The notes under the pieces: model-generated
Told to the model about the DNA's origin: nothing
What the model saw: the letters and a program-made list of their open reading frames with translations, nothing else
The model's database searches: none
Assembly: GCA_001873435.1 (NCBI GenBank)
Contig: MNZB01000003.1
Span: 70,427 to 134,426 of the forward strand
Length of the DNA: 64,000 nt
Direction: 5' to 3'
Source: Candidatus Pacebacteria bacterium CG2_30_36_39
Lineage (GTDB): Bacteria; Patescibacteriota; Microgenomatia; UBA1400; PJMF01
Program-made: the position numbers and the translations under genes
Shown here: positions 1 through 64,000 of the stretch, piece by piece
Layout of the letters: the number at the start of each line of letters is the position of its first letter
Numbering within the stretch: position 1 is the stretch's first letter

Positions 1-501
1 TTCAAATGGCAAAATACTTTTGTTTTGAATCCAGTGAAGAGGGGTTGAGCCTCGATACATCAGGTCATCAAAATGAACAACTGGAATTGTTAGGCGACTA
101 ATAAGCGAGGTTTCAATAATAATAATTATTATGAAACCAAGTATGAAGCTAATCTTGTCTTGAAGAAAAATATTTAAGATGTTTTTAGCAAGTTTTTTAA
201 TAGTAACAATTAATTGGTTGTTGTTAAAAAACTCTTTAATTATTGTTTTAAATGACAAAGTGGTAGTAAGAAAAATAAAACTTTGTGCAAGTAAAAAATT
301 AATATTGGTTAATGCTTTGAATAGAGATAAGTTGGCTGATAAGAAGGTTATATATAGTAAGAGAAAGCTGGGAAGTGATAAAAAGCTTAGTTTGTTTGTT
401 AATTTCAGTTTTTTTTGAATGACTAAAACTGTGCTAATAGCCATAAATAAGCTTAAAAAAAACATTAGTAAATCGATGATCTTGGCTAGAATTTGTAACA
501 T
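1..501 (-). CDS. hypothetical integral membrane protein (partial, runs off left edge)
   Basis: Hand translation of the minus strand from the ATG at 501 (alt starts 465, 444) gives about 167 codons with no stop, down to position 1. I checked every in-frame triplet on the + strand for tta/cta/tca. Hydrophobic multi-TM sequence (..FLSLPSFLLLYITFLSANLSLF.., ..ILGFIIIIIIETSLISRL..). Absent from the ORF track, presumably because it has no stop in the window. The listed + ORF 179..418 is its antisense shadow. Confidence 0.45.
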   Translation of the reverse strand, partial: MLQILAKIIDLLMFFLSLFMAISTVLVIQKKLKLTNKLSFLSLPSFLLLYITFLSANLSLFKALTNINFLLAQSFIFLTTTLSFKTIIKEFFNNNQLIVTIKKLAKNILNIFLQDKISFILGFIIIIIIETSLISRLTIPVVHFDDLMYRGSTPLHWIQNKSILPFE

Positions 502-821
502 TGGTAACTAATTTTGTATTTCAAAAGTAATAAAACAGTATAAGTAGTCAGCAGAAGCAAAGTAAATGATTAAAAGAATATTTTTTCTATTTTTCTTTTG
601 AGTAGTTAATAATTAAAAAACACAGTTTGTGCTCTTTCTATTGAAAAAGACTGATTTCAAAGTCCCATTTTTTTACATAGTTTTTATCTCCTAATGCTTT
701 GGGATTTCTTTGTATTGTGTGCGCTTATTAATTCTTGTATGAATGATGTCTATATAACAAAGTGTGGTATTAATATCCACCTCATGTATACAACAGGTAG
801 TGGGTAATCTAAGAGATTAAA

Positions 822-1916
822 GTGAGTTTAATTAATAAAGAGCAACAATCATATCCTTCTAATTGGCAGGAGCTAGATCATCCTTTTTATGTTTTATGCA
901 GAGATATTCTCGGTGGAAAAGGGGCAATTGGTTTAACTGAACCTAGCCAGCTGAAACCAGATCAAGAATTTTGGGGTCTCAAAGCTCCAAAAGAAATAAT
1001 TATCGCCACTGGAAGCACGAGAAAAGCTTACATGCTAAGTATTGTTCTTAATGGCATTGAGGTTCCGTTGGCTCATCCAATGGATTTTCAGCAATTCATT
1101 GTTGACGCTATTCATAATGGCGATGGGGCCTTGAAAACTAAGACATTTCTAGGTGGTTTTAATGGCGTGCCAGTTTATGCAGAGTCGGCTGCTTCTGGTG
1201 AAACTGCAGCTAATTTTCCTCAAGCGGAAGCTATAAATAAAGCCATGTGGTTATCTGATCAACCACAATATCAGGGTGATGATTATTTAATCGTTTCAAC
1301 AGATACAGTCGATTTTCTAGATCGTGATGGCAACGGACGTATTTCTGCAGGAGAAGAAGGCTTGGGCAAGCCAATGAACCATCCAGATTTTCCAAGCAAA
1401 AATAGTTTAATGAAACTTAAAAATAGTTGGTTAAAGTTTTTAGGAGAGAAAATTCATCTTTGGCAAATAAGTGAATTTGAAAAGCAATATGCAGCTGAAA
1501 ATTTTGAAGGTGGGAAAAACCTAGTACATACCAATGCTATTGCTTTATTAGAACTCTTTGCCGATGGTAGTGAAGAAGTAGTAAGACTTTGGGATGTAAT
1601 TTTGAAGAGTGAGATTGATGAAGATTTCTTTAGCAAATACAGCATGGTTCCAGATCAAGGGGGTGGTGGTGCTTCACAGCAAAATCAAAATTGGGAGTCA
1701 ACAGAAGAACTTTTGGATACATTAGATTCGGAAACAAGAAATATTATGGAGAAGTTGGCTGGAGAGGAGCCAGAATTTTTTAAGTTTTTAGTGATTTTTC
1801 AGATTTCAGGCATGCCTGCTATGAGTATTTTGCATGAGATTGAAAGATTGGCAGAATCTCGCAAAAACTCAGGTCTTAGTAAAGAAGTTGTTGTTTTTGA
1901 ACACAAAGACAGCTAG
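822..1916 (+). CDS. hypothetical protein with a single canonical EF-hand-like Ca-binding loop (DRDGNGRISAGE)
   Basis: 364-aa ORF with a GTG start. No recognisable family. 12-residue loop D-x-D-x-N-G-x-I-x-x-x-E at nt 1320-1355. Confidence 0.55.
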   Translation: MSLINKEQQSYPSNWQELDHPFYVLCRDILGGKGAIGLTEPSQLKPDQEFWGLKAPKEIIIATGSTRKAYMLSIVLNGIEVPLAHPMDFQQFIVDAIHNGDGALKTKTFLGGFNGVPVYAESAASGETAANFPQAEAINKAMWLSDQPQYQGDDYLIVSTDTVDFLDRDGNGRISAGEEGLGKPMNHPDFPSKNSLMKLKNSWLKFLGEKIHLWQISEFEKQYAAENFEGGKNLVHTNAIALLELFADGSEEVVRLWDVILKSEIDEDFFSKYSMVPDQGGGGASQQNQNWESTEELLDTLDSETRNIMEKLAGEEPEFFKFLVIFQISGMPAMSILHEIERLAESRKNSGLSKEVVVFEHKDS

Positions 1917-1928
1917 AGTGGGTAAGTT

Positions 1929-2567
1929 ATGAAACAAAAAAGAGGTATTTTAATTTCTTTGGAAGGTGGCGAGGGTGGTGGAAAAACCACCCAGGTGTTA
2001 AAGCTCAAGGAAAACTTGGAAGCTGTTGGTAGAGAAGTTGTTTCTGTCCGTGAACCAGGTGGTACTGTTATCAGCGAGCAAATTCGTGAGATTGTTTTAT
2101 CTGCAAAGAATAAAGGTATTACTGATGCTACTGAGGTATTACTTTTTCAAGCTGCTAGAGCTCAGATATATCGTGAAGTAGTAATTCCTGCTTTAAATGC
2201 TGGTAAGGTTGTAATCATGGACAGAACTCGTGACAGCAGTGTTGTTTATCAAGGGATGGTGAGGGGTTTTGGTAGAAAGATGATTGAAAGCTTAAATGAT
2301 ATTTCAACAAAAAAAATTACGCCAAATTTAACTCTTTTACTAGATGTTTCAGTTGACACTGGATTGGCTAGAAGAGCTGATTCTGGCAAAATGGATCGTT
2401 TGGATATGGAAAATAAAAATTTTCACCAACAGGTTCGCGATGCTTATTTATTACTTGCAAAAGAAGATGCTGATAATAGATGGCGCCTAATTGATGCAGA
2501 AAAAACTGTTAAAGAAGTTGAAAAGCAGATTTGGAATGTAGTTAAAGCGGAGTTGAAAACAAAATAA
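1929..2567 (+). CDS. tmk: thymidylate kinase
   Basis: N-terminal ISLEGGEGGGKTTQ P-loop, DRxxDSS motif, typical about 210-aa length. Confidence 0.9.
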   Translation: MKQKRGILISLEGGEGGGKTTQVLKLKENLEAVGREVVSVREPGGTVISEQIREIVLSAKNKGITDATEVLLFQAARAQIYREVVIPALNAGKVVIMDRTRDSSVVYQGMVRGFGRKMIESLNDISTKKITPNLTLLLDVSVDTGLARRADSGKMDRLDMENKNFHQQVRDAYLLLAKEDADNRWRLIDAEKTVKEVEKQIWNVVKAELKTK

Positions 2568-2597
2568 GGTGGGTGATAATAATTTTTAAAATCAGTT

Positions 2598-3215
2598 ATG
2601 CAAAAACTTCCAAAAGCTGTCACTCGTTTAATCGATAAATTTGAAAGATTGCCTGGAGTTGGTCCCAAATCGGCTCAGAGATTAGTTTTTTATTTATTGC
2701 ATAACCCAGAACATGAGCTGGTTGATTTTGCTGAAAAACTTTTGGCTCTCAAAAAAAATACGGTTATGTGTGAGAAGTGTCACAACATTGCAGAATCAAC
2801 TCCCTGCCCAGTGTGTAGCGATTCATCCAGAGATAAGTCTTTATTATGTATTGTTGAACAGCCCTTAGATCTATTGGCATTGGAAAAATCAGATGTTTTT
2901 CATGGTCACTATCATGTTTTACATGGTTCTATTTCTCCATTAAATAACATTGGTCCAGAACAGTTATATCTACGTGATATTACCAAACGTTTGGATGGTG
3001 TTAAGGAAATTATTTTGGCTACAAATCCCACCATGGAGGGTGAGGCAACTGCTTTATATATTACTGAGGTAATCAGAAAAAATACTGATGAAAAAATTAA
3101 TAAAATTGCGATTACTAGAATAGGTCATGGTTTGCCAATTGGAGCAGATATTGAATATGCTGATGGAGTAACTTTAGCCAGAGCACTTGAGGGTAGAAGG
3201 CAAGTTGGTACGTGA
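2598..3215 (+). CDS. recR: recombination protein RecR
   Basis: LPGVGPKSAQRL helix-hairpin-helix, C4 zinc finger (CEKCHN..CPVC), Toprim domain. Terminates with TGA. Confidence 0.9.
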   Translation: MQKLPKAVTRLIDKFERLPGVGPKSAQRLVFYLLHNPEHELVDFAEKLLALKKNTVMCEKCHNIAESTPCPVCSDSSRDKSLLCIVEQPLDLLALEKSDVFHGHYHVLHGSISPLNNIGPEQLYLRDITKRLDGVKEIILATNPTMEGEATALYITEVIRKNTDEKINKIAITRIGHGLPIGADIEYADGVTLARALEGRRQVGT

Positions 3216-3257
3216 TATACTGATTCTTAGATGGTTCAATACCGGATAGTTAAAAGC

Positions 3258-3297
3258 AACCGACAAGACTCTTAAAGAGCTAGTCGGTTTTTTATTT
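3258..3297 (+). terminator. intrinsic terminator after recR
   Basis: AACCGAC..(18 nt)..GTCGGTT stem followed by TTTTTTATTT. A second small hairpin CCAGCA-N8-TGCTGG (3298-3317) lies in the hpf 5'UTR. Confidence 0.55.
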
Positions 3298-3336
3298 CCA
3301 GCACCCGGTATTGCTGGAAAAAAGAAAGGAAAAACG

Positions 3337-3687
3337 ATGAACATTCTCGTTCATGCTAAAAATGGAGAGGCCACTAAAGCTCTTCGTTCCTTTATTAAGA
3401 ACCAGATTAAGAAGGTGGAGAAGCTAGGAGTTCCCATCCGCCAAGTACAAGTGTTTTTGGAGAATATTGCCCGCAAAGATAGTGATCCACACCGAGCATC
3501 CGTTGTGGTAGATGTAGAAGTAGCTGGAAAGAAAAAAGTTTCTGTTAGAAGCAGAGCCTATGATTTATATCAGGCTGTTGTAGATGCTTCTCAGGATGTT
3601 CTTCGTCAGGTAAGAAAGCAAAAAGAGAAAAATTTAACTAATACAAGAAAACAACAAAGAGAGATATTTAGAGAAACAGAAGAATAA
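3337..3687 (+). CDS. hpf: ribosome hibernation promoting factor / RaiA (sigma-54 modulation protein family)
   Basis: 116 aa. Conserved MNILVHAKNGEAT...VVVDVEV pattern of YfiA/HPF proteins. Confidence 0.8.
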   Translation: MNILVHAKNGEATKALRSFIKNQIKKVEKLGVPIRQVQVFLENIARKDSDPHRASVVVDVEVAGKKKVSVRSRAYDLYQAVVDASQDVLRQVRKQKEKNLTNTRKQQREIFRETEE

Positions 3688-3734
3688 CTATTTTGGTTTT
3701 TTCTACTTCAGTTCTTGTCTCTTGATCGCACCTC

Positions 3735-4142
3735 TTGTATCGTGGATGTATGTCAGATCCAACACAAGCTTCAAATCAAGCAACTCCAACGGTTGGTAGT
3801 TCACCAGATCCATTGGCGGCACTAGAGGAATTACTTCAAAGCTCTAAAGCTGATGATCCAACCAGTCATCCTTCTGCTGCTTCAGCAGAAACAAAACAAG
3901 CTGAGTTAGATTCGGCGGCAGAAGAAGAAAAGAAAAAAGCTATTCAATTGATGGAAGAAAAGCAAAAAGCTATTGATGCTAGCGATCTTCTTACACAAAT
4001 TTCTGATCTAAAATCGATTGATAGCACTCCACAAGAGCAAGCTCGCTTGGCTCAAAAAGAACAACTTGCCGATGACCAACAAACTCAAAAAGATAATCAG
4101 GGGGTTTATCAAATTCATCAATTAGGACATACTAAAATTTAG
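3735..4142 (+). CDS. hypothetical low-complexity (Q/A/S/E-rich) disordered protein
   Basis: 135-aa ORF, no domain recognised, compositionally biased. Possible start at 3750. Confidence 0.45.
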   Translation: MYRGCMSDPTQASNQATPTVGSSPDPLAALEELLQSSKADDPTSHPSAASAETKQAELDSAAEEEKKKAIQLMEEKQKAIDASDLLTQISDLKSIDSTPQEQARLAQKEQLADDQQTQKDNQGVYQIHQLGHTKI

Positions 4143-4163
4143 TTATTTTGAGGAGAAATTAAT

Positions 4164-4793
4164 ATGCCTGGACCAGGTGTGGCAGCTAGACAAGGCGGGG
4201 GATTCCGTAGTGGTTTTGGCAATTTTAATGATGAACATTTGGAAGAGCAGTCTATGGCTAATTCTTCCAAACAACATCAATTGACTCAGCAAACTAGTAA
4301 TTCAGCTCAAACAACGGCTGGTGGATCTGCTTTACAAAGAGCTGATTCTTCGCAAGAAACCCCAATACAGAAACAAACTCAGCCCAGGGAAGTTGGTACT
4401 TTTAAAGAAGAAGCTAAAAGAGCCTTAAAGGATGTGGTCGATGAAATAAAGGGTTTTTTTAGTCTTAATGATTTATTAAAAATAAACTCTGGTGATACAC
4501 CAGAAGTTAAACAAAAAAAAACTGGAATTTTGCAACGTTTCAATAATTTAACTGAAGAACAAAAACAGGTGGCTCAGAAAAACTTTCAAATAGAAATGCA
4601 GAAAAGGAAAGCTAGGGAAGAGGAAGAGCAGAAAAAGAAAAACCAAGCAGCCCAACAGAAACAAGCAAATATTGCTCCTCCTAGCAGCCCAAGAAAAGGA
4701 GCTGCTGGCCCAGCTGGTTCAAGAAAGCAGCAAGCAACTACTCAACTAGAACAAGATCGCCAAACCATAGGCAAAATGGCAAGTGCTCATTAG
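4164..4793 (+). CDS. hypothetical Q/K/E-rich disordered protein
   Basis: 209-aa ORF with a strong SD (GAGGAG) 8 nt upstream. Low-complexity coiled-coil-like composition. Confidence 0.55.
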   Translation: MPGPGVAARQGGGFRSGFGNFNDEHLEEQSMANSSKQHQLTQQTSNSAQTTAGGSALQRADSSQETPIQKQTQPREVGTFKEEAKRALKDVVDEIKGFFSLNDLLKINSGDTPEVKQKKTGILQRFNNLTEEQKQVAQKNFQIEMQKRKAREEEEQKKKNQAAQQKQANIAPPSSPRKGAAGPAGSRKQQATTQLEQDRQTIGKMASAH

Positions 4794-4825
4794 TTTCTTT
4801 GCGGTATGATAAGTCCAATAAAAAT

Positions 4826-6244
4826 ATGAAACTGTACAATACTTTAACTAGAAAAATTCAAGATTTTGTCCCACAAAATCCACCATATGTGACCTTGTAT
4901 GCCTGTGGTCCAACAGTCTATGACTACACTCACATTGGTCATGCAAGAAAATATACGATGGATGATATTTTGGTTAGAACCTTACGCCATGCTGGTTTTG
5001 AGGTTAAATTTGTTCGTAATATTACTGATGTAGGTCATCTGTCTTCTGATTCTGATACAGGAGAAGATAAGATGGAAAAAGGTGCCAAAAAATATGGTAC
5101 TTCAGTTTGGGATGTAGCCAGAAAATTTGAAGACTATTTTCATCACAGCATGGATTTAATGGGCAATGTCAGACCAAATATTACTAGTAGGGTAACTGAA
5201 CATATTCAATCACAATTAGATTTGGTACAAAAACTTGAAGCTAAGGGTTTTACTTATGTAATTCCTGGCGATGGAGTTTATTTTGATACCAGCAAATTTC
5301 CCAGATATGGAGAACTAGCAAAACTTAACAAAGAAGGAATCCAAGAAGGTGCCAGGGTAGAGATGGTGGCTGGTAAACGCAATCCAACTGATTTTGCTTT
5401 GTGGAAATTTGAGCGTGAAGGAGAAAATCGAGCTATGATTTGGCCAAGCCCTTGGTCAGCAAGAAGTTTTCCTGGTTGGCATATCGAGTGTTCAGCCATA
5501 GGTATGGAACATTTGGGAGAGCAAATAGATATTCATACTGGTGGTATTGATCATATTCCAGTTCACCACACTAATGAAATTGCTCAAAGTGAGGCTGCTT
5601 CTGGAAAACATCCATTCGTTAGATATTGGGTGCATCACAATTTTTTGTCTGTTGAAGGGCAAAAAATGAGTAAGTCATTAAATAATTTTTTTACAATTGA
5701 AGACTTAATAAAGAAAGATTACGAACCAATGGCTTTTCGTTTGCTATTGCTTTCAGCTCATTATCGTTCTGAAATGAATTTTACCTGGAAAAATATGGAA
5801 GGCGCTCAGATTACTTGGGAAAGACTTAAAGACAAAATTCAAGTTTTATTAAAAGAAAAAGAAACATCACTTGAGCCAACCGAAGAACAACGAGAGTTAG
5901 CAGAAGAATTAAAAAAACATTTTTTTGCAGCCGTTGAAAATGATTTGCATACCCCAGAGGCATTGGCAGTTATGTGGGAAATGCTATCAAGCAGTTTGAC
6001 TGCTCAACAAAAATATCATCTATTGTTGAATTTTGATGAAATATTTGGTCTTAGTTTGGCTAGTATTGAGCCTTCGGAGCAAGAGCCAGTTCCTGGAGAT
6101 GTAGCAGATCTTGTAGCTGAAAGAAAAGAAGCTAGAGAGAGCAAGAATTGGGCGTTATCTGATGATTTACGATCCAGAATTCAAGACTTAGGTTTTGATG
6201 TTATCGATGATGGCGATGAACAAATTTTGCAGAAAAAAAGATAA
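4826..6244 (+). CDS. cysS: cysteine--tRNA ligase
   Basis: HIGH motif (YACGPTVYDYTHIGHARKY) and KMSKS. The MKLYNTLTRK start aligns with bacterial CysRS N-termini. The ORF track's earlier start is 4799. Confidence 0.9.
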   Translation: MKLYNTLTRKIQDFVPQNPPYVTLYACGPTVYDYTHIGHARKYTMDDILVRTLRHAGFEVKFVRNITDVGHLSSDSDTGEDKMEKGAKKYGTSVWDVARKFEDYFHHSMDLMGNVRPNITSRVTEHIQSQLDLVQKLEAKGFTYVIPGDGVYFDTSKFPRYGELAKLNKEGIQEGARVEMVAGKRNPTDFALWKFEREGENRAMIWPSPWSARSFPGWHIECSAIGMEHLGEQIDIHTGGIDHIPVHHTNEIAQSEAASGKHPFVRYWVHHNFLSVEGQKMSKSLNNFFTIEDLIKKDYEPMAFRLLLLSAHYRSEMNFTWKNMEGAQITWERLKDKIQVLLKEKETSLEPTEEQRELAEELKKHFFAAVENDLHTPEALAVMWEMLSSSLTAQQKYHLLLNFDEIFGLSLASIEPSEQEPVPGDVADLVAERKEARESKNWALSDDLRSRIQDLGFDVIDDGDEQILQKKR

Positions 6245-6262
6245 ATTTCTAATTTATTTAAG

Positions 6263-6913
6263 TTAACTAAGTAAACCTGCTTCTTGGAATGAAAAGTGGG
6301 TTTGTTTTGCAATGATTAAATGATCCAAAAAACGAATTCCTAATTGTTCACTAACTTTTAGAAGTTTTTGACTCGAATCCTTATCAGCATCACTTGGGTT
6401 TGCATTTCCAGATGGATGGTTGTGAGCCAAAATAAAGGCAGCAGCAGGCAGAGTTAAGGCTGAACTTAAAATTTCTTTTGGTTCCATTAGAGAATAATTT
6501 AACCCTCCAATGGCTACTGTTTCAATTTTGAGTAACTCTGATCGAGCATTGAGATAAAGACACACAGTGTGTTCTTTTGTTTTATCTCTTAAGTCCTGTA
6601 AATGAGTTAGTGCTTGGTTGGGAGATAAAATTTTTTGTATTGGTGGTAAGGCATTTCTTCTACCCAGTTCCACCCCAGCTAGTAACTTGGTTGCTTTTGC
6701 TGTACCTATGCCAGCTAATTGAGTAAGCTCTTTAACTGGAGTTTGATGCAAGTTTTGTAAGGGGAATTTTTGCAAGAATTTTTTTGCTAGAGTTTTAACA
6801 TGGCATCTTTTGGTACCTGAGCCTAAAATTAAGGTACAAAGCTCTTGGTCAGTTAAATTACTCAAGCCCATTGCTTTTAATTTCTCTCTCAAACGTGGTT
6901 TTTGCTTTGCCAT
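6263..6913 (-). CDS. radC: RadC-family JAB/MPN domain protein
   Basis: HNHPSG..SxxD JAMM motif and N-terminal HhH region. Confidence 0.85.
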   Translation of the reverse strand: MAKQKPRLREKLKAMGLSNLTDQELCTLILGSGTKRCHVKTLAKKFLQKFPLQNLHQTPVKELTQLAGIGTAKATKLLAGVELGRRNALPPIQKILSPNQALTHLQDLRDKTKEHTVCLYLNARSELLKIETVAIGGLNYSLMEPKEILSSALTLPAAAFILAHNHPSGNANPSDADKDSSQKLLKVSEQLGIRFLDHLIIAKQTHFSFQEAGLLS

Positions 6914-6927
6914 GCTGCAAGTTTATT

Positions 6928-8061
6928 TTAGATTTCTGACTTTTTTTGTAACAACTCCATCAATTTGGCATAGAAATGAAGATTGTGAGTGGTAGCAAGG
7001 CTAAAAGCTAAATTATCTTTAACTTGAAAAAGGTGATGTAAATAAGCTCTTGAATAATTAGAACAAGTTTCACAATCACACCAACTACTAACAGGAGAAT
7101 GATCTGTAGCCAGCAAACCTCGCCCAATATAGAGATATTCATACCATTTTTCATCTTTAGAAAAATCTATAGTTTTTGGATCTTTGGCAAAAGTATAAAG
7201 CCGCTGGTGGCGAGCATCTCTAGTAGGTAAGACACAATCAAAAATGTCATAACCCATAGCTCTTAATTGAACGATATTTTCCGGAGAACCAATTCCCAAA
7301 GCAAAACGCAGTGCCTCTGATGGAGATGCTTCAGCGTTGACTCTACACATTTCATAATCAAAATTTCCTGCTTCATCAAATGGCCAACCACCCAAGCCAT
7401 AACCATCAAAACCAATTTTTGCTAATTCCTCACCACAATAGCGACGAAGATCATAATCTCGCTGGCCCTGGATAACTGCTAGGAGTAGGGGACGATTTTC
7501 TTTAGTAAAACCATGGATTTTACATTGTTTTTCAAATTCAATTTTACAGCGTTTGGCCCAAGAGATAGTTCTTTCAACACTTTCTTTAAGTCGTTTTGGA
7601 GAGGCATCAATTGGAGAGAAATCATCAAGACAAATTTTAATATCACTCTGAATAGAAAACTGCACCTGTATGGAGTTTTCTGGGGTGAAAAGCGTCTTTT
7701 TTTGTTGTTTCTCACCGCTATACAAAACCACTCCATCATCAATAATTTTTCCCAGCTTGGGATTTTTATGAATTAAAGAAAACAACTGAAAACCACCAGA
7801 GTCAGAAGCGGTTAAACCTTGCCAGTTCATAAATTTTTTAATTCCACCCACAGCATCCAAAACTTCGGTTCCTGGAGTAGTCATTAAATGGTAAGTATTA
7901 ATTACCACACCTTGAATGCCTGTTTGAGAGACTTGCGAACTAGAAAGACCTCTAACAACACCTAAGGTTGCATCTGGCAGATAGATTGGGAGTTGATAAG
8001 TTTTGCCCAAAATAGTAATTGTTTTAGGTCTTTTATTAGATAATGTTAACTGCTGCTTCAT
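6928..8061 (-). CDS. tgt: queuine tRNA-ribosyltransferase
   Basis: LPIYLPDAT substrate motif and a CDCETCSNYSRAYLHH zinc site. Confidence 0.9.
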   Translation of the reverse strand: MKQQLTLSNKRPKTITILGKTYQLPIYLPDATLGVVRGLSSSQVSQTGIQGVVINTYHLMTTPGTEVLDAVGGIKKFMNWQGLTASDSGGFQLFSLIHKNPKLGKIIDDGVVLYSGEKQQKKTLFTPENSIQVQFSIQSDIKICLDDFSPIDASPKRLKESVERTISWAKRCKIEFEKQCKIHGFTKENRPLLLAVIQGQRDYDLRRYCGEELAKIGFDGYGLGGWPFDEAGNFDYEMCRVNAEASPSEALRFALGIGSPENIVQLRAMGYDIFDCVLPTRDARHQRLYTFAKDPKTIDFSKDEKWYEYLYIGRGLLATDHSPVSSWCDCETCSNYSRAYLHHLFQVKDNLAFSLATTHNLHFYAKLMELLQKKSEI

Positions 8062-8094
8062 AGGGTGAATTATACCCTGCTACAATAACTAAAG

Positions 8095-9375
8095 ATGAGT
8101 GAGACGCCTACCTATTATCCTGAACCAATTCAGCCTAAAAAAGCTACTTTAGCAGATAGAGTAATCACTTGGATGGTTGATCATTGGCAAAAAAACAAAC
8201 CAGATATTAAGGCTTTTGTTGGCCGTAAAAATGAGATTACTACAGATAATGGTGATGATCTAATTGTGGCAGAAGAAAATTTGCCAGTTATTGCTGAAGC
8301 AACAGAGTTGATGAAAGCTCGACAAGCAGAAGGAAAATTAATAAACAAGGAAACAAATCCTTTAGGAGAAAACGTTAAAGATTTAACCATGATGATCTTT
8401 GGTGATCCTCATATTCCTGGCAGTGAGCTGGAAGACTCTCCTTATGAATTAAATCAACCATATAGATTGATTAAAAAAATAAGAGCGATTTTTTTGGGTT
8501 TTAAACCAACTAAGGATGTTGATAGAGATGGCGCGACTGAAACATTTAATGCTTTTCAGGCTCTAAAGCAGTCGTTTGTTAATCATCTTCAAACTAGTTC
8601 TAGAGAAGGAAGTTTTACTAATGATTCAAAGATTTTGATAACCAACGTTGGAGATAGCGGAAATACTGAACATAAGATGGGGGATAATGCTTTTGCCGCT
8701 CTACAACTTGAGGGAATGAGGGCTGACTTGGCTGATGCGGCTGAACGTAGAGAAACAGTAATGATGCATGCTCAAGGTAATCATGATAGTGATTTGAACA
8801 ATCATGGTTTGGAGCATGATTGGTTTCATCGAGAACTTTATGGTAGTCAAGTATTTTTACAAGAGATTGGTGATGATGTGGTAGTTTTATCAATAAATAC
8901 TAATTTTTACAGTACTTTTTGGCATCAGCATTTAGAACGTAGAAAACAAGGTGGTTTGAATGAGCGAGAAGAAAAAGCTTTGGCATTAATTCGTCAAGAA
9001 ATGGAAAAACAGAAGCTTTTAATCGAAAAAGCCAAACAATCTGGTAAAAGAATTGTTTTAGTTGGTCATGAGCGCGGTTATCTTGAGCAAGCTATGGGTG
9101 GCAATCTTGCTGAAACTAGTGTGGTGGCAGTAGTTAGCGGTCATACTCATAAGCACGAAAATATTGCTGATAAAAAGAAACAAAATCTAAATCATGAAGT
9201 GATTAAATATCTCAATGTTGGGGCAAATAAAAAAGCAAAGGTTGATGGTGTAAGCAAGTCTGTTTTGAGTGGTTTCTCTCTTAGAATTAGGGATGATGAG
9301 AATGGGTTGCAAATTAAAATTGATGAAATTATACCAACAGAAGTTGATTATCAAACAGCACTAAGTTCAATGTAG
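8095..9375 (+). CDS. calcineurin-like metallophosphoesterase family protein
   Basis: GDPH..GNHD..GHERGY..GHTH metal-binding motif series. 426 aa. Confidence 0.6.
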   Translation: MSETPTYYPEPIQPKKATLADRVITWMVDHWQKNKPDIKAFVGRKNEITTDNGDDLIVAEENLPVIAEATELMKARQAEGKLINKETNPLGENVKDLTMMIFGDPHIPGSELEDSPYELNQPYRLIKKIRAIFLGFKPTKDVDRDGATETFNAFQALKQSFVNHLQTSSREGSFTNDSKILITNVGDSGNTEHKMGDNAFAALQLEGMRADLADAAERRETVMMHAQGNHDSDLNNHGLEHDWFHRELYGSQVFLQEIGDDVVVLSINTNFYSTFWHQHLERRKQGGLNEREEKALALIRQEMEKQKLLIEKAKQSGKRIVLVGHERGYLEQAMGGNLAETSVVAVVSGHTHKHENIADKKKQNLNHEVIKYLNVGANKKAKVDGVSKSVLSGFSLRIRDDENGLQIKIDEIIPTEVDYQTALSSM

Positions 9376-9391
9376 TTTAAAGGAAAAAATA

Positions 9392-10168
9392 ATGGTTATC
9401 ACAAAACAACAAGCACTGGCTCCAGTTTCTGTGGTTTTCCCAGCTTTAAATGAAGAGAAGAATGTTGGTTTGGCGTTAGAGGCTTTGTTGAATCAAGATT
9501 TATTTCCAGCACAAGTTATTTTTGTTGATCACAACTCAACAGACAAGACCAGAGAGATAGCTCAATCTTATGCTAGTGAGTTTGTCCAAAATGGAATTGA
9601 TTTTAGAATTGTGATTGAGAAAAAACCAGGCATAGCTAATGCAAGAATTGCAGCTTGCCAAAAGGTTACTCAACCAATTATTGCTTCAATGGATACCGAT
9701 TGTAGACCAGTTTCTCAATGGGTGAGGGTGATTGCTGATGCTTTTGCTAATGATCAGGACTTGGATGCTTTGGCTGGTAAGATTATTTTTTTTGATGGTT
9801 CATGGTTAACAAAAACTGTTAGCAAACATGGTTCATATGCAGTTTTTTATCTCTGGATGAGAGTAGTAACTGGTTTTCATACTCTTACTACTGCTAATGC
9901 TGCTTTTCGTAAAGCTGCTTATCTCAAAGCTGGTGGTTTTAATGCTCAAATTAAAAGTATTAATGGTTTAGATGACGCTGATTTGGCAAGTAGGATTTTT
10001 AATGGTCATAACATTCGTTATGAAAAGAAGATGGTGATTTATGCATCTTCTCGTCGCTATCATAATTTTTTTAAAGCGATTCCTGACACTATAGAGCGTT
10101 TTATTGCGTTAATTAAAATAGTGAAGAAATACCGAAAGAAACAACATAAATTATTAACAAAAAAATAG
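9392..10168 (+). CDS. family 2 glycosyltransferase
   Basis: N-terminal VVFPALNEE...DxD-type (DTDC) GT-A fold signature. Confidence 0.8.
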   Translation: MVITKQQALAPVSVVFPALNEEKNVGLALEALLNQDLFPAQVIFVDHNSTDKTREIAQSYASEFVQNGIDFRIVIEKKPGIANARIAACQKVTQPIIASMDTDCRPVSQWVRVIADAFANDQDLDALAGKIIFFDGSWLTKTVSKHGSYAVFYLWMRVVTGFHTLTTANAAFRKAAYLKAGGFNAQIKSINGLDDADLASRIFNGHNIRYEKKMVIYASSRRYHNFFKAIPDTIERFIALIKIVKKYRKKQHKLLTKK

Positions 10169-10266
10169 ATTTTTCTATTTATTTTAGCTTGATATAAAAA
10201 ACCAAAACACTATTTTTGCACAATAATAATTGTAAAAAAATTAAAGTAGTTTTTAATTGGAACTAA

Positions 10267-10644
10267 TTAATCATGTTCTGCAGCCATAGCTTCTGCTTTA
10301 GTGGTATGGATGGTGCCATCAGCATGATGGGCTGGGGCGTAAATGGTATAGAGTCTTAGCATCTCACTACTGGAGGTGTTGATGATGTTATGTTGTGCTC
10401 CTGCTGGAACAATTACGGCGTCACCATCTTTAACTGTAAATTCTTGACCATCAATGATTACTTTGCCACTACCAGCTTCAAAACGGAAAAATTGATCATT
10501 ATCTTCGTGAACTTCCATACCAATATCTTCATTTGGTTGTAGAGCCATAGCAACTAGTTGCATGTTTTTGGCAGTAAAAAGAACTTTACGAAAGAAGTTA
10601 TTTTCCAAGGTAATATTTTCTATAGGAGCGTGAAAACCAGTCAT
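10267..10644 (-). CDS. cupin domain protein
   Basis: 125 aa. Conserved cupin beta-barrel motifs (G..H.H....E ; G..H..N). Confidence 0.7.
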   Translation of the reverse strand: MTGFHAPIENITLENNFFRKVLFTAKNMQLVAMALQPNEDIGMEVHEDNDQFFRFEAGSGKVIIDGQEFTVKDGDAVIVPAGAQHNIINTSSSEMLRLYTIYAPAHHADGTIHTTKAEAMAAEHD

Positions 10645-10686
10645 AATAGGTTTCCTTTCTTGATATTTATTTAATACTTATAAACT

Positions 10687-11118
10687 TTATTTTGCTAATG
10701 CAATAATTAAGGTTCCAGTAGTCATAAGTATGGCACCAATGATTACTGGCAAAGTTACGTTTTCTTTAAGAAATATTGCAGCTAAAACAATTGTAATAAC
10801 CAAACTAAGCTTATCAATTGGTACTACTTTGCTGGCTTGTCCTAGCTGTAAGGCTCTGAAGTAAAAAAGCCAGGATAAGCCAGTAGCTAGACCAGATAAA
10901 ATTAAAAAGATGAACGAAGTTTTGCTGATGTTAGTAATTTGAGGTACTTGTTTTTGAGCAAGAGCAATTCCCCAGGTAAAAACTAAGATTACAGTTGTCC
11001 TGATTGCTGTAGCTAGATTAGAATTAACATCCTTAATACCGATCTTTGCCAAAATAGAAGTGGCAGCGGCAAAAACGGCAGAAAGTAGAGCATAGGTTAA
11101 CCATTGCATATCTCCCAA
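10687..11118 (-). CDS. small DMT/EamA-like membrane transporter
   Basis: 143 aa, four predicted TM helices, EamA-like composition. Confidence 0.55.
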   Translation of the reverse strand: MGDMQWLTYALLSAVFAAATSILAKIGIKDVNSNLATAIRTTVILVFTWGIALAQKQVPQITNISKTSFIFLILSGLATGLSWLFYFRALQLGQASKVVPIDKLSLVITIVLAAIFLKENVTLPVIIGAILMTTGTLIIALAK

Positions 11119-11240
11119 GTTTACACCTTTTTAGTTACTGTTTTAAGTGGGGGGAGATATCTTGAAAATTCAATGAAAAAGTGGTAGAATATAGGCTTCT
11201 TTTTAAAAAAAGGCAAAGAAGGTGTCATCTAAAAAACATT

Positions 11241-12242
11241 ATGTCAAATCAAAAAAAGAAATTAGCTATTATCGGACTAGGTGGTCAATCAAGAAGCGAG
11301 TTAATTCCTGCACTTCTCAAACTTAGTGATAAATGCGAAATTGTGGCAATTTGTGATGTTAATGAAGAGTTTGTAAAATTGACTCAAGAAGTTTTGCCAA
11401 ATCATAAAAATTTAGTTGTTTACAAAGATTATAAAAATTTATTTTCCGCTGTTGGAGAGAATGGTTTTACTCTAGATGGAGTAATTTTGTCTGTTCCTCA
11501 CTTTTTATATAGTGAGATCGTTGAGTTAGCCATTGCTAAAAACATTGCTGTTTTCAAAGAAAAACCATTTGCCTTAAATCTTACTGAAGCTAATCGCTTG
11601 AGTACTTTAGCTTTAAAAGAAAATACTCAAATTTATACAGTTACCAAGAGACAGTTCTATCCATCCTACGCCATGGGTTTGCAATTACTTCACGATGGAG
11701 CAATAGGTACACCATATATGTATAGCGCTAGACACTTTATTCCCCACGGCAATTTATACGAGGGTTGGAGAAGTAGTGTTCAAGCAGCTGGTGGTGGCGC
11801 TATGATCGATATGGGCTATCACTTGCTTGACGTTATCATGAGATATTTTGGTGATGTGAGTCAAACAAAATTACAATGGACCAATGTCGGCAAGCCAAAC
11901 TATACCTATGAAGTAGAAGATGCAGCTAGTTTAATCACTTGGCATCCAGTTGGTGTTCAAGGGGTTTTTCAAGTTGCTGTTTTAAGTGGTCCAAAAGAAG
12001 AATCAATTGAGATTCGTGGAACAAAAGGCAGAATGTTAGTTACTAAGGCTGATGTTACTGTTTTTGATAATAATGGCGAAGAAAAAGATCACTTTGCTTT
12101 TGAAACCGATTCAATTGATGCTGTTGTTGAGGCTTTTGAACAGTTTTTACAAAATGACAAATCAATCTGGACCCAAAACATTTCTCATAACATGAAAATT
12201 ATGCGTTTAATTGATATGGCTTATGAAGGGAGATTCCAATGA
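11241..12242 (+). CDS. Gfo/Idh/MocA family NAD(P)-dependent oxidoreductase
   Basis: KLAIIGLGGQ Rossmann motif at the N-terminus. I chose the ATG at 11241 because TGGTAGAAT (-10-like) at about 11195 lies inside the longer ORF (11181). Confidence 0.75.
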   Translation: MSNQKKKLAIIGLGGQSRSELIPALLKLSDKCEIVAICDVNEEFVKLTQEVLPNHKNLVVYKDYKNLFSAVGENGFTLDGVILSVPHFLYSEIVELAIAKNIAVFKEKPFALNLTEANRLSTLALKENTQIYTVTKRQFYPSYAMGLQLLHDGAIGTPYMYSARHFIPHGNLYEGWRSSVQAAGGGAMIDMGYHLLDVIMRYFGDVSQTKLQWTNVGKPNYTYEVEDAASLITWHPVGVQGVFQVAVLSGPKEESIEIRGTKGRMLVTKADVTVFDNNGEEKDHFAFETDSIDAVVEAFEQFLQNDKSIWTQNISHNMKIMRLIDMAYEGRFQ

Positions 12243-12973
12243 AACAAATTGCTCTTGTAACTGGTGCCGCCGGCGGATTAGGCAAACAAATTTGTGAGAT
12301 CTTGGCAGAAAAAGGTTTTCAAATTGTTGCTTTAGATCTAATGGAGACTAATGCTCTTAAACAAAATCTTAAAAGTTTGGGAGATAGTTTGGAGTTAGCC
12401 ATTGGGGGAGTAGATTTTTCTAAACCAGAGACAATTATTGAATCTTTGGGATCATTTCTTCCAAATAAAGAATGGACTGTTTTAGTTAATAATGCTGGTG
12501 TAAGTGTGGGCGGAAAATTACTTGATGGTAGTTTGGCTCACTGGAACTTAATGATGAATGTTAATCTCACTGCTCCTTTTGTTTTAAGCCAAGCTTTTGC
12601 TAAGAATAGTCAAGAAAATAATATTAAAGGTTCGATCGTCAATATTTCTTCAATGGTTGGAGTTATTGGTGCCAAAAAACCTGGCTATGCAGCTTCAAAA
12701 GCTGGTTTATTGGGTTTAACTAAAGCCATTGCTATGCAAGCTGGTCCCAATATTCGTTGCAATGCTATTTATCCTGGTGCCATGGATACTCCTATGACTG
12801 CAGATTGGGATGCTGAAACAAGAAAGAAGATTGAAGCAGGAACTCCTATTGGTAGAATTGCTGATCCTAGAGAGATTGCTCAAATTGTGGCTTTTTTGGC
12901 CGATGATCAACAATCAAGTTATTTAACTGGAGCAGTAATTAATGCTACTGGAGGTCAATATTTAGGACAATAA
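12239..12973 (+). CDS. short-chain dehydrogenase/reductase (SDR)
   Basis: TGAAGGLG cofactor motif, YxxxK (YAASK) catalytic motif. 4-nt overlap with the upstream gene. Confidence 0.85.
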   Translation: MKQIALVTGAAGGLGKQICEILAEKGFQIVALDLMETNALKQNLKSLGDSLELAIGGVDFSKPETIIESLGSFLPNKEWTVLVNNAGVSVGGKLLDGSLAHWNLMMNVNLTAPFVLSQAFAKNSQENNIKGSIVNISSMVGVIGAKKPGYAASKAGLLGLTKAIAMQAGPNIRCNAIYPGAMDTPMTADWDAETRKKIEAGTPIGRIADPREIAQIVAFLADDQQSSYLTGAVINATGGQYLGQ

Positions 12974-12977
12974 GAAT

Positions 12978-13622
12978 ATGTTTTTAGCTTATCAAAACAT
13001 TTGGTTCTGTGGCTTAGCAGCTTCTGGAAAGACCACTGTTTTACGGCTAATTAATGAAACTTTAAAAGATAAAGTAGAGTTTCTTAATGATTCTTTGGAA
13101 ATGGTGGAGTTTGTTCGTCAAGACACTAAGCAAGAGCATCATACCAAGCCAACTCCAGAGAGTTTTATTCTTAAAGATTCAGAGCCTGTCTATTATTCTG
13201 TAAAAAGATTAATTGAAAAAGCTTCTAGTTCTGATAAAGATAAGATAATTGAGATTTCAAGAGGTTCAGATGAAAAGGGAATAGTTGATTTTTCTTATCA
13301 ACATTTGTTTTCTCAGCTTCCAGAAGATTTAAAGAAAAAATCAATTTTTGTTTATGTATATTCTCCAGTCGAAGATAGACGTGCTAGAAACAAACAGAGA
13401 CCTTTGTTAAGTGAAAAAGCTACTGTTTTTGAGTCATTTTTTTGTCCTGAAGAAGCTTTTGAAAGATTTTTTGTTCAAGATGATTTTTTACAAGCGGTGA
13501 GTAAGTATCCAGTTAATATTTTGTTTATTCCCAATATATATTCCTTAGATTATCTTAAAGATAAGATAAAAAAGCTTTTTTTAACTGAACATGCAAGATC
13601 TAAAGCGCAAAAAAGTTCTTAA
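12978..13622 (+). CDS. P-loop NTPase / nucleotide-kinase-like protein
   Basis: Walker A GLAASGKTT at the N-terminus. About 214 aa, kinase-like size. Family not assigned. Confidence 0.55.
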   Translation: MFLAYQNIWFCGLAASGKTTVLRLINETLKDKVEFLNDSLEMVEFVRQDTKQEHHTKPTPESFILKDSEPVYYSVKRLIEKASSSDKDKIIEISRGSDEKGIVDFSYQHLFSQLPEDLKKKSIFVYVYSPVEDRRARNKQRPLLSEKATVFESFFCPEEAFERFFVQDDFLQAVSKYPVNILFIPNIYSLDYLKDKIKKLFLTEHARSKAQKSS

Positions 13623-14154
13623 TTTATTGGAAAAAATAGAGCCTGTTGATCAACAGGAAAGTTTTGATATCCAAAAAGTTAAAGAGTTGATAGTAAAACA
13701 TGAAAATATTTTTGATCGTGATTGTTTAGTTGCTCATTTGACTGCTTCTGCTTTGGTAGTAAATCCAAGGACTAAAAAAGTTTTATTGCATAATCATAAG
13801 AAACTAAATAAATGGCTACAATTTGGTGGTCACGCAGATGGTGAAAGTGATTTAGCAAAGGTGGCCTTAAAAGAAGCTGGTGAGGAAACTGGTCTTATAG
13901 ATTTAGTTTTTTTAACTCATTTACCAATAGATTTGGAAGTCCAAAAGATACCTTTTCATAAAGGTATTCCTGAACATTTGCATTTAGATTTTCGTTTTGT
14001 ATTGATAACTGATGCAGAGAAAGTTCCAACTCCAGACGAGGTAGAGTCTCAGGAATTGCAGTTCTTTGATTTTTCAGCAATTTCTCAGATGAATTTAGAT
14101 CTAGCTTTAGTTCGTTTGGCCAATAAAGCTGAGAAGTTAATAAGTAAAGGTTAA
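13591..14154 (+). CDS. NUDIX hydrolase
   Basis: NUDIX box GGHADGESDLAKVALKEAGEETGL. Confidence 0.8.
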   Translation: MQDLKRKKVLNLLEKIEPVDQQESFDIQKVKELIVKHENIFDRDCLVAHLTASALVVNPRTKKVLLHNHKKLNKWLQFGGHADGESDLAKVALKEAGEETGLIDLVFLTHLPIDLEVQKIPFHKGIPEHLHLDFRFVLITDAEKVPTPDEVESQELQFFDFSAISQMNLDLALVRLANKAEKLISKG

Positions 14155-14159
14155 ATAAG

Positions 14160-14822
14160 ATGATCGATCAAGAATTTCAAAAAGTAGCTCAAGCAGTTGA
14201 ACTTTATTTAGTAGAGGAATCATCTGGTCATGATTTTTATCATGCTGAGCGAGTTTATAACAATGCAATGTATCTTCAGCAAAAAGAGGGTGGAGATAGG
14301 TTTGTAATTGGAGTGGCTGCTTTAGTTCATGATATTTGTAGGCCTTGGGAGAAAAAAACAGGTAAATTGCATTTTGGTCCAGAGGCTTTGGAAATAATTG
14401 GTGAAGTTTTGGTAAAAGCAGAAGTTGATAAGCAAAAGATAGAAGAAGTTTTGGCTATAGTTGAGTTTCATGATGTCTATGATTGGTCTGAAAAGATGGC
14501 TAATAAATCACTAGAGTTAATGATTGTCCAGGATGCAGATAACTTGGATGCCACTGGTGCTTTGGGTGTAGCCAGAACTTTTGCTTTTGGTGGAGCCAAC
14601 GGCTTGTCTTTGTATAATCCTGGGGAGAAGTTGGCTTTTGATCAAGATTATGTGGAAAAAACTACTGATAGAACTTCATCTGTTGCTCATTTTTATGAGA
14701 AATTACTTAAGCTTAAAGAGAATATGAATACTGCAACTGGTAAGAAATTAGCAGAAGAGCGCCACCAGTTTATGGTTGATTTTCTAGATCAATTTTTTAA
14801 GGAGTGGGAGGGTAAGTTTTAA
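14160..14822 (+). CDS. HD-domain phosphohydrolase
   Basis: H..HD...H...D metal-binding pattern (GHDFYHAE.., VHDICR, DADNLDA). Confidence 0.75.
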   Translation: MIDQEFQKVAQAVELYLVEESSGHDFYHAERVYNNAMYLQQKEGGDRFVIGVAALVHDICRPWEKKTGKLHFGPEALEIIGEVLVKAEVDKQKIEEVLAIVEFHDVYDWSEKMANKSLELMIVQDADNLDATGALGVARTFAFGGANGLSLYNPGEKLAFDQDYVEKTTDRTSSVAHFYEKLLKLKENMNTATGKKLAEERHQFMVDFLDQFFKEWEGKF

Positions 14823-14859
14823 TCATAATTTTTCTGTTTTCTTCAAGTACAATATAATC

Positions 14860-15954
14860 ATGTCATTATCTATTGGAATTGTTGGTTTACCTAACGTAGG
14901 TAAGTCAACTTTATTTAACGCATTACTCAAAAAACAGGTGGCCTTGGCTGCTAATTATCCTTTTGCGACTATTGAACCAAACAATGGTATTGCCGAGGTA
15001 CCAGATGCTCGTTTGGCAATTTTAGCTAAAATTGTAAAAACTACAGTGATTAAACCAGCAGTGGTGGAATTTACTGATATTGCTGGTTTGGTAAGAGGAG
15101 CTTCTAAGGGTGAGGGTTTGGGCAATCAATTTTTATCTCACATCAGAGAAACAGATGCCATTTGTCATGTACTTCGTGCTTTTAGTGATAAAAATGTAAT
15201 TAGAGAGGGTGCAATTTCCCCTGAAGAAGACTTGCAAACTATTAGAACTGAATTACAACTTGCTGACTTAGCGACATTAGAAAAACAAAAACAACCAAAG
15301 GGCGGGGTTGATAAAGAACTTTTTGTTCGTTGGGAATATGTTCAAAAATTTCTCACAACTCTTAATGCTGGCAAGATGATTGAAGCAGAACTAGCGAGTT
15401 ATGGAGATGAAAAATTAGCTCAAAAATATGCTAAAGAACTAAATCTTTTAACTGCTAAAGCAGAAATTTTTGTGATTAATGTCGATGAAGATGAGCTCAA
15501 AGAGCAGATGTTGAAAGTTGCTGATTGGGCTAAGAAACTTGGAGTTAGATCTGAACAAATTGTAATTGTTAGTGCCAAAATTGAAAGTGAAATTGCTGTT
15601 TTATCTACAGAAGATCAAGTTTTATATCTAGAAGAATTAGGTCTTAAAGAAAGCGGTTTGGAGAGACTTGGCAGGGTTGCTTATCAAACTCTTAAGCTTC
15701 AAAGCTTTTTAACGGCTGGAGAACTAGAGGTTAAAGCTTGGACTATTTATCAAGGTATGACGGCTCCTCAAGCTGCTGGAGTTATTCATACTGATTTTGA
15801 AAAGCATTTTATTACTGCCAGAGTTGCAAGTTACGAAGATTTTGTAGCTTGTAATGGTTGGAGTGGACTTAAAGAAGTTGGGAAGATAAGACAAGAGGGT
15901 AGAGGGTATGTGATGTCTGAGGGAGATGTGGTAGAGTTTATGATAGGAAAATAA
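14860..15954 (+). CDS. ychF: ribosome-binding ATPase YchF (Obg-family GTPase)
   Basis: GIVGLPNVGKSTLFNALT G1 motif, ANYPFATIEPN, C-terminal TGS domain. Confidence 0.9.
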   Translation: MSLSIGIVGLPNVGKSTLFNALLKKQVALAANYPFATIEPNNGIAEVPDARLAILAKIVKTTVIKPAVVEFTDIAGLVRGASKGEGLGNQFLSHIRETDAICHVLRAFSDKNVIREGAISPEEDLQTIRTELQLADLATLEKQKQPKGGVDKELFVRWEYVQKFLTTLNAGKMIEAELASYGDEKLAQKYAKELNLLTAKAEIFVINVDEDELKEQMLKVADWAKKLGVRSEQIVIVSAKIESEIAVLSTEDQVLYLEELGLKESGLERLGRVAYQTLKLQSFLTAGELEVKAWTIYQGMTAPQAAGVIHTDFEKHFITARVASYEDFVACNGWSGLKEVGKIRQEGRGYVMSEGDVVEFMIGK

Positions 15955-15971
15955 GTTTTATTATTTTTTAA

Positions 15972-16535
15972 ATGAAAATTCACCTTAATACTGCCCTCCG
16001 TATTTTGTTGGCTACCAATGGTTTGATCTTAGTTTCTGGTGCTATGTTTGGACCAATTTATGCTTTATTTGTAGAAAAAATAGGCGGTGATTTACTTGAT
16101 GCAAGTTATGCTTATGCAGCTTTTTCTGTTTCTGCGGGAACTATGGCAATTATCTCTGGTAAATTTGCAGATAGAATTAAGGAAAAAGAGTTGGTAGTAG
16201 TTTTTGGCTATGCTTTAATGGCGATTGGTTTTTTTAGTTATATTTTTGTGCAATCAGTCTGGCATTTATTGATTATCCAAGTTTTAATTGGGTTGGGGGA
16301 GGCAATATATTCTCCAGCTTTTGATGCTGTTTATTCACAACACATTGCCAAGAGTAGCTCTGGTTTGCAATGGAGTTTTTGGGAGGCAATGAACTACTTC
16401 ACAATGACTGTTGGAGCATTGATTGGTGGTTATTTAACTACATATTTTGGTTTTAATATGATGTTCGTGCTTATGGCATCATTATGTTTAATAAGTGCTT
16501 TATATATTTTGTTTTTACCTCGAAAAGTTCTCTAA
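15972..16535 (+). CDS. six-TM membrane protein resembling one half of an MFS transporter
   Basis: 187 aa, about 6 hydrophobic helices, MFS-like composition. No partner half adjacent. Confidence 0.5.
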   Translation: MKIHLNTALRILLATNGLILVSGAMFGPIYALFVEKIGGDLLDASYAYAAFSVSAGTMAIISGKFADRIKEKELVVVFGYALMAIGFFSYIFVQSVWHLLIIQVLIGLGEAIYSPAFDAVYSQHIAKSSSGLQWSFWEAMNYFTMTVGALIGGYLTTYFGFNMMFVLMASLCLISALYILFLPRKVL

Positions 16536-16540
16536 TAATC

Positions 16541-16549
16541 TGATATAAT
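16541..16549 (+). promoter_or_regulatory. extended -10 promoter element TGATATAAT upstream of rpsF
   Basis: Perfect TGnTATAAT 70 nt upstream of the rpsF ATG. The identical 9-mer precedes rpmE and rpsB. Confidence 0.5.
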
Positions 16550-16618
16550 CTGCGCCAGTACAAAGCTTGGTTCCCTCTCGCGTGTAGGCGGAGGGCTAAC
16601 AGCAAAGAAGGAAACACT
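16550..16618 (+). promoter_or_regulatory. candidate rpsF (S6:S18) autoregulatory leader
   Basis: Structured 5'UTR with a CCCUCUCGC..GCGGAGGG hairpin directly before the S6 start. The position and shape match the widespread rpsF leader. Confidence 0.35.
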
Positions 16619-16978
16619 ATGAAGCTGGTGTCCGAAACCAAGACTAATGCTTACGAGCTCACCTATTTGGTGTCCGCTGGTTTTACTGACAGCGAACTCA
16701 AAAAGGTACAAGAAGAAGTTCTAGCTTTAGTCAAAAAATTTAAAGGAGAAGTTATCTCCGAAACAGTTTGGGGTAAAAAGCCTTTGGCCTATACTTTGAA
16801 AACTGCAGGCAAGTCACATGACGAAGCCTATTTTATTCATCTAAAATTGAGCATCTCAACAGAGAAAGCTCCAGAAGTAGAGAGAGGCGTATATTTGATT
16901 AACTCGATTATTCGTCATCTTTTTGTAGTTGCAGATGAAACTAAAGTAGAAGATAAGGAAACCTCAACCGAGGAATAA
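16619..16978 (+). CDS. rpsF: 30S ribosomal protein S6
   Basis: Characteristic S6 N-terminus YELTYLV.., acidic C-terminal tail. rpsF-ssb-rpsR synteny. Confidence 0.9.
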   Translation: MKLVSETKTNAYELTYLVSAGFTDSELKKVQEEVLALVKKFKGEVISETVWGKKPLAYTLKTAGKSHDEAYFIHLKLSISTEKAPEVERGVYLINSIIRHLFVVADETKVEDKETSTEE

Positions 16979-17072
16979 TGTTAGGATAAGAAGAGTACTT
17001 TAAGTGTCATTTTTCTGTTTTAAACTTCAGAATAGTAAGAGTAATTGACACTAAAGCACGAAAGGAAAAGGT

Positions 17073-17528
17073 ATGTCAGTAAGATCTTTAAATAAAGTAA
17101 TGCTTATCGGTAATCTCACCAGAGACCCCAATTTGCGTTTTACTCCAAATAGTACTGCAGTTTGTTCTTTTGGTATTGCTACCAACAGATCTTGGACTGC
17201 TGCTGATGGTGGTGAAAAGCAAGAAAGAGTTGATTTTCATAATATCGTAGCTTGGTCAAAACTAGCTGAGATTTGTGGCCAACTTTTGCACAAGGGTGAT
17301 AAGGTTTATGTTGAGGGTAGAATTCAAACTAGAGATTGGAAAACTGAAGCTGGTGATGAGCGCAGAGTTACTGAAATTGTAATTGATAACATGATGTTAT
17401 TAAGCAATTCCAGAGGTGGAAGTGCTCCAGCCGGTGATGAAGAAATGCCAGCCCCAGAGGAAGAATCTACTGCAAAGGCAGATCAAGTAACTGAAACAGA
17501 AGATGTCTCTGACGACATTCCCTTCTAA
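17073..17528 (+). CDS. ssb: single-stranded DNA-binding protein
   Basis: OB-fold N-terminus (NKVMLIGNLTRDPNLR), acidic C-terminal DDIPF tail. Confidence 0.9.
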   Translation: MSVRSLNKVMLIGNLTRDPNLRFTPNSTAVCSFGIATNRSWTAADGGEKQERVDFHNIVAWSKLAEICGQLLHKGDKVYVEGRIQTRDWKTEAGDERRVTEIVIDNMMLLSNSRGGSAPAGDEEMPAPEEESTAKADQVTETEDVSDDIPF

Positions 17529-17552
17529 ACTAAAAAAATAAAAGGAAAAATT

Positions 17553-17747
17553 ATGTTTAAAAAAAGAATGAAAGTGTCTGATTTTTCATATACCAGACCA
17601 GAAGAACTTAAGCGTTTTATTAGCGAACAAGGCATGATTGTGCCTCGTGCTAAAACAGGCTTATCTCAAAAGCAACAACGTCGTTTGGCTACCGCTGTAA
17701 AGCGTGCACGTCATTTGGCTTTGTTGCCATTTACTCAAACTGTTTAA
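17553..17747 (+). CDS. rpsR: 30S ribosomal protein S18
   Basis: 64 aa with conserved S18 core ([17 protein letters not shown]). Confidence 0.9.
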
Positions 17748-17778
17748 AATAGTTTGTTAAAAGAAAATAATTGTGATT

Positions 17779-17805
17779 CCCCATACCGAAAGGCATGGGG
17801 TTTTG
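17779..17805 (+). terminator. intrinsic terminator after rpsR
   Basis: CCCCAUACC-GAAA-GGCAUGGGG stem with a GNRA loop followed by UUUUG. Lies inside the longer glmS ORF prediction, so it supports the glmS start at 17821. Confidence 0.55.
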
Positions 17806-17820
17806 CGTTATACTGAGATT

Positions 17821-19602
17821 ATGTGTGGCATCATTGGATATAGTTCTATCGAAGAAAAAAAGCCGGTTGAGGGGATTTTACTTGATGGTTTGAGGTCTAT
17901 GGAGTACAGAGGATATGATTCTTGGGGAGTTGCTATTGCTACCAAAAAAGGTGTATTTATTGAAAAGAAAATAGGACCAATCTCACAGCTTAACAGCAAA
18001 CCAATCGACTCATTTTCTTTAGGAATTGGTCATACTCGCTGGGCAACCCATGGCGGGGTTACTAAAACCAATGCTCACCCACATCTTTCTTCTGATGATC
18101 GCTTTGTTGTAGTTCAAAATGGCATTGTTGAAAATTTTATTGAATTAAAAACAAAACTACAAACTCTCGGTTATGCTTTTAAAACTCAAACCGACACAGA
18201 AGTAATTGTCCACTTAATCCACCTAGAACTTCAATATGGTAAGAAAAACCTTCATGATGCGGTAAGATCAACATTTTTACAACTTTCCGGAAGAAATACT
18301 TTTGTAGTTATGGATCGAGAAACTAAAACTATCATGGCTATCAGACAGGGATCACCATTAGTGGTTGGTAGATCACCAAATTCAGTTATGTTGGCTTCAG
18401 ACACACTACCTCTTTTAGGAAAAATGCCAGAAGTCATCTTTATTGATGATAACCAATTGGTTGAAATTCATGCAGCAAAAATTGCTATTTATGATGCCAA
18501 AACAGGTAAAAAAATATTATTTGAAGCAAAACCATTAACTCAAAAAGTTGAAAAAATTGACAAAGCTGGCTTTGATCACTTTATGATTAAGGAAATCTAT
18601 GAGCAAGAACACACAATTATTGATGCCACAAGCTATTCAGAAGTTGAATTACTCCCAGCTGTAAAAAAAATTAAAAAAGCTAGGCATGTTTATACACTTG
18701 GCGCTGGGACAGCAGCATTTGCAGCTGGTCACATTGCTAGATTTTTACGAGAAATTAATATTTTTACTCAAGAACTCAGGGCTTATGAAGCTGCTAGCTA
18801 TTTATCCTTAATAGACAAAAGAGATATTGTGCTGGTAGTTAGTCAGAGTGGGGAAACAGCAGATACATTGGAGGTAGTAGAATTTCTCAAAAAAAAGAAA
18901 GTCACAATCATCAGCATTGTTAACATGATTGGCTCAACTCTAAGCAGACTATCTGACTTATCTTATCTTTCCAGAACTGGTCCAGAAATTTGTGTTGCTT
19001 CAACTAAAGCTTATACCGCTCAAATTGCTTGGGGATATTTACTAGCGCAAAGTATTATTGGTAATTATCAACAAGCTAAGAAACAAATTCAGGATGTTAG
19101 TAATAAGCTGCATCATTATTTTCAGACCAAGCAAAACCAGCAGGTTCTAAAAAAATTAGCTAAGAAATTAGTAACAGCAGAACATTTTTTTGTATTAGGA
19201 AAAGAGCAACACTTTTATTCTGCTCTTGAAGCAGCTTTGAAAATTAAAGAAATTACATATAAACATATTGAAGGTTTTTCGGCTGGAGAATTAAAACATG
19301 GCGTTATCGCTTTAATTGAAAAAGGAAGCTATATTTTTGGTGTGGTGGGAGGCGAAGAATCAAAAAGAAATGAAACACTCAACGCTTTGGCAGAGGTCAA
19401 AGCCAGAGGTGCAATTGTTGTTGGTATTGCTAGTGAACCAAGTGATTTTTTTGATATTCACATTGCCGTTCCAGATGGCAAAGAACTTGATTCAATTACC
19501 AAGATCATTCCATTTCAGCTACTTGCTTATTATTTAGCTTTAAATTTAAAGAATAATCCAGACAAACCAAGGAGTTTAGCTAAAAGCGTCACGGTAAAAT
19601 AA
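17821..19602 (+). CDS. glmS: glutamine--fructose-6-phosphate aminotransferase
   Basis: N-terminal MCGIIGY catalytic Cys, two SIS domains, C-terminal ..VTVK. The ORF track start 17773 is upstream of the conserved Met-Cys. Confidence 0.9.
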   Translation: MCGIIGYSSIEEKKPVEGILLDGLRSMEYRGYDSWGVAIATKKGVFIEKKIGPISQLNSKPIDSFSLGIGHTRWATHGGVTKTNAHPHLSSDDRFVVVQNGIVENFIELKTKLQTLGYAFKTQTDTEVIVHLIHLELQYGKKNLHDAVRSTFLQLSGRNTFVVMDRETKTIMAIRQGSPLVVGRSPNSVMLASDTLPLLGKMPEVIFIDDNQLVEIHAAKIAIYDAKTGKKILFEAKPLTQKVEKIDKAGFDHFMIKEIYEQEHTIIDATSYSEVELLPAVKKIKKARHVYTLGAGTAAFAAGHIARFLREINIFTQELRAYEAASYLSLIDKRDIVLVVSQSGETADTLEVVEFLKKKKVTIISIVNMIGSTLSRLSDLSYLSRTGPEICVASTKAYTAQIAWGYLLAQSIIGNYQQAKKQIQDVSNKLHHYFQTKQNQQVLKKLAKKLVTAEHFFVLGKEQHFYSALEAALKIKEITYKHIEGFSAGELKHGVIALIEKGSYIFGVVGGEESKRNETLNALAEVKARGAIVVGIASEPSDFFDIHIAVPDGKELDSITKIIPFQLLAYYLALNLKNNPDKPRSLAKSVTVK

Positions 19603-19656
19603 GATAAAAACTCCACTGTTTCTCCTAGATGATGGAGGGTACAATAAGACATCTTT

Positions 19657-20985
19657 ATGAAATCAACCTTTCCAGAACTGTCTCCCAAAAAAAATGTAAA
19701 AAAAATAAAACTATTCAATTTACAGAACTTATTAAATGTTACCGTTGCAATTTTATTGATTTTTGTCGGCTCGATTATTGGCTATAGATTCTCTCAAACA
19801 GGAAAATTACCACTTGGAATGGAAAGAATTACCCTCATAACCAATGTTCTCTCCAAGCAACAAATAAAACAATCAACCAGATTAACTGGAAACTCTAAAT
19901 CCAGTGATTCAAAAGTAAACTTTGATTCTTTTTGGGAAGTATGGAGCTATTTAGAACGTGACTACTTAGAGCCTGAAAAACTAGATGCTGAAAAAATGGT
20001 CCATGGTGCTATCGCTGGAATGACTGCATCGCTGGGGGATCCGTATACAGCATATTTACCACCAGATGATAACCAACGAAGTGGAGAAGATTTGGCCGGC
20101 AGTTTTTATGGAGTAGGCATAGAACTAGGTTATGTTGATGGTACTTTGGCTGTTATTTCTCCATTAGATGATAGTCCTGCGCAAAAAGCTGGAGTCGAAG
20201 CTGGCGATCTAATTGTTCATGTTAAAGATGCTAAAAAAGGAATTGATGAAGACTCAAGCACTTGGACTTTAGACAGAGCAGTAAATGAAATTAGAGGTGG
20301 TAAAGGTGAACCAGTTGTTTTAACTCTGTTTAGACCAACTAGCGAAAAGAAAGAAACATTTGATGTTGAAATTATTAGGGATGAAATCATTGTTAAATCT
20401 GTAAAGTTGGAATTTGTTGAGCACAATGGTCGTAGAGTAGCTCATCTTCGTATTACTCGCTTTGGTGAAAGAACTTCCGGAGAATGGGATGAAGCAGTTA
20501 ACAAAATTTTAGCTGAAAAAAGTTCTATAACAGGTATTGTCCTTGATATGCGCAATAACCCTGGAGGATTCTTTGATACTTCTATTACTATTGCCAGTGA
20601 GTTTTTCAAAAATGGAATTGTTGTTTCACAAAAAGGCAAAGTCCAAACCCAGGATTTCAAAGCTAAGGGCAAGGCAAGATTAGTGGGAATTCCAGTTGTG
20701 ATTTTAGTTAATAAAGGCAGTGCTTCTGCTTCTGAAATCGTTGCTGGTGCTTTAAAAGACAATATTAATGCTAAGTTAGTTGGTGAAAAAACCTTTGGCA
20801 AAGGCACTGTTCAAGACCGTCGAGAACTTTCTAATGGTGGAGGAATTCATATCACCATTGGTCGCTGGTTAATGCCAAAAGGAGAATGGATTCATCATGA
20901 AGGTATTCCAGTAGATATTGAAGCTCAAGATAATAAAGAGACTGAAGAAGACGAAGTTTTATTAAAAGGAATAGAGTCTTTTTAA
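19657..20985 (+). CDS. ctpA: S41 family C-terminal processing peptidase
   Basis: N-terminal TM anchor, PDZ domain, and catalytic region (VILVNKGSASASEIVAGAL, ..K.. dyad). Confidence 0.85.
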   Translation: MKSTFPELSPKKNVKKIKLFNLQNLLNVTVAILLIFVGSIIGYRFSQTGKLPLGMERITLITNVLSKQQIKQSTRLTGNSKSSDSKVNFDSFWEVWSYLERDYLEPEKLDAEKMVHGAIAGMTASLGDPYTAYLPPDDNQRSGEDLAGSFYGVGIELGYVDGTLAVISPLDDSPAQKAGVEAGDLIVHVKDAKKGIDEDSSTWTLDRAVNEIRGGKGEPVVLTLFRPTSEKKETFDVEIIRDEIIVKSVKLEFVEHNGRRVAHLRITRFGERTSGEWDEAVNKILAEKSSITGIVLDMRNNPGGFFDTSITIASEFFKNGIVVSQKGKVQTQDFKAKGKARLVGIPVVILVNKGSASASEIVAGALKDNINAKLVGEKTFGKGTVQDRRELSNGGGIHITIGRWLMPKGEWIHHEGIPVDIEAQDNKETEEDEVLLKGIESF

Positions 20986-20990
20986 AGAAA

Positions 20991-22187
20991 ATGCCTGCCA
21001 AACAACAGCGTTTTTCAAAAAACATCTTAATAAGTTGGTTACTGGTTTTTCAGTGGGAACTATATTTTCCTATTGCCATCTGGATGTTTTACTTTTTACG
21101 TTACTTAGACTTTAGAGAAGTTGCTTTAATTGGCGCAGCCTCAACAATCGCTAGTAGTTTATTAGAAATTCCAACAGGTGCCATAGCAGATGTAATTGGA
21201 CGTAAAAAAACTTTAATCTTATCTCGTATTTTTGGCATCATCTCTTTTGTAATGATAATAGTTGGCCATGATTTTTGGATTTTCTTGATTGCTAGGCTGA
21301 TTCAAGGACTTTCTCAAGCTTTGTGGTCAGGCTCGCTTGAATCTCTACAATACGATACGTTGAAAGAACAACAACAAGAAAATAGATTTGTCAAAGTTGT
21401 TTCTCGCAACGAAACATTAAGCTGGCTAGCTTTATTCATATCTGCAGTTTTAGGAGGATTTATGTTTGATATAGATCCAACTCTTCCTTATGTCATCACC
21501 ACATTTTTTACGGTTATAGCTCTGATTGGCAGTTTCTTTTTAGTTGAACCCAAAATTGATTCTGAAGTTTTTTCTTGGAGAAAATACTTTAAACAAAACC
21601 TAGAGGGATTTAAAGAATTATTTGCTGAAAAACGTAAGCGTTCAATTTCTCTAATTTTAATAACCATTGGTTCTGGTTATATTGTCGCCTCAAAAATATT
21701 GGGAATTTCTCAGGCTAAGGAATACGGATTAAATGGCAAAGAAGTAGGATTTTTATTTGGGGCTGGTTATCTTATTGCTGCCTTAGCATCTCATTATTAT
21801 CCTAAAATCCGCCAAAGATTTTCTGCGGGAAAATTAGCTATTTTTGCTTCAATAGTTTTAATCAGTTCATTTTTGGGAGCAAAATTTGTTGGAGTGGTTG
21901 GTGGTATGTTTTTAATTTTTATGCGTATTTCCAGCTCGACAACTTTTAATAACTCAAAATCTTTATTATTAAATGAGTTTATTGATTCCAAAAACAGAGC
22001 CACCGCTCTTTCTACGATGTCTTTACTATCTGATATACCATTTGTGCTTTTATCATATTTCATTGGAGATGCGATTGAAAAAACTTCACCAAATGAATTT
22101 TCTCTAGTCTTGGGAATTGCTTTAGTGGGCTTTTTATTACCACAATTATGGAAATATCAACAACTTAAAAAAGTTATTGGAAAATAG
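20991..22187 (+). CDS. MFS transporter
   Basis: 398 aa, about 12 TM helices, MFS motif region (GAIADVIGRKKT). Confidence 0.7.
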   Translation: MPAKQQRFSKNILISWLLVFQWELYFPIAIWMFYFLRYLDFREVALIGAASTIASSLLEIPTGAIADVIGRKKTLILSRIFGIISFVMIIVGHDFWIFLIARLIQGLSQALWSGSLESLQYDTLKEQQQENRFVKVVSRNETLSWLALFISAVLGGFMFDIDPTLPYVITTFFTVIALIGSFFLVEPKIDSEVFSWRKYFKQNLEGFKELFAEKRKRSISLILITIGSGYIVASKILGISQAKEYGLNGKEVGFLFGAGYLIAALASHYYPKIRQRFSAGKLAIFASIVLISSFLGAKFVGVVGGMFLIFMRISSSTTFNNSKSLLLNEFIDSKNRATALSTMSLLSDIPFVLLSYFIGDAIEKTSPNEFSLVLGIALVGFLLPQLWKYQQLKKVIGK

Positions 22188-22188
22188 T

Positions 22189-22425
22189 TTATCTTTTTTT
22201 TCTTGCAGTTTCACCCATTTTTAAAACAGCTAGACCATATTTAAATGGTTCTTCATAAGTGGCAACTACGGCAGCATTTGCAAAAGCAACTGCTTTGGGA
22301 TGTCTAGTATTTTTTCCAGCCCAACGAATAAAATCATGCTCATGATCCAAAATACTTAAAACATCAGCAGTAGAGAATGGGGGATTTAAATGGGGAAATA
22401 GATCTTTTTCAGTTTCGTTATTCAT
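22189..22425 (-). CDS. hypothetical small protein downstream of prfA
   Basis: The ORF track gives 22189..22476. The ATG at 22425 lies just past the prfA stop, so I chose it. No family recognised. Confidence 0.35.
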   Translation of the reverse strand: MNNETEKDLFPHLNPPFSTADVLSILDHEHDFIRWAGKNTRHPKAVAFANAAVVATYEEPFKYGLAVLKMGETARKKR

Positions 22426-23368
22426 TTGTTTCAGGTGTTTGCTCGTCTTCTTTTTCAATGTTTTGTCTGACTTCAATTAACATTTTATTTAAGTCTCCCT
22501 CAAGAATTGTTTCTAAGCTATGCCAAGAAACATTAATCCGATGATCAGTGACTCTGTTTTGTGGATAGTTATAGGTACGGATTTTTTCAGCACGCATATT
22601 ACGACCAATAACTTTACGAGCGCTACCCAAAGCTTCTTGTTTTTTCTCTTCTTCAATTTCCCAAAGCTGTGCTCTAAGTAATTCTAAAGTGATTTGACGA
22701 TTTTGAACTTGTTTGCGTTCTTGGCTTGAAGTAACGACGATACCAGATGGAACGTGAGTCAAACGAACAGCGCTACTAGTTTTATTAACTGATTGACCAC
22801 CAGCTCCACCAGAACGCATAAATTGCCAAATGAGGTCTTCATCACGAATTTCAATGGCATTGGCTTTGATTTCAGGTAAAACCGCCACGGAAGCGGTTGA
22901 GGTATGAATTCTGCCTTGAGCTTCAGTGGTTGGCACGCGTTGAACTCGATGAACTCCAGATTCATATTTAAATAAGTCATAGGCATAAAGTGTTTCGCCA
23001 CCTATTTCTGCTCGACCTCTAATTTTGATCACTAAATCATCAATGTATTCCATTTTTAGACCAGCAGTTTCAATGAAACGTAGATACATGCGCAGAAGGT
23101 CGTTAGCCCAGATTTTAGCTTCATCACCACCAGCTCCACCACGAATTTCTAGAATAGCATTGGATTTACTAGTGTCAGTTTCTTCTTCTGTTTCTTGGGT
23201 GCTGTGGGCAAATTCTTCAGCTGCATCTTCAAGGGCTTTTTTTTGAATTTCAAGGTCAGCAATTTCTGCTTGAGCTAGTTCTCCTAACTCTGGATCAGTA
23301 ATTAAAGCCTGGTTTTCGGTGATTTTCTGTTCTAGCTGTTGGATTTGATCGGTATAAGGATTGTACAT
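22418..23368 (-). CDS. prfA: peptide chain release factor 1
   Basis: GGQ motif (SGGAGGQSVNKT). Tripeptide anticodon of the PxT type (RVQRVPTTEAQGRIHTS), which marks RF1 rather than RF2. No frameshift site. Confidence 0.85.
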   Translation of the reverse strand: MYNPYTDQIQQLEQKITENQALITDPELGELAQAEIADLEIQKKALEDAAEEFAHSTQETEEETDTSKSNAILEIRGGAGGDEAKIWANDLLRMYLRFIETAGLKMEYIDDLVIKIRGRAEIGGETLYAYDLFKYESGVHRVQRVPTTEAQGRIHTSTASVAVLPEIKANAIEIRDEDLIWQFMRSGGAGGQSVNKTSSAVRLTHVPSGIVVTSSQERKQVQNRQITLELLRAQLWEIEEEKKQEALGSARKVIGRNMRAEKIRTYNYPQNRVTDHRINVSWHSLETILEGDLNKMLIEVRQNIEKEDEQTPETNE

Positions 23369-23434
23369 ACAACAAAAATCCCCTTCATTATACCCTGGAT
23401 TAGCAGGGAAGGGGATCTTTCCTAGAAAACTTAG

Positions 23435-23794
23435 CTAATTAGCAGAGACTTCAACTTTTTTCTCAACAGGAGCTGTCTTAGCCTCTTGTTGTAAGGTTGA
23501 GCGTTGTTCACGCAAAATGTCTTGATATGATTTTGGAGTATTGTCTTTGTCTGTGGTTTTTTTGGCTTTTTTAGCACTTGCTTGTTTGGTTTGAGCAAGT
23601 TGCATTTTAGCTCTGAAACGATCTACACGACCTTGACGATCAACAAATCTCATTTCACCAGTAAAGAATGGGTGACAAGCACTACAGATATCTACTTGAA
23701 TGGTTTTCAATGCTGAACCAGTAGTAAAGGTGTTACCACAACTACAAGTAACTACTGTGTCATGGTTCCAATTTGGATGAATATTTGCTTTCAT
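23435..23794 (-). CDS. rpmE: 50S ribosomal protein L31 with Lys/Ala-rich C-terminal extension
   Basis: N-terminal MKANIHP..CSCGN..C..C L31 zinc-ribbon core (about 70 aa), then about 45 extra residues. Confidence 0.85.
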   Translation of the reverse strand: MKANIHPNWNHDTVVTCSCGNTFTTGSALKTIQVDICSACHPFFTGEMRFVDRQGRVDRFRAKMQLAQTKQASAKKAKKTTDKDNTPKSYQDILREQRSTLQQEAKTAPVEKKVEVSAN

Positions 23795-23831
23795 GTTTTT
23801 TCCTTAAAAAATTCTTCTTCGACGAAAGGAG

Positions 23832-23840
23832 ATTATATCA
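23832..23840 (-). promoter_or_regulatory. extended -10 element TGATATAAT upstream of rpmE-prfA
   Basis: Minus-strand TGATATAAT 37 nt upstream of the rpmE ATG. Same 9-mer as before rpsF and rpsB. Confidence 0.45.
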
Positions 23841-23877
23841 CGATCTCTAGAAATCGCCAAAGTGACAATCATAATTA

Positions 23878-25122
23878 TTAAATAGAACGGAAATTAGCTA
23901 TTTTTTCCAAAGAAATTGTCGTCTGATTGCCTGTTTTCATATTTTTAATTGAAACTGTCTTATTTTTTGCTTCTTCCTCACCAACAATTAAAACGTATGG
24001 CATCTTGTTTTGATCTGCATACTTAAATTGTTTGCCTAATTTATCAGTTTCTGGATAAAGTTCTGTTTTAACTCCTAATTTTCTAAGTTGTTGAGTGGCA
24101 AGTAGGGTTTCAGTTAAAGTATTTTTATCAAAATTAGCTACTAGTACTTCAACTCCTTGATTAATTGGGATTAACTCTAGTGCAGTTGCAGCTTCAACAA
24201 TGCGATCAAAGCCAAAAGCTACACCGGTTGCAGGCATATTTGGACCACCTAAGTCTCTTATTAATTGGTCATAACGACCGCCTCCGCCACAGGATCCAAC
24301 TGGATATTCTGGGATGATGATTTCAAAAATCATACCAGTGTAATAATCTAAGCCACGAGCTAGGATGGGGGAGAATTCCAATGCTTCTTTTGGTATTCCA
24401 AGAGAATAAACATTTTGTTCTATATTACTTAAATTTACTGATTTTTCAGCATTTTTTATTGATGTCAAAGCCTCTTCAGCCTTAGATTTTTCCAAGCCTT
24501 TTTTAACTAATTCTGCCACTACATCTTCGGGTTTAATTTTATCTAATTTATCAATGCTTTGGATGAGAGAGAAAACATTTACTTGTTCATTGGTAAATGG
24601 CTGTAAGGTTTTTATTAGGGTTTCACGATCATTGAAGCGTAAAACAATATTTTTAAAGCCTATGGCTTTAAAAGCCTGGTAGGTGCAAGCCATAATTTCT
24701 GCATCAGATAAGGGTGAGGTGCTGCCAAAAATATCAATATCACATTGAGTAAATTCTCTAAAGCGACCTTTTTGTGGTTTATCTGCACGGAAAACATTTT
24801 GAATTTGGTAGCGACGGAAATATTTTGGTAGCTTATCTTGATATTGAGTTAAAACTCTGGCGCTTGGAACCGTCTGGTCATAGCGCAGACCTATTTTACG
24901 ATCACCTCGATCTTCAAATGTATAAACTAGTTTATCTGCTTCTTCACCATATTTACCCAAAAGTAAGGAGGCGTATTCTAAGGTTGGAGTTTCAATTGGT
25001 TGAAAGCCAAATGTTTCAAAAACGGTTTTGATTTTTTGCACTACAAAATCTCGAGCTCTTTTTTCTTCTGGAAGAAAATCTCGAAAACCTTTTAATGTTT
25101 GTAATGGTTGTGTTTGTGTCAT
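23878..25122 (-). CDS. hisS: histidine--tRNA ligase
   Basis: Class II aaRS motifs, HisRS-specific LKGFRDFLPEE and GGRYD. 414 aa. Good SD (AAAGGAAAT) before the ATG. Confidence 0.9.
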   Translation of the reverse strand: MTQTQPLQTLKGFRDFLPEEKRARDFVVQKIKTVFETFGFQPIETPTLEYASLLLGKYGEEADKLVYTFEDRGDRKIGLRYDQTVPSARVLTQYQDKLPKYFRRYQIQNVFRADKPQKGRFREFTQCDIDIFGSTSPLSDAEIMACTYQAFKAIGFKNIVLRFNDRETLIKTLQPFTNEQVNVFSLIQSIDKLDKIKPEDVVAELVKKGLEKSKAEEALTSIKNAEKSVNLSNIEQNVYSLGIPKEALEFSPILARGLDYYTGMIFEIIIPEYPVGSCGGGGRYDQLIRDLGGPNMPATGVAFGFDRIVEAATALELIPINQGVEVLVANFDKNTLTETLLATQQLRKLGVKTELYPETDKLGKQFKYADQNKMPYVLIVGEEEAKNKTVSIKNMKTGNQTTISLEKIANFRSI

Positions 25123-25178
25123 ATTTCCTTTGTTATTGTACTTGTTTCTATCTGGTTTGTCTGGAGAATTTGGGTATT

Positions 25179-25200
25179 AAAAAACCCGCCTCAGTGCGGG
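25179..25200 (-). terminator. intrinsic terminator in the hisS 5' leader (attenuator terminator)
   Basis: Minus-strand ACCCGC-ACUGAG-GCGGGU stem followed by UUUUUU, 57 nt upstream of the hisS ATG. Confidence 0.55.
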
Positions 25201-25232
25201 TAATCTTCTCCAATCCAACCATAACCCACACT

Positions 25233-25283
25233 TTAGAGGAGGGTATGATGATGAACTTGAGTTGTTGCGTTAGATAACAACAT
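25233..25283 (-). CDS. candidate His-rich leader peptide MLLSNATTQVHHHTLL (hisS attenuation leader)
   Basis: Minus-strand ATG ttg tta tct aac gca aca act caa gtt CAT CAT CAT acc ctc ctc TAA. GUGUGGGU directly after the stop can pair with ACCCGCAC of the terminator (antiterminator). Promoter-like TTGACT-N17-TAGGAT at 25320-25292 would give a leaderless transcript. Confidence 0.4.
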   Translation of the reverse strand: MLLSNATTQVHHHTLL

Positions 25284-25291
25284 AGAACAAT

Positions 25292-25320
25292 ATCCTATAA
25301 GAAAATTGGGTTTTAGTCAA
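25292..25320 (-). promoter_or_regulatory. sigma70-like promoter (TTGACT-N17-TAGGAT) for the his-leader/hisS transcript
   Basis: -35 at 25315-25320, -10 at 25292-25297 (minus strand). The predicted TSS is within a few nt of the leader ATG. Confidence 0.35.
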
Positions 25321-25368
25321 GAACTAGCTAAAAAACCAGGTTAGCAATGCTACAATACTGTTATAAAG

Positions 25369-25441
25369 GGGCCACTAGCTCAGTTGGTAGAGCGTTGCAT
25401 TCGCATTGCAGAGGTCAGGAGTTCGACTCTCCTGTGGTCCA
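25369..25441 (+). tRNA. tRNA-Ala (anticodon CGC)
   Basis: Hand-folded cloverleaf: acceptor GGGCCAC/GTGGTCC with G3:U70 Ala identity pair, D-arm GCTC-AGTTGGTA-GAGC, anticodon loop TTCGCAT, T-arm AGGAG-TTCGACT-CTCCT. No encoded CCA. Confidence 0.85.
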
Positions 25442-25444
25442 CTG

Positions 25445-25972
25445 ATGAAAATTACCTTAAGACCAGCCAAAAATGAAGATTTGGCTATTTATACCAATCT
25501 CTTACAAGAATCTTATCAAGATAGTTATGTTTCACCTGAAATTGGTTTAACTCCAGCTTGTTTTGCAAAAGAAATTTTTCAGACAGAAGACACTCAGAAA
25601 TATCTTGCTACAAACTTAGTGAATAATGAGTTGCAACAAACTTGGTTGGCTTTTAATCAAGATAATTTGCTTATAGGCAGTATTACTTTGGAGCACCAGG
25701 GAAACGAGTGTGAATTACGTGGTTTTTATGTTAAACCAGGATTTCAAGGACAGGGGATGGGTAAAAAACTTTGGCAGCAAATCTTACCTTTTTCTAGAGG
25801 AAAAGATATTATTTTGAATATATATGCTCATAATTTGAGAACTATAGATATTTATAAGAATTGGGGTTTTAAAGTTGATAAAACAAAACCAGCTTTTTTT
25901 AGGCATTGGCCAGAATGGCCAGACAATGTTCAAGCAAAATGTATTTATATGCGTTTAATCCAAAAAGATTAA
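25445..25972 (+). CDS. GNAT family N-acetyltransferase
   Basis: Acetyl-CoA binding motif (RGFYVKPGFQGQGMGKKL). The ORF track start 25406 lies inside the tRNA. MKITL at 25445 is the first start clear of it. Confidence 0.7.
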   Translation: MKITLRPAKNEDLAIYTNLLQESYQDSYVSPEIGLTPACFAKEIFQTEDTQKYLATNLVNNELQQTWLAFNQDNLLIGSITLEHQGNECELRGFYVKPGFQGQGMGKKLWQQILPFSRGKDIILNIYAHNLRTIDIYKNWGFKVDKTKPAFFRHWPEWPDNVQAKCIYMRLIQKD

Positions 25973-26788
25973 GCCATAAAAAATATTTGCTACATCTTTT
26001 TTAACTTGTTCGTCGTCAATATTTATCTCTTGATTTACTAAATATAAATGTTTACTTGTAGTAAAAGCATAAAAGATTTTCTCATCAAGTTTTCCACCAG
26101 CAAAAACTATTTTTACTACGGATTTACCCCAAATACTTGTTTCTGTTGATTCAGCAATCGTCAAATTTGCTTGCTTAAGTTCTTCGTCATTATCAATTAC
26201 TGTTTGAATTTTCTCTTTTAGATTATTGGAAGTTAAATTTTCTAAGTTATTGTTGCAATAAACAGCTATTTGTCCTGGTGGGTTTTCATTTGTTTCTTCT
26301 TTGCTTCTGAACGTGGTAAGAGCAACTTGATCAAAGATATTTAGAAAAGGAATAGGGAAGTCATTGCCTACCTTCAGATATGTGAATTTCCAATCTCTAA
26401 TGATGTTATTTTGGTCATAGCCAGCAATATATGGAGATTTGGGAATCAATAGATTACAGTTTTCAACTTTATCAAAGCTCCAGCCCCATTGGTCATCTCC
26501 AGGCATTTTTGTAGGTTCAATACTTGGTTGTTTTGTTGGAGAGATGATTGATGGCTGAGGACTTGGTTGATTTGCAATTTGTTGTTTATTTTGCTCAAGG
26601 GTTTTTTCGATTCTTAATTGAATTTTTTGTTGAATTAAATAAACAGAAAGCAAGCCAAATGCCATGGAAGTTAAAAAGAAAATTACTGTAAAGCGAAATT
26701 GATGTGGATTCTTTCTAAATTTTTCTAAAGTTTCCTCTAGTTGTTTGTTTTGATCTTTACTAAGAAATTTATTTAAAATATTTTGCAT
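25955..26788 (-). CDS. hypothetical membrane-anchored protein
   Basis: One N-terminal TM helix, Q/P-rich linker, globular C-terminal domain. No family recognised. Confidence 0.5.
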   Translation of the reverse strand: MQNILNKFLSKDQNKQLEETLEKFRKNPHQFRFTVIFFLTSMAFGLLSVYLIQQKIQLRIEKTLEQNKQQIANQPSPQPSIISPTKQPSIEPTKMPGDDQWGWSFDKVENCNLLIPKSPYIAGYDQNNIIRDWKFTYLKVGNDFPIPFLNIFDQVALTTFRSKEETNENPPGQIAVYCNNNLENLTSNNLKEKIQTVIDNDEELKQANLTIAESTETSIWGKSVVKIVFAGGKLDEKIFYAFTTSKHLYLVNQEINIDDEQVKKDVANIFYGLIFLD

Positions 26789-27313
26789 TTAAATTTCCTT
26801 CACTAACTCTATTTCATCATCATATTCACCTTGCCATTTAACACTCTTTTCCTTGATTCCACATTGAGAAAAGCCCAGCTTTTGATAGAGCTTTTGGGCT
26901 GGCAAGTTTTTGCGATTACAAGAAATAAAAATTCTTTCTACCTCGGTTTTTTCTTTTACTTCTTTAAGTAAAAACTCAAATAATTTGGTAGCCAAACCGT
27001 TACCACGATAGCTTGGATCAACATAGAGATTGTACATAAAAGCAATGTGTTTTTGCTTTTCCATGTATGATTTTTCTAATTGGGCATAGCCAATTAATTT
27101 GAATTCATCTAGAAAAATACCATAGTAACCATAAACAGGAGATGACAAGGAGTAACGGATTTCAGAGGCAAAAGCGTCAATCGATCTTCTACTTTCAGAT
27201 TCTAGAGTGGCTAAATAACTTTCAGGATTATTTTGTAAGGCTTTAAGACGAAGCTCGCGGTAAGACAAAGCGTCTGAGCCAGTCATTAATCTAATAGTTG
27301 TGTTTAATTCCAT
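26789..27313 (-). CDS. GNAT family N-acetyltransferase
   Basis: 174 aa. Conserved GNAT motif A (YRGNGLATKLFEFL). Confidence 0.75.
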   Translation of the reverse strand: MELNTTIRLMTGSDALSYRELRLKALQNNPESYLATLESESRRSIDAFASEIRYSLSSPVYGYYGIFLDEFKLIGYAQLEKSYMEKQKHIAFMYNLYVDPSYRGNGLATKLFEFLLKEVKEKTEVERIFISCNRKNLPAQKLYQKLGFSQCGIKEKSVKWQGEYDDEIELVKEI

Positions 27314-27320
27314 ATTTTTA

Positions 27321-28397
27321 TTATATTTTAGTTAAGACTGTAAAGCTATTTTCTGTTAAATGCACAGTGTTTTCATGGCGATAGCCGAACTCATTTTTTA
27401 AATATATTCCTGGCTCAATAGTAAAGGTTATTCCAGCTTTCAGTGCAGTGTGATTCATCCAAGAAACAGATGGTGGTTCATGGATATCTAAGCCTATTCC
27501 ATGTCCTGTGGTATGAATGAATTCTTCTCCATATCCTTGTTGCTCGATATATTTTCGAGCAGCTTGATCTATGACAACTACTTCTTGACTGTTTGGTCCT
27601 AGTTTTATGGTTTCTTCTGCTTTTTTATAAGCAGTTTTAATTATTTCTTCTATCTCAAGAAATTTAGTAGTTGGTTGTTGGCCAAACCAATATGTTCTAG
27701 TCATGTCTGAGCGATAGCTGTTAAATTTTGCCCCAGCATCGATTAAAACAGGCATTTCTGATTTTAAAGTTTTATCTGTTGGTTGATGGTGGGGTAGGGC
27801 ACCATTTTCTCCAAAAGCCACAATGGTTGGAAAAGCCGGGCCCTCTGCTCCAAGTTCCATCATTAGACCAATGATCTTGCCAGCTAGTTGTTTTTCAGTG
27901 ATTCCATTATGAAAAAATTGAGGAATAGTTTCTAAAACATGAGCAATAATTTGTCCTGCTTTTTGTTGGTAAACCATAGCTAGCTCATCTTTTTCTAATC
28001 TATACTTCCAGAAAAAATCTGTAGAACAAGTTTCTAGTTTTCCAGTAAAATGGTTTTGTAAAAACCTGAATTCTTCCGCAGTAAGATTTTGTTCATCTAG
28101 CCAAAGAATTTTTATATTTTCTTGTTCAAGGGTTTGTTGTAATTTTTTTAAATTGGTTTGGGGTATATATGTTAATTCTGAAAAATCAGTAATAGTTGGA
28201 CTAAAACTATGATGGAAAAGAAAAGCTTTTTGATTGGTAATGCAGAGCAATGCTTCACGTTCCTCAGGGACTAGTTGTGGAAAACCGGTAAAATGAGTAA
28301 TATCCGTTGGTTTGACAACTAAGATCGCTTCATTAATGGCAATATTTTTTTGTATTTTTTTTAATCTTTGTCCGTAAAAATGAGTAACGGCCAACAT
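27321..28397 (-). CDS. M24 family Xaa-Pro aminopeptidase/dipeptidase
   Basis: Pita-bread fold metal ligands (D..D..H..E..E; HGIGLDIHEPP). Confidence 0.85.
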   Translation of the reverse strand: MLAVTHFYGQRLKKIQKNIAINEAILVVKPTDITHFTGFPQLVPEEREALLCITNQKAFLFHHSFSPTITDFSELTYIPQTNLKKLQQTLEQENIKILWLDEQNLTAEEFRFLQNHFTGKLETCSTDFFWKYRLEKDELAMVYQQKAGQIIAHVLETIPQFFHNGITEKQLAGKIIGLMMELGAEGPAFPTIVAFGENGALPHHQPTDKTLKSEMPVLIDAGAKFNSYRSDMTRTYWFGQQPTTKFLEIEEIIKTAYKKAEETIKLGPNSQEVVVIDQAARKYIEQQGYGEEFIHTTGHGIGLDIHEPPSVSWMNHTALKAGITFTIEPGIYLKNEFGYRHENTVHLTENSFTVLTKI

Positions 28398-28401
28398 ATG
28401 A

Positions 28402-29100
28402 TTAATTTTGAGAAAGAGGAGCCAGTGCTCTTACAGTAGTGGCATACAATCCATTTTCGTCTTGGTACCCAACAACCAAAATCTGATCTTCTTCTGTAAA
28501 TTGTTTTAATTTTACTTCTTCGCCATTTGAATCTTCAAAAGTAGTTGAGCTGGTAAATGAAATTGAGGAAATATTTTCATTAGTACGAGATTGAAAATCA
28601 AATGTATTACGATTAATTTTCTTTAGTGACCCAAGTTCTACGACATGGGTTTTTGGTTTTAATGTTTTTTCGGAGAAGAAAATCTTTTTGGGGGTTATGG
28701 CATCATCTTCCCATATGCCCATCACAATAGCCCAGTCTCCGACTGAGACATTTTCTGCTTTAATTTCTTTGTTGTTTTTTAATAAAGCAACTTTTTCATC
28801 AAATGGCACAATGCGTGTGATATCGTTGACGTTAAAAGCAAAAGTGGTTTCTGATACTCTTTCAACTTGACCGATATAGCCTCTTTTTTGAGTTGAATAG
28901 TCGCCTAGAACTGCCTCAACTTTGTCTTTGCGTTGTTCAACAATTTTCTCGATTCTTTCTTTGAGTTTTTCAGTAGCGGTTGGGGTAGTCTCAGAATTAT
29001 TTGTTTCTTCTGCGGCAACTGCTGAATGTGATGACAGGGTTAATTTTCCTATGACTAAAGTGAGGATTATGATTAAAAAATAAGAAGTTTTTTTTGTCAT
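28402..29100 (-). CDS. hypothetical secreted protein
   Basis: N-terminal signal peptide (MTKKTSYFLIIILTLVIGKLTLSSHSAVA). No domain recognised. Confidence 0.5.
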   Translation of the reverse strand: MTKKTSYFLIIILTLVIGKLTLSSHSAVAAEETNNSETTPTATEKLKERIEKIVEQRKDKVEAVLGDYSTQKRGYIGQVERVSETTFAFNVNDITRIVPFDEKVALLKNNKEIKAENVSVGDWAIVMGIWEDDAITPKKIFFSEKTLKPKTHVVELGSLKKINRNTFDFQSRTNENISSISFTSSTTFEDSNGEEVKLKQFTEEDQILVVGYQDENGLYATTVRALAPLSQN

Positions 29101-29103
29101 AAA

Positions 29104-29571
29104 CTAATTGCTTTCAGACGTATTCTCTGCTGAATCTGTGGCTTCTTCTACTAATGTTTCATCGCTAACAATAACTGTTCTTTCTAATTTTATTGAACGT
29201 CCGTTTTCATCGAGAACAACTACTGTAATTACGTTGGCTCCATCTTTTAATTCTAGTTGAATAGAGAAGTTTCCAGAGGAGTCTGACGAGGTAATATTTT
29301 CTTCATTACCAATGAATACCACTACAAAACTATCTGGCAAAGTAGTGCCAGAAACACTTATAGAACTCTCTTTTTGAATAGTTTCATTTGTTGGACTATT
29401 GAGGACTAATTCTCCAGCAAATTCTTCTTCAGTAGTATTAATAGATAGGGTATTTTGATCCTTATTACTTTTGGGAGATATACCAGTTTTAGCTTGATAT
29501 ACCCCATAGGTAATGAAAAGCCCCAAGGACAAACCGATTAAGATAGCGATAATAATTTCTTTTTTCATCAA
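29104..29571 (-). CDS. hypothetical membrane-anchored/secreted protein
   Basis: N-terminal TM/signal region, S/T-rich. No domain recognised. Confidence 0.5.
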   Translation of the reverse strand: MMKKEIIIAILIGLSLGLFITYGVYQAKTGISPKSNKDQNTLSINTTEEEFAGELVLNSPTNETIQKESSISVSGTTLPDSFVVVFIGNEENITSSDSSGNFSIQLELKDGANVITVVVLDENGRSIKLERTVIVSDETLVEEATDSAENTSESN

Positions 29572-29667
29572 TTTGCGCTTTGAGATGAGCGCTTGCCGTA
29601 TTATAAATGATTTGTCACGAATGGTATCATCAATACACTAAATACAGAAAAAGGAAGGTTTATATTT

Positions 29668-30327
29668 ATGATTATTACTTATCATGGTCACTCATGTTTT
29701 AAGCTCAAAGGTAAAGATAGCTCAGTAGTTATGGATCCATTTAGTGGAGTTGGTTTTACAATGCCCAACTTAAGTGCAGATATAGTAACAGTTTCTCATG
29801 ATCATTATGATCATAATAATGTTGCTGGAGTGTCTGGTACAGCTCGTAGAGAAAAACCATTTGTAATTAATAATTTAGGTGAATATGAAGTAGGTGGAAC
29901 TTCTGTTTTTGGCACCAGATCTTTTCATGATGACCAACAAGGAGTAGAGAAGGGTCCAAACAGAATTTTTACTGTTGTTATTGATGGAATTAGAGTTTGT
30001 CATTTGGGAGATCTTGGTCATGAACTAGATGAAGATGCAATAAATGAAATTGGTTCTATAGATGTATTGCTGGTTCCAGTGGGTGGTTTTTATACAATTA
30101 ATGCCAAACAAGCAGTGGCTGTTGCCAAAGCTTTGGAGCCAAGTTACGTAGTGCCAATGCATTACAAGACAGATGCTCATGACCAAAGTAAATTCGGTGA
30201 GCTTCAGGCAGTTGAAGATTTTATGAAAGAGTTTGGCTCAGAAAAAATTGAGAGACTAGACAAACTTAAGGTTGAAAAAGAGCGTTTGCCAGAAGAAAAA
30301 GAATTGGTAATTCTAGATCGTACCTAG
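29668..30327 (+). CDS. MBL-fold metal-dependent hydrolase (UPF0173-like)
   Basis: MIITYHGHSCF..HDHYDH metallo-beta-lactamase motif. Confidence 0.8.
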   Translation: MIITYHGHSCFKLKGKDSSVVMDPFSGVGFTMPNLSADIVTVSHDHYDHNNVAGVSGTARREKPFVINNLGEYEVGGTSVFGTRSFHDDQQGVEKGPNRIFTVVIDGIRVCHLGDLGHELDEDAINEIGSIDVLLVPVGGFYTINAKQAVAVAKALEPSYVVPMHYKTDAHDQSKFGELQAVEDFMKEFGSEKIERLDKLKVEKERLPEEKELVILDRT

Positions 30328-30389
30328 TTGTATTAATTAATATATTGTGACTAATTGACCCTGCCCATGGTTATGGTAGAGTGGCATAA

Positions 30390-31712
30390 ATGAGTACAGC
30401 AACAGCAAAACTCCCTCCCAGCGATGTCGAAGCAGAGCGCTCTGTTCTTGCTGCCATCTTAATCGATCCTGATGCCATTGTGAAAGTTGCTGAATTTCTT
30501 GAACCAGAAAGTTTTTATCAACCACAGAACCAAGTAATTTTTGAGGCCATGCGTGATCTTTATGAAAAACGTGAGCCTATTGATGTAGTGACTCTAACTT
30601 CTCAATTAAAAAAGAAAAAAGAACTTACTAGAGCTGGTGGTGCAACTGAATTAATTGAATTATCTAATATTCTTTCTACTGCTGCCAATGTAGTGAACTA
30701 TGCCAAGATTGTTCAAGAAAAATCCGTCAAAAGAAGATTGATTACTTTGAGTGGAGAAATGAGTGATTTGGCTTTTGATGAATCAAAAAATGCCAAAGAC
30801 ATTCTTGATCTTGCTGAGCAAAAGGTTTTGGCTGTTTCTCAAGCTCATTCAGCCAAAGACTTTATTCCTCTCAAAGATACGTTGGTCGAGAGTTTTGACC
30901 GTATTGATGAGTTGCAGAAAAATGGTGGTGAACTACGTGGTGTTCCAACTGGCTTCGAAGACTTGGATCGTGTTTTAGCTGGTCTTCAGCGTTCAAACTT
31001 AGTGATTTTAGCTGCTCGTCCTGGTATGGGTAAAACTGCTTTTTCTCTTAATATCGCTCAAAATGCCTCTGTTTTACATAAGAAAAAAGTCGGTGTTTTC
31101 TCTCTGGAAATGAGTAAAGAAGAGTTAGTTGATCGTTTATTAGTTTCTCAAGCTGATATTGACGCCTGGAAGCTTAAAACTGGAAGGTTAGATCAGCAAG
31201 ATTTCTTAAAACTATCCGATGCTATGGGTGTTTTGGCTGATGCTCAGATTTTTATTGATGATACTCCTGGTATGAGTATCTATGAAATGCGTACCAAGGC
31301 TCGTAAACTTACTTCAGAACATAAAATTGATTTACTTTTAGTTGACTATTTGCAGTTGGCACATGGTCGTACTAAAGACAATCGTGTTCAAGAAGTGGCT
31401 GAAATTTCCCAAGGCTTAAAGAATATTGCTCGTGAACTGCGTATTCCAGTTTTAGCTCTTTCCCAGTTGTCTCGTGCAATTGAAAGTAGAGGAGAGAAGT
31501 CTCCACAACTTTCAGATTTACGTGAGTCTGGTTCTATCGAGCAGGATGCTGACGTGGTTATGTTCTTGTATCGTAAAGATGATGATATTCGTGAGCAAGT
31601 TTCACTTAAGATTGCTAAGCATCGCAATGGTGCTTTGGGAGAAATAGAATTATTCTTCCGTGGTGATCGTGTGCGTTTTTATGGTATGGAAAAGAAGTCA
31701 GTTAACGGATAG
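30390..31712 (+). CDS. dnaB: replicative DNA helicase
   Basis: DnaB N-terminal domain (AERSVLAAILIDPDAI) and RecA-like core with Walker A (ARPGMGKT) and H4 (SQLSR) motifs. Confidence 0.9.
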   Translation: MSTATAKLPPSDVEAERSVLAAILIDPDAIVKVAEFLEPESFYQPQNQVIFEAMRDLYEKREPIDVVTLTSQLKKKKELTRAGGATELIELSNILSTAANVVNYAKIVQEKSVKRRLITLSGEMSDLAFDESKNAKDILDLAEQKVLAVSQAHSAKDFIPLKDTLVESFDRIDELQKNGGELRGVPTGFEDLDRVLAGLQRSNLVILAARPGMGKTAFSLNIAQNASVLHKKKVGVFSLEMSKEELVDRLLVSQADIDAWKLKTGRLDQQDFLKLSDAMGVLADAQIFIDDTPGMSIYEMRTKARKLTSEHKIDLLLVDYLQLAHGRTKDNRVQEVAEISQGLKNIARELRIPVLALSQLSRAIESRGEKSPQLSDLRESGSIEQDADVVMFLYRKDDDIREQVSLKIAKHRNGALGEIELFFRGDRVRFYGMEKKSVNG

Positions 31713-31716
31713 CATT

Positions 31717-31956
31717 TTAGGCTGCTGTAAAGCCAAAGAGCAAATAAATTAATCCTCCAGTTAAAACAGTGAAGAAAAAGAAAAAACCAAGATTTGATTT
31801 TAAGTCTTTGAGTGATTTTTCTGGATCTGGCTTATCCATGCTAACAATCACTACTAGGGCGATGCCAAGCCAAATTAGGCCTCTAGTTACAACTGACCAG
31901 ATGCTATCAACAGCGAATGCTTTTTGTAGAATTTCTTGTAATAATTCCATCATCAC
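31717..31956 (-). CDS. hypothetical small membrane protein
   Basis: 79 aa with two hydrophobic helices. Weak evidence. Confidence 0.35.
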   Translation of the reverse strand: MMMELLQEILQKAFAVDSIWSVVTRGLIWLGIALVVIVSMDKPDPEKSLKDLKSNLGFFFFFTVLTGGLIYLLFGFTAA

Positions 31957-32027
31957 TACTATGCAGAGATTTTGTTAAAAAAGCAAGTTAAAGTTAAAAA
32001 AAATGGTATAATTGCTTTTTCGAGTAA

Positions 32028-32112
32028 GCCGAGGTGGCGGAATTGGTAGACGCGTGGGTCTCAAAAACCCATGAAGGCAACTTCGTGAGGGTTCGATTCC
32101 CTCCCCCGGCAC
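32028..32112 (+). tRNA. tRNA-Leu (anticodon CAA), type II with long variable arm
   Basis: GCCGAGGTGGCGGAATTGGTAGAC...GAAG-GCAA-CTTC variable hairpin ... GAGGG-TTCGATT-CCCTC. The anticodon loop contains CUCAAAA. In my hand fold the anticodon arm and acceptor pair 5:68 are not fully canonical. Confidence 0.7.
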
Positions 32113-32156
32113 AAACTAGCACCCAAGGATGGGTGCTTTTTTTAAGCAAAATATTT

Positions 32157-32675
32157 TTATTTTAAGAAAAATATCACTGTCCAAAGAATTAGCTGAGGAA
32201 CTATGCCTATAAAAGAGGGGATAGAGTGGTGAAATTTCTCATGAAACTTATTAGTAGGATTTAAAACTTTTGGTTCCCAATGCAAAAAATTTTTTGGTGC
32301 CTCTAAGAAATCAGGTAATAAACCAACAAAAGCTCCTAACCAAATATGAAAATTAGCTAGAGCAGGGGAGCCCCAAAAAAATTTAATCGCTAGAAAAGCA
32401 ATTCCTAGGTCAATTATTCCCATAAAAATGGCTGCCAATCTAGTACGTTTACCTGTCGAGAGACCAGTGCCTACGTCCCAATGGGGAATCCAATCTTCTA
32501 AATAGTGACTAGCTAAAGCAAGAGGTCCATATAAAATTGGACTAGGTAATTGAGCGGCAATAAAAGCTCCTGTTAATCCATGCGAGAGTGAAAGCATGTT
32601 CGTATTATAATGTGGAATAGATATGTGGCCTACCATAAGTTTTTTTGGACTATTTAGTATTTCCAGTTCAGCCAT
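32157..32675 (-). CDS. hypothetical multi-pass membrane protein
   Basis: 172 aa, 4-5 hydrophobic helices, His-rich loops. Confidence 0.5.
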   Translation of the reverse strand: MAELEILNSPKKLMVGHISIPHYNTNMLSLSHGLTGAFIAAQLPSPILYGPLALASHYLEDWIPHWDVGTGLSTGKRTRLAAIFMGIIDLGIAFLAIKFFWGSPALANFHIWLGAFVGLLPDFLEAPKNFLHWEPKVLNPTNKFHEKFHHSIPSFIGIVPQLILWTVIFFLK

Positions 32676-33459
32676 TACAACAGTAATGGGTTTTTTGTTG
32701 GCTGGTTTTGTATTCTGGAGAAGAGGTAAAGAAGAACATTATTCAGAGATTCAACTAATGGATGGTTTTTTACTTTCATTTTTAGTTGGAGTTTTGGGAG
32801 CTCGTATTGGTTTTGTTATTTTTCAATGGGAGAGATTTGGACTTCATCCATTTGCTTGGCTTGATTTCTTTGGTCGTCCAGGATTACAAGGAGTCTTTTT
32901 CTTAGTTTTTGCAACCTCATTTTTAAAATCATTTGCCAAAAAAAAGAAATGGGATGTTTATGAAGTTTTAGATTTTTGGAGCTTATCTTTGGTAGCTTGG
33001 ACAGCGATGACTAGTTTTGGTCAGTTTTTAACTGGTATTGGAGCAGGTAAATTTACTGATAGTAGTTTGGGAGTGGTACTTGCAGGGTCGATTCAAAAAA
33101 CTCATCCAGTCCAATTATATTCAGTGGTTTTATTGTCTTTGCTTTATTGGTATCTGAGTTGGTCAGAAAGTCGCTATAGAACATTTGAGTGGTATCGTTT
33201 GGGTAAGAAAGCAGCACAAACTGGTTTTATGCTAAGCAATTTCTGGATATTTTATGCTTTAATCTCCGCTTTTCTTCTATTCTTTAGATTGCCGGAATTT
33301 ATTTTATTTGGTCGAGCTTTTGATGGTTGGATCTATGGTTTCATGCTATTGGTTGGAGTAAGAACTTTGCTTGGAAGGTCAGATAAACCACTTTTGCCAG
33401 AATCTTTTAAAGCCAAGTTTTCTTTTAGAAGAAAAAAAATTGATGAACAAGAGATCTAA
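32623..33459 (+). CDS. lgt: prolipoprotein diacylglyceryl transferase
   Basis: The Lgt signature region (LGARIGFVIFQWERF, HPVQLYSVV) aligns with E. coli Lgt. Multi-TM. Confidence 0.75.
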   Translation: MWPTISFFGLFSISSSAITTVMGFLLAGFVFWRRGKEEHYSEIQLMDGFLLSFLVGVLGARIGFVIFQWERFGLHPFAWLDFFGRPGLQGVFFLVFATSFLKSFAKKKKWDVYEVLDFWSLSLVAWTAMTSFGQFLTGIGAGKFTDSSLGVVLAGSIQKTHPVQLYSVVLLSLLYWYLSWSESRYRTFEWYRLGKKAAQTGFMLSNFWIFYALISAFLLFFRLPEFILFGRAFDGWIYGFMLLVGVRTLLGRSDKPLLPESFKAKFSFRRKKIDEQEI

Positions 33460-33859
33460 TTATATTTCTAGTTGGATGAGAGTTATTTTTTTGCTTCTCA
33501 TTGACCAGCTTTCTAAACACTATTTTTTTTCTAACAACTTAAATACTGGGATTAGCTTTGGTTGGTTAATTAATTTTTCTTTAGTATTTTGGTTAGTAAT
33601 AACTGCTTTTGTTTTTATCTTGATTTGGTTGATTAAAACACCAAGCAAAACTACTTATGGTCAGTGGGCAAGAGAATTGTTTATTGCTGGAGCAGTTTCT
33701 AATTTAATTGATCGTTTTTTATTTGCTGGAGTAAGAGATTGGTTACAACTTCCATTTTGGTCAGTTAGCAACAATCTAGCTGATATCTGGATTAGTTTGG
33801 GAGTTTTAGGCATAATAGCAGAAGAAAGTTTTAGTGCAAGAAAACATCAAACAAAATAA
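33443..33859 (+). CDS. lspA: lipoprotein signal peptidase (signal peptidase II)
   Basis: LspA conserved blocks (LIDQLSKHY, NTGISFGW, NLIDRFLFAGVRDW). The start at MNKRS overlaps the lgt stop by 17 nt. The ORF track start is 33371. Confidence 0.75.
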   Translation: MNKRSNYISSWMRVIFLLLIDQLSKHYFFSNNLNTGISFGWLINFSLVFWLVITAFVFILIWLIKTPSKTTYGQWARELFIAGAVSNLIDRFLFAGVRDWLQLPFWSVSNNLADIWISLGVLGIIAEESFSARKHQTK

Positions 33860-34703
33860 TCAAGAAATTGAATTGCAAATTCCCATTCTTTTTGAAGACG
33901 ATGATATCGTGGTGATTAATAAGCCAGGAAATATTGTAACTAATGCAGCAGCTTCAGTAAAAGAACCAGCCCTTCAAGATTGGTTCCAAAAATACAATAA
34001 AAATGCTTGGCCAACAAATTGGGCTAGCTGTTTACCAGATGAATTTTCTGATGAATACGGAACTCCAGAAGAAATTTATGCCGAAAGAAAAGGCATGGTT
34101 CATCGTTTAGATAAAAATACCAGCGGTGTAATGGTTTTTGCCAAACATCCTGGCAGTTTAATAAATTTATTGACTCAATTTCGTGAAAGAAAAACACATA
34201 AAGAATATCTAGCTTTAGTCCATGGAGTATTTAGAGTTCCTCACGCCATTATTAACGCCCCTTTAGCTAGAGCTAGAGTGGATCGTAGGAAATTTGCTGT
34301 AGACATTATGGGTAGGCCGGCAGAAACAGAATATCAGGTAGAAAAAGAATTTATGGGTTTTGTCACTGAAAAAGTAACTGAATTGTCACCTGAGCTCCAA
34401 AAAGAACTTAAACAAGCAATGAGGTTATATAACCAGGGTTTTGCTTTGGTTAGATGTTGGCCAAGAACTGGTCGTACCCATCAAATTAGAGTTCATCTTG
34501 CTCATGAACAACACCCATTGGCGGGCGATGTAACTTATGTGGGCAAAAAAAGAGCTAAATTCGATTCAAAATGGTGTGAACGCCAATTTTTGCATGCAGT
34601 TTCCCTAGAGTTTTTACATCCTAGGACAAATGAGCAGCTAAGATTTGAAGCTCCACTCCCAGTAGATTTACAAAAAACACTAGATTTATTAAAAATAAGA
34701 TAA
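33834..34703 (+). CDS. RluA-family pseudouridine synthase
   Basis: Catalytic HRLDKNTSGVMVFAK motif. Confidence 0.85.
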   Translation: MQENIKQNNQEIELQIPILFEDDDIVVINKPGNIVTNAAASVKEPALQDWFQKYNKNAWPTNWASCLPDEFSDEYGTPEEIYAERKGMVHRLDKNTSGVMVFAKHPGSLINLLTQFRERKTHKEYLALVHGVFRVPHAIINAPLARARVDRRKFAVDIMGRPAETEYQVEKEFMGFVTEKVTELSPELQKELKQAMRLYNQGFALVRCWPRTGRTHQIRVHLAHEQHPLAGDVTYVGKKRAKFDSKWCERQFLHAVSLEFLHPRTNEQLRFEAPLPVDLQKTLDLLKIR

Positions 34704-34716
34704 TAGAAAGCTAATT

Positions 34717-35364
34717 ATGTTTGGTGATATATCTTCAGCTACTAAAATTGATGAGATCAAATTTAAGAATATTGCTTTTCCCAATGATCCAATTCACTAT
34801 ATTGCTCCTACTTATGATGATATGAATCACATTACTTTTCTTTTGGCCAAACAAATGAGAGCCAATGGGATAACTGCAGATAGAATTGTGACTTTGGCTA
34901 AAGGTGGCTGGCCAATGACTAGATCATTGGTTGATTTTACTAAAATTAAGGAAGTGGCAAGCATTGGAGTAAAGTTTTATCAAAAACTTAATCAGCGCTA
35001 TGAAGTACCTAAGATTTATCAAGACTTACCAGTTTCAGTCAAAGGAGAAAGTGTTATTTTATTTGATGATGTGGCAGACACTGGTAAATCATTAGTTTAT
35101 GTCAAAGACTATTTACTTAAGGCCGGTGTTAAACAAGTAACTACTGTTACTTTATTTTATAAGTCTCATTCAGTAATTAAGCCAGATTTTTATGGTCCAA
35201 CTACTGCTGCTTGGATAGTGTTTCCCTATGAATCTAGAGAGTCATTCTCCTTTTTTCAACGTAAATGGACAAAGGAAGGCTTATCTAATGAAGAAATTGA
35301 CTCTCGCATGAAACAATTTGGAGCAAGACAAGCTTGGCTGGATGAATATCGACTTTTCAGTTAG
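34717..35364 (+). CDS. type I phosphoribosyltransferase (purine PRTase-like)
   Basis: PRPP-binding motif VILFDDVADTGKSL. Confidence 0.6.
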   Translation: MFGDISSATKIDEIKFKNIAFPNDPIHYIAPTYDDMNHITFLLAKQMRANGITADRIVTLAKGGWPMTRSLVDFTKIKEVASIGVKFYQKLNQRYEVPKIYQDLPVSVKGESVILFDDVADTGKSLVYVKDYLLKAGVKQVTTVTLFYKSHSVIKPDFYGPTTAAWIVFPYESRESFSFFQRKWTKEGLSNEEIDSRMKQFGARQAWLDEYRLFS

Positions 35365-35494
35365 AATAGCCAAATCATGATTAAATCTCGCTTCTTTTTT
35401 CTATCCAGTCTTTCCACTTCCTAATCGCTGAAAATGCGTTAGAGTAGAAGTAGAAAGGTCCTCCATTGGATCTAGTAAAAAAGGAATTGTTTTC

Positions 35495-36814
35495 ATGAAA
35501 AAAGACCAAATTTTTTCCTTAATTAATAAAGAATGCGTACGCCAAAAATCAATGATTGGTTTGATTCCCTCTGAGAATCATATTTCTCCAGAAGTTTCTG
35601 AAGTTTTATCTAGTTGTTTATCTAGTAAGTATGCAGAAGGATATCCTCATCGTCGATACTATGAAGGTAATCAAATCATCGATGAAATTGAGATTTTAGC
35701 CCAAGATAGAATTAAAAAACTATTTGGAGTTCCACATGTTAATGTTCAGCCATATTCTGGTTCTCCAGCAAATGGAGCAGTAGAGTTTGCCTTATTAGAA
35801 CCAGGAGATACCTTACTTGGCTTGGCTTTATCAGGAGGTGGGCATTTAACTCATGGTCATCCCAAAGTTACTTTTTCAGGTAAATATTTTAATTCAATCC
35901 AATATGGTTTGAACGATCGAGCTCGTATTGATTTTGAACAAGTTAGAGAATTGGCTTTAAAACACAAACCAAAGCTAATTATTGCAGGTAATACTGCTTA
36001 TCCTTTTGAATTGGATTTTGCTAAGTTTAGAGAAATTGCAGATGAAGTAGGCGCTTGGTTATTAGCTGATATTTCTCATGTTACTGGGTTGGTTGTAGCC
36101 GGAGAGCATATGTCTCCAGTGCCGTATGCTGATGTAATTATGTCAACGACTCATAAAACCTTTAGAGGTCCTAGAGGTGCGATGATTTTGGTTACCCAGC
36201 GTGGTTTGGATCGAGATCCAGATCTGGGCAGTAAAATTGATAAAGCTGTTTTTCCAGCTTTACAAGGAGGTCCGCATAACGCCACAACAGCAGCAATAGC
36301 TATTGCTGCTAGTGAAGCAGCTACTCCAGAATTCAAGAAATATGGTCAACAAATTCGTAAAAATGCTGATGTTCTGGCCAGCGCTTTAAAAAAACAAGGT
36401 TTAAAACTTGTTGGTGATGGTACAGAAACTCATCTAATGTTATTAGATCTAACTAATTATAGTGATGGAATGGGACTGCAAGTGGCTTTTGCTTTAGATG
36501 TGGCTGGTATCTATGCGAATAGAAATACTATTCCACATGAACCATGTTCACCATTTTATCCATCAGGAGTTAGGTTGGGTACGCCATTGGTAACTAGTCG
36601 AGGTATGAAGGAAAAAGAGATGGAGCAAATTGCTCAATGGATAGCTAGAGTGGTTGAAGAGGTAAAAACAGAGGTTTTGCCAAGTGATAAAAAAGAACGA
36701 GCCACTTTTATTAAAGATTTCAGAACTAGAGCTTTGAAAAATGAGCAGTTGCTGGCAATCCGCAGTGAAGTTGAAGATTTGGCAAAGAAGTTTCCATTAT
36801 TTACTTGGGATTAA
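35495..36814 (+). CDS. glyA: serine hydroxymethyltransferase
   Basis: PLP-lysine motif TTHKTFRGPRG and a conserved SHMT N-terminus. Confidence 0.9.
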   Translation: MKKDQIFSLINKECVRQKSMIGLIPSENHISPEVSEVLSSCLSSKYAEGYPHRRYYEGNQIIDEIEILAQDRIKKLFGVPHVNVQPYSGSPANGAVEFALLEPGDTLLGLALSGGGHLTHGHPKVTFSGKYFNSIQYGLNDRARIDFEQVRELALKHKPKLIIAGNTAYPFELDFAKFREIADEVGAWLLADISHVTGLVVAGEHMSPVPYADVIMSTTHKTFRGPRGAMILVTQRGLDRDPDLGSKIDKAVFPALQGGPHNATTAAIAIAASEAATPEFKKYGQQIRKNADVLASALKKQGLKLVGDGTETHLMLLDLTNYSDGMGLQVAFALDVAGIYANRNTIPHEPCSPFYPSGVRLGTPLVTSRGMKEKEMEQIAQWIARVVEEVKTEVLPSDKKERATFIKDFRTRALKNEQLLAIRSEVEDLAKKFPLFTWD

Positions 36815-36827
36815 AGGATAAGGAGTT

Positions 36828-37682
36828 ATGCAAACACGAAGAATAGGTGCCCATTTGTCTACTGCTGGAGGAGTGGAAAAGGCTATAGAAAGAGCTCATG
36901 CTATTGGCGCCAATGCTCTTCAGGTTTTTTCGGGAAGTCCTCGGATGTGGCAACGCACTCCATTGGATAGAGTTGATGCCAAAAAAATATCCTCAAATCA
37001 AGAAAAATATGATGTTAAACCAATCTTTACTCATGCATTATATTTAGTTAACTTGGCTTCAGACAACCCAGAGCTAGTTGATAAATCTCTCAAAGCTTTA
37101 AAGCATGATCTAGAATTTGATGCTCATATTAATGGGGCTGGGGTAGTAGTCCACTTGGGAAGTCATCAGGGCAGAGGCTTTGAGGCTGTTAAATTTGATT
37201 TGGTTAAACATATAGCTACAGTATTAGACCAAACTCCGGTAAACTCTCATTTTTTAATAGAAAATTCAGCTGGTCAAAATGGCAAGATAGCTAGTGATTT
37301 AACAGAAATTAGATGGCTTCTAGATCAAGTGAAAGGTGGAGAAAGATTGGGCTGGTGCTTTGATACTTGTCATGGTTTTGCTGCTGGCTTGAGTTTAAAT
37401 AGTCAAAAGAATGGAGCTTTAGATCAGCTGGAAAATCTAGATTTATTTGATTCTTTAAGGTGTTTACATGTTAATGATAGTAGAGATGAATTCGATACTG
37501 GCCGTGATCGCCATGCAAATATTGGTGAAGGTAATATTCCAACAACTGATTTGCAACTTTTTTTAAATGATCAAAGACTAATAAATATCCCAATGATTAC
37601 CGAAGCCCCAGGATTTGATGGTAATGGTCCTGATGAGGAGAATATTTCTAGACTTAAAAAAATTACGAGTGAAAATAAATAA
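36828..37682 (+). CDS. nfo: endonuclease IV (AP endonuclease family 2)
   Basis: IGAHLSTAGG... TIM-barrel Nfo signature and His/Asp/Glu metal ligands. Confidence 0.9.
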   Translation: MQTRRIGAHLSTAGGVEKAIERAHAIGANALQVFSGSPRMWQRTPLDRVDAKKISSNQEKYDVKPIFTHALYLVNLASDNPELVDKSLKALKHDLEFDAHINGAGVVVHLGSHQGRGFEAVKFDLVKHIATVLDQTPVNSHFLIENSAGQNGKIASDLTEIRWLLDQVKGGERLGWCFDTCHGFAAGLSLNSQKNGALDQLENLDLFDSLRCLHVNDSRDEFDTGRDRHANIGEGNIPTTDLQLFLNDQRLINIPMITEAPGFDGNGPDEENISRLKKITSENK

Positions 37683-37714
37683 CACTCAAACCAAGTAGGT
37701 GCTAAAATATATCG

Positions 37715-38626
37715 ATGCAAACGCAAATTTTAGATGGTTATAAACTAGCTGAACAGTTTCAAAAACAACTTAAAGTAGAAGTTGATGCTTTATCGGAACA
37801 GGGTATAAAGCCAACTGTGGCAGCAATTCTTTTTCGAGAAGATACTGGTAGCCAGCTTTACACTCAGTTAAAAAAAGAAATGGCTTTAAGCTTGGGTATC
37901 GAGTATAGAGTTTTTGAATTTTCAGTTTTAGATAAGATTGAAAATGTTCTGGCCAAAATTAAAGAATTAAATCAGCAAATAGAGATTACTGGCATCATTA
38001 TTCAAAAACCATGGCGTAAGACATGGGTTGATGCCCATGATTCAGAAATAAATAAAGAGGCATTTAATTCTTGGTGGGAAGAGTTAGTGGTAACCATAGC
38101 AATTGAAAAAGACATTGATGGATTGCATCCCAGTAATTTGTTGGCCATTCAACAAGGCGAGTGGAGAGAAAAAGGTCGAGTTTTACCAGCAACTTGCCAG
38201 GCAGTACTAAGATTGTTGGAGTTGGCTTTTCAAACTGATCATTTATTTTCTAAATTACGAACAGAGCAACTTAAGACAATTATTATTGGTAAGTCAGATT
38301 TATTAGGACAACCACTGCATGCTGTAATGACCTCTAAAAATTGTATGGTAGAAATGATTGGTTCTAAGGAATTAAGTAAGAGAATTGAGGATAAAGTATT
38401 TCTTAAAGATGCTGATGTTGTAGTAACTGCAACAGGCAAATACCATTTGATAAATGGCAGTTTTTTGAAAACTGGAACGGTGGTAATAGATGTTGGTGAA
38501 CCAAGGGGTGATGCAGATCAAGCCTCAGTAATGGGAATAGCAGCTGCTCTTAGCCCAGTCCCAGGCGGAGTAGGTCCTATGACGGTGATAAGTTTAATGG
38601 AAAATACTATTGAATTATTAAAATAA
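37715..38626 (+). CDS. folD: bifunctional methylenetetrahydrofolate dehydrogenase/cyclohydrolase
   Basis: FolD N-terminus (ILDGYKLAEQ), substrate Lys region, C-terminal PVPGGVGPMTV. Confidence 0.9.
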   Translation: MQTQILDGYKLAEQFQKQLKVEVDALSEQGIKPTVAAILFREDTGSQLYTQLKKEMALSLGIEYRVFEFSVLDKIENVLAKIKELNQQIEITGIIIQKPWRKTWVDAHDSEINKEAFNSWWEELVVTIAIEKDIDGLHPSNLLAIQQGEWREKGRVLPATCQAVLRLLELAFQTDHLFSKLRTEQLKTIIIGKSDLLGQPLHAVMTSKNCMVEMIGSKELSKRIEDKVFLKDADVVVTATGKYHLINGSFLKTGTVVIDVGEPRGDADQASVMGIAAALSPVPGGVGPMTVISLMENTIELLK

Positions 38627-38657
38627 ATATATTTGTTTTGTTTATCTCGAGTACTAT

Positions 38658-38666
38658 GATATAATT
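38658..38666 (+). promoter_or_regulatory. extended -10 element TGATATAAT upstream of rpsB
   Basis: Perfect TGnTATAAT about 95 nt upstream of the S2 start. Confidence 0.45.
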
Positions 38667-38672
38667 CCCGCT

Positions 38673-38761
38673 AGTAAAAAAATTGCCCCGAGTCGCCTTT
38701 AAAAGTCCTGACTACGGTGATAGGGGAGAACCGAACAAATGTTCGGAGAATAAGGACAAAT
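38673..38761 (+). promoter_or_regulatory. structured rpsB 5'UTR (candidate S2 autoregulatory leader)
   Basis: About 90-nt leader containing a CCGAACA-AAT-GTTCGG hairpin and G-rich segments before the SD (AAGGA). Confidence 0.3.
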
Positions 38762-39484
38762 ATGTTTATGGATTTTTCACAATATCCAGACAAAGCTCCA
38801 GATTATGATCTGAGAGACCTTCTAGAAGCAGGTATGCATTTTGGTCACAACAGTGCCAAATGGCATCCAAAGATGAAGGAATTTATTTACATGGAAAAAG
38901 ATGGCGTACACATCTTTGATTTGGCTAAAACAGCCAGTCAATTGCGTTTAGCCTACAATTTCATTTATGACATGGGTGCAAAGGGTAAAAAAGTTTTATT
39001 TTTGGGTACCAAACGTCAAGCTCGCGATATTGTTCGCGAAGCCGCTCAAGGCGCCGATGCTTTATATATTGCTCAACGTTGGATGGGCGGAATGTTAACT
39101 AACTGGGAACAGATTAGTAAATCCGTCAAGCGTATGGTTGATATCGAAAAAGGCTTGGAAACTGGTCGTTTTGATGGTTATACCAAATTTGAAAAACTCC
39201 AACTTGAAAAAGAAAAAGGTCGTTTGGAACGTTTCTTTGAAGGTGTTAAAACCTTAAAAGGCAAGCCAGACTGTTTAGTCGTAGTTGATCCAAAAAGAGA
39301 AAAACTAGCTGTCATTGAAGCTCAAAAAGAAGGTATTCCAGTTGTAGCTTTAATTGACTCTAATACCGATCCTAGTACTGTTTCTTTACCAGTTCCTGGT
39401 AATGATGATGCCGTCAGCAGTATTACTTTAGCTATGAAAGAATTTGCTAAAGCTTATGCTGAAGGTAAAAAATCTAGTAAATAA
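38762..39484 (+). CDS. rpsB: 30S ribosomal protein S2
   Basis: Conserved S2 core (LLEAGMHFGH...). I chose the ATG at 38762 with the AAGGA SD. The ORF track start 38717 would fall inside the predicted leader. Confidence 0.85.
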   Translation: MFMDFSQYPDKAPDYDLRDLLEAGMHFGHNSAKWHPKMKEFIYMEKDGVHIFDLAKTASQLRLAYNFIYDMGAKGKKVLFLGTKRQARDIVREAAQGADALYIAQRWMGGMLTNWEQISKSVKRMVDIEKGLETGRFDGYTKFEKLQLEKEKGRLERFFEGVKTLKGKPDCLVVVDPKREKLAVIEAQKEGIPVVALIDSNTDPSTVSLPVPGNDDAVSSITLAMKEFAKAYAEGKKSSK

Positions 39485-39504
39485 AAAATTGAGGAGAAAA
39501 GATA

Positions 39505-39963
39505 ATGGCTATTTCCATGGATGAAATTAAGAAATTAAGATTAGAGACTGGTGCTCGCGTAATGGATTGTAAGAAAGCATTAGAAGAATCTAATGGTGAT
39601 TTCAAAAAAGCCATCAAAATTGTTGAGGAAAAAGGTTTAGCTAGAGCAGAAAAAACTGCTGATCGTGAAACCAAAGCTGGCTATATTGCTACTTATGTTC
39701 ACAACAATGGTATGGTTGGTTCTATGGTTGAATTAGTTTGCGAAACAGACTTTGTTGCTCAAAATGATGAGTTCCGTAAATTGGGTAAAGAAATTGCTAT
39801 GCATGTCACAGCAATGAATCCAACTGATGTAACTGAATTATTAGAGCAAGAATTTATTCGTGATGCTAGCTTGACCATTGCTATGATGGTGAAGAGTTTG
39901 AGTGGCAAAATTGGCGAAAAAATGGAAGTAAGAAGATTTTTGCGCTATGAGGTTGGTGTTTAA
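39505..39963 (+). CDS. tsf: elongation factor Ts (short form)
   Basis: N-terminal UBA-like EF-Ts motif (IKKLRLETGARVMDCKKAL). 152 aa. Confidence 0.8.
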   Translation: MAISMDEIKKLRLETGARVMDCKKALEESNGDFKKAIKIVEEKGLARAEKTADRETKAGYIATYVHNNGMVGSMVELVCETDFVAQNDEFRKLGKEIAMHVTAMNPTDVTELLEQEFIRDASLTIAMMVKSLSGKIGEKMEVRRFLRYEVGV

Positions 39964-39987
39964 CTAAGTTGTTTTGAAATAGAATTT

Positions 39988-40034
39988 AAGGGGTGGTTGT
40001 TTTCTTTCAAATTGAAAGATGGCAGCCGCCCCTT
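39988..40034 (+). terminator. long GC-rich hairpin after tsf (putative terminator)
   Basis: AAGGGGUGGUUG...CAGCCGCCCCUU outer stem with an inner UCUUUCAA/UUGAAAGA stem, followed by a U-rich tract. Confidence 0.5.
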
Positions 40035-40060
40035 TACTGTATTGTTGATCTGCACTCATA

Positions 40061-41041
40061 ATGACTGTCGTGAAGGATTTTGTTCAAAAAGTTTCAACCA
40101 AAAAAGCTAGTAGTTTGAAAACTACTACAACCAAAACAGAAGGAGTTATTTCTTCTGGAAAGATTAAGAAAAGTGGTTTTATTATCAAACTTCAACACTT
40201 GGGCTTAGTTGTTGGATTGGTATTTTTAGTAATTTTGTTGATTAGAAATTTTCAATTTGCTGATTTATTTCGTCACCAAGAAGCTGAGGCGATGCTTGTT
40301 GTTTTCCAGAAAGTTGATAAATCTGCAGCATACATTCTTGGTGCTGATTTTAAGAATTTACGCTTAGATGTTTATCCAGTAAACACAGATGTTGAAGTTT
40401 TAGTTGGAGATTATGGCTTCTATCGTTTTCAGGCTATTTATCCATTGTTATCTTCAATTGAAAAAAAACCATTTAACTTTGTCAGATCAACTTATAGTTT
40501 CTCTTTAGGTACGATTCTCGATACTGTGTGGTTGGTTAACGAACCTTTAAAAAATTGGCAAAATGGAGTTGACATTAGGCAAGAATTTTTTTCTAAAGAG
40601 TTACTCAATTTGCCATTAAATTTTTCTCATAAACTAGCTTGGTTGGCTTTAACAATTGATGCGCGTACTGAAATATTTTTTCATCCAACTTTGGAAAAAT
40701 TACCACTAACTAAAAACCTTAGTGGTTTGAGCACAACCTCTTTTGTTTGTAGTGTGGCTCTGGTTAACACAACTTCTACTCAGGGATTGGCTGGTAAGAT
40801 TGACGATCTCTTGCATCAGGGAAATTTTTCAGTAGTTAGAGTCACAAATAGTACTCAGGAGTTGAATCAAACCCAAATTATTATTAACACTAACTTGCAA
40901 AATAATGGTGACTGTAAGAATGTACAAGCAAAAATTGAAAAAATTGTCCCTGGAAAAATAGAATATATTGAAGATGATTCACAAACCCAGCAGTATCGAG
41001 CTGATTTGGTTGTCAAACTTGGTAACGATATTGTTAAGTAG
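40061..41041 (+). CDS. hypothetical membrane-anchored protein
   Basis: N-terminal TM helix after a K/T-rich region, large extracytoplasmic domain. Possibly LytR_C/LCP-like. Not assignable by eye. Confidence 0.5.
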   Translation: MTVVKDFVQKVSTKKASSLKTTTTKTEGVISSGKIKKSGFIIKLQHLGLVVGLVFLVILLIRNFQFADLFRHQEAEAMLVVFQKVDKSAAYILGADFKNLRLDVYPVNTDVEVLVGDYGFYRFQAIYPLLSSIEKKPFNFVRSTYSFSLGTILDTVWLVNEPLKNWQNGVDIRQEFFSKELLNLPLNFSHKLAWLALTIDARTEIFFHPTLEKLPLTKNLSGLSTTSFVCSVALVNTTSTQGLAGKIDDLLHQGNFSVVRVTNSTQELNQTQIIINTNLQNNGDCKNVQAKIEKIVPGKIEYIEDDSQTQQYRADLVVKLGNDIVK

Positions 41042-41049
41042 TTTATTTA

Positions 41050-41817
41050 CTAAACTTCTTCACCGTTATTAATTTTTTCTAAAGTGGTTTCAAAATCATT
41101 GCTTTCAACGTCACCAACTTCTTCATCATCAAGATCCATGGGAATATCTTCTTCGATCAAGAATTCTTCATCCATGGGATTAATGATTTCTGGGTTATTG
41201 TTTTGGGTGTGAATTTTTCCAACTGGGAAAGAAAGAATGTGCTTGTTTTTACTTGAAGTTTTAGTTTCTTGTAAGTGAACAGCGCAATTACTTTCTGTTA
41301 AAGTATGAATTAGACATTCATACTCATTACCTCTTTGAATTAGTTTGCATAATCTAAAAGACAAGTCGTCTGGTAAAGAACCAACATAAAGACCATCGGT
41401 TGTTTCTACAGAAATATGTTTGCCACGGATTACCAATAAACATTTTTGTCCTACTTGGAGTTTTTTAAGTGAGTCTTTTCTAGTTAAACGATGTAATTCG
41501 GTAATTTTGGTTTTACCAGGTTCTTCAATAAAGTAAGTTTGAGCTAAAGATAGACTGCCAATTTGTTTGTTTTTAATATTAGCTAAATGCTTTTTAGCAA
41601 TAATATTTGATTTATCTAGCTCGACTACGTTTTGAAAAACATCCTTTGCTTTGGAAATGTCACTGAGTTGCATATAAGCAACACCCATACGATTGAGAGC
41701 GCCAATATCAGTGGTATTACGAGTTAAAATTTCTTGATTTAAGTCAACAGCCTCGCTCCAGTTTTGATTTTTAGCGGCTGCAATAGCTTCTTGGACCAAA
41801 ATAGCATATTTTTTCAT
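41050..41817 (-). CDS. TPR-repeat protein with acidic C-terminus
   Basis: N-terminal TPR-like repeats (AYMQLSDISKAKDVFQNVVELD..) and a D/E-rich tail. Confidence 0.6.
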   Translation of the reverse strand: MKKYAILVQEAIAAAKNQNWSEAVDLNQEILTRNTTDIGALNRMGVAYMQLSDISKAKDVFQNVVELDKSNIIAKKHLANIKNKQIGSLSLAQTYFIEEPGKTKITELHRLTRKDSLKKLQVGQKCLLVIRGKHISVETTDGLYVGSLPDDLSFRLCKLIQRGNEYECLIHTLTESNCAVHLQETKTSSKNKHILSFPVGKIHTQNNNPEIINPMDEEFLIEEDIPMDLDDEEVGDVESNDFETTLEKINNGEEV

Positions 41818-41877
41818 TTATCCAGTCCTTTTCTTAAGTTAAAAAACTTCGTGAAAGGATAATGGCAAAGCCCGATA

Positions 41878-41906
41878 TTGTCAACCGATAATGTGTCACA
41901 TACAAT
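41878..41906 (+). promoter_or_regulatory. sigma70-like promoter TTGTCA-N17-TACAAT upstream of yebC
   Basis: -35 at 41878-41883, 17-bp spacer, -10 at 41901-41906, 20 nt before the ATG. GAAGGAA SD. Confidence 0.5.
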
Positions 41907-41926
41907 TCAGCTAGAAGGAATAACCT

Positions 41927-42487
41927 ATGTCCGGACACAGCAAATGGAATAATATTAAGAAACGTAAAGGTGCAGTTGATGCTAAAAAAGGTAAAGTTTT
42001 TGGAATCCTAGCTCGCCAAATTCGTGCTGCTGTTAAAGAGGGTAAATCTGGTGATCCACAATTTAATCCTACTTTACGCACTATTTTAGATAAGGCTAGG
42101 GCGGAGAACATGCCCAAAGAAAAAGTTCAAAAAGCTATTGATGTTGGCTTGGGCAAGAGTTCTGGATTAGAGGTTAAAGAAATTGTTTATGAAGGTTTTG
42201 GAACTGGTGGGGTAGGAATTTTGGCTGTAGCTTTTACCAATAATCCCAATCGTACCGGTGGGGAAGTGAAGAATATTTTTTCTAAGGGTGGTGGTTCTTT
42301 AGGATCACCTGGCTCTGCAAAATATCTCTTTAGCAGAAATCTTGACGGAGGATATTCCACCGCTATTCCCTTTCAAGTAGAGGATCCAGAGCAACAAGAG
42401 TCATTGCAAAATCTAATGGATGATTTATTGGAGAATGAAGATGTTGAAGAAGTTTTTTGTAGTGGTGAGTGGGATACTAAAGAATAA
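41927..42487 (+). CDS. yebC: YebC/PmpR family DNA-binding regulatory protein
   Basis: MSGHSKWNNIKKRK N-terminus diagnostic of the YebC family. 186 aa, shorter than typical. Confidence 0.8.
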   Translation: MSGHSKWNNIKKRKGAVDAKKGKVFGILARQIRAAVKEGKSGDPQFNPTLRTILDKARAENMPKEKVQKAIDVGLGKSSGLEVKEIVYEGFGTGGVGILAVAFTNNPNRTGGEVKNIFSKGGGSLGSPGSAKYLFSRNLDGGYSTAIPFQVEDPEQQESLQNLMDDLLENEDVEEVFCSGEWDTKE

Positions 42488-42490
42488 TCA

Positions 42491-43258
42491 ATGAGAAGAA
42501 GAGAAAAATTTGTTTTAGCTGCGGCATTTTTGAGTATTGGCCTTTTAGCGGTTCAATATACTATTTTAGAATGGCGTTATTACGCCATAGTTGGTTTGAT
42601 GATAATTACTTATTTTGTTTCTGCTTGGGCTCTACGTGATGATTTACAACGCCATGAATGGTTAACAGTTCTTCCTTTTCCAGTTATTTATACGGCTGCT
42701 GTGGCTTTATTTTATTTTCTATTACCTGGTGCCTTTCTTACTAGAGTAATTTTCTTGGCGCTATTTGGTGTAGGAATGTATGGTCTTTATTTGACTAGCA
42801 ATATTTTTTCAGTTGCCAAAGGTCGCACCATACAACTGTTGTATGCCGCACACGCTGTAGCCTTGTTTTTCACCCTTTTTACTTCAATGCTGCTGACTAA
42901 CACGATCTTCTCGTTACGTCTCCCTTTTTACAGCAATGGGGCGCTTGGTTTTTTAATTCATTTTCCATTAGTAATGATGAGTTTATGGTCTATTAAGTTA
43001 GAGTCATTTGTTGGTAAAGAAATTTTTCATAAAGCTACTTTGTTAACACTTGTGATAGCTGAGCTTATTTCTATGTTATCTCTTTTGCCTTTTCCTGCCT
43101 GGCATAGTGCTCTTTTTGTAATGGGTATTTTGTATATTGGCTTGGGTGTTTTACAAAGTCAGATTAGAGAGCGTCTTTTTCATAATACTTCCAATGAATA
43201 TAGCTTGGTGGCTGTTTTCTTGGCTTTCATTTTTTTCTTACTATTGCCTTGGAAATAG
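42491..43258 (+). CDS. hypothetical polytopic membrane protein
   Basis: 255 aa, 7-8 hydrophobic helices. Confidence 0.55.
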   Translation: MRRREKFVLAAAFLSIGLLAVQYTILEWRYYAIVGLMIITYFVSAWALRDDLQRHEWLTVLPFPVIYTAAVALFYFLLPGAFLTRVIFLALFGVGMYGLYLTSNIFSVAKGRTIQLLYAAHAVALFFTLFTSMLLTNTIFSLRLPFYSNGALGFLIHFPLVMMSLWSIKLESFVGKEIFHKATLLTLVIAELISMLSLLPFPAWHSALFVMGILYIGLGVLQSQIRERLFHNTSNEYSLVAVFLAFIFFLLLPWK

Positions 43259-43298
43259 GGAAGTTATAGCTTATTTTTTCATTTTTTAATCATTTTTT

Positions 43299-43317
43299 TA
43301 GCCTGGATACCAGGCTA
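43299..43317 (+). repeat. perfect palindrome TAGCCTGG-ATA-CCAGGCTA (possible terminator hairpin and repeat family seed)
   Basis: 8-bp arms, 3-bp loop, flanked by T-runs just after the 42491..43258 gene. The half motif recurs at 43506-43517 (GATACCAGGCTA) and 43759-43766 (TAGCCTGG). Confidence 0.5.
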
Positions 43318-43445
43318 GATTTTATAGTAGAGTGCGGTGGAGTACTCGAGAAATATCTCTGGTGAATAAGTATAGGGTTATTAAGCTAAAAATTACTAAT
43401 TTACTCTGGTGAGCTGAAATATTTAAAGGAAAAGTATTTATTGGG

Positions 43446-43568
43446 TGTGGATAAGAAATAAGTTTTGTAGCCGGAAAATGGGGAAGTGATGAACAAAAAA
43501 GGGAAGTGATACCAGGCTAAACAGGGGAAAGTGATATAGTTTGATATAGTCAGATGGATTGTGGAAAA
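43446..43568 (+). repeat. DnaA-box / triple iteron / DnaA-box cluster
   Basis: TGTGGATAA (43446-43454, perfect DnaA box complement). GGGAAGTGAT at 43481-43490 and 43501-43510 (exactly 20 bp apart) and GGGGAAAGTGAT at 43524-43535. TGTGGAAAA at 43560-43568. Confidence 0.5.
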
Positions 43569-44096
43569 CTATAGGCTTTCATGTGAAAAGTTATAGGACT
43601 TATATTTAAGATACCTCGAGTAACGGTGAGGTGTTGATCTAGTTTTATGTAGTACGCTGCTCAGATAAAGCATTAATTCTGCAAGAATAATTCCAGGCAT
43701 AGCTATAAAATTGGGTACAAAATGTCTAGACAGATCTTCTCGAGTAGGGGCAATCATTTAGCCTGGTAATATCAAGTAATAAATTATTGGTAGATATGAT
43801 CTTGTCGGAGAGAGGCAGAAAATAACCCGAATAGGTTTTTTTATCGATCCAAATCTGGTTTTAAAGGCATTTTTGGAAAGAGTGATAAGAAAATATTAAT
43901 TAATTAACAAAGAAAAAGATAAAATACCCCAGCGGGGTGGTAGTAGCGAGAGACTTACTACTCTCACTATTTGTGTGCCAAAACTACTCAGAACTAATAT
44001 GTCGCACAATATAACTTTTGCGACATAGACTATATTCAAAATCCGGAATGTGAGTTTTTCTTAAATATTAGTAATTTAGCTTATCTGATACTTATA

Positions 44097-44108
44097 TTGA
44101 TATATCAA
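44097..44108 (+). repeat. palindromic motif TTGATATATCAA (copy 1 of 4 related sites)
   Basis: Perfect 12-bp palindrome. A second perfect copy at 44241-44252. Related CTATATATCAA copies at about 44746-44757 and 46337-46347. Confidence 0.5.
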
Positions 44109-44305
44109 GGTATTTATTTATTATTTCTCTTCTTCCCTCTTTTTTTGTAAATCTTTTTTTAAGTCAAATACCTGGTTTAAATGTCTTTATTTGGGTTGCC
44201 AAAATCTGTAAAAAATATCTTTGCTAAAAATAGACTTCTGATTGATATATCAAGCTATAAAGCATAGACGATACATTGGTCGTTTAAGCCAGAAAAAGCC
44301 GTTTT

Positions 44306-44331
44306 TGAGGCATTTAGAAGCCTCATTTTTT
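44306..44331 (+). terminator. orphan intrinsic terminator in noncoding region
   Basis: TGAGGC-AUUUAGAA-GCCUCA followed by UUUUUU. No ORF upstream, so it may end a small RNA. Confidence 0.45.
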
Positions 44332-44780
44332 AGGTCTTTTGCAATGAGTTTTATTAATTGTTTTTCAAATCTTTATACTTCCACTTTCTAATCTTTGGCA
44401 AATAAACATTAGAGATTATTTTTTACTAACTAATGTTTTTGCTAACTTTTTTTGTTTTGATCAATCAGTTGATTTTAAAAAATAAAACCGTTTTTGACTG
44501 GCTGATTAATTGGCTTAAATGATGTATAAGATTTGGAGATTTTTTTGGCAGCTACTAAGTAAGTTAATTGCTAAAATAGATTTGTTCGAGAACAAGTCTA
44601 TGTAAAGACATAGGAGAAGAATTTTCTTTGTTACTCAACTACTAGATAAGAACCAGATTGGTTGTCTCGAGTTGACAGCATCCTCTTTTTTATTTTTAAT
44701 ATATCTTGATTTGGCTTAATGTATCAAAATATAGCAGGATAGTTAGAGCTATATATCAAGACATTTTTTCTCATATGGCT

Positions 44781-44809
44781 ATTAGCAGAATATACAATGC
44801 TCTGCTAAT
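44781..44809 (+). other. candidate Xer recombination (dif-like) site, copy A: ATTAGCAGA-N11-TCTGCTAAT
   Basis: 9-bp inverted arms around an 11-bp centre, 200 bp upstream of the recombinase gene. Can be read as 11-bp arms around a 7-bp centre (9/11 match). Confidence 0.4.
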
Positions 44810-45010
44810 GACTCATAGTATATAAATTTCTTTATCGAGTAGAAAGTAGTATTTTTGAAAAAAAACAATCAAATAGTAAGTTTTAATTCTCACTTCTTAG
44901 CTTTAGAAAAGCTGAATATTTTGACTTCCCCCATTATATGTTGAGTTTAGTTATAGAGCAAATAAAAACTTTACCTCGCTGATTGATTTCATTTACGGTA
45001 TAACTTAAGT

Positions 45011-45955
45011 ATGGCTGTTTCTACAGAACCCACTAAGGCTTTAATAGAATTTCTAGAATCAATAGAAGTTGAAAAAAATTTAAGTCAACTTACTTTGAGA
45101 AACTATAGCCATTATTTAAGACGTTTTAACGAATGGTTTGCTCAGCATGGATATAAGGATTTGTCTGAGTTAAACCAAGACAACTTATTAAAATACCGAG
45201 TTTTTCTAGCTAGGTATATTGATGATCAAGGCAGAACTTTATCTAAGAAAACTCAAAGTTATCATATTATTTCTTTAAGATCTTGGTTTAAATGGTTAAT
45301 AAGACATGATGCTGAAGTGCTTCATCCTGAAAAGATAGAGTTACCCAAGGCAGAGTCTACGCCGATGAAATTTGCTTCTGCTGAGAAAATAGAGATTCTC
45401 TTGAGTAAGCCAGATGTATCTGAGCCTCAAGGTTTGCGCGATCGAGCTATCTTGGAGGTTTTATTTTCAACTGGCTTACGTGTTAGCGAGCTTGTGAAGC
45501 TTAATCGAGACCAAATCGATACAAAACGTAGAGAATTTGGAGTGATTGGTAAAGGTAGGCGTCCTCGGGTGGTATTTTTGAGTGATCGGGCTGCTTCTTG
45601 GCTAGAACGTTGGTTGGCAACCAGAGAAGATGATTGGAAGCCAGTTTTTGTTCGTTTCTCTGGTAGTAAAGAAGCCAGGTTTGCTGATGGTACTGAAATG
45701 AGATTAACCACTAGAAGTGTTCAGAGATTAGTAGATCGCTATAGTCGCTTGGCTCATTTGCCTATTAAATTATCTCCTCACGGTATACGTCATAGTTTTG
45801 CCACAGACTTATTAAGCAATGGCGCTGGTTTACGTGATGTTCAAGAAATGTTGGGTCATAAAAATATCGCTACTACCCAAATTTATACTCACGTGACACG
45901 ACTGCAATTACGTAAAATTCATGAAGAACATCACTCTTTGAAAAAAGCGGAATAA
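45011..45955 (+). CDS. xerC: XerC/XerD-type tyrosine site-specific recombinase
   Basis: 314 aa. Core-binding N-domain. Catalytic motifs R..(LRVSEL), H-x-x-R (HGIRHSFAT), LGHKNIATTQIYTHV with the nucleophile Tyr. Confidence 0.85.
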   Translation: MAVSTEPTKALIEFLESIEVEKNLSQLTLRNYSHYLRRFNEWFAQHGYKDLSELNQDNLLKYRVFLARYIDDQGRTLSKKTQSYHIISLRSWFKWLIRHDAEVLHPEKIELPKAESTPMKFASAEKIEILLSKPDVSEPQGLRDRAILEVLFSTGLRVSELVKLNRDQIDTKRREFGVIGKGRRPRVVFLSDRAASWLERWLATREDDWKPVFVRFSGSKEARFADGTEMRLTTRSVQRLVDRYSRLAHLPIKLSPHGIRHSFATDLLSNGAGLRDVQEMLGHKNIATTQIYTHVTRLQLRKIHEEHHSLKKAE

Positions 45956-46287
45956 CTGATTTTTGTTATGTTTATTTATATTAATATTCATATTTAGATA
46001 TATTGTTATATTTAGTATATTTTTGTTTCATTAATACATAATAAACAATATTTTGATCGTAGTAAAAATACATTTTTTTAACTTTCATTTCAATAAAAAT
46101 GTATTTGTTATTTATTACTCCCCTACTCTCTATTTTCTTTATCAATCTTATAAATTTATTTTTTTAATTAAAATAGCTACATTACTAATAATATTTTGGT
46201 GAAGTGGGCTTGTCTTTTAAATATCTAAAATAGCTTGCTATAAAAGTCCAATCATCGAGAGCATCTGGAGAAAATAGGTTATAAGTC

Positions 46288-46316
46288 ATTAGCAGACAGA
46301 TAAAATTACTGCTAAT
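46288..46316 (+). other. candidate Xer recombination (dif-like) site, copy B: ATTAGCAG-N13-CTGCTAAT
   Basis: The same 8-bp inverted arms as copy A, 330 bp downstream of the recombinase gene. Central region differs in sequence and length. Confidence 0.35.
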
Positions 46317-46446
46317 AACCTTTTTTAGCATATATAACCTATATATCAATCTATTTTATTGAATAATATAAAACGCTCTTCAATTGAATAGGCTGGTGGA
46401 ATTTTATTTCAGAGATGGTACAATTCTCTACGTTCTTTAAATATCA

Positions 46447-46523
46447 GGGCCCGTAGCGCAGTTGGTTAGCGCGTCTGTATGGCATACAGAAGGTCAGGGG
46501 TTCGAATCCCCTCGGGTCCACCA
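46447..46523 (+). tRNA. tRNA-Ala (anticodon GGC) with encoded CCA
   Basis: Acceptor GGGCCCG/CGGGTCC with G3:U70, D-arm GCGC-AGTTGGTTA-GCGC, anticodon loop ATGGCAT, T-arm AGGGG-TTCGAAT-CCCCT, ACCA 3' end. Confidence 0.9.
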
Positions 46524-46582
46524 ATTAAATAAATTAAATTACGCACCGTTTTTGAGAAGCTCAGAGGTGCGTTTTTTTAAAC

Positions 46583-47476
46583 TTAAATTACCTCATTCTC
46601 AGCAAGCATAGAAGTGATTTGATAGTTTCTTTCAGCAAGCATCAAGAGAGTTTTTTCTCTGATCAAAAATACATCTAGATCAAAATCAGCTGGTTGATTT
46701 TCAATGGTTAACCATTCAAGATTTTCACCCAAACTTTTGATTACTTGAGCGAGGTCTTGCCAATGCTGTTTGGTCATTATTTCCAATGGCAAAGAATCCC
46801 CATTGACCCCAACGGGAATATGTAAACCAGAGCCTGGCAATTGAGAAATTACTTGATAAATATTTGTTAAAACCTTCTTCCAATTTTCATCAAAAGTATG
46901 TTGGTCAAGACCATGAAGAGTTTTCAATGATTGAGTATATTCTTTAAGCGCATGAACTAGATCAATCATGATGCCAGCAGATACCTTTTCAGCTTGAAGA
47001 GCTTTAACTTGTCTTACTGTGGCTTCTAGCGACCCCACATCTAGTACATTTTCTACTAAGATATGTCCTGGGTATTCCATCGAAACAAGGGTTTGAATTC
47101 TACCAGTTCTTTTTAATTCTGGCTCATGAACTAGTAAATAGTTTCTTGATTTTCCTGCCTGGAATAATTCTGGCCTTACCTTGACTACTGGTTCTAAACC
47201 AGCCATTAATTGATCAAATACAGCTGCTTTGAATTTTTCTAACTTAGAAACAGCAGCTTCTGGACCACCAACTGGACCATGAATTCCTCTGATAGATAAC
47301 AAGGGATTTGTTTTTTCTTTAGCTTGGTTAATTAAATGTTTCCAACCAAGCATCTCAATAGCAATGGTTTCTTCGCCTAGTACTGGTAGGGATTGGGCAT
47401 AAATTCTAGCTAGTTGATCAAAGTTTCCCCATATACCAACTATGTCACTTGAGACTAATACTTCAGGTTTTTTCAT
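46583..47476 (-). CDS. hypothetical protein (possibly TIM-barrel sugar-phosphate isomerase/epimerase-like)
   Basis: 297-aa soluble protein. Fold guess only. No confident motif. Confidence 0.45.
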   Translation of the reverse strand: MKKPEVLVSSDIVGIWGNFDQLARIYAQSLPVLGEETIAIEMLGWKHLINQAKEKTNPLLSIRGIHGPVGGPEAAVSKLEKFKAAVFDQLMAGLEPVVKVRPELFQAGKSRNYLLVHEPELKRTGRIQTLVSMEYPGHILVENVLDVGSLEATVRQVKALQAEKVSAGIMIDLVHALKEYTQSLKTLHGLDQHTFDENWKKVLTNIYQVISQLPGSGLHIPVGVNGDSLPLEIMTKQHWQDLAQVIKSLGENLEWLTIENQPADFDLDVFLIREKTLLMLAERNYQITSMLAENEVI

Positions 47477-47560
47477 AAAAAAGATATTTTATACCTAAGT
47501 TTTATAAAAAAAAGACTCCAATTAAACAAGTTAAAAGGAGTCTTTAATCAATCTTTTTAA

Positions 47561-50311
47561 TTATTCTTCCGTTTGTTCTTCACCACCATCGCCATCTAAT
47601 TCTCCGGTAACAGCCACTGCGACAACTGCATCTTCAGGTTTGAGTTTCATCAAAATTACGCCTTGAGTTGGTCTGGTTAGGTAAGGAATAGACTTTTTAC
47701 TAATAGGCAATCTAATAGTTTGACCTTCTTTGGTACTGATTACCACATCTTTGTGAGTTTCATCAACAATTCTTGCTGAAGCTACATCACCAGTTTTTTT
47801 AGTAATTTCAGAAACCTTTACTCCCAAGCCAGATCTTTTTTGAACAGGATACTGATCTAGAGTAGTGCGTTTACCCATACCTCTTTCAGTTACGAGCAAT
47901 AGGGATGTTTTTTCAATATATGATTTTTCATCTGGAAAAGCTTCTACGCCAATTACATAATCATCTTTTTTCAAGGTAATACCCTTAACACCTTTAGTAT
48001 CACGTTGAGAAGATTTGACTTCTTCTTCAGTGAAGCGAATTGATTTACCCTGGTGGGTAATCAACATAATATGATCTTTGCCAGTGGTTACTCTACCCCA
48101 AACCAGCTCATCACCATCATTGAGAATAATGGCAACGATGCCGTTCTGACGAATATTATCGTAGAGTTTGACAGCAGTTTTCTTAACTAGACCATTGTGG
48201 GTAGCCAAGGTAATGAATTTTTCTTGATCTTCTTCAATATTTACCACCATTAAAGCCCTGGCGGTTTCATTTGGCTGCAAATTAACTAGGTTTACAACAG
48301 CCGTACCCTTAGCTTGTCTTGATGCCTCGGGAATTTCAAAGGCTCTCATGCGGAAAACACGACCTTGATTGGTGAATAAGAGCAAAGTGTCATGGGTGTT
48401 GCAACTTACTACGGCTTGAAGAACGTCTTCTTCTTTCATTTTGAGACCAGCGCTACCTTTTCCACCTCTAGATTGAGAGCGCAAAGCACTTGGACTCATA
48501 CGTTTAATATAGCCACTTTCTGTTAAGGTAATAACAGCTATTTCATTGGCCACAAGATCTTCTTCACTGAATTCTCCAATTTTACCCTTAACTAATTTTG
48601 TACGACGCTCATCTCCATAAAGCTCAATCATTTCTTCAGTTTCTTTGACGATGACATCTAAAATGTTTTGTGGGGAGGTAAGAAGTAGTAATAAGGCATC
48701 CATCTTTTCTTTAATGGTCTTATATTCATCTTCTATTTTTTGTCTTTCAAGGGCAGCAAGTCTCTTGAGTTGCATTTCAAGAATAGCTAAGGCTTGTTTT
48801 TCACTCAAACCAAATTTTTTCATCAATGATTCTCTAGCCGTATCTGTGTCTTTTGATTTGCGAATAGTAGCAATTACTTCATCAAGGTTTTTAAGGGCAA
48901 TTAATAAACCTTCTAAGATATGAGCACGATCTCGAGCTTCTGCCAATTCAAATTGAGATCTTTTGACTACTACTAATTGACGGTGAACGATATATTCTTT
49001 CAAGATCTGGCGCAAGTTCATTAGCTGAGGTGTTCCCTCACTATCGAGTGCGACCATGTTCATTGAGAATGTTGATTGTAGTTCTGAATATTTAAATAGT
49101 TTGTTCAAGACGACTTTTGGTCGAGCATCACGTTTTAATTCAATCACAACGCGCATGCCAACACGATCTGATTCATCGCGAAGGTTTTTAATGCCAATGA
49201 TTTTTTTATCGCGAACTAAATCAGCGATTTTCATCAACATTCTAGCTTTATTAACTTGATAAGGAATTTCAGTAACAATAATACTGAAACCACCCTTTTT
49301 CTCTTCCTCAATTGAGGCTTTGGCGCGTACAACCACTTTTCCCCTACCAGTTCGATAGCCTTCTTTAATGGCATTAAAATCATACATAATACCAGCAGTT
49401 GGAAAATCTGGACCCTGAATATGGGTCATTAATTCCTCAAATTCTACTTCAGTCTCAAATTCTCCAGACAACTCACTTGATTTTGCAGCTAGGACGGCAT
49501 CAATAGCTTCATTATTTGCTAGATCACCATTCTTTTTGATGTCTTTTTGTTCAACAACTATCTTCTCTACCGGAGATTTTCCTTTGGTAATCATGGCAAT
49601 GATTGATTTGCTTACCTCAGTTAAATTGTGAGGTGGAATCTTGGTTGCCATACCAACAGCGATGCCTTCAGAGCCCATCAACAAAAGATTGGGAAGACGA
49701 GTTGGCAAGACAGATGGCTCTGTCATAGAACCATCAAAATTATCTACAAAAGGAACGGTTTCTTTATTGATATCAGCTAAGAGCTCTTGAGAAATTTTGG
49801 CTAAACGAGCTTCTGTGTAACGCATGGCAGCTGGACTATCACCATCAACAGAGCCAAAGTTACCCTGTCCATCAACTAGTGGATAGCGCATGCTAAATTC
49901 TTGAGCTAAGCGAACCATAGCTAAATAAACAGAAGAATCACCATGAGGGTGATATTTACCTAAAACATCACCTACGATACGAGCTGATTTTTTATAAGAA
50001 CTATTGTGGTGAATACCACTTTTGTACATTGAAAACAGAATACGACGATGAACTGGTTTCATGCCGTCTCTAACGTCAGGTAAAGCTCTGGAAACGATAA
50101 CACTCATGGCGTAATCCAGATAGGATTTTTCCATTTCGCTTACGATTGAAGTATGTTTGACTTTACCAAATCTGGTTTCTTCAATGGTGCCGATTAATGA
50201 GTCGCCATTAGAATATTCTTCAGTTACTTCTTCATTCAAAGTTGGAGTAGTTTCTTCAACTATTTCTTCGTTTAACTCTTCATTTTCTAATGGTTTATTT
50301 TCGTCAGTCAT
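47561..50311 (-). CDS. gyrA: DNA gyrase subunit A
   Basis: [24 protein letters not shown] active-site Tyr region, C-terminal beta-pinwheel repeats. About 60-aa insertion before the GPDFPT motif. Confidence 0.95.
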
Positions 50312-50336
50312 ACTTTTGCTGTTTCTAATTACTTGG

Positions 50337-51284
50337 TTATTGTTTTAAGGCTTTTTCAATAGGTGGAGCGATTTCTTTTTTACGAGACATCTTGGCTCCA
50401 ATATCAATGATTTGATCGGTGACAACTCCGCCAAAGGCTTTTTGAGCAACCTTTGCTTCTTCATCGCCAATGATTAAGATTTTGCTATTAACTTTTAAGA
50501 CATCAGTAATAACAACAAATAGTAAATCAACACCTTCTTGCTCTTTTACTTGTTGCATGGCCTTTAATAGGTCTTGTTTCTTCTCCCCCACCAGTTTGTC
50601 TTGTTCAACTGTTTCTAGTTGGTCAATAAAAACTTTTTTGCCAAAATCAAAAACCTTGTAATCATTACGAATAATTTGTTCATCACTAAGACTGGAAACA
50701 TCAGATTTAGCTTTGAAAATCTCTAGAGCAAAACCATCAATGTCGGTAATTCCAGCAAGCTTGGCTAATTCCATTCCCAATTCTTTATCTTTATCAGTAC
50801 AAGTAGCTGATTTAAAACCAACTGTATCTGAAAGAATAGCAGCTAACATTATGCTGGCTAGGTTTTTGTCAGGGACCACGTTGTTTTGTTTCATGAGGAA
50901 ATAAACAATAGTGTTGGAAGATCCCCAAGTTTTAAAAGTCATGTAAATTGGTTGAGAGAAGTTTAAATTAGCCTTGTGGTGATCAATAATCTCGACAATT
51001 TGTTGTGGATTGATGCCAGGCATGCGTTGAGATTCTTCATTGTGATCAACTAGGACGATGGAGTCATCAGTAGTAATATCAGCAGCACTGATTTGTCTAG
51101 GAGCTTTTAAGCCAAATTTATCAAACAAAAAACTTGTTTCTGGATTGAGTGGATCTGCCATAACAGCCTCAGCATTGGGATGGCAAAAGCATTTTTCTTG
51201 TTGAAATAAAAACTGCAATGCCATAGCGGCAACTACTGAATCTGTATCTGGTTTAATGTGTCCAAGGATGTATGTTTTTGCCAT
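50337..51284 (-). CDS. ppaC: manganese-dependent inorganic pyrophosphatase (family II, DHH-DHHA2)
   Basis: Closely parallels Bacillus PpaC: ILGHxxPDTDS, [32 protein letters not shown] at 51284 directly after the gyrB stop. The ORF track's longer start is 51410. Confidence 0.8.
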
Positions 51285-51297
51285 AAATTTCCTTTTT

Positions 51298-53373
<2,076 letters not shown>

Positions 53374-53392
53374 CTAACCCCTCAAAATCGTC

Positions 53393-54133
53393 TTAGTGAC
53401 TATGCTGCTTGATTGTAAAAAAACAATGTTCAATAACAAGCTTCACATTACCATTTTTTTGCCATGAATCAAGAGCAGTGCTTAGACTCTTGAGAGTAAA
53501 AACAGTTTTATGTTTATTTTCTAGGAGAATTTTAATTACTTTGGTAAGTTCCTTTTCCTTATTTTCAGATTTACTCCATTGTTCTGCTAAGTTAATTAGT
53601 TCTCCATAGTTTTTGCTAGCTGGATTGAGACAGAACTCCAGAGTTGTTTCTAAGTGTTCTGGTAAATTTAGATTTTCATTATTTTTTATTTTACTAAGAT
53701 TAATTTCTTGGCAACGAGAAGTTATTGTAGCCAAAATATTCGAGCCCTGGGTTTTAACTAAAGCAAAACCAATGTTTGCTGGTGGTTCTTCAAGGATTTT
53801 GAGTAATGCATTTTGAGCTGGCAAGCTAGCTTTGTCTGCGGCGCAAAAAACATAAATAATGCTTTCATCTGCACCTCGACCATAACTTGCTTGTTGGATG
53901 ATGGTCCTAATTAGTTCTATGGGTAGATTTTCCTCAGTTGTATTTAGGAAAATTAACTTGCTATTTGGGTATTTTTTTTGTAAATACTCACGAGCTAATG
54001 ACTCATGTTCACCATTCTCTGGTACGGTAAGCAAAACTGATATAGAAAGGTCTGGTTCGAATCCTTTTTTTCTCATAGCCATTGTGTCATTATATTCTAT
54101 GAATAATGACTGAGCCTGCCCAATCAACTCCAC
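53393..54133 (-). CDS. holB: DNA polymerase III delta-prime subunit
   Basis: LLKILEEPP motif, T..SRC sensor. GTG start per the ORF track. Alternative TTG at 54127 with AGGAG 9 nt upstream, or ATG at 54082. Confidence 0.7.
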   Translation of the reverse strand: MELIGQAQSLFIEYNDTMAMRKKGFEPDLSISVLLTVPENGEHESLAREYLQKKYPNSKLIFLNTTEENLPIELIRTIIQQASYGRGADESIIYVFCAADKASLPAQNALLKILEEPPANIGFALVKTQGSNILATITSRCQEINLSKIKNNENLNLPEHLETTLEFCLNPASKNYGELINLAEQWSKSENKEKELTKVIKILLENKHKTVFTLKSLSTALDSWQKNGNVKLVIEHCFFTIKQHSH

Positions 54134-55875
54134 CGGCTCCTATTGCTGTTCCTCAACATTTTTTGGATATCTTGTTGCGGGACAAAAAGTTAACTGAAGA
54201 TCAGGTTAATCAGCTACGCAACGAGCAGTTGCAAACAAATACATCTTACGAAGATCTTCTTCTTGAAAAAAAATGGGTTTCAGAGCTAGAGCTAACCAAG
54301 GCCAAAGCTGAGTTCAATGACATTCCTTTTACTTCTATTGCTGAAACCAGTATTTTGCCTGAGGCTTTGAATTTAGTGGGAGAAAGTGTCGCTAAGCGCT
54401 ATGGAGTTTTGGCTTTTTCCTATGACAAACCAGGAAAGACTCTAAAAGTTGCCATGAAAGATCCTTTGGATATTTCGGCAATCAGTTTTATTAAGCAAAA
54501 AACTGGTTTGAATGTTGAAGTTCATGCTGCTGTTCCTTCTGAGCTAGATCAGGCTTTAGCAGAACGTTATTCTGATGATATTTCTACCGAAGTTGATCAG
54601 GCTCTTGAACAAACTGGCGGTCAATCTGACAAAGTAATTAAACAGCAAAATGCTTCTCTTCGTTCTGAAGTGATGAGAGATGCTCCAGTTAATCGTATAG
54701 TGGAGACTATTTTGGATTTTGCTTTAAAAACCAGAGCTTCTGATGTACATATTGAGCCTCAGCAAGGTAGGACCAGAATTCGTTATCGTATCGATGGTAT
54801 CTTGACTGAAAAATTAGTTTTACCTCGTACAGTGCATGATGCAGTGGTATCTCGTATTAAGATTATCGCTAACTTGAAAATCGATGAAAAAAGAGTCCCT
54901 CAGGATGGTCGTTTTAATTATGTAGCAGATAGCATGGAGATTGATTTGCGTGTCTCTACTTTACCTACCATTAATGGAGAAAAAGTGGTGATGCGTTTGC
55001 TTAAGAAAAATACTACAGTACCTACTTTTGAGGAATTGGGCCTTAATGGTTTGGCTTTAAAGAATCTACGTGATGCCATGAAAATTCCTCGTGGCATTAT
55101 TTTAGTAACAGGTCCTACTGGTTCTGGTAAAACAACAACTCTTTATTCGGTTTTACATGAAATAAATACTCCTAAAGTAAATATTATGACTATTGAGGAT
55201 CCAGTTGAGTACCAGATGGCTGGTGTTAGTCAGGTGCAAATTAATCCTCAGGCTGGTTTGACTTTTGCCACTGGTTTGCGTTCTTTCTTACGTCAGGACC
55301 CTGACATTATCATGGTGGGAGAAATTCGTGATACAGAAACTGCGGAGCTTGCCATCCAAGCTTCGCTCACAGGTCATTTGGTGTTCTCTACCCTACATAC
55401 CAATTCTGCCTCTGGCGCTATCCCCCGTTTAATTGATATGGGCATGGAGCCTTTCTTGTTGGCTTCCACAATTACTTTAGTAATGGCTCAGCGTGTAGTA
55501 CGTCGTATCAATCCAGAGTATCGAGAAGAATATGTTCCAGAAGAAGCTGTGGTAGCAAATATTAAAGAGGTGTTGGGTGAAAGATATTTACAATGGTGTC
55601 AAATCAGTAAAAAAGATCCAGCCAAACCAATCCTCTATCGCCCTTCAAACAATCGACCTGCTACAGAACCAGACTACTTGGGTCGTATTGCTATTTTTGA
55701 GGTTTTTGCTGTTACAGAAGAAATTAATCGCATGATTATTGAGCGTAAAAATGATGTTGATATTGAGAGAGTTGGTTTGAAAAATGGCATGCTTTTGATG
55801 AAACAAGATGGTTATATCAAAGCGCTTGAAGGTATTACTACCATCGAAGAAGTATTAAGAGTAGCAGAGGTATAA
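54106..55875 (+). CDS. pilB: type IV pilus assembly ATPase PilB (GspE family)
   Basis: GspII N-domain, Walker A GPTGSGKTTT, Asp box, His box, Walker B. Confidence 0.9.
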   Translation: MTEPAQSTPPAPIAVPQHFLDILLRDKKLTEDQVNQLRNEQLQTNTSYEDLLLEKKWVSELELTKAKAEFNDIPFTSIAETSILPEALNLVGESVAKRYGVLAFSYDKPGKTLKVAMKDPLDISAISFIKQKTGLNVEVHAAVPSELDQALAERYSDDISTEVDQALEQTGGQSDKVIKQQNASLRSEVMRDAPVNRIVETILDFALKTRASDVHIEPQQGRTRIRYRIDGILTEKLVLPRTVHDAVVSRIKIIANLKIDEKRVPQDGRFNYVADSMEIDLRVSTLPTINGEKVVMRLLKKNTTVPTFEELGLNGLALKNLRDAMKIPRGIILVTGPTGSGKTTTLYSVLHEINTPKVNIMTIEDPVEYQMAGVSQVQINPQAGLTFATGLRSFLRQDPDIIMVGEIRDTETAELAIQASLTGHLVFSTLHTNSASGAIPRLIDMGMEPFLLASTITLVMAQRVVRRINPEYREEYVPEEAVVANIKEVLGERYLQWCQISKKDPAKPILYRPSNNRPATEPDYLGRIAIFEVFAVTEEINRMIIERKNDVDIERVGLKNGMLLMKQDGYIKALEGITTIEEVLRVAEV

Positions 55876-55879
55876 GTTT

Positions 55880-56959
55880 ATGAGTCAGATTACGATTCAA
55901 GAATCGACGATAAAAGCATTGCTAGATTTATTGATTACTCAGAATGGTTCTGATCTTCATTTGTTGGTAGGAGTAGTTCCTACCTTGCGTGTTAATGGTA
56001 GATTGCACCCAGTAGAGAATATGGCTCCTCTTACCAATGAAGATTCTAAGGCTCTAATATTTCCTCTTTTGACCAAGAAACAACAGGAATATGTTTTGGA
56101 GAACAAAGAACTTGATTTTGGTTACGAACATACCAATCGAGCTCGTTTTCGTATTAACGTTTATTATGAAAAAGATAATTTATCTGCAGCGATGCGCTTT
56201 ATTCCTTCCAAAATTCGTTCCATTGATGAGTTGGGTTTGCCAACTATTTTTCACCAGTTTACTCAATACTCTCAAGGCTTAATTCTGATTACTGGTCCTA
56301 CTGGTGAAGGTAAATCTACAACTCTGGCAGCTATGATTGATGAGGTTAATCACACTAGAGCTGAGCATATTTTAACAATCGAAGATCCTATTGAGTTTGT
56401 TTATGAACACGATAAAAGCATTATTTCTCAAAGAGAAGTTAATAGAGATACGTTTTCTTGGGAAATGTCATTGCGCTCAGCTTTACGTGAGGATCCTGAT
56501 GTGGTTCTAATTGGTGAAATGCGTGATTTTGAAACTATCGCTGCGGCTATTACCATTGCAGAAACCGGTCATTTGGTTTTGGCTACTTTACATACCGCTA
56601 CTGCTGCCCAAACTATTGATCGTATTATTGATGTCTTTCCTGCCCACCAACAATCTCAAATTAGAATGCAGTTGGCTGGAAGCTTACAAGCGGTAGTGTC
56701 GCAACGTTTAGTTACTAAGGTTGATGGTAGTTTAACTGCTGCTTTTGAAATTATGATGGCCAATTCAGCTGTTAGAAGTATGATTCGCGAAGAGAAAACT
56801 CATCAACTTGATGGCGTAATTCAAACTTCAGCTCAAGATGGCATGATGCTTTTTGAAAATCATTTAGCTCAGCTCATTCAACAAGGAACTATTAGTAAAG
56901 ATTCCGCTCTAAGAAAAGCTTTTAGGCCAGCAGAGCTACTGAGGTTAATCGGAGAGTAA
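55880..56959 (+). CDS. pilT: type IV pilus retraction ATPase PilT
   Basis: Walker A GPTGEGKSTT, PilT-specific AIRNLIRE-like region (AVRSMIREEK). Confidence 0.9.
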   Translation: MSQITIQESTIKALLDLLITQNGSDLHLLVGVVPTLRVNGRLHPVENMAPLTNEDSKALIFPLLTKKQQEYVLENKELDFGYEHTNRARFRINVYYEKDNLSAAMRFIPSKIRSIDELGLPTIFHQFTQYSQGLILITGPTGEGKSTTLAAMIDEVNHTRAEHILTIEDPIEFVYEHDKSIISQREVNRDTFSWEMSLRSALREDPDVVLIGEMRDFETIAAAITIAETGHLVLATLHTATAAQTIDRIIDVFPAHQQSQIRMQLAGSLQAVVSQRLVTKVDGSLTAAFEIMMANSAVRSMIREEKTHQLDGVIQTSAQDGMMLFENHLAQLIQQGTISKDSALRKAFRPAELLRLIGE

Positions 56960-56968
56960 ATTTAGAAT

Positions 56969-58168
56969 ATGCCAGTTTTTACATATACAGCAAAAAACGC
57001 TCATGGCGAAACTGTTAAGGGCAAGGTTGAGTCACAGAACAAAAGCTTGGCTGCTGGTATTTTAATCTCTCGTAATTTATTGGTAATCGATATTGCTGCA
57101 GCCAATGAAACTGGTTTATTTATTTCTAGTGTACTTAATAAGGTTAAGCATGAAGATTTGGTTAATTTCACTCGTCAGCTGGCGACCATGATCGATGCTG
57201 GTCTGCCCTTGGCAACTGGTCTAACAATTCTTAAAGACCAAGATAATCCTGCTATGACTGAAGTGGTAGCTTCTTTACTAAGAGAAGTTGAGGGTGGCGC
57301 TTCGTTTGCTAAAGCTTTGGAAAAACATCCTGATGTTTTTGATCGTATTTTTGTGCAGTTGGTTAAGGCTGGTGAGGTAGGTGGTGTTTTGGATAAGGTA
57401 TTGGATAAATTAGCTGAAAATCTAGAGAAAGATAAAGAATTTAGGGCCAAAACCAAGGGAGCGATGATTTATCCTGTGATCGTTTTTATCGCCATGTTGG
57501 TGGTTGGGTTTGTAATGATGGTTTTTGTGATTCCCAAATTGACTGATATGTATAAAGATTTTGGAGCTGAGTTGCCATTACCAACTTTGATATTGATGTC
57601 TATCGCTAATTTTATGGCAAATTTTTGGTGGTTAATTCTTTTAATTGTTGGTGGTGGAGCTTCTGCATTGCGTAGCTGGAACAAAACAACTATTGGCCAG
57701 CGCAAGATTGATGAGATTTTATTTAAAATTCCGGTTTATGGTATTTTGCGACAAAAAATTATTTTAACAAGTTTTTCTAGAACCCTTTCTTTGCTTTTGA
57801 GTTCTGGTGTTCCTTTGCTTAATGCTTTGATGATCGTAACGGAATCTATGGATAGTATTCTTTATCGCGAAGCGATGATGACAATTACTAAGCGGGTAGA
57901 AAAAGGCGTGACTCTTTCCAAAGCTGTTTCCTACTTCACTCTTTTTCCTGGTATTTTGCATCAAATGTTGGGTGTAGGAGAAGAAACAGGCAAGCTTGAT
58001 GAAGTGTTATTAAAACTTTCTAAATATTTTGAATCTGAAAGTGAGCAGGCAGTTAAAAACTTAACAGCCGCCATGGAACCTTTGATCATGGTAGTTCTTG
58101 GCGTTGGTGTAGGTGCAATGGTGATTGCTATCATTATGCCTATCTATAGTTTAACCAGTCAGTTCTAG
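56969..58168 (+). CDS. pilC: type IV pilus platform protein PilC (GspF family)
   Basis: Two T2SSF repeats, 3 TM segments. 399 aa. Confidence 0.9.
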   Translation: MPVFTYTAKNAHGETVKGKVESQNKSLAAGILISRNLLVIDIAAANETGLFISSVLNKVKHEDLVNFTRQLATMIDAGLPLATGLTILKDQDNPAMTEVVASLLREVEGGASFAKALEKHPDVFDRIFVQLVKAGEVGGVLDKVLDKLAENLEKDKEFRAKTKGAMIYPVIVFIAMLVVGFVMMVFVIPKLTDMYKDFGAELPLPTLILMSIANFMANFWWLILLIVGGGASALRSWNKTTIGQRKIDEILFKIPVYGILRQKIILTSFSRTLSLLLSSGVPLLNALMIVTESMDSILYREAMMTITKRVEKGVTLSKAVSYFTLFPGILHQMLGVGEETGKLDEVLLKLSKYFESESEQAVKNLTAAMEPLIMVVLGVGVGAMVIAIIMPIYSLTSQF

Positions 58169-58250
58169 TTACTTGAAGGCTCGCCTCTTGTGCTGCTGGT
58201 TAAAAATAGTTTATAGTAAGTAAGTGTATAAACACGAAGGGATGTATAAA

Positions 58251-58883
58251 ATGAAAAAGATATTTTCACTCTTCAATCAGGTCAAACAGCAAGCTGGTTT
58301 TACAATGACTGAGCTGTTGATCGTGATTGGTATTTTGGGAATCTTGGCTGTTGCCGTTTTGGCTGCCATCAATCCTATTGAACAGATTAATAGAGGTCGT
58401 GACACTGGTAGTCGCTCTGATACGGAGCAGTTGATTAGTGCTATTGACCGTTACTATGCATTTAATGGTTATTATCCATGGCAAACAGGTGCTTCTGACG
58501 TAGGTAATGTCGCCCTTGCTTGGGTTCATTTTGAGGACACCACTCTAACTGATAGTGGTGGAACTTGTAAGTTGGGTGAAAAGCTTGGTACTGCTACAAC
58601 TGTTGGTTGTACTGGCTCTGATGAACTCAAACAAAGCTTTATCGAAAGAGTTTCGGCCGCTACTTATAACTATATTTATATTTATAACAACGGTGCTCAG
58701 GGTAGTAGTACTTATGCCTGCTATGCTCCAAAGTCAAATGCTTTTGTGCAAGAAGTAAAAGGCAGACTAGATCCGGATAATGACGGAACTTATGATAACT
58801 ACCCAGCTGACTATCCTTATAGCGATGCTATTGGTAACACTGCTCAATGTGGTGCATCTGGAAACTGTGTTTGTATTCCGTAG
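58251..58883 (+). CDS. pilA: type IV major pilin
   Basis: Class III signal ...KQQAG/FTMTELLIVIGILGILA with Glu+5. The Cys pair near the C-terminus (CGASGNCVC) forms a D-region. The ORF track start is 58224. Confidence 0.8.
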   Translation: MKKIFSLFNQVKQQAGFTMTELLIVIGILGILAVAVLAAINPIEQINRGRDTGSRSDTEQLISAIDRYYAFNGYYPWQTGASDVGNVALAWVHFEDTTLTDSGGTCKLGEKLGTATTVGCTGSDELKQSFIERVSAATYNYIYIYNNGAQGSSTYACYAPKSNAFVQEVKGRLDPDNDGTYDNYPADYPYSDAIGNTAQCGASGNCVCIP

Positions 58884-58918
58884 TCTGAAACTTAAGAAAA
58901 ATATAACTCCCCTGCCTT

Positions 58919-59782
58919 ATGGAGGGGAGTTTTTGTTGTATACTCAAGGTCATGATGTTTTTTGAAATCATTGGTTTTTTTGTTTTCCTATTTGGAGCTG
59001 CCATTGGTAGTTTTCTAAATGTTTTAGTTTATCGTTCTATGAGGGGACAAGATTGGGTTAATGAACGTTCTGTTTGTGAAAAGTGTAAGAAAAAAATTCC
59101 TTGGTATGAAAATATTCCTATTTTTTCTTATCTATTTTTGCGCGGCAGATGTTCTGGGTGTCAAACAAAAATAGATAAGATTCATCCTTTGGTTGAAACG
59201 ATGACGGGGATTTTATTTTTATGGTGGTATTTTGCTGGTTATATTTTCTTTAAAATTAGTAGTGCTCCCCTACTCTATGTTCAACCTATTTTTTGGTTAT
59301 TTATTAGTATTATTTTTATCGTTATTTTTCTGGTTGATCTCAAATATTACGTTATTCCAAATTGGACAATTTCATTTCTTACCTTTGGTACTTTGGTTTA
59401 TCGTTTTCTCCTGCTTTTTTCTGGAGAAATGCGTTGGATAGATTTTGGTTGGAGCTTGGTTTGGACTGTTTGTTTTTTTGGTTTTTTCTTTGGTTTGAAA
59501 TTAATTGCTAGTTGGTTAGCAAAAAAAGAGGCTTTTGGTGATGGAGATGTTTTGTTGGCAATTCCTTTGGGTCTGATTCTTGGTTCGTGGCAGAGGATTT
59601 TAGTAGCCTTATTCTTTTCCTTTGTAATTGGTGCAATAGTAGGGGTTATCTTGATAATATCGAATAAAAAGACTATTAAAAGTAATCTACCTTTTGGTCC
59701 TTTTCTCATCATTTCAACTCTCATCAGCTTGGTGTGGGGCTACAAAATCTTGGCTGAATATGTCAAGATAGTACTTAGATAA
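58919..59782 (+). CDS. pilD: prepilin peptidase (A24 family) PilD
   Basis: N-terminal CxxC..CxxC zinc box, 8 TM, conserved Asp pair (AFGDGDV). Confidence 0.85.
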   Translation: MEGSFCCILKVMMFFEIIGFFVFLFGAAIGSFLNVLVYRSMRGQDWVNERSVCEKCKKKIPWYENIPIFSYLFLRGRCSGCQTKIDKIHPLVETMTGILFLWWYFAGYIFFKISSAPLLYVQPIFWLFISIIFIVIFLVDLKYYVIPNWTISFLTFGTLVYRFLLLFSGEMRWIDFGWSLVWTVCFFGFFFGLKLIASWLAKKEAFGDGDVLLAIPLGLILGSWQRILVALFFSFVIGAIVGVILIISNKKTIKSNLPFGPFLIISTLISLVWGYKILAEYVKIVLR

Positions 59783-59785
59783 AGT

Positions 59786-60826
59786 ATGCGAATTTTAAAG
59801 ATTTTCTTTACTGCCATTTTCGCTTTGTTGGTCATTGGTTTCTTTGGTGGCTTGATGATGCGAGAGATTCTTTTGGTTGCGGCTCTAGGCCAAATAAAGA
59901 GCGACATTAAATATCTCAATAACCTTCCCCCGGAGGGAGATTTATTCAAACGATGTTTAGAGTATGGTGGTAGTTCATTTGTTGATGATGGCCAGCCAGT
60001 GATGAAGAATCAACTACGTTTTATTTCAGATAGAGAGTATGTTTTGGAGTCTGTTTGTCAGGTCACTAGTTCTTTACGTACTGTTATTAAGAATAAGAAT
60101 CTACCTCCCTTAGTTAGAAGAGTTAAGGGTCAATCCGGATATATTCAAGGTCAAGAAAATCATGGTTTGGAAGTTTCAATTTTTGGTCGCAATGGCATTG
60201 TTTATGATGAGGTTGGTTTACTCGCTAGCTCTACTCATGTTGATGTTGATTCTAGTGTGATTGTTAATGATGGACCAGCTACTGTGTGCGGTGGTTATGG
60301 TTACCAGTGTTGTGATGATGTTTATCAGGTGGGCCAAGAATTTCAACAAACAAATGCACTTGATTGTCCTAAATCTTGCTATGCGGGATGTCAAGAAAAA
60401 CCAGTTGCCTTAACTTTTAACACTGATCCCCCAGCTAATGAGGTGACTAAAACTATTTTTATTACTTCTGGGGATTATATGGATTTTATTTATACTATTA
60501 GTGATGTTGGTGGGGATGTTTTTTCTCAAGACAAACTTTTTGGGGCAGAGGCTGATAAATTGACTCTAATGGATAAGTTTTTTAAGATTTTAGATAAATA
60601 TGCTGGTGCCGATCAGGCCAAGCAAAATAATTATAAAATTACTCTTTCCTTTGGAGATGGTACTAGCGAAAACATTAATGAGCTTAATGGCAAGATCCCA
60701 CATACGTATACTTGCCCCGGCCCCTCTCTTTGTGTGTACAATGCAGTACTACAGGCTGAAGCTGAGGGCGGTATTAAAAGTACTTTGGGTGGTGTAGCTA
60801 AAATTCAAGTTCAAGTTAAGCCGTAG
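59786..60826 (+). CDS. hypothetical Cys-rich extracytoplasmic protein with N-terminal TM anchor (pilus-locus associated)
   Basis: One TM helix then a 300-aa domain with at least 12 Cys (CGGYGYQCCDD..CPKSCYAGC..CPGPSLC). Confidence 0.55.
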   Translation: MRILKIFFTAIFALLVIGFFGGLMMREILLVAALGQIKSDIKYLNNLPPEGDLFKRCLEYGGSSFVDDGQPVMKNQLRFISDREYVLESVCQVTSSLRTVIKNKNLPPLVRRVKGQSGYIQGQENHGLEVSIFGRNGIVYDEVGLLASSTHVDVDSSVIVNDGPATVCGGYGYQCCDDVYQVGQEFQQTNALDCPKSCYAGCQEKPVALTFNTDPPANEVTKTIFITSGDYMDFIYTISDVGGDVFSQDKLFGAEADKLTLMDKFFKILDKYAGADQAKQNNYKITLSFGDGTSENINELNGKIPHTYTCPGPSLCVYNAVLQAEAEGGIKSTLGGVAKIQVQVKP

Positions 60827-60834
60827 AGGGAAAT

Positions 60835-61287
60835 ATGAGAAAAATAAATTTTATTCAGAAAAAAAACTTAGCAGGCTTTAGTTTACTTGAGCTCTTAGTG
60901 GTAATCTCTATTATGGGTATTTTGATTTCTTTGGGTGTAGTGGCTTTTAGTACAGTGCAGAAAAAAGGTCGAGATGCTCGTCGCCGAACTGATATTAAGG
61001 CTATGCAAGATGCTTTTGAGCAGTACAAGGCTGAGAATACCACTTATACAACTTGTTCTGCTATGGCAGGTTATGATGGTGGTACTGGTCCAATTATGCC
61101 TGGTGGATTGCCAAGTGATCCAAAAAGTGCTGATAGTTATGTTTACAACACCGCTACTGGCTGTGATGCTACTGGTTACTGTGTTTGTGCTTTACTAGAA
61201 GGTGGCTCTGGTAATTCTAGCGCTCCCTCTGCTGCTGACTGTAACTTTGGAGCTGGTAATTATTATTGTCTAACAAATTTACAATGA
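60835..61287 (+). CDS. type IV minor pilin / pseudopilin
   Basis: Prepilin signal G/FSLLELLVVISIMGIL. Confidence 0.7.
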   Translation: MRKINFIQKKNLAGFSLLELLVVISIMGILISLGVVAFSTVQKKGRDARRRTDIKAMQDAFEQYKAENTTYTTCSAMAGYDGGTGPIMPGGLPSDPKSADSYVYNTATGCDATGYCVCALLEGGSGNSSAPSAADCNFGAGNYYCLTNLQ

Positions 61288-61691
61288 AAAAAAATATTTT
61301 GAAAAAGAAAAATGGCTTCTCAATGATTGAGCTCTTGGTAGTAACAACTATCATGATTATTTTGACTACTATTGCTTTGGTTAGTTATCGACAGGCAACT
61401 CAAAATAGTCGTAATGCCAAGCGCAAGACAGACATGGAGATTGTTAGACAACAACTTATTTTGTATCGCAGTGATAATGGTTGTTATCCATCAACTGCTA
61501 CTTATCTTGGTATGATCACTGAAATCGGTGAATATCTCAATGATATTCCCTATGACCCACAGGGTTCAGCCGCTAGCCCAGGATATACTTATGTTCCATC
61601 TGGTACTTGTCAGGGAACTGGTGCGTCTGGCTTTACCCTTGGTGCCACTCTTGAGCCAGATAGCACTGCTTATACAGTGCAGAATCCATAA
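61284..61691 (+). CDS. type IV minor pilin / pseudopilin
   Basis: Prepilin signal G/FSMIELLVVTTIMIIL. Start at MKKNIL gives a 4-nt ATGA overlap. The ORF track start is 61266. Confidence 0.65.
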   Translation: MKKNILKKKNGFSMIELLVVTTIMIILTTIALVSYRQATQNSRNAKRKTDMEIVRQQLILYRSDNGCYPSTATYLGMITEIGEYLNDIPYDPQGSAASPGYTYVPSGTCQGTGASGFTLGATLEPDSTAYTVQNP

Positions 61692-61702
61692 CAAAAAGAG
61701 TT

Positions 61703-62203
61703 ATGAGCTATAAATTTAGTCAATCTAAAAAAACTGGTTTTACCCTAATTGAGTTGTTGGTATCTGTTGCTATTGGCTTAGTTTTATCTAGTTTTGCTAT
61801 TGGTAGTTTTTTAGATTATCTCGATAAAAAAAATGTTAGTAATGCAGTGGATGAGCTAAAAGCATTTTTTCAAAAAGCAGAATCAGATGCTAAAGTTGGA
61901 AACTTAGGTGGTTGCAATCAATTAGCTGGTTATAGAGTTACTAGTAGTAAAACTGGCAATATTACTAGGGTAACTTCTCAAGCAGTATGTATTGTTGGCA
62001 CACCAGGATTGGCAAAATCATTTGAAATTGAGCAAAATATAGATATTACTCCAAACCTTGATTTAACTTTTAAGGTTTTGCATGCTGGAGTAGATATTGC
62101 TGGTGGTTTGGCTAGTACTGATATTACCGTTGCCAATGAAAATAATACTTATGTTTTTACTGTTTTTAGAGAAGGAAGATTTAGTGAGGGCTCTTGGCAA
62201 TGA
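61703..62203 (+). CDS. type IV minor pilin / pseudopilin
   Basis: Prepilin signal G/FTLIELLVSVAIGLVL. Confidence 0.7.
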   Translation: MSYKFSQSKKTGFTLIELLVSVAIGLVLSSFAIGSFLDYLDKKNVSNAVDELKAFFQKAESDAKVGNLGGCNQLAGYRVTSSKTGNITRVTSQAVCIVGTPGLAKSFEIEQNIDITPNLDLTFKVLHAGVDIAGGLASTDITVANENNTYVFTVFREGRFSEGSWQ

Positions 62204-62667
62204 TTAAAGTATTAAGAGGTTCTAGTTTAATAGAGTTGATTGTGGCTACTGGTGTAATGGCTTTGGTTTTAACTGCGATTGTTGCTGGCTTAACGCTTTC
62301 TTTGAAGATTGGCGCTGATTCTGAATATCGAACTCAGGCTGTAAAAAGAGCTCAAGAAGGAATGGAGGTTTTCCGTCGAGAAAGAACGCTATTGGGTTGG
62401 GATTTATTTGTTAATTCTTTGCGAGCAAGCACTACTTATTGTTTAGCTACTCTACCCGCTCCAAAAGTAGCTTTTACGCCAGGGCTTTGTTCTTCTTCTG
62501 ATGTTTTAATTATTTCTAGTCAAGAGTTTTTTCGTGAAGCTACGGTGACTATTGATGAAACCAATCCTACTGATCCTCTGGTTAAGATAACTGTTACAGT
62601 TTCTTGGGCGGCAGATGAAAAGGCTAAAGATGTGGTTTTACCTCAGACTTTTCGCAAATGGGATTAG
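62200..62667 (+). CDS. type IV minor pilin-like protein
   Basis: Degenerate prepilin signal G/SSLIELIVATGVMALVL. ATG at 62200 (ATGA overlap with the upstream stop). Confidence 0.6.
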   Translation: MIKVLRGSSLIELIVATGVMALVLTAIVAGLTLSLKIGADSEYRTQAVKRAQEGMEVFRRERTLLGWDLFVNSLRASTTYCLATLPAPKVAFTPGLCSSSDVLIISSQEFFREATVTIDETNPTDPLVKITVTVSWAADEKAKDVVLPQTFRKWD

Positions 62668-63257
62668 TTGTTTCTTAGGGTGATTCCAGTCTGAAAACTT
62701 TCCAAAGCTGTATCTCTGTCACTTATGTTGGAACTGCCGATTTTGAGGTCAAAGGTGATTCCTACGTAGTAAGAATCTTCTTCCCCGCTCAAACACATAA
62801 ATCTTAAATTAGACATAGCAACTTCATCTGAGGTGAGATAGTAGTAGTCGTTGACAGCGGTGGAGTACGAGGCGATGCGACCATTTTCAAGTGGATAGGT
62901 TTGTAGAGTTGTTATATATCCGTCTAGTCCTTGAACTGCGATGTTGGTCATTGGTGATTGGGCATCGTTATTGCAAATGGTTGTGCCATCTAGTCCTGCT
63001 ACTAGTTTTTGTGAGTTGCGGAGGATAAATTCTATTTTGGCTAGCGCCGCTTCTCCTTCGCTGTTTACTTTCTGTTCAATGCTGGCTTTGGTAGATGAAA
63101 TGATAAATGTTAGGAACATAGTAGTAACGGTCATCATGACTAATACGGTTAAAGCAGTTACTACGATTAGTTCGATTAGAGTAAAACCTGATAAGGTGTT
63201 GATGTGGGTTTTTCTCATGTTTTTATTGTAAGCTTTTTGGTTGGATTTCTCTTGCAT
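62664..63257 (-). CDS. type IV minor pilin / pseudopilin
   Basis: Prepilin signal G/FTLIELIVVTALTVLVMM. Convergent with the preceding gene. Confidence 0.7.
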   Translation of the reverse strand: MQEKSNQKAYNKNMRKTHINTLSGFTLIELIVVTALTVLVMMTVTTMFLTFIISSTKASIEQKVNSEGEAALAKIEFILRNSQKLVAGLDGTTICNNDAQSPMTNIAVQGLDGYITTLQTYPLENGRIASYSTAVNDYYYLTSDEVAMSNLRFMCLSGEEDSYYVGITFDLKIGSSNISDRDTALESFQTGITLRNN

Positions 63258-64000
63258 AGAAATGAGCAGACTTCATTTTTCCAGGGATATTGACGGTTAG
63301 GTCTGGGCGGAAGATAAAGACTTCAGCTGGCTCCTGGTTGTTTACCGAGTTGTCTCCTGGTACTGCGAAGCTACGGTTGAGTTGAATGCCTTCCCAGCCT
63401 ACAAAGGTGCCTGCGCCAATGAATTTTTTGTCGCTTACATCTTGTAGTCCGTCTATTCTTATAATTTTGTCGGTAATAAAAACACCCTCCACTAAAGGAG
63501 CATTAGCGGTTCTGGGATTGAAGGTGGCGTTTGTGTGACCGACGTTGGCTGAGATGTTGATGTTGCCATGAACGATAAAGGCTAAAAATCCTATGTTTCC
63601 TTTTTCTACTGTGATAATTTGTTGGTCTGTTCCGCTGGTGTCGTCAATGTTTAGGTCTCCGTTGATAAAGACAATGATTTGTTCAGAGTTTGTGACGTGC
63701 CAAGAGTTTAAGTCGTTGATAGTAAAGTTTCCTTCATGAAGGTAGATGCCTGGGTTGGTGCTTGGTACTGGTTTTTGTGAGCTGGGTAGGTTAATGGCTT
63801 CTTTTTGCATTTTTTTGTAGAAATAGTTGTATCCTTCTTCTGGTAAGTCAAAGCTCATGGCGTTAGCTTGAATAGCGTTGCTTCTGCTGGTGGTGGTATG
63901 TAAAAAAACGTTGCCTGTGGTTTGGCTGGTAGAGATTTTTCCTTGGTTGGTAAAGGCAAAACCAGGACTTTCCATGTTCATGTCGATATCACTATCTATT
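63223..64000 (-). CDS. hypothetical large pilus-associated protein (partial, may continue past right edge)
   Basis: No in-frame stop between the listed ATG 63981 and the window end. Beta-rich sequence. Possibly a PilY1/tip-adhesin-like protein. Confidence 0.45.
   Translation of the reverse strand, partial: IDSDIDMNMESPGFAFTNQGKISTSQTTGNVFLHTTTSRSNAIQANAMSFDLPEEGYNYFYKKMQKEAINLPSSQKPVPSTNPGIYLHEGNFTINDLNSWHVTNSEQIIVFINGDLNIDDTSGTDQQIITVEKGNIGFLAFIVHGNINISANVGHTNATFNPRTANAPLVEGVFITDKIIRIDGLQDVSDKKFIGAGTFVGWEGIQLNRSFAVPGDNSVNNQEPAEVFIFRPDLTVNIPGKMKSAHFYAREIQPKSLQ

Follow-up and report, generated by a model that had tools for sequence, protein, structure and literature searches.

A predicted histidine leader-peptide attenuator in front of hisS in Microgenomates bacteria

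Organization of the locus

The region preceding hisS, the gene for histidyl-tRNA synthetase, was analyzed in a 64,000-nt stretch of DNA from Candidatus Pacebacteria bacterium CG2_30_36_39, hereafter called the window. According to the original prediction, a promoter, a 16-codon ORF with three tandem His codons, a G-rich segment, a terminator and hisS follow one another in this interval, and all of them were located on the minus strand (Table 1). The spacing between the elements is slightly different from that first given. The G-rich segment GUGUGGGU starts 1 nt, and not 2 nt, past the stop codon of the leader ORF, and 56 nt, rather than 57, separate the U-tract of the terminator from the hisS ATG.

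Table 1. Coordinates of the features found at the hisS locus (window positions)
Feature	Positions	Strand	Details
P1 -35 box TTGACT	25320-25315	minus	sequence; promoter scan
P1 -10 box TAGGAT	25297-25292	minus	17-nt spacer to the -35 box; promoter scan
Leader ORF, 16 codons plus TAA, peptide MLLSNATTQVHHHTLL	25283-25233	minus	ATG 25283-25281; stop TAA 25235-25233
CAT CAT CAT, proposed sensing His codons	25253-25245	minus	in frame within the leader ORF
Region 1, AGUUCAUCAUCAUACCC, 5' strand of the 1:2 anti-antiterminator, overlapping the His codons	25257-25241	minus	seen in the MFE folds of leader RNAs of 105 and 176 nt
Region 2, AGUGUGGGUUAUGGUUGGAUU	25232-25212	minus	25232-25224 pairs with region 3; 25227-25212 pairs with region 1
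G-rich segment within region 2, GUGUGGGU	25231-25224	minus	pairs with ACCCGCAC
Region 3, ACCCGCACU, common to antiterminator and terminator	25201-25193	minus	pairs with 25232-25224 or 25189-25184
Segment within region 3, ACCCGCAC	25201-25194	minus	pairs with GUGUGGGU
Intrinsic terminator, stem ACCCGC/GCGGGU, loop ACUGAG, U6	25201-25179	minus	stem 25201-25196/25189-25184; U6 25184-25179
-10-like TACAAT, possible second promoter P2, between terminator and hisS	25140-25135	minus	CAGACA 17 nt upstream
hisS, SD-like AAGGAAA at 25130-25124	CDS 25122-23878	minus	ATG at 25122; TIGR00442
tRNA-Ala(CGC), divergent upstream neighbour	25369-25442	plus	

The P1 hexamers, spaced TTGACT-N17-TAGGAT, were recovered also by a promoter scan, with a score of 9/12. 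The -10 box ends 8 nt before the ATG of the leader ORF, which sets the predicted transcription start at the AUG or next to it, and the gap is too short to hold a Shine-Dalgarno (SD) sequence. The terminator, a 6-bp GC stem followed by U6, lies between the leader ORF and hisS. As the upstream neighbour is a divergently oriented tRNA gene, no minus-strand gene ends at this hairpin, and its assignment as the terminator of an upstream gene was rejected.

The gene downstream scores as a bona fide hisS (399.6 bits against TIGR00442, cutoff 286.75), and its scores against the HisZ models lie under their cutoffs. Histidine biosynthesis genes were searched for in the window by tblastn with HisD, HisG-like proteins and the other genes found in the relatives, and no match was obtained.

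Leaders in related bacteria

The comparison set is made of 160 loci of HisS relatives from Patescibacteria/Microgenomates, 80 from genomes and 80 from metagenomes. A short ORF (sORF) with a His run and a terminator precede hisS in 13/80 genome loci and in 20/80 metagenome loci. These 33 leaders came from a motif scan, and about 14 further ones from a covariance model or from inspection. The small ORF and its His codons, for which conservation had been anticipated, are found in about 45 of the 160 loci, within a like architecture built from differing sequences; the leader is missing in about 70% of the related loci. Recurrent features are the sORF, the His codons, the position of the stop codon, the G-rich segment and the terminator, while the remaining peptide and stem sequences vary. 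Leader ORFs of the relatives measure 13–25 codons, and the only features kept among them are the His run, its distance (9–12 codons) from the start, and the C/U-rich codons which follow it. Each leader of the relatives carries 2–6 His codons, with CAT and CAC swapped synonymously (66 CAT and 28 CAC in total). The proposed sensing codons are few, three in the window leader and two in some relatives.

Runs of at least three codons for the same residue were found in sORFs for His in 8 + 11 (19) loci. Eight further amino acids encoded by two codons were examined in the same way, and each gave none. Over the 1.73 Mb scanned, His accounts for 26 of the 30 triple-run sORFs, and three Leu cases reside within the same His leaders. 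No leaders for other amino acids were found scanning the window and all loci. Leaders of the same type head hisG-like/hisD/hisS genes in locus L030, hisG/hisC/hisS genes in L044, and operons made by a histidine-racemase-like gene and hisS in L037, L146, L039 and L013. Since they head these operons also, the leaders are tied to histidine physiology, rather than to the position of one gene.

The promoter is similarly kept. TTGAC[TCGA] followed by a 17-nt spacer is found in the window (WIN), in L001, L002, L003, L005, L032, L058, L073, and in other loci. Promoter scores of at least 9/12 were assigned to 60% of 30 leaders, but to 2.7% of 1177 control ATGs, and in 22 of 30 distinct leaders the best -10 hexamer ends 6–9 nt upstream of the start codon. 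This conserved spacing suggests that the leader peptide may be translated from a leaderless RNA, and favours the leaderless start first proposed for the window leader. Hairpins within the sORF, 5' to the His codons, gave a weak signal (mean z -0.66; z<-1.5 in 9/30).

Sequences next to hisS also differ according to the presence of the leader. SD-like motifs precede hisS in 15/30 leader-bearing and in 18/110 leader-less loci (Fisher p=4e-4), as would be expected of a gene translated within a long read-through mRNA. In 18/30 leader-bearing loci, hexamers matching the -10 consensus at five or more of six positions are found between 10 and 34 nt before hisS, versus 12.7% of random positions. To these corresponds the conserved TACAAT found in the window between the terminator and hisS. 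The assumption that hisS is expressed through P1 only may therefore not hold, as the gene is probably transcribed also independently of the attenuator, from the putative P2. Leader-less relatives commonly have a promoter belonging to hisS itself, often of the leaderless type, and in 47/110 of these loci a -10 box ends 5–9 nt before the ATG.

Alternative structures of the leader RNA

In the minimum free energy (MFE) fold of the window leader, taken as free RNA, a hairpin formed by regions 1 and 2 coexists with the terminator (-32.4 kcal/mol, z=-2.55). In the 1:2 hairpin, which was absent from the original prediction, the His codons and the residues ACCC are paired with GGGUUAUGG. Its presence completes the classical four-segment design. 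When region 1 is left out, and the RNA is folded from the stop codon onward, the MFE structure is a 9-bp 2:3 antiterminator (-13.9 kcal/mol); when region 2 is left out, it is the terminator (-11.5 kcal/mol). The alternative pairing envisaged at the start is competitive by these figures, and the two structures are mutually exclusive in the folded window leader, both using region 3. No pairing sequestering the hisS SD was seen in the window MFE. In relatives, the terminator is still the MFE structure in 7/14 leaders in which region 1 was masked, so that the switch must be kinetic there, as it is in the E. coli trp attenuator, in which the 3:4 hairpin is likewise more stable than the 2:3 hairpin.

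The register of the 2:3 and 1:2 helices differs from one subfamily to another, and for this reason they were analyzed by alignment-free duplex tests, in which own and cross-locus pairs are compared, and by an alignment anchored at the first C of region 3. Duplexes formed by region 2 and region 3 of the same locus have a mean energy of -13.16 kcal/mol, which was not attained in any of 20,000 permutations; the mean of cross-locus pairs is -9.66 kcal/mol. Compared with shuffles, the 2:3 duplex is placed no higher than the 8th percentile in 13/14 loci. Covariation in the anchored alignment measures 0.326, versus 0.155+-0.022 in shuffles, and cells changed on both sides are 62, versus 40.3+-3.9, neither value being attained in 500 shuffles; in this alignment the register is fitted per sequence, which inflates the paired percentage, and leaves the shuffle-based covariation test unaffected. 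The covariation of GUGUGGGU with ACCCGCAC sought in the family is thus found across loci. The terminator helix was evaluated in a covariance model alignment of 35 matches, where it is 95.4% paired and covariation is 0.553, versus 0.173+-0.027, a value reached in 0/500 shuffles. RNAalifold recovered this helix alone when 22 leaders were simply aligned with MAFFT.

Family support for the 1:2 pairing is modest (own -8.95, cross-locus -8.17 kcal/mol, p=0.018). Ungapped helices of at least 6 bp can be drawn in 21/30 relatives, and an A-U to U-A compensatory change distinguishes the window leader from that of L001; across loci the 1:2 helices are bulged and heterogeneous.

As to geometry, the region 2 core extends no further than 10 nt past the end of the stop codon in 30/30 leaders, and 5–21 nt (median about 13) separate the last His codon from region 2. 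Given the footprint size known in general for ribosomes, a ribosome positioned at the stop codon would occlude region 2, a ribosome stalled at the His codons would not.

Proposed mechanism, rival explanations and known systems

On the basis of sequence elements, folds, conservation, covariation, geometry and association with His, the element is very likely a ribosome-mediated (leader-peptide) transcription attenuator, which would couple hisS transcription to the charging of tRNA-His. This is the reading originally put forward, and the conservation, the folds and the covariation support it. From the same data we infer where transcription starts, that the sORF is translated, that ribosomes stall on it, and that stalling affects hisS mRNA. 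RNA polymerase would start from P1 at about the AUG of the 16-codon ORF, and a 70S ribosome would load on the leaderless 5' end. With plentiful His-tRNA(His), the ribosome would pass CAU-CAU-CAU and get to the UAA, and its footprint would hide AGUGUGGGU (region 2), directly after the stop; region 3 would then pair with region 4, and transcription would end at the U6 of the terminator (25179). With scarce His-tRNA(His), the ribosome stalled on the His codons would hide region 1, while region 2, beginning 12 nt further on, would stay exposed. Free region 2 would pair with region 3 as soon as this is made, the terminator would not form, and the polymerase would enter hisS, and hisS would be translated from its own SD. 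In the absence of any translation, both the 1:2 and 3:4 hairpins would form, and transcription would terminate. By a wider reading, towards which we lean slightly, a lineage-wide family of leaderless leader-peptide attenuators would make up a histidine "regulon" in the Microgenomates (CPR), in which 70S ribosomes loading on a 5'-terminal AUG control an intrinsic terminator before hisS and, in relatives, before hisG, hisD, hisC and the racemase-like gene.

The same sequences could be read otherwise. P1, the sORF and the terminator might form an independent gene for a small RNA or a micro-peptide, with hisS transcribed solely from the proximal TACAAT. The enrichment of -10-like hexamers between terminator and hisS in leader-bearing loci fits this arrangement, as does the frequency with which hisS has its own promoter in leader-less relatives. 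We regard it as unlikely, because a separate unit leaves unexplained why a covarying complement of the 5' arm of the terminator is conserved at the stop codon, and why the His codons alone of the peptide are kept; moreover, the leader is always followed by hisS or his-operon genes in its own orientation, and SD-like motifs before hisS are enriched where it is present. It is quite unlikely, too, that the attenuator senses translation with no specificity for His, the His codons being incidental and the signal being general ribosome availability or speed, as in ermC-type or pyrBI-type coupling. The His codons are just two or three, and with such a geometry the antiterminator would be favoured by whatever slows translation ahead of the stop; yet more than 40 leaders have the His run as their sole conserved coding feature, triple runs are absent for all other amino acids, and the genes downstream are hisS, hisG, hisD, hisC and histidine-racemase-like ones.

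Very improbable is a translation-free device, T-box-like and tRNA-binding or responding to another ligand, which would use the same terminator/antiterminator pair. In Firmicutes hisS is regulated by a T-box (PMC2965389), and the window leader contains a CAU triplet together with UGGG/UGGU motifs. Against a riboswitch, Rfam searches run with permissive filters at the site, or at gathering thresholds across the window, gave no riboswitch match; the leader measures only about 105 nt and lacks a Stem I or specifier architecture; UGGG is not kept, being replaced by GCGGGG, AGAGGGU or AAGGGGG in relatives; and without exception the His triplets belong to the frame of an ATG-to-stop ORF which begins at the promoter. 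Finally, the short ORF, the His run and the hairpin might have come together in the AT-rich spacer by chance. In favour of this, runs of three CAY triplets were counted 18 times in the window, on both strands and in any frame, and promoter-like hexamer pairs do not exceed their frequency in shuffles. It is the comparison of relatives, and not the window alone, that excludes chance. Recurrence of the full architecture with differing sequences, specificity for His and covariation of the helices effectively refute this explanation, which is scarcely credible.

Returning to the attenuator reading, comparison with known systems places the leader in a known mechanism class, of which it is the first example found in CPR. 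Rfam searches at 24800-25700 (E<=10) and over the whole window (gathering thresholds) matched tRNAs only, with neither RF00514 nor T-box hits, and the element therefore falls outside known RNA families, including His_leader and T-box. The hisL attenuator, in which tandem His codons and alternative hairpins read out tRNA-His charging, is summarised in PMC9413887. As enterobacterial hisL (RF00514), the window leader has a short tandem-His ORF, alternative anti-antiterminator, antiterminator and terminator hairpins, and the same predicted read-out. It shares no sequence or structure homology with hisL, and by the RF00514 test (no match at E<=10) the two are analogous, not homologous. HisL features seven His codons in an SD-led ORF, the window leader three in an apparently leaderless one; the gene controlled would be that of the synthetase, with biosynthetic genes added in relatives, and the host belongs to CPR.

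Classical attenuators precede pheST in E. coli (pheM-pheST), and trpS2 and leuS in Streptomyces (PMC1262725). The window leader resembles these in being located before the cognate synthetase gene, and low charging would similarly result in more synthetase. Amino acid, lineage and sequences are different. To our knowledge, their leader ORFs have not been reported as leaderless.

The notion that no His-leader attenuator had been described for hisS is contradicted by Naville and Gautheret (2010), who predicted a His leader peptide upstream of a hisS paralogue (hisS*) and of hisZ in the Bacillus cereus group (PMC2965389). This is the nearest published precedent, as a His-codon sORF is followed by a premature terminator before a gene of the hisS family. 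Compared by description, the Bacillus case concerns a duplicated Firmicutes paralogue, the main hisS being under T-box control, while the leader family described here is distributed among Microgenomates and, in the window, precedes what scores as a bona fide hisS. The Firmicutes hisS T-box (RF00230, no match here) shares the gene, the uncharged tRNA-His signal and the terminator/antiterminator output, but binds tRNA directly, whereas the sensor proposed here is a ribosome on the sORF. Leaderless polycysteine sORF attenuators are known in mycobacteria (Canestrari et al., bioRxiv 10.1101/834739). In these the sORF is leaderless, as is predicted for the one described here, and a tract of codons for one amino acid is the stalling sensor for genes downstream, the role proposed here for the His codons. 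In the mycobacterial "ribulon" type, a downstream ribosome-binding site is unmasked; here, the canonical intrinsic terminator, with an antiterminator competing against it, points to transcriptional control. Nothing relevant was retrieved when the literature was searched for attenuation or leader peptides in CPR/Patescibacteria.

The mechanism is a textbook one, and leader-peptide control of synthetases has precedents; the advance concerns phylogenetic range and the putative leaderless start, the principle being unchanged. CPR/Patescibacteria are not culturable alone, and have reduced genomes with few recognisable regulators. We are aware of almost nothing known about their gene regulation. If the wider reading is true, the element would be the first cis-regulator responding to an amino acid to be described in CPR, and would provide direct evidence of tight coupling of transcription and translation in ultra-small cells. 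Leaderless initiation would be joined to a classical terminator/antiterminator switch, a combination of which no description was found. An essential synthetase and, in relatives, genes for histidine synthesis or salvage would be tuned to the histidine supply by a switch that can be read from sequence, and the attenuator would imply both coupled transcription-translation and intrinsic termination in CPR cells. In metatranscriptomes, histidine starvation in situ would be apparent from the ratio of reads before the terminator to those after it. The spacing conserved between promoter and AUG, and the many leaderless-type hisS genes of the relatives, point to widespread leaderless expression in the lineage.

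The hisS leader and its relatives

The ORF at 23878-25122 is, by model score, a true hisS: it matched TIGR00442 with 399.6 bits (cutoff 286.75), and HisZ models stayed below cutoff. The elements preceding it on the minus strand are listed in the table below. Their original description was accurate overall, except for slips of one base. Both the promoter-like pair, scored 9/12, and the terminator-like site were found independently by a scanning tool. G/C-rich segments are conspicuous because the window has only ~36% G+C. The terminator closes no upstream gene, since the upstream neighbour is a divergent tRNA. The order tRNA-leader-hisS is kept at six loci of HisS relatives (L001, L003, L005, L032, L038, L058), where two divergent promoters therefore lie in a common spacer of ~50-130 nt.

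Features of the hisS region in the window
Feature	Position	Strand	Remarks
-35 box TTGACT	25320-25315	-	from sequence; 17-nt spacer to -10
-10 box TAGGAT	25297-25292	-	8 nt before leader ORF ATG
Leader ORF (sORF) MLLSNATTQVHHHTLL, 16 codons	ATG 25283, TAA 25235-25233	-	from sequence
His codons CAT CAT CAT	25253-25245	-	within sORF
G-rich segment GUGUGGGU	25231-25224	-	1 nt past sORF stop
Region 3 segment ACCCGCAC	25201-25194	-	first six bases form the terminator 5' arm
Terminator stem ACCCGC / GCGGGU, loop ACUGAG, then U6	U6 25184-25179	-	
-10-like TACAAT (P2)	25140-25135	-	between terminator and hisS; CAGACA 17 nt upstream
hisS CDS	23878-25122, ATG 25122	-	AAGGAAA precedes ATG
tRNA-Ala(CGC)	25369-25442	+	next feature upstream of leader, divergent
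TTGGCG-17-TATAAT (TG-extended)	23860-23832		promoter-like, between hisS and rpmE
rpmE (L31) and prfA (RF1)	22418-23794	-	come after hisS on the same strand
277-aa ORF	25955-26788	-	no NCBIfam match

HisS protein scans provided 160 loci (47-78% identity), to which species-representative genomes and metagenomes contributed 80 each. Informatively named relatives are Patescibacteria-group or Microgenomates-group MAGs (Pacebacteria, Roizmanbacteria, Woesebacteria); some TPA MAGs are labelled otherwise, e.g. "uncultured Pseudomonadales". A motif scan covered the 450 nt upstream of hisS. It counted a locus as positive when an sORF no longer than 40 codons contained two or more His codons in tandem and had a GC hairpin and a T-run no more than 90 nt behind it. 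This combination was identified at 13/80 genome and 20/80 metagenome loci. Repeated with eight other two-codon amino acids, the scan found runs of two or more codons at 5 loci or fewer per collection; runs of three or more mark 8 and 11 loci for His, versus 0 for the other eight. A wider scan of both strands of window and loci (1.73 Mb), restricted to sORFs of 8–30 codons with a triple run and a strong terminator adjacent, yielded 26 His, 3 Leu and 1 Thr cases, and all three Leu cases fall within His leaders.

Once identical copies were removed, 30 distinct leaders were sorted into at least ten sequence subfamilies. Peptides in relatives include MTKVAVKLAHHHSLR, MQKINEKTSVFHHHSST, MQYKTTKNTESHHHPLSRGL, MLITRLFQNHHHTNF, MLLQSKKLAHHHNHHIQGV and MINSRVLHHHHTHSF. 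The His run is conserved with CAT/CAC interchange (66 CAT, 28 CAC) and lies 9–12 codons from the start in 26/30 leaders. C/U-rich codons past the run and the stop position are also conserved, and the remaining residues vary freely. Such a pattern of conservation marks a sensory leader ORF, not a functional peptide.

Alternative helices

Regions 1 to 4 of the leader may pair as anti-antiterminator (1:2), antiterminator (2:3) or terminator (3:4). From AUG to U6 the leader is 105 nt long and forms a 1:2 hairpin plus the terminator (-32.4 kcal/mol, z=-2.55), and the same elements recur in a 176-nt fold. In the 1:2 hairpin, absent from the original prediction, the His-codon region AGUUCA..AUCAUACCC (25257-25241) pairs with GGG.UUAUGGUUGGAUU (25227-25212). 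To represent a ribosome halted at the His codons, the leader was folded from the stop codon on; a 9-bp antiterminator formed (25232-25224 / 25201-25193, -13.9 kcal/mol), and the terminator did not. To represent a ribosome that has reached the stop codon, folding began at 25222, and the terminator formed (-11.5 kcal/mol). The alternative pairing is thus thermodynamically competitive, as had been proposed, and all three states of the classical model are available. Constrained folding reproduced the switch in the window leader and in L001, L002, L005, L051, L058 and L073. The terminator remains the MFE structure in seven other relatives, where the choice must therefore be kinetic, and 2:3 would form ahead of region 4 transcription. 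The choice is likewise kinetic in the textbook trp attenuator.

Region 2 starts 5–21 nt (median ~13) past the last His codon in the 30 leaders, and its core ends within 10 nt of the end of the stop codon in all; in ten, the sORF reads straight through it. The usual ribosome footprint covers ~10 nt 3' of the A-site codon. Because of this geometry, a ribosome stalled on the His codons would leave region 2 free, and one at the stop codon, or translating through region 2, would block it.

Terminator stems vary by subfamily (ACCCGC, AUCCCC, AACCCUCU, GCUCCC, CCCGCC and others). A covariance model was built from 22 leaders. In the alignment of 35 matches to it, 95.4% of the terminator helix cells are paired, and covariation is 0.553 versus 0.173±0.027 in shuffled alignments (reached by 0/500 shuffles; slid controls, 0.122 at most). 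Plain MAFFT/RNAalifold recovered the terminator only. Because subfamilies differ in the register of 2:3 against the terminator, plain alignment missed the antiterminator, and two other tests were used. In an alignment-free test, duplexes were computed between the segment from His codons to terminator and a terminator 5' arm, taken from its own or from another locus. The mean was -13.16 kcal/mol for own and -9.66 kcal/mol for cross pairs, the former reached by 0/20,000 permutations, and the duplex ranked at or below the 8th percentile of within-locus dinucleotide shuffles in 13/14 loci. In an anchored alignment, whose rows have the first C of region 3 as their fixed point and stayed free of gaps after MAFFT, 2:3 covariation was 0.326 versus 0.155±0.022, and 62 cells versus 40.3±3.9 were altered on both sides (0/500 shuffles in either case); region 2 register was picked per sequence, which inflates the percentage paired, not the shuffle comparison. 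Pair 8-27, for one, is GC 11, CG 5, UG 4, AU 2 and UA 2. An ungapped 1:2 helix of at least 6 bp was found in 21/30 leaders. Its own-versus-cross advantage (-8.95 versus -8.17 kcal/mol, p=0.018) is small because the His codons are constant; a compensatory A-U to U-A exchange distinguishes the window leader from L001 (ACC...UUAUG versus UCC...UAAUG).

Two further pairings were noted. UGGAGAA, before the terminator, is fully complementary to UUCUCCA, past the U-tract (25166-25213, minus strand); the 176-nt MFE structure pairs them around the terminator, in a helix possible only in read-through transcripts, and its conservation is not obvious in L001 or L002. A small hairpin inside the sORF, 5' of the His codons (window 25262-25282, minus strand; L002, L003, L032, L153, L156), might be a pause element; with z<-1.5 in 9/30 leaders and a mean z of -0.66, it is too weak to call.

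Predicted start sites of the leader ORF and of hisS

The sORF had been suggested to be leaderless from its predicted transcription start, and this is supported because promoter-to-start spacing is conserved across leaders. The best sigma-70-type promoter ends 6–9 nt before the start codon in most leaders (TTGACC-17-TATAAT-8 nt-ATG; TTGACA-17-TATAAT-7 nt-GTG; TTGACT-16-TAAAAT-7 nt-ATG), a gap too short for an SD. Promoter scores of at least 9/12 were found in 60% of leaders versus 2.7% of 1177 control ATGs. TTGAC[TG]-17-TAGGAT-8 or 9 nt-ATG is conserved in the window subfamily, of which one member, L084, deviates (TTGCGG, 6-nt gap).

At loci devoid of the leader, a hisS -10 hexamer (at least 5/6) ends 5–9 nt before the ATG in 47/110 (L007, L014, L021, L027 and 43 others; random background 3%), and an SD-like motif is present in only 18/110 (16%). 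At leader-bearing loci the figures are 6/30 (Fisher p=0.03) and 15/30 (Fisher p=4e-4), respectively. These patterns suggest that leaderless gene expression is widespread in this CPR lineage; translation of hisS from a long read-through transcript would be expected to make SD-led hisS commoner with the leader, as observed.

P2 is a probable second promoter. Hexamers resembling a -10 box reside 10–34 nt upstream of hisS at 18/30 leader-bearing loci versus 12.7% of random positions; (G)TACAAT/TATAAT is conserved at equivalent sites in L001, L005, L058, L102, L160 and others. As P2 ends 12 nt before the ATG in the window, its transcripts would have a ~5-6-nt leader and miss the SD. Basal, attenuator-independent transcription of hisS is thus probable, atop which the attenuator would supply a histidine-responsive component.

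Leaders of other histidine-related genes and known attenuators

The covariance model matched the window once (25179-25256, 64.5 bits), and recovered all motif-scan positives except L051, L123 and L132 (marginal, E 0.04-0.66). Extra matches on the hisS strand lie 0.7–2.5 kb upstream of the gene (see table below). Counting also L043, the truncated L031 and the one-His variants L012 and L101, the leader is present in ~45/160 loci, all sources combined.

Loci in which other genes lie between leader and hisS
Locus	Leader	Genes before hisS	Locus positions
L030	MINNYRQTLAIHHHSLHIMGVRSRV	HisG-like (PF01634, 34.7 bits), hisD (PF00815, 476 bits)	cluster 488-4245
L044	MCESLRITTVTHYHSHQMAGSVSYF	hisG (TIGR00070, 93.2 > 75.75), hisC (TIGR01141, 280.7 > 276.55)	cluster ~1080-4209
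L037, L146, L039, L013	various	~230-aa DapF-family protein	2304-2996; 804-1496; 2295-3011; ~869-1498
L086	MQKLFVTLAAHHHSLL	HisG-like ORF, sub-threshold	
L068	MRSLSLHHHHSHE	445-aa unknown	
L048	MSKRISFTSALHHHFHIVRGSVFLD	HAD hydrolase, nucleoside hydrolase	
L093	MLCNYQISADHHTHAFLVRG	141-aa and 89-aa unknowns	

Strong functional evidence for histidine sensing comes from one predicted device standing at the head of different histidine-related operons. A rival explanation holds that sORF and terminator make up a small gene unrelated to hisS. It does not account for why an antiterminator at the stop codon covaries, why only the His codons are conserved, or why the unit always points toward histidine genes. 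Lack of any Rfam match and of conserved T-box features excludes a T-box or other riboswitch. The leader matches the trp/his/phe-type attenuators in design and logic, and all their sequence-testable defining features are found here. The observation is confirmed, and its interpretation as an attenuator is supported and probably correct. To the original prediction, the analysis adds a complete, putative four-segment attenuator, a conserved leaderless start, and a family of ~45 predicted members which also heads his-operon and racemase-like genes.

The hisS leader did not match Rfam His_leader, and therefore represents a separate family analogous to it. Synthetase genes already known to have leader-peptide attenuators are pheST in gamma-proteobacteria and trpS2 and leuS in Streptomyces (PMC1262725). 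His leaders have been predicted before a Bacillus hisS paralogue and hisZ (PMC2965389), and others precede Firmicutes his operons (PMC9413887). Mycobacterial leaderless sORFs are similarly sensory, but their output is translation, via RBS unmasking (bioRxiv 10.1101/834739). For CPR/Patescibacteria, full-text literature searches turned up no account of leader-peptide attenuation. Novelty is moderate: the mechanism itself is classical, the example is unrelated in sequence, and the lineage had none known before.

Leader-headed his clusters of some Microgenomates end with hisS (L030, L044); no hisD or hisG homologue was found within the 64-kb window. Given the short HisG beside a HisS-type protein at these two loci, one may ask whether HisS also serves there as the HisZ regulatory subunit. 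The DapF-family protein, located directly upstream of hisS also in L147, L069 and L026, has histidine racemases as best matches (PDB 9cr1_A, E=1.9e-9); NCBIfam CntK (52.5 bits) and HisR (48.1 bits) scored far under their cutoffs, and no Pfam match was found. It may serve D-/L-histidine salvage co-regulated with hisS in CPR.

The one-His variants (L012:2883-2959, L101:1383-1459) feature the sORF MSKEKTNKINNSHSILPRGG with a single His codon. Region 2 (GGAGGGUGAU) and a matching terminator, ACCCUCC...GGAGGGU-U6, are kept, and the variant may be a decaying attenuator or one of altered specificity.

Follow-up and report, generated by a model that had tools for sequence, protein, structure and literature searches.

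The gene-poor tract at positions 43259 to 46446 of the window, the whole 64-kb stretch of DNA analysed, is very probably, judging from its sequence, the dif/Xer locus at which chromosome dimers are resolved in a member of Candidatus Pacebacteria (CPR, Microgenomates). This reading is preferred because a site of dif architecture lies 984 bp upstream of an Xer-family recombinase gene, because a polar oligomer reverses its strand and genes converge at that site, and because the arrangement is conserved, with site, xer and motif found together in dozens of species. The original prediction had raised a replication terminus (dif) region as one of several possibilities, alongside a decayed integrative element or plasmid-origin remnant and a large noncoding RNA locus, and it is the terminus that is supported, by the coincidence of the dif-architecture site and recombinase with a sharp switch in motif polarity and gene orientation.

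With ORFs of at least 90 aa counted as genes, the largest gap in the window is 1,752 nt (43259-45010) and the second-largest is 627 nt, extending from xer to the next gene and containing the tRNA, compared with a median gap of 20.5 nt and a coding fraction of 89%. The sole ORF of at least 60 aa within the larger gap (62 aa, 43569-43757, minus strand) is not gene-like, and a scan of 45956-46446 for ORFs of at least 60 aa returned none. GC content is 30.6% over 43260-45010, 27.6% over 44027-45010 and 22.6% over 45956-46446, versus 36.2% for the window. The island is as gene-poor and AT-rich, and the spacers elsewhere as short, as had been predicted, and its shortage of genes reflects a dense packing of conserved noncoding DNA elements in their place (Table 1). 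It is extremely improbable that ordinary small protein genes of fewer than 60 aa occupy the gap: the two gaps contain approximately 50 stop-to-stop frames of 25 aa or more, a few of which have tblastn matches in the closest relatives, but the matches recur on one and the same stretch in different frames and on either strand (e.g. 43648-43766 in four frames), reflecting DNA-level rather than frame-specific conservation, and no small frame is kept beyond loci L007 and L009.

Table 1. Features of the island and its borders (positions in the window).
Feature	Position	Strand	Remarks
Terminator-like hairpin AGCCTGG-ATA-CCAGGCT	43297..43319	+	ends upstream gene 42491-43258
Three direct polar-motif copies GGGGAAGTG, AGGGAAGTG, AGGGGAAAG	43480..43531	+	20-25 nt apart, toward dif
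Direct repeat TGATATAGT-T-TGATATAGT	43532..43550	+	50/67 loci
Two iteron-like units TGTGGAAAACTATAGGC, TGTGAAAAGTTATAGGAC	43560..43599	+	TGTGGAWAAC in 57/67 loci
dif-like core ATGTCGCACAA-TATAAC-TTTTGCGACAT	43999..44026	no strand	28 bp, 11+6+11
Perfect palindrome TTGATATATCAA, copy 1	44097..44108	no strand	
Perfect palindrome TTGATATATCAA, copy 2	44242..44253	no strand	opens conserved block 44240-44335
Near-invariant AAAAAGCCGTTTTTG, then 'orphan' hairpin GAGGC-N8-GCCTC and T-run	44297..44335	+	16 loci
Composite module: half-palindrome GCTATATATCAAG, ~22 nt, TTAGCAG-N13-CTGCTAA	44748..44808	+	upstream of xer
Xer-family tyrosine recombinase, 314 aa	45011..45955	+	Phage_integrase and SAM-like N-terminal domain
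Composite module, inverted order: TTAGCAG-N13-CTGCTAA, ~23 nt, ATATATCAAT	46289..46351	-	between xer and tRNA
tRNA-Ala(GGC)	46447..46523	+	intact; neighbour of xer
Terminator-like hairpin 3' of tRNA	46547..46579	+	plus- and minus-strand transcription converges here

The dif-like core consists of two 11-bp inverted arms, complementary at 10 of 11 positions, flanking a 6-bp centre, and so has the form of an Xer core site (two inverted arms of approximately 11 bp around a 6-11-bp centre, 28-31 bp in total). Its weight-matrix score is 49 bits, the runner-up in the window (13 bits) being its own reverse strand, and it is present as a single copy in the 64 kb. The 67 + 120 loci examined each have one such site, and a search of the 67 for secondary sites of at least 15 bits found none. 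In 70 of 80 related loci the site lies 0.3-6 kb upstream of an orthologous Xer-type recombinase, and most of the ten loci without it have no upstream DNA in the sequence. Across 68 sequences, arm positions 3, 5, 6, 8, 10, 11, 12, 20, 21, 23, 24 and 25 are invariant and the central hexamer is variable (TATAAC, TATTAC, TAATAC, TATATC and others). A frequent G to A change in the right arm is accompanied by no compensating change in the left arm, which indicates that the conservation is that of a DNA site and not of an RNA hairpin. Whether the site's direction with respect to the flanking DNA is informative was also considered, but the convergent pattern is symmetric under reversal and direction adds nothing.

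The recombinase has Pfam matches to Phage_integrase (1.3e-40) and SAM_1, and the catalytic Arg, Lys, His, Arg, His and Tyr residues that mark a tyrosine recombinase as Xer-family all align with those of E. coli XerD (1a0p), which is also its best solved-structure match (5e-42). It scores about equally to the XerD (TIGR02225, 243.7 bits) and XerC (TIGR02224, 240.9 bits) models, below the respective equivalog cut-offs of 329.6 and 335.15. The 80 related loci each have one copy of the recombinase, at 55-84% identity. Of the 42 site-first metagenome loci whose right flank reaches 2.5 kb or more, just 12 have xer nearby, so the linkage is specific to certain lineages and is not an inherent property of the site.

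Related loci retain the order yebC, 255-aa gene, site, xer, gyrA, the 255-aa gene (the conserved, membrane-like gene upstream of the island) being present in 70 of 81 loci, yebC in 68 and gyrA in 61; the comparison with related genomes proposed in the original prediction therefore finds the flanking gene order maintained. The tRNA-Ala(GGC) is syntenic in all 26 Pacebacteria-clade loci tested and is a conserved chromosomal neighbour, not an integration scar. Both observations bear on the alternative of an integrative-element or genomic-island remnant beside tRNA-Ala, in which the integrase survived and the cargo decayed to AT-rich noncoding DNA. A tyrosine recombinase does adjoin a tRNA gene within AT-rich, gene-poor DNA, and the tract between site and recombinase holds heterogeneous genes in relatives, e.g. 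acetyltransferase-like and HAD-like ones. This origin of the island is nonetheless highly improbable, given that the recombinase is a conserved single-copy gene within a stable gene order and that the tRNA is intact and present in all of the clade loci tested. The 3' end of the tRNA has no second copy in the window, att-like direct repeats bounding the island were not seen, nor was an empty site in close relatives (255-aa gene directly before tRNA-Ala), and none of the viral contigs scanned for the dif-like site carries one. A pseudogene search with 24 site-xer proteins of relatives (tblastn against the island) returned nothing below E = 0.02, so these genes have left no trace in the noncoding DNA of the window.

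The flanks of the dif-like site are polarised by a G-rich motif, AGGGGAG / GGGNAGWG, which is over-represented, strand-biased and points at the site from both sides. In the pooled loci, the k-mers ranked highest by an unbiased scan were AGGGGA, GGGGAG, AGGGGAG and AGGGGAGA; the last of these occurs 9.5 times as often as expected on the favoured strand and as often as expected (1.0 times) on the opposite one. Plus:minus counts of AGGGGAG in the recombinase-anchored loci are 110:3 left and 19:125 right of the site, and of 48 loci, 47 show the bias on the left and 43 on the right. Plus-strand and minus-strand genes share the same bias (194:15 and 38:5, respectively, on the left; 10:59 and 36:132 on the right), so the polarity is independent of gene strand. 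In the pooled loci the best split point lies 50 bp from the site and the flip falls within approximately 100 bp of it, with motif density climbing toward the site and peaking 250-500 nt to its left. The same strand switch, characteristic of KOPS- or AIMS-like polar oligomers, was replicated in an independent set of 101 metagenome loci found via the site pattern alone and with no xer in their DNA (94:3 left, 8:71 right), in which AGGGGAG is again the top 7-mer. In the window itself, counts of [AG]GGGNAG are 23:2 left and 4:12 right, and the merged motif set gives a Fisher p of 1.7e-4 with the best split at 43.75-46 kb. The position of the three-copy motif cluster is conserved in relatives.

Gene orientation likewise converges on the dif-like site, with approximately 71% of long-ORF coding bases on the plus strand to its left and approximately 67% on the minus strand to its right, as the suggested gene-strand check shows. 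The other suggested check, cumulative GC skew, was ambiguous: the curve for the window dips only at 46-53 kb and then rises again, with no clean flip, and a rough gene-strand-corrected skew is positive on both sides (approximately 0.09 left and 0.045 right in pooled loci). Coding-strand composition dominates the skew, and oligomer polarity is decisive instead. This convergence also speaks against a chromosomal or plasmid-derived replication origin, comprising DnaA boxes, iterons, an AT-rich unwinding region and nearby gyrB/gyrA, since genes and polar motif would diverge at an origin; the G-rich left plus strand is consistent with a leading strand heading to the site. An origin would accommodate the perfect DnaA box at 43446-43454, the conserved one-mismatch box at 43560-43568 inside the iteron-like repeats, the low GC content of the adjacent DNA (27.6%) and the presence within 10 kb of gyrA, gyrB and holB, the gyr genes as at many origins. 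However, the DnaA-box-like sequences that had been reported amount to these two boxes, the window-wide count is at chance level (18 versus 19.65 expected), the perfect box is not kept in the closest relatives, and dnaA and dnaN were not found in the window, while the best-conserved element is a recombinase core-site architecture beside an Xer gene. An origin at this locus is therefore very unlikely, and a plasmid-origin remnant, with two DnaA boxes and conserved synteny, fares no better than the decayed integrative element with which it had been paired.

The repeat families of the original prediction stand in part, many of the two-copy families being at chance level but several being conserved in other species: GGGAAGTGAT (three copies), TTGATATATCAA (just two exact copies in 64 kb) and TTAGCAG-N13-CTGCTAA (two copies). 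In addition, CCGTTTTTG occurs five times in the window versus 0.62 expected. The hairpin that ends the upstream gene belongs to a cluster of CCAGGCT / AGCCTGG copies left of dif, and CCAGGCT matches in relatives are concentrated within 600 nt left of the dif-like site. The TTAGCAG...CTGCTAA elements are candidate palindromic protein-binding sites, the composite module upstream of xer may act as a promoter or operator of that gene, and the palindromes around xer and the tRNA are probably regulatory. Two other interpretations of the TTAGCAG...CTGCTAA elements were rejected, namely RNA hairpins, as half-site changes are uncompensated, and a sigma-70 promoter, as conservation is lacking at the -10 positions.

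A large structured noncoding RNA, or several small RNAs, at 43475-44335 and ending at the orphan terminator would be compatible with DNA conservation of 66-68% over approximately 870 nt in the two closest relatives, with a single-sequence fold of 43470-43850 (z = -2.2) and with an excess of plus-strand terminator-like hairpins (seven versus 1.8 expected). The predicted orphan terminator is indeed present among these hairpins, at 44306-44325, and a short transcript ending at 44335 is possible. The RNA reading is nevertheless quite unlikely. The proposed Rfam check, run with Rfam 15, recovered only the tRNA at the gathering threshold and nothing else credible at E<=10; RNAalifold on six sequences gave -5.4 kcal/mol with an unfavourable covariation term for 43600-43995, and no structure for the 44240-44335 block. 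Conservation takes the form of short sequence-invariant blocks with indel-rich spacers between them, and changes in the strongest and best-conserved 'hairpin' are uncompensated.

Among the noncoding elements left of the dif-like site, the TGATATAGT repeat is one of the most widely conserved, dif aside, and is nearly always in the same orientation, mostly 300-600 nt from the site. The first iteron-like unit includes the DnaA-box-like TGTGGAAAA (reverse complement TTTTCCACA), and, of the 120 site-first loci, 34 also carry the TGTGGAWAAC element, whose copies lying no more than 800 nt from the site nearly all point at it. At a terminus, a conserved DnaA-box-like element with iteron-like repeats 100-600 bp away from the site would not be expected. 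It is conceivable, if doubtful, that Microgenomates keep an undescribed polar accessory module beside dif, composed of the three KOPS-like repeats, the TGATATAGT direct repeat and the DnaA-box-like iterons (TGTGGAWAAC...TTATAGGAC), parts which sit 100-600 bp from the core site and are nearly always directed at it. Such a module could serve to load or activate the translocase, could supply accessory sequences giving a single-Xer system topological selectivity by analogy with the plasmid sites cer and psi, or could bind DnaA or act as a fork barrier at the terminus.

As a dif/Xer locus, the island would most likely serve to untangle the two daughter chromosomes of this ultra-small groundwater bacterium. 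An odd number of crossovers would join the sister chromosomes, and a septum-bound FtsK-type translocase, assumed to be encoded in the genome, would read the polar motifs and pump DNA toward the site. No ftsK was found when the window and the loci of relatives were searched for its Walker-A signature; TM7x, a CPR bacterium, is reported to have ftsK (PMC10768705). The two near-identical 11-bp arms would then be bound by Xer protomers, probably of one species given the near-symmetry of the arms, and strand exchange across the 6-bp centre would restore monomers. The polar-motif cluster, direct repeat and DnaA-box-like iterons would form a module to the left of dif.

A literature search for a dif site or KOPS-like motif defined in CPR bacteria found none; a 2011 dif survey covered 16 phyla and predates the availability of CPR genomes. 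The 28-bp, 11+6+11 layout of the site is shared with the XerCD/dif and FtsK-KOPS system of E. coli and most bacteria, and its inner arm, TT(T/G)TGCG, resembles the canonical TTATG(C/T) of E. coli dif. The recombinase is nearest to XerD or XerC (tail LRKIHEEHH here, LRQLHQQHH in XerD). As with KOPS, the motif is G-rich, over-represented, more than 90% on one strand, convergent and of rising density, in line with the described hallmarks of dif, namely that the leading strand carries more than 90% of nearby KOPS, that their density rises toward dif and that the site is 11+6+11 (PMC5357621). The locus differs from XerCD/dif in that one Xer gene was seen, below both equivalog cut-offs and linked to its site, and in that the arms are near-symmetric to their ends (10/11), whereas in canonical dif the outer halves of the two arms are dissimilar. 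The motif is also AGGGGAG or GGGNAGWG instead of the E. coli GGGNAGGG, and is far denser, at approximately 0.6 per kb on the favoured strand as calculated from pooled counts, compared with approximately 1 per 13 kb for E. coli KOPS (PMC5357621).

Among single-recombinase systems, the FtsK-dependent XerS/difSL of streptococci and lactococci (PMC5357621) shares a lone recombinase genetically linked to its site as a module. However, difSL measures 31 bp, has a centre of 11 bp and unequal arms, and lies immediately beside xerS, whereas the site here is 28 bp with a 6-bp centre, lies approximately 0.3-6 kb from the gene and may be separated from it by other genes; the recombinase scores 114.4 bits to the XerS model (cut-off 267), and lactococcal polar motifs are A-rich heptamers (PMC5357621), unlike the G-rich motif here. 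XerH/difH (Helicobacter, Campylobacter) and XerL/dif (Legionellales), systems that were missed or recognised late by homology-based surveys, also combine a single recombinase with near-palindromic sites, but their site sequences are unrelated to this one and the recombinase is much closer to XerD (5e-42) than to XerH (9e-12). Archaeal XerA/dif has a single recombinase, a 28-bp site with 11-bp inverted repeats and a 6-bp centre, and short polar sequences skewed toward dif (PMC5357621), but XerA acts without FtsK and its polar 4-mers are GTTG and GTTC, whereas the motif here is KOPS-like, and the recombinase scores 194 bits to the XerA model (cut-off 220). It probably belongs to the 'Cand' subgroup of simple tyrosine recombinases, which are Xer-related and from candidate phyla (Smyshlyaev et al. 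2021, PMC8138268), a group for which the available text of that paper defines no recombination site or polar motif.

The conserved DNA elements beside dif, including the DnaA-box-like iteron module, are directly testable, as would be a single-recombinase system in bacteria with minimal division machinery. A defined site and motif would provide a sequence marker of the terminus where GC skew is weak, which would aid the closing and checking of metagenome-assembled genomes and growth estimates from origin-to-terminus coverage, and would offer a handle for finding Xer-hijacking elements in CPR organisms. If the accessory module is real, its combination with an xer-linked dif would represent a distinct, lineage-wide chromosome-resolution architecture in ultra-small bacteria.

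The original observation of a gene-poor, AT-rich island was borne out, as the 1,752-nt gap upstream of the recombinase gene (xer) is the largest in a window of 89% coding sequence and a median gap of 20.5 nt. The GC content of the island sub-tracts is 30.6%, 27.6% and 22.6%, compared with 36.2% for the window, and the sole open reading frame of at least 60 aa in the gap is a 62-aa frame on the minus strand. Small proteins filling the gap are argued against by the tblastn matches of short frames, which overlap on the same DNA in more than one frame and on either strand. Terminator-like hairpins numbered 7 against 1.8 expected, and the DnaA-box-like sequences noted at the outset were present, at a window-wide number not above chance. 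Among the neighbouring genes, the Pfam EF_TS match of the EF-Ts product covers just profile positions 1-77 of 204, and the match of the YebC/TACO1 product to its second-and-third-domain profile just positions 1-55 of 160; both proteins look shortened.

Features of the island and its gene neighbourhood, in window order (flanking genes listed from left to right)
Feature	Position	Size	Remark
rpsB			left of gap
tsf (EF-Ts)	39505-39963	152 aa	left of gap
LytR_C protein			left of gap
TPR protein			left of gap, minus strand
yebC (YebC/TACO1)	41927-42487	186 aa	left of gap
255-aa protein	42491-43258	255 aa	without family match
Gap		1,752 nt	between the 255-aa gene and the recombinase gene
Direct repeats GGGGAAGTG, AGGGAAGTG, AGGGGAAAG	43480-43531		
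Two iteron-like units	43560-43599		
Conserved block	43998-44032	35 nt	holds the dif-like site
dif-like site	43999-44026	28 bp	
Composite module, copy one	44748-44808		inverted relative to copy two
Tyrosine recombinase (xer)	45011-45955		
Second gap		491 nt	recombinase to tRNA-Ala(GGC)
Composite module, copy two	46289-46351		inverted relative to copy one
tRNA-Ala(GGC)	46447-46523		terminator after
297-aa protein			right of terminator, minus strand
gyrA, DHH/DHHA2 phosphoesterase, gyrB	47561-53313		minus strand; gyrB and gyrA split by the phosphoesterase gene, all three co-oriented toward the dif site
holB			minus strand
Type IV pilus or type II secretion cluster	54106-59782		two T2SSE ATPases, T2SSF platform protein, prepilin peptidase

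The gap was compared by BLASTN with 80 loci of other species that had been fetched through the recombinase. Unexpectedly, short blocks of the gap were far better conserved than the recombinase's own 55-84% identity would predict, with one 35-nt block reaching up to 100% identity even in species that share only approximately 70% identity in the recombinase. This block holds ATGTCGCACAA-TATAAC-TTTTGCGACAT, in which two 11-bp arms, inverted repeats matching at all but one position (10 of 11), flank a 6-bp centre, i.e. the architecture of a dif site (PMC5357621). With up to seven mismatches allowed, the site was present in 70 of the 80 recombinase-anchored loci, at a distance of 0.3-6 kb upstream of xer, and most of the loci lacking it simply had no upstream DNA. 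It is unique in the window, where it scores 49 bits and the second-best match, its own reverse strand, reaches 13 bits, and no second copy was found in any of the loci scanned. Alignment of 68 copies showed near-invariant arms around a variable centre. The large noncoding RNA proposed for the gap is unlikely, given that no Rfam match and no consensus structure were found. A frequent right-arm variant, TTTTACGAC, would create a C-A mismatch in an RNA stem, and no copy carries a compensating change, which indicates constraint on double-stranded DNA. In five species (loci L049, L050, L052, L054 and L061) the site runs in the opposite direction with respect to xer and the flanking module, the surrounding order being unchanged, so its asymmetry is not locked to chromosome polarity.

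Cumulative GC skew, the check initially envisaged, was ambiguous in the window, dipping only across the minus-strand gyrase genes and rising afterwards, and the pooled loci had positive GC skew on both sides of the site after a rough correction for gene strand. Oligomer polarity, rather than GC skew alone, was decisive in revealing a polarity switch at the site. The direct repeats left of the site are reminiscent of the E. coli KOPS motif GGGNAGGG, and an unbiased scan of 6-, 7- and 8-mers over 67 pooled loci ranked AGGGGA, GGGGAG, AGGGGAG and AGGGGAGA top for a strand flip at the site. Within the window, GGGNAGWG occurs 9:0 (plus:minus) to the left and 1:4 to the right, and GGGAAG changes strand between 43501 and 44132, an interval bracketing the site. 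Across the recombinase-anchored loci, AGGGGAG has plus:minus counts of 110:3 to the left and 19:125 to the right; AGGGGAGA is enriched 9.5-fold over expectation on the favoured strand, and on the other it is as frequent as expected. The bias was apparent locus by locus (47/48 on the left, 43/48 on the right), with the best split point 50 bp from the site and a peak in motif density 250-500 bp to its left. It held in genes of either strand as well as in intergenic DNA, and is therefore neither a ribosome-binding-site nor a coding-strand effect; in the window it persists throughout, over the 44 kb left of the site and the 20 kb right of it, including the plus-strand pilus genes (54-62 kb).

As the recombinase-anchored loci share synteny, the test was repeated on metagenome contigs found by the site pattern alone. 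This site-first set comprised 120 loci with one site each, most of them without xer in the contig sequence examined; in the 101 such loci AGGGGAG was again the top 7-mer, at 94:3 on the left and 8:71 on the right. The polar motif thus shows the over-representation, strand bias above 90%, rising density and convergence described for KOPS around dif (PMC5357621). Contigs of the site-first set (L087-L206) ranging from 30 to 57% GC carry the same 28-bp site and the same converging motif, with no xer in the sequence examined. The site itself is far more broadly distributed than its linkage to xer. Closed or near-closed genomes with the site include CP011212.1 (at approximately 741.5 kb of 853 kb), BOKR01000001.1 (149 kb of 1.17 Mb), JACKFW010000001.1 (929 kb of 1.08 Mb) and JACPKY010000002.1 (94 kb of 1.12 Mb), all positions being approximate.

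Replication origins also have a polarity switch, but one from which G-rich motif and genes point away. The site is read as a putative dif at the terminus because motif and genes both converge on it, the plus strand to its left is G-rich, and neither dnaA nor dnaN was found in the 64-kb window. This reading, one of three originally offered, is favoured by the dif-type architecture, the converging polar motif and genes, and the XerD-like protein. Derivation of the island from a mobile element, such as the decayed integrative element also suggested, is argued against by the conserved order of yebC, the 255-aa gene, site, xer and gyrA, and by the presence of tRNA-Ala(GGC) after xer in 26/26 Pacebacteria-clade loci tested, the tRNA being missing only in more distant loci. 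Neither a tRNA-end repeat nor a pseudogene trace was found.

Other parts of the island are also conserved. To the left of the putative dif, a module composed of a polar-motif triplet, a direct repeat and two iteron-like units lies 100-600 bp away and is nearly always directed at the site, with an inverted copy also on the other side in a few species. The direct repeat, TGATATAGT-T-TGATATAGT, was present in 50/67 loci, and the DnaA-box-like TGTGGAWAAC of the first iteron-like unit in 57/67 recombinase-anchored and 34/120 site-first loci. Nearly all near-site copies of this sequence are directed toward the site; a box of DnaA type would not be expected at a terminus. To the right are two exact TTGATATATCAA palindromes and a block in which AAAAAGCCGTTTTTG is nearly invariant and precedes the orphan terminator. 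A composite module of TTGATNNATCAA, approximately 22 nt and TTAGCAG-N13-CTGCTAA, whose inverted copies bracket xer, is kept in several species (L008, L010, L011, L013, L029); its two copies in the window hold the only two TTAGCAG-N13-CTGCTAA palindromes in the 64 kb. These composite modules may act as operators that control xer and the tRNA, or may instead have a recombination or architectural function, and the conserved island elements in general look like candidate protein-binding sites. The sequence CCGTTTTTG occurs five times in the window against 0.62 expected (plus strand 44299, 44488 and 46546; minus strand 11070 and 25017), three copies lying within the island or next to it, of which two are located at terminator-like hairpins.

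In relatives, unrelated genes are inserted between dif and xer (e.g. loci L016, L018, L063, L065, L071, L053, L057 and L067), making this tract a variable spot and suggesting an insertion hotspot adjoining dif. The inserts comprise three small families (acetyltransferase-like, HAD-like and sugar-phosphate-isomerase-like) and singletons. No second dif-like site was found flanking them in the related loci.

The 314-aa recombinase, encoded by the window's only tyrosine recombinase gene of this type, has a Phage_integrase catalytic domain and a SAM-like N-terminal domain. Its scores against the NCBIfam XerD and XerC equivalogs are about equal and under both cut-offs, and it also falls under the cut-offs for XerA and XerS. 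Among solved structures its best match is E. coli XerD, with which the catalytic residues align, and its C-terminal tail is XerD-like. A published classification already includes a 'Cand' subgroup, made up of Xer-related recombinases of candidate phyla (PMC8138268). Identical copies of the protein occur on Crystal Geyser and other groundwater metagenome contigs and in NCBI records named Candidatus Pacebacteria, which places the window in a CPR (Microgenomates) bacterium of approximately 36% GC. Pacebacteria-like Xer genes were also found in records titled 'candidate division TM6' (L021, CP011212.1; 71% identity, with an exact copy of the site) and 'Bathyarchaeia archaeon' (L058, DATKWX010000105.1; 60% identity, with a second tyrosine recombinase, the site not being found in this record), and the labels or binning of these two may be wrong.

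A literature search found no published description of dif or KOPS-like motifs in CPR bacteria, and no ftsK was found in the window or the fetched loci. In site architecture, G-rich polar motif, convergence and XerD-like protein, the locus resembles the XerCD/dif system with FtsK and KOPS; with one Xer gene in view and near-symmetric arms it also resembles the single-recombinase systems XerS, XerH, XerL and XerA, and as in XerS the gene is genetically linked to the site. Judged by these sequence features, the locus is filed as a probable member of the Xer/dif kind, at which we infer that FtsK would have a role and that a single recombinase would be used.

Follow-up and report, generated by a model that had tools for sequence, protein, structure and literature searches.

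What is the function of the 123-bp segment at positions 43446-43568 of the window, the 64,000-nucleotide stretch of a Candidatus Pacebacteria bacterium CG2_30_36_39 contig analysed here? A sequence-only reading had described a perfect DnaA box, three direct repeats and a second, variant box, and had proposed an iteron-type plasmid or phage origin or an oriC, possibly vestigial, or else a regulatory array for a DNA-binding protein. The coordinates that it gave for the box, the repeats and the variant box are all exact. The segment is not a replication origin. On balance, it is best regarded as terminus-proximal DNA of a Pacebacteria (CPR) chromosome that makes up the outer part of the dif region and carries KOPS-like repeats. 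CPR (Patescibacteria) are uncultivated, and their replication, segregation and division are almost wholly undescribed; a search for literature on the motifs, on dif in Patescibacteria and on CPR origins returned nothing relevant.

The segment forms the start of a 1.75-kb non-coding gap upstream of a single Xer-type recombinase gene. This gap is kept across Pacebacteria/Microgenomates, and conserved blocks alternate within it with spacers of variable length. No open reading frame was found in the gap, the longest stop-free run in any frame being 66 codons (translation table 4 included), which rules out a coding or recoded gene. The flanking genes, encoding a 255-aa membrane protein and the Xer recombinase, are arranged in the same way in all relatives, and the order YebC - membrane protein - module - dif - xer - gyrA is fixed across the lineages of a class-level clade. 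The region is chromosomal DNA passed on vertically and is neither a vestige nor a mobile replicon, so that the proposal of a vestigial plasmid or phage origin does not hold. The features of the gap and of the recombinase gene are as follows.

43446 to 43454, minus strand: perfect DnaA-box 9-mer TGTGGATAA (TTATCCACA on the minus strand), lineage-specific.
43477 to 43490, plus strand: repeat 1, AATGGGGAAGTGAT, with core GGGGAAGTG, a member of the polar GGGNAGWG family facing dif; about -50 from M1 in most loci.
43497 to 43510, plus strand: repeat 2, AAAGGGAAGTGAT, with the same word as repeat 1; poor column scores, close relatives only.
43511 to 43521, plus strand: ACCAGGCTAAA, forming an 11-bp inverted repeat with TTTAGCCTGGT at 43756-43766.
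43522 to 43535, plus strand: repeat 3, CAGGGGAAAGTGAT, abutting M1; conserved at -6 to -15 from M1.
43532 to 43551, plus strand: M1, TGATATAGTTTGATA (invariant element TGATATAGTNTGATA), then an overlapping second copy TGATATAGTC; a 10-bp direct repeat, one locus per genome.
43560 to 43568, plus strand: M2, TGTGGAAAA, a minus-strand match to the DnaA-box consensus TTWTNCACA; conserved as TGTGGAWAA(C/G)T.
43569 to 43599, plus strand: weaker 'box + TATAGG' unit, with CTATAGG at 43569-43575, TGTGAAAA at 43582-43589 and TTATAGGAC at 43591-43599; conserved.
43680 to 43690, plus strand: conserved block TGCAAGAATAA, by column conservation in relatives.
43824 to 43832, plus strand: conserved block AACCCGAAT, by column conservation in relatives.
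44000 to 44027, plus strand: dif-like core ATGTCGCACAA-TATAAC-TTTTGCGACAT (11-6-11, 28 bp), near-invariant; the polar words converge here.
44262 to 44331, plus strand: conserved block that closes with a hairpin resembling a two-way terminator, AAAAAGCCGTTTTTGAGGC...GCCTCATTTTTT; in inverted orientation in some relatives.
44779 to 44823, plus strand: CIRCE-like inverted repeat TTAGCAGAA-N9-CTCTGCTAA, then TGACTCATAGTATAT; a second copy lies at 46279-46317 on the minus strand, so that the pair flanks the xer gene.
45011 to 45955, plus strand: Xer-type tyrosine recombinase, 314 aa, Pfam Phage_integrase and SAM_1.

The word CCAGGCTA occurs four times in the window, always inside 43299-43766, and the inverted-repeat arms ACCAGGCTAAA and TTTAGCCTGGT trade places in other lineages. 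An invertible promoter switch between the CCAGGCTA inverted repeats was considered and rejected: a single orientation is present in all population assemblies (100% or 99.98% identical) and in all relatives. A canonical parS site was likewise dismissed, the best match reaching 11-12 of 16 positions by eye.

Strand composition bears directly on whether the locus is an origin. The GC3 skew shows a G-rich top strand on both sides of the gap, as it does in 44 of 49 relatives, and GC skew, which the sequence-only reading had named as a check, has no origin-type switch at the locus. Once the sequence was extended 10 kb rightward, the GC, AT and GC3 skews were all found to switch in the terminus sense at about 67-68 kb, approximately 24 kb downstream of the locus, with 5.6 kb visible beyond the switch; this overturned a view, formed from the 64-kb window and from presumed start points of large contigs, that the locus belongs to neither the origin nor the terminus region. 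The absence of an adjacent rep or dnaA gene was confirmed and extended: neither a rep gene nor a dnaA signature was detected in the window or in 199 related loci. The long intergenic region near gyrA/gyrB contains AT-rich DNA, direct repeats and a site like a DnaA box, as would be expected of a chromosomal oriC or of an iteron-type origin from a plasmid or phage, active or vestigial; AT-rich tracts also follow the box in distant lineages. However, with the top strand leading on both sides, a terminus-type switch 24 kb away, no initiator gene, a single conserved box, the highly expressed upstream genes rpsB and tsf oriented towards the locus, synteny conserved over a class-level clade and repeats that are part of a genome-wide polar word family, such an origin is extremely improbable. 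Readings of M1 as oriC, including DnaA-trio and DUE versions, fail on the skew and, reasoned from the sequence, on an unfit trio periodicity.

The gap does contain a site of another kind. At 460-520 bp downstream of the flagged repeats lies a 28-bp imperfect palindrome with 11-bp arms and an AT-rich 6-bp centre that resembles known dif sites, and a stretch of 35 nt here is identical in many genomes. In register, it matches E. coli dif at 17 of 28 positions and B. subtilis dif at 16 of 28, against a random mean of 9 (P(>=16) = 0.002; reference dif sequences checked in PMC3025954). The adjacent recombinase scores 244 bits against the NCBIfam model for XerD, 241 for XerC and 194 for XerA, all under the cut-offs of these models, and its orthologues are 55-82% identical in 80 genomes. 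The dif arms vary between lineages along with the recombinase: a distant lineage carries another 28-bp palindrome beside a diverged Xer with unchanged synteny, and there the dif-type site overlaps the xer promoter. A site linked to a single Xer gene in one module has been described as a hallmark of single-recombinase systems (PMC5357621). The site at 44000-44027 is probably the place where daughter chromosomes are untangled, as predicted from its sequence and setting. The dif-like site and the polarity switch described below lie 23-24 kb from the GC-skew switch, which is farther than usual for dif; this distance is a few per cent of a genome of about 1 Mb, a size judged from the contigs of relatives (0.85-1.17 Mb).

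Polar words that converge on dif are known from E. coli (KOPS), B. subtilis (SRS, GAGAAGGG) and archaea (ASPS). In the present genomes, the GGGNAGWG family (core GGGGAG) lies almost entirely on the top strand left of the dif-like site and mostly on the bottom strand to its right, a polarity shared by the window, 85 relatives and a distant lineage whose dif differs. The top:bottom counts of RGGGNAG in the window are 23:2 on the left of 44000, 6:12 between 44000 and 67.5 kb, and 1:8 past that point (Fisher p = 1.3e-4), and the switch falls between a plus-strand copy at 43500 and a minus-strand copy at 44132. Over 85 non-redundant loci, GGGGAG is distributed 191:6 on the left and 49:147 on the right, flipping in the 0-500 bp bin, and its density rises from 0.4-0.5/kb at -4 to -1 kb to 0.86/kb at -1 to -0.5 kb and 1.16/kb at -0.5 to 0 kb. 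The wider family, scanned as GRGNAGWG, gives 186:14 on the left and 61:186 on the right; GGGAAGTG gives 15:0 and 2:5 in the 85 relatives, GGGAAGAG gives 12:1 and 2:20, and the polar words of the distant lineage give 27:0 and 4:25 (p = 4e-12). The bare 6-mer GGGAAG has a weak polarity on the right (68:80), and a compact lineage carries a top-strand GGGAAGTGGAGGGGAG just right of dif that faces away from it.

KOPS consist of GGGNAGGG with a leading-strand bias and a density that grows towards dif (PMC5357621). As for KOPS and SRS, the strand bias of the words described here reverses at dif, their density rises towards it, and the bias is independent of gene orientation and composition: the flip is present inside plus-strand genes and inside minus-strand genes, and the bias on the right flank opposes the GC3 skew. 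A composition-matched control with reversed words also flipped, less strongly, but was uninformative because the reversed words overlap the polar family; it was replaced by an unbiased k-mer scan, in which AGGGGAG ranks first.

The flagged repeats belong to this family. The 10-mer GGGAAGTGAT occurs at 43481-43490 and 43501-43510 (20-bp spacing) and GGGGAAAGTGAT follows at 43524-43535, 23 bp further on, the units extending to 16 nt as AAAATGGGGAAGTGAT, AAAAAAGGGAAGTGAT and AACAGGGGAAAGTGAT. Such a trio, defined as two copies of a 10-mer within 30 nt and a third that matches with one mismatch or none, is found once in the window against 0.03 expected per Markov-shuffled window (any in 3 of 100 shuffles). 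Iterons comprise at least three near-identical, conserved units of 17-22 bp, whereas the units here span 10-16 bp, and copies 1 and 3 are kept in relatives as a degenerate GRGNAGWG, repeat 3 usually as CAGGGAAGAG-TGATATAG. Repeat 2 is recognisable in L014-L018 and lost from other lineages. GGGNAGWG-type motifs are 28-fold enriched in the 100 nt before M1 (152 loci). The three supposed iterons are the last dif-proximal, top-strand copies of the GGGNAGWG word family, and they most plausibly address an FtsK-type translocase on its way to dif rather than an initiator of replication.

The two DnaA boxes said to bracket the repeats fare differently. Both motifs are present, but the bracketing is statistically weak because boxes are not enriched in the window (19.7 sites expected with up to one mismatch, 18 found). 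The column of the 43446 box is not conserved in 25 relatives, and the box is missing at the aligned position even in the closest of them (L014 and L016); it is the sole extra stringent box in the window's profile, at -87, and is probably a lineage-specific chance occurrence, judging from the alignment. M2, at 43560-43568, is the only DnaA-box match (TTWTNCACA) conserved in position and orientation, with one per locus. Of the proposed module, relatives keep repeats 1 and 3 and the second box, repeat 2 is restricted to close relatives and the first box lacks conservation even among the nearest of these. The density of stringent boxes, 0.88/kb in gaps against 0.07/kb in flanks, is due entirely to the single M2 site.

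M1 is more constrained still. Its columns T68-T81 show no variation or almost none in 43 genomes, its profile has a single significant match in the 64-kb window, and it was found in 119 metagenome loci, always upstream of an Xer gene where the sequence is long enough. M2 is always co-oriented with M1, mostly 17-77 bp past it. The array motifs are single-copy and lie on one fixed side of dif in a fixed orientation, and M1 and M2 are invariant although the dif arms and the Xer protein diverge (Xer down to 30% identity). In other lineages, the 'box + TATAGG' unit (CCTATAR-TTTTCACR) is found on the opposite side of M1 in reversed orientation, and this freedom of side and orientation argues for recognition as double-stranded DNA. 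M1, TGTGGAWAA and TTTTCACR/CTATAGG would form a single-copy array of putative double-stranded DNA sites for at least one further factor. The hedge in the sequence-only reading, a regulatory array for a DNA-binding protein, was borne out: the repeats are real and conserved, an array of double-stranded DNA motifs with a functional link to the recombinase next to it.

The comparisons also tell against the blocks of the 1.75-kb gap being one large structured non-coding RNA or several small RNAs. An RNA would be consistent with a gap that lacks an open reading frame, with conserved blocks between variable spacers, with a plus strand that folds somewhat better than shuffled sequence (z = -2.7) and with six terminator-like hairpins against 0.8 expected. 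However, asymmetric motifs vary between lineages in their orientation and in the side of M1 on which they lie, the arms of the 28-bp palindrome change without compensation, the predicted hairpins are lost in the closest relatives and the window and 11 relatives have no Rfam match, which makes an RNA very improbable. RNase P, tmRNA, SRP, 6S and a new large RNA were rejected on the missing Rfam match and on inconsistent duplex and hairpin tests; the conserved regions of RNase P do not fit the gap sequence.

A DnaA-binding regulatory locus outside oriC, either a DnaA-controlled promoter or a titrating or modulating site like datA, DARS or the DnaA-box clusters of B. subtilis, is an unlikely alternative with several points in its favour. 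M2 fits the stringent consensus in nearly every genome and in many of them reads TGTGGATAACT, the sequence of the E. coli R4 box; weaker TTTTTCACA-type boxes lie about 22 bp apart; and direct repeats followed by TGTGGATAAC mimic the DUE-R1 end of E. coli oriC. As for a promoter, the sequence of M1 is similar to an extended -10 element (TGnTAnnnT), the box lying a short way downstream of it, and xer in relatives uses TGnTAAGAT-type promoters. Yet there is one strong box per locus, the position is terminus-proximal, and we know of no precedent for a DnaA regulatory site near a terminus. Downstream there is neither a conserved transcript structure nor a terminator, a promoter would leave 15 invariant bases unexplained, and M1 was rejected as the xer promoter since xer is served by a promoter of its own at the start codon.

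A somewhat stronger alternative, although still doubtful, makes the repeats, M1, M2 and TTTTCACR/CTATAGG a single nucleoprotein platform for terminus- or dif-specific proteins, the resemblance to KOPS being secondary. Such a platform might control Xer, like the accessory sequences of plasmid cer/psi, or might be a polar fork barrier or an FtsK-loading platform beside dif. The single-copy, one-sided, fixed-orientation motifs and the fixed offsets of the repeats from M1 fit this account, in which the invariance of M1 and M2 despite divergent dif arms and Xer means that a conserved host factor must read them; the module of compact lineages ends about 150 bp from the core site, a size comparable to that of the cer/psi accessory regions. 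Against it, the distance from M2 to dif ranges over 152-941 bp and is unphased (64 distinct distances, best R ~0.2), so that a fixed phased spacing of the cer/psi type is absent, no candidate binding protein has emerged, 51 of 52 phage dif cores lack the module, and the polar-word statistics already account for the repeats.

These 52 cores are on viral contigs, where the dif core is embedded in unrelated flanks. A close Xer homologue was not found in the available sequence of these contigs, which are mostly fragments; a 25%-identical tyrosine-recombinase match lies about 1.3 kb from the core on one of them (L337). Another, L116, is a verified phage fragment that encodes a terminase and a portal protein, and an exact search for M1 gave matches at chance level on the viral contigs except on L116. 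The contigs thus represent apparent phages that borrow the CPR dif site.

The KOPS-like account that is favoured on balance would work as follows. The GGGNAGWG words would play the part of KOPS in E. coli or SRS in B. subtilis: an FtsK/SpoIIIE-type translocase would load on them through its gamma domain, in one orientation, and the loaded motor would pump DNA in the direction of dif. The cluster of copies immediately ahead of dif would be the final cue that brings the motor onto the Xer-dif complex, and its arrival there would switch on the resolution of chromosome dimers at division. An FtsK gene or gamma domain was not detected among the 20 window ORFs scanned with Pfam (all ORFs of at least 600 aa included), so that the reader of the polar words is one that we infer. 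Two conserved repeat copies stand at fixed offsets from M1 (about -50 and -10), a spacing that a plain scatter of KOPS does not need, which suggests that these copies also belong to the M1/M2 array.

To our knowledge, the invariant motif adjacent to dif has no counterpart in the dif regions of model bacteria, and it may therefore lead to a component of terminus biology that is new. There is a modest chance, well below even, that TGATATAGTNTGATA with the co-oriented TGTGGAWAA and TTTTCACR/CTATAGG is a previously undescribed kind of CPR terminus cis-element; if so, it might be a polar fork barrier, a dedicated platform for FtsK loading or Xer activation, or a checkpoint read by DnaA, and the array would couple dimer resolution to the replication cycle with dif at least 20 kb off the point where forks meet. 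For CPR bacteria, the locus provides a testable map of the terminus, comprising dif, its recombinase, a KOPS-like steering word found across lineages with differing dif, and apparent phages. The dif site and the steering word could serve to orient CPR assemblies, to check them and to locate integrated elements.

Several known systems share parts of this organization. Short direct repeats beside a TGTGGATAAC-type box recall iteron plasmid origins and the DUE-R1 end of E. coli oriC, but the locus lacks an initiator gene, a box cluster and an origin-type skew and is terminus-proximal. A near-palindromic site about 0.1-1.5 kb from one Xer-type gene is also found in XerS/difSL of streptococci, XerH/difH of epsilon-proteobacteria and archaeal XerA/dif; unlike XerS and XerH, the protein here is of XerC/D/A size (314 aa) with equal XerC and XerD scores, and the site is a classic 28-bp 11-6-11 rather than the 31-bp difSL. 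As in cer/psi, a block of DNA of a putative protein-binding type occupies one fixed side of the Xer core site; here it is chromosomal, its distance is variable, and its motifs are unrelated to the sites of ArgR, ArcA and PepA. Integrative mobile elements exploiting Xer (IMEX), such as CTX-phi and TLC-phi of Vibrio, have an attP that resembles dif and rely on the Xer of their host. The viral contigs similarly bear the host dif core without a close Xer homologue, although known IMEX are not tailed phages and L116 has tailed-phage packaging genes. The polar words in turn resemble KOPS: they are G-rich 8-mers that differ in essentially one position (GGGNAGWG), lie to more than 90% on one strand of the left arm, reverse strand at dif and are denser nearer to it. 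They differ from KOPS in that the reversal is 23-24 kb from the GC-skew switch, that the reading protein is a predicted one, and that two copies keep a constant position next to an invariant motif.

The segment at 43446-43568, which the sequence-only reading took for an origin-like module, occupies the first part of a 1,752-bp gap (43259-45010, 31% G+C). Even with translation table 4, open frames there run to 66 codons at most, whichever frame is read. The features of the locus are:

Upstream of the gap: rpsB, tsf, and genes for a LytR_C protein, a TPR protein, YebC and a 255-aa polytopic membrane protein
43297-43319: terminator hairpin closing the membrane protein gene
43477-43490, 43497-43510 and 43522-43535 (+): repeats 1, 2 and 3, the supposed iterons
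43532-43546: M1, TGATATAGTTTGATA, directly after repeat 3, invariant in 43 of 43 aligned genomes
43560-43568: M2, the second DnaA-box-like site
44000-44027: dif-like site, ATGTCGCACAA-TATAAC-TTTTGCGACAT, in the 11-6-11 layout of an Xer core site; the gap's most conserved block
45011-45955: gene for an Xer-type tyrosine recombinase (314 aa), downstream of the gap
After xer, in sequence: tRNA-Ala, a hypothetical gene, gyrA, a DHH phosphoesterase gene and gyrB

Many groundwater assemblies, GCA_002788655.1 among them, carry this DNA at 100% or 99.98% identity, and the nearest named relatives are Candidatus Pacebacteria. In dozens of Pacebacteria/Microgenomates genomes, colinear blocks of the gap recur 5' of an orthologous recombinase gene (55-82% identity); judged by this comparison, the gap is conserved and not junk.

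An iteron origin or oriC, as first proposed for the segment, failed every test applied, for the one type as for the other. GC3 skew does not change sign across the gap, the top strand being G-rich on both sides irrespective of gene direction (coding-strand third-codon GC skew for + and - genes, +0.19 and -0.24 on the left, +0.22 and -0.26 on the right), and in 44 of 49 related loci neither flank shows a composition switch within 6 kb of dif. Searches of the window and of 199 related loci turned up no DnaA signature, and, allowing up to one mismatch, the whole window has no excess of DnaA boxes (18 vs 19.7 expected). The motif positions originally given are all exact. The repeats are 16-nt units that begin A-rich (AAAATGGGGAAGTGAT, AAAAAAGGGAAGTGAT, AACAGGGGAAAGTGAT), and a triple of this kind is rare (one seen vs 0.03 expected per shuffled 64-kb window). 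Comparison with relatives divides the motifs: M2 and repeats 1 and 3 (consensus A-tract plus RGGGNAGWG) are conserved, whereas the perfect box at 43446 is wholly unconserved; repeat 2 is confined to close relatives.

The dif-like site is a 28-bp element about 1 kb 5' of a single Xer-like recombinase gene and is near-invariant across Pacebacteria, its region comprising 35 identical bases in many genomes. In register it matches E. coli dif at 17/28 and B. subtilis dif at 16/28 positions (reference sequences checked in PMC3025954), where random 28-mers average 9 (P(>=16) = 0.002). Changes in its arms (TGCGAC to TACGAC; ATGTCGCA to ATGACGCA) are not compensatory and therefore indicate a protein site, not an RNA stem; the site is probably read by a protein. 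A distant CPR lineage has another 28-bp palindrome, ACTGAGTATAA-TATCTC-TTACACTCAGT, lying across the -10 element of the xer promoter there; a different palindrome beside a diverged Xer implies that the site changed together with the recombinase.

Short polar words converge on this site. In the window and past its right end, RGGGNAG has top:bottom counts of 23:2 before 44000, 6:12 from the site to 67.5 kb and, past that point, 1:8 (Fisher p = 1.3e-4). Top-strand copies before the site end with the flagged repeats themselves (43480 and 43500); on the far side of the site, the bottom strand has its first copy at 44132. Across 85 non-redundant loci of relatives, whose kinship means that word counts are not independent events, an unbiased k-mer scan excluding the module ranked AGGGGAG first for converging on the site from either side (99:2 left, 21:100 right). 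GGGGAG stands at 191:6 left and 49:147 right, reversing in the 500-bp bin at the site, and its density climbs toward it; GGGNAGWG-type words (scan pattern GRGNAGWG) give 186:14 and 61:186, and the repeat words GGGAAGTG and GGGAAGAG give 15:0 and 2:5, and 12:1 and 2:20, respectively. The flip is present within + genes and within - genes alike, opposes the base-composition skew on the right flank, and is seen again at the distant lineage's own dif (27:0 vs 4:25, p = 4e-12), so that two deeply separated lineages agree. The same traits, namely leading-strand bias, convergence on dif and density rising near dif, define KOPS (GGGNAGGG) and SRS (PMC5357621). The flagged repeats are dif-proximal copies of a polar word family converging on a dif-type site. 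Because each of the two conserved copies has a constant offset relative to M1 (about -50 and -10), they may serve the M1/M2 array, besides or in place of general FtsK steering.

In sequence extended 10 kb past the window's right end, identical to the window where the two overlap, GC, AT and GC3 skew all reverse sign at about 67-68 kb (extension sequences L384/L385, 1-10000). The switch is of terminus type, with the top strand passing from leading (left) to lagging (right); with 5.6 kb seen beyond it, it may, less probably, be an inversion boundary. The terminus-type switch therefore puts the module about 24 kb from the apparent fork-meeting place, and it overturned an interim mid-replichore placement. 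The switch lies 23-24 kb right of dif; from 44 to 67 kb polar words read as right of dif and composition still as left replichore. Directly before the switch, from 63223-64000 to about 69 kb (L385 4214-10035), are four large ORFs without Pfam hits, with raised G+C (47% at 64-66 kb vs about 36% elsewhere) and, in three of the four, marked top-strand third-position GC skew (about 0.26 to 0.8); this block may be an island at the terminus, of foreign origin or evolving fast.

M2 is kept as TGTGGAWAA(C/G)T downstream of M1 in constant orientation, with a spacing of 17-77 bp in most loci. It reads as a textbook DnaA box, yet is solitary and terminus-adjacent: the stringent consensus is 12 times denser in gaps than in flanks (0.88 vs 0.07 per kb), owing to M2 alone, with one such site per locus. 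Past M2 are weaker units (TGTGAAAA/CGTGAAAA, CTATAGG adjoining). A metagenome scan for M1 plus M2 returned 119 loci, with an Xer gene downstream on the same strand wherever enough downstream sequence was present. These include the distant lineage, where Xer is 30-35% identical and the order YebC, membrane protein, module, xer, gyrA is kept; M1 and M2 are invariant as dif arms and Xer protein diverge. They always lie on one side of dif, at 152-941 bp and without helical phasing. The membrane protein (42491-43258), without Pfam or NCBIfam match, is syntenic with module and xer even in the distant lineage, as is the preceding YebC, and is possibly tied functionally to the terminus locus.

M1/M2 was rejected as the xer promoter, since xer has one right at its start codon: in the window (44990-45013) and in relatives, a predicted promoter of the extended -10 type (TGnTAAGAT / GGTATAAC) stands 5-8 nt 5' of the ATG, so near as to suggest a leaderless xer mRNA.

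An Rfam search of the window and eleven relatives returned only tRNAs outside the gap, and hairpins predicted in the window are not retained in its closest relatives. The asymmetric unit CCTATAR-TTTTCACR is 5' of M1 in some lineages and 3', oppositely oriented, in that of the window; such a flip keeps a double-stranded site and not an RNA sequence, so the conserved elements of the gap appear to act as DNA.

Several further repeats occur here. CCAGGCTA/TAGCCTGG is found four times in 64 kb, always in the gap (43299-43317, 43512-43519, 43759-43766): two copies make the upstream gene's terminator hairpin and two form an 11-bp inverted repeat around M1/M2 and 230 bp of conserved DNA, its arms exchanged in another lineage. 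The perfect palindrome TTGATATATCAA lies between dif and xer at 44097-44108 and 44243-44254, the latter kept in relatives, with a partial third copy at about 44751-44760. A conserved block (44262-44331), flipped relative to dif in several relatives, closes with a two-way terminator-like structure (AAAAAGCCG TTTTTGA GGC ... GCCTCA TTTTTT); CCGTTTTTGA has further copies at 44488 and in the terminator 3' of tRNA-Ala (46546). Two mutually inverted CIRCE-like 9-N9-9 repeats (TTAGCAGAA-N9-CTCTGCTAA, then TGACTCATAGTATAT) enclose xer (44779-44823, +; 46279-46317, -), and further copies elsewhere in related loci hint that this may be the operator of a wider regulon.

The Pacebacteria dif core (GTCGCACAATNTNNCTTNTRCGAC) is also carried, in unrelated flanks, by 52 IMG/VR contigs (L116, L333-L383). 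No close Xer homologue was found in their available sequence, and M1/M2 is absent from 51 of the 52 copies; L116 has genes for a large terminase, a portal protein and an HNH endonuclease. The pattern is as expected of IMEX-like phages borrowing the host Xer/dif system, for which these contigs are candidates. The core is inverted relative to M1/M2 and xer in two relatives (L056, L059), and a second dif-like copy lies 230-1200 bp off, direct or inverted, in others (including L032, L041, L046, L048, L033, L043 and L050); such arrangements may be left over from elements that integrated at dif.

The locus thus combines a dif-type site with a linked Xer gene and with a polar word family converging on the site. 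Most probably, an FtsK/SpoIIIE-type motor would read the words, be steered onto Xer-dif and trigger dimer resolution; no FtsK gene turned up among the 20 window ORFs scanned with Pfam.

The searchable literature yielded no account of dif, of KOPS-like words or of this module in Patescibacteria. In function the repeats would be similar to KOPS and SRS, and in having its site linked to its gene the locus is like the modules of single-recombinase Xer systems. The dif site and steering word are new examples of known element types; what departs from the known pattern is the invariant module next to dif, together with the conserved distance between dif and the skew switch.
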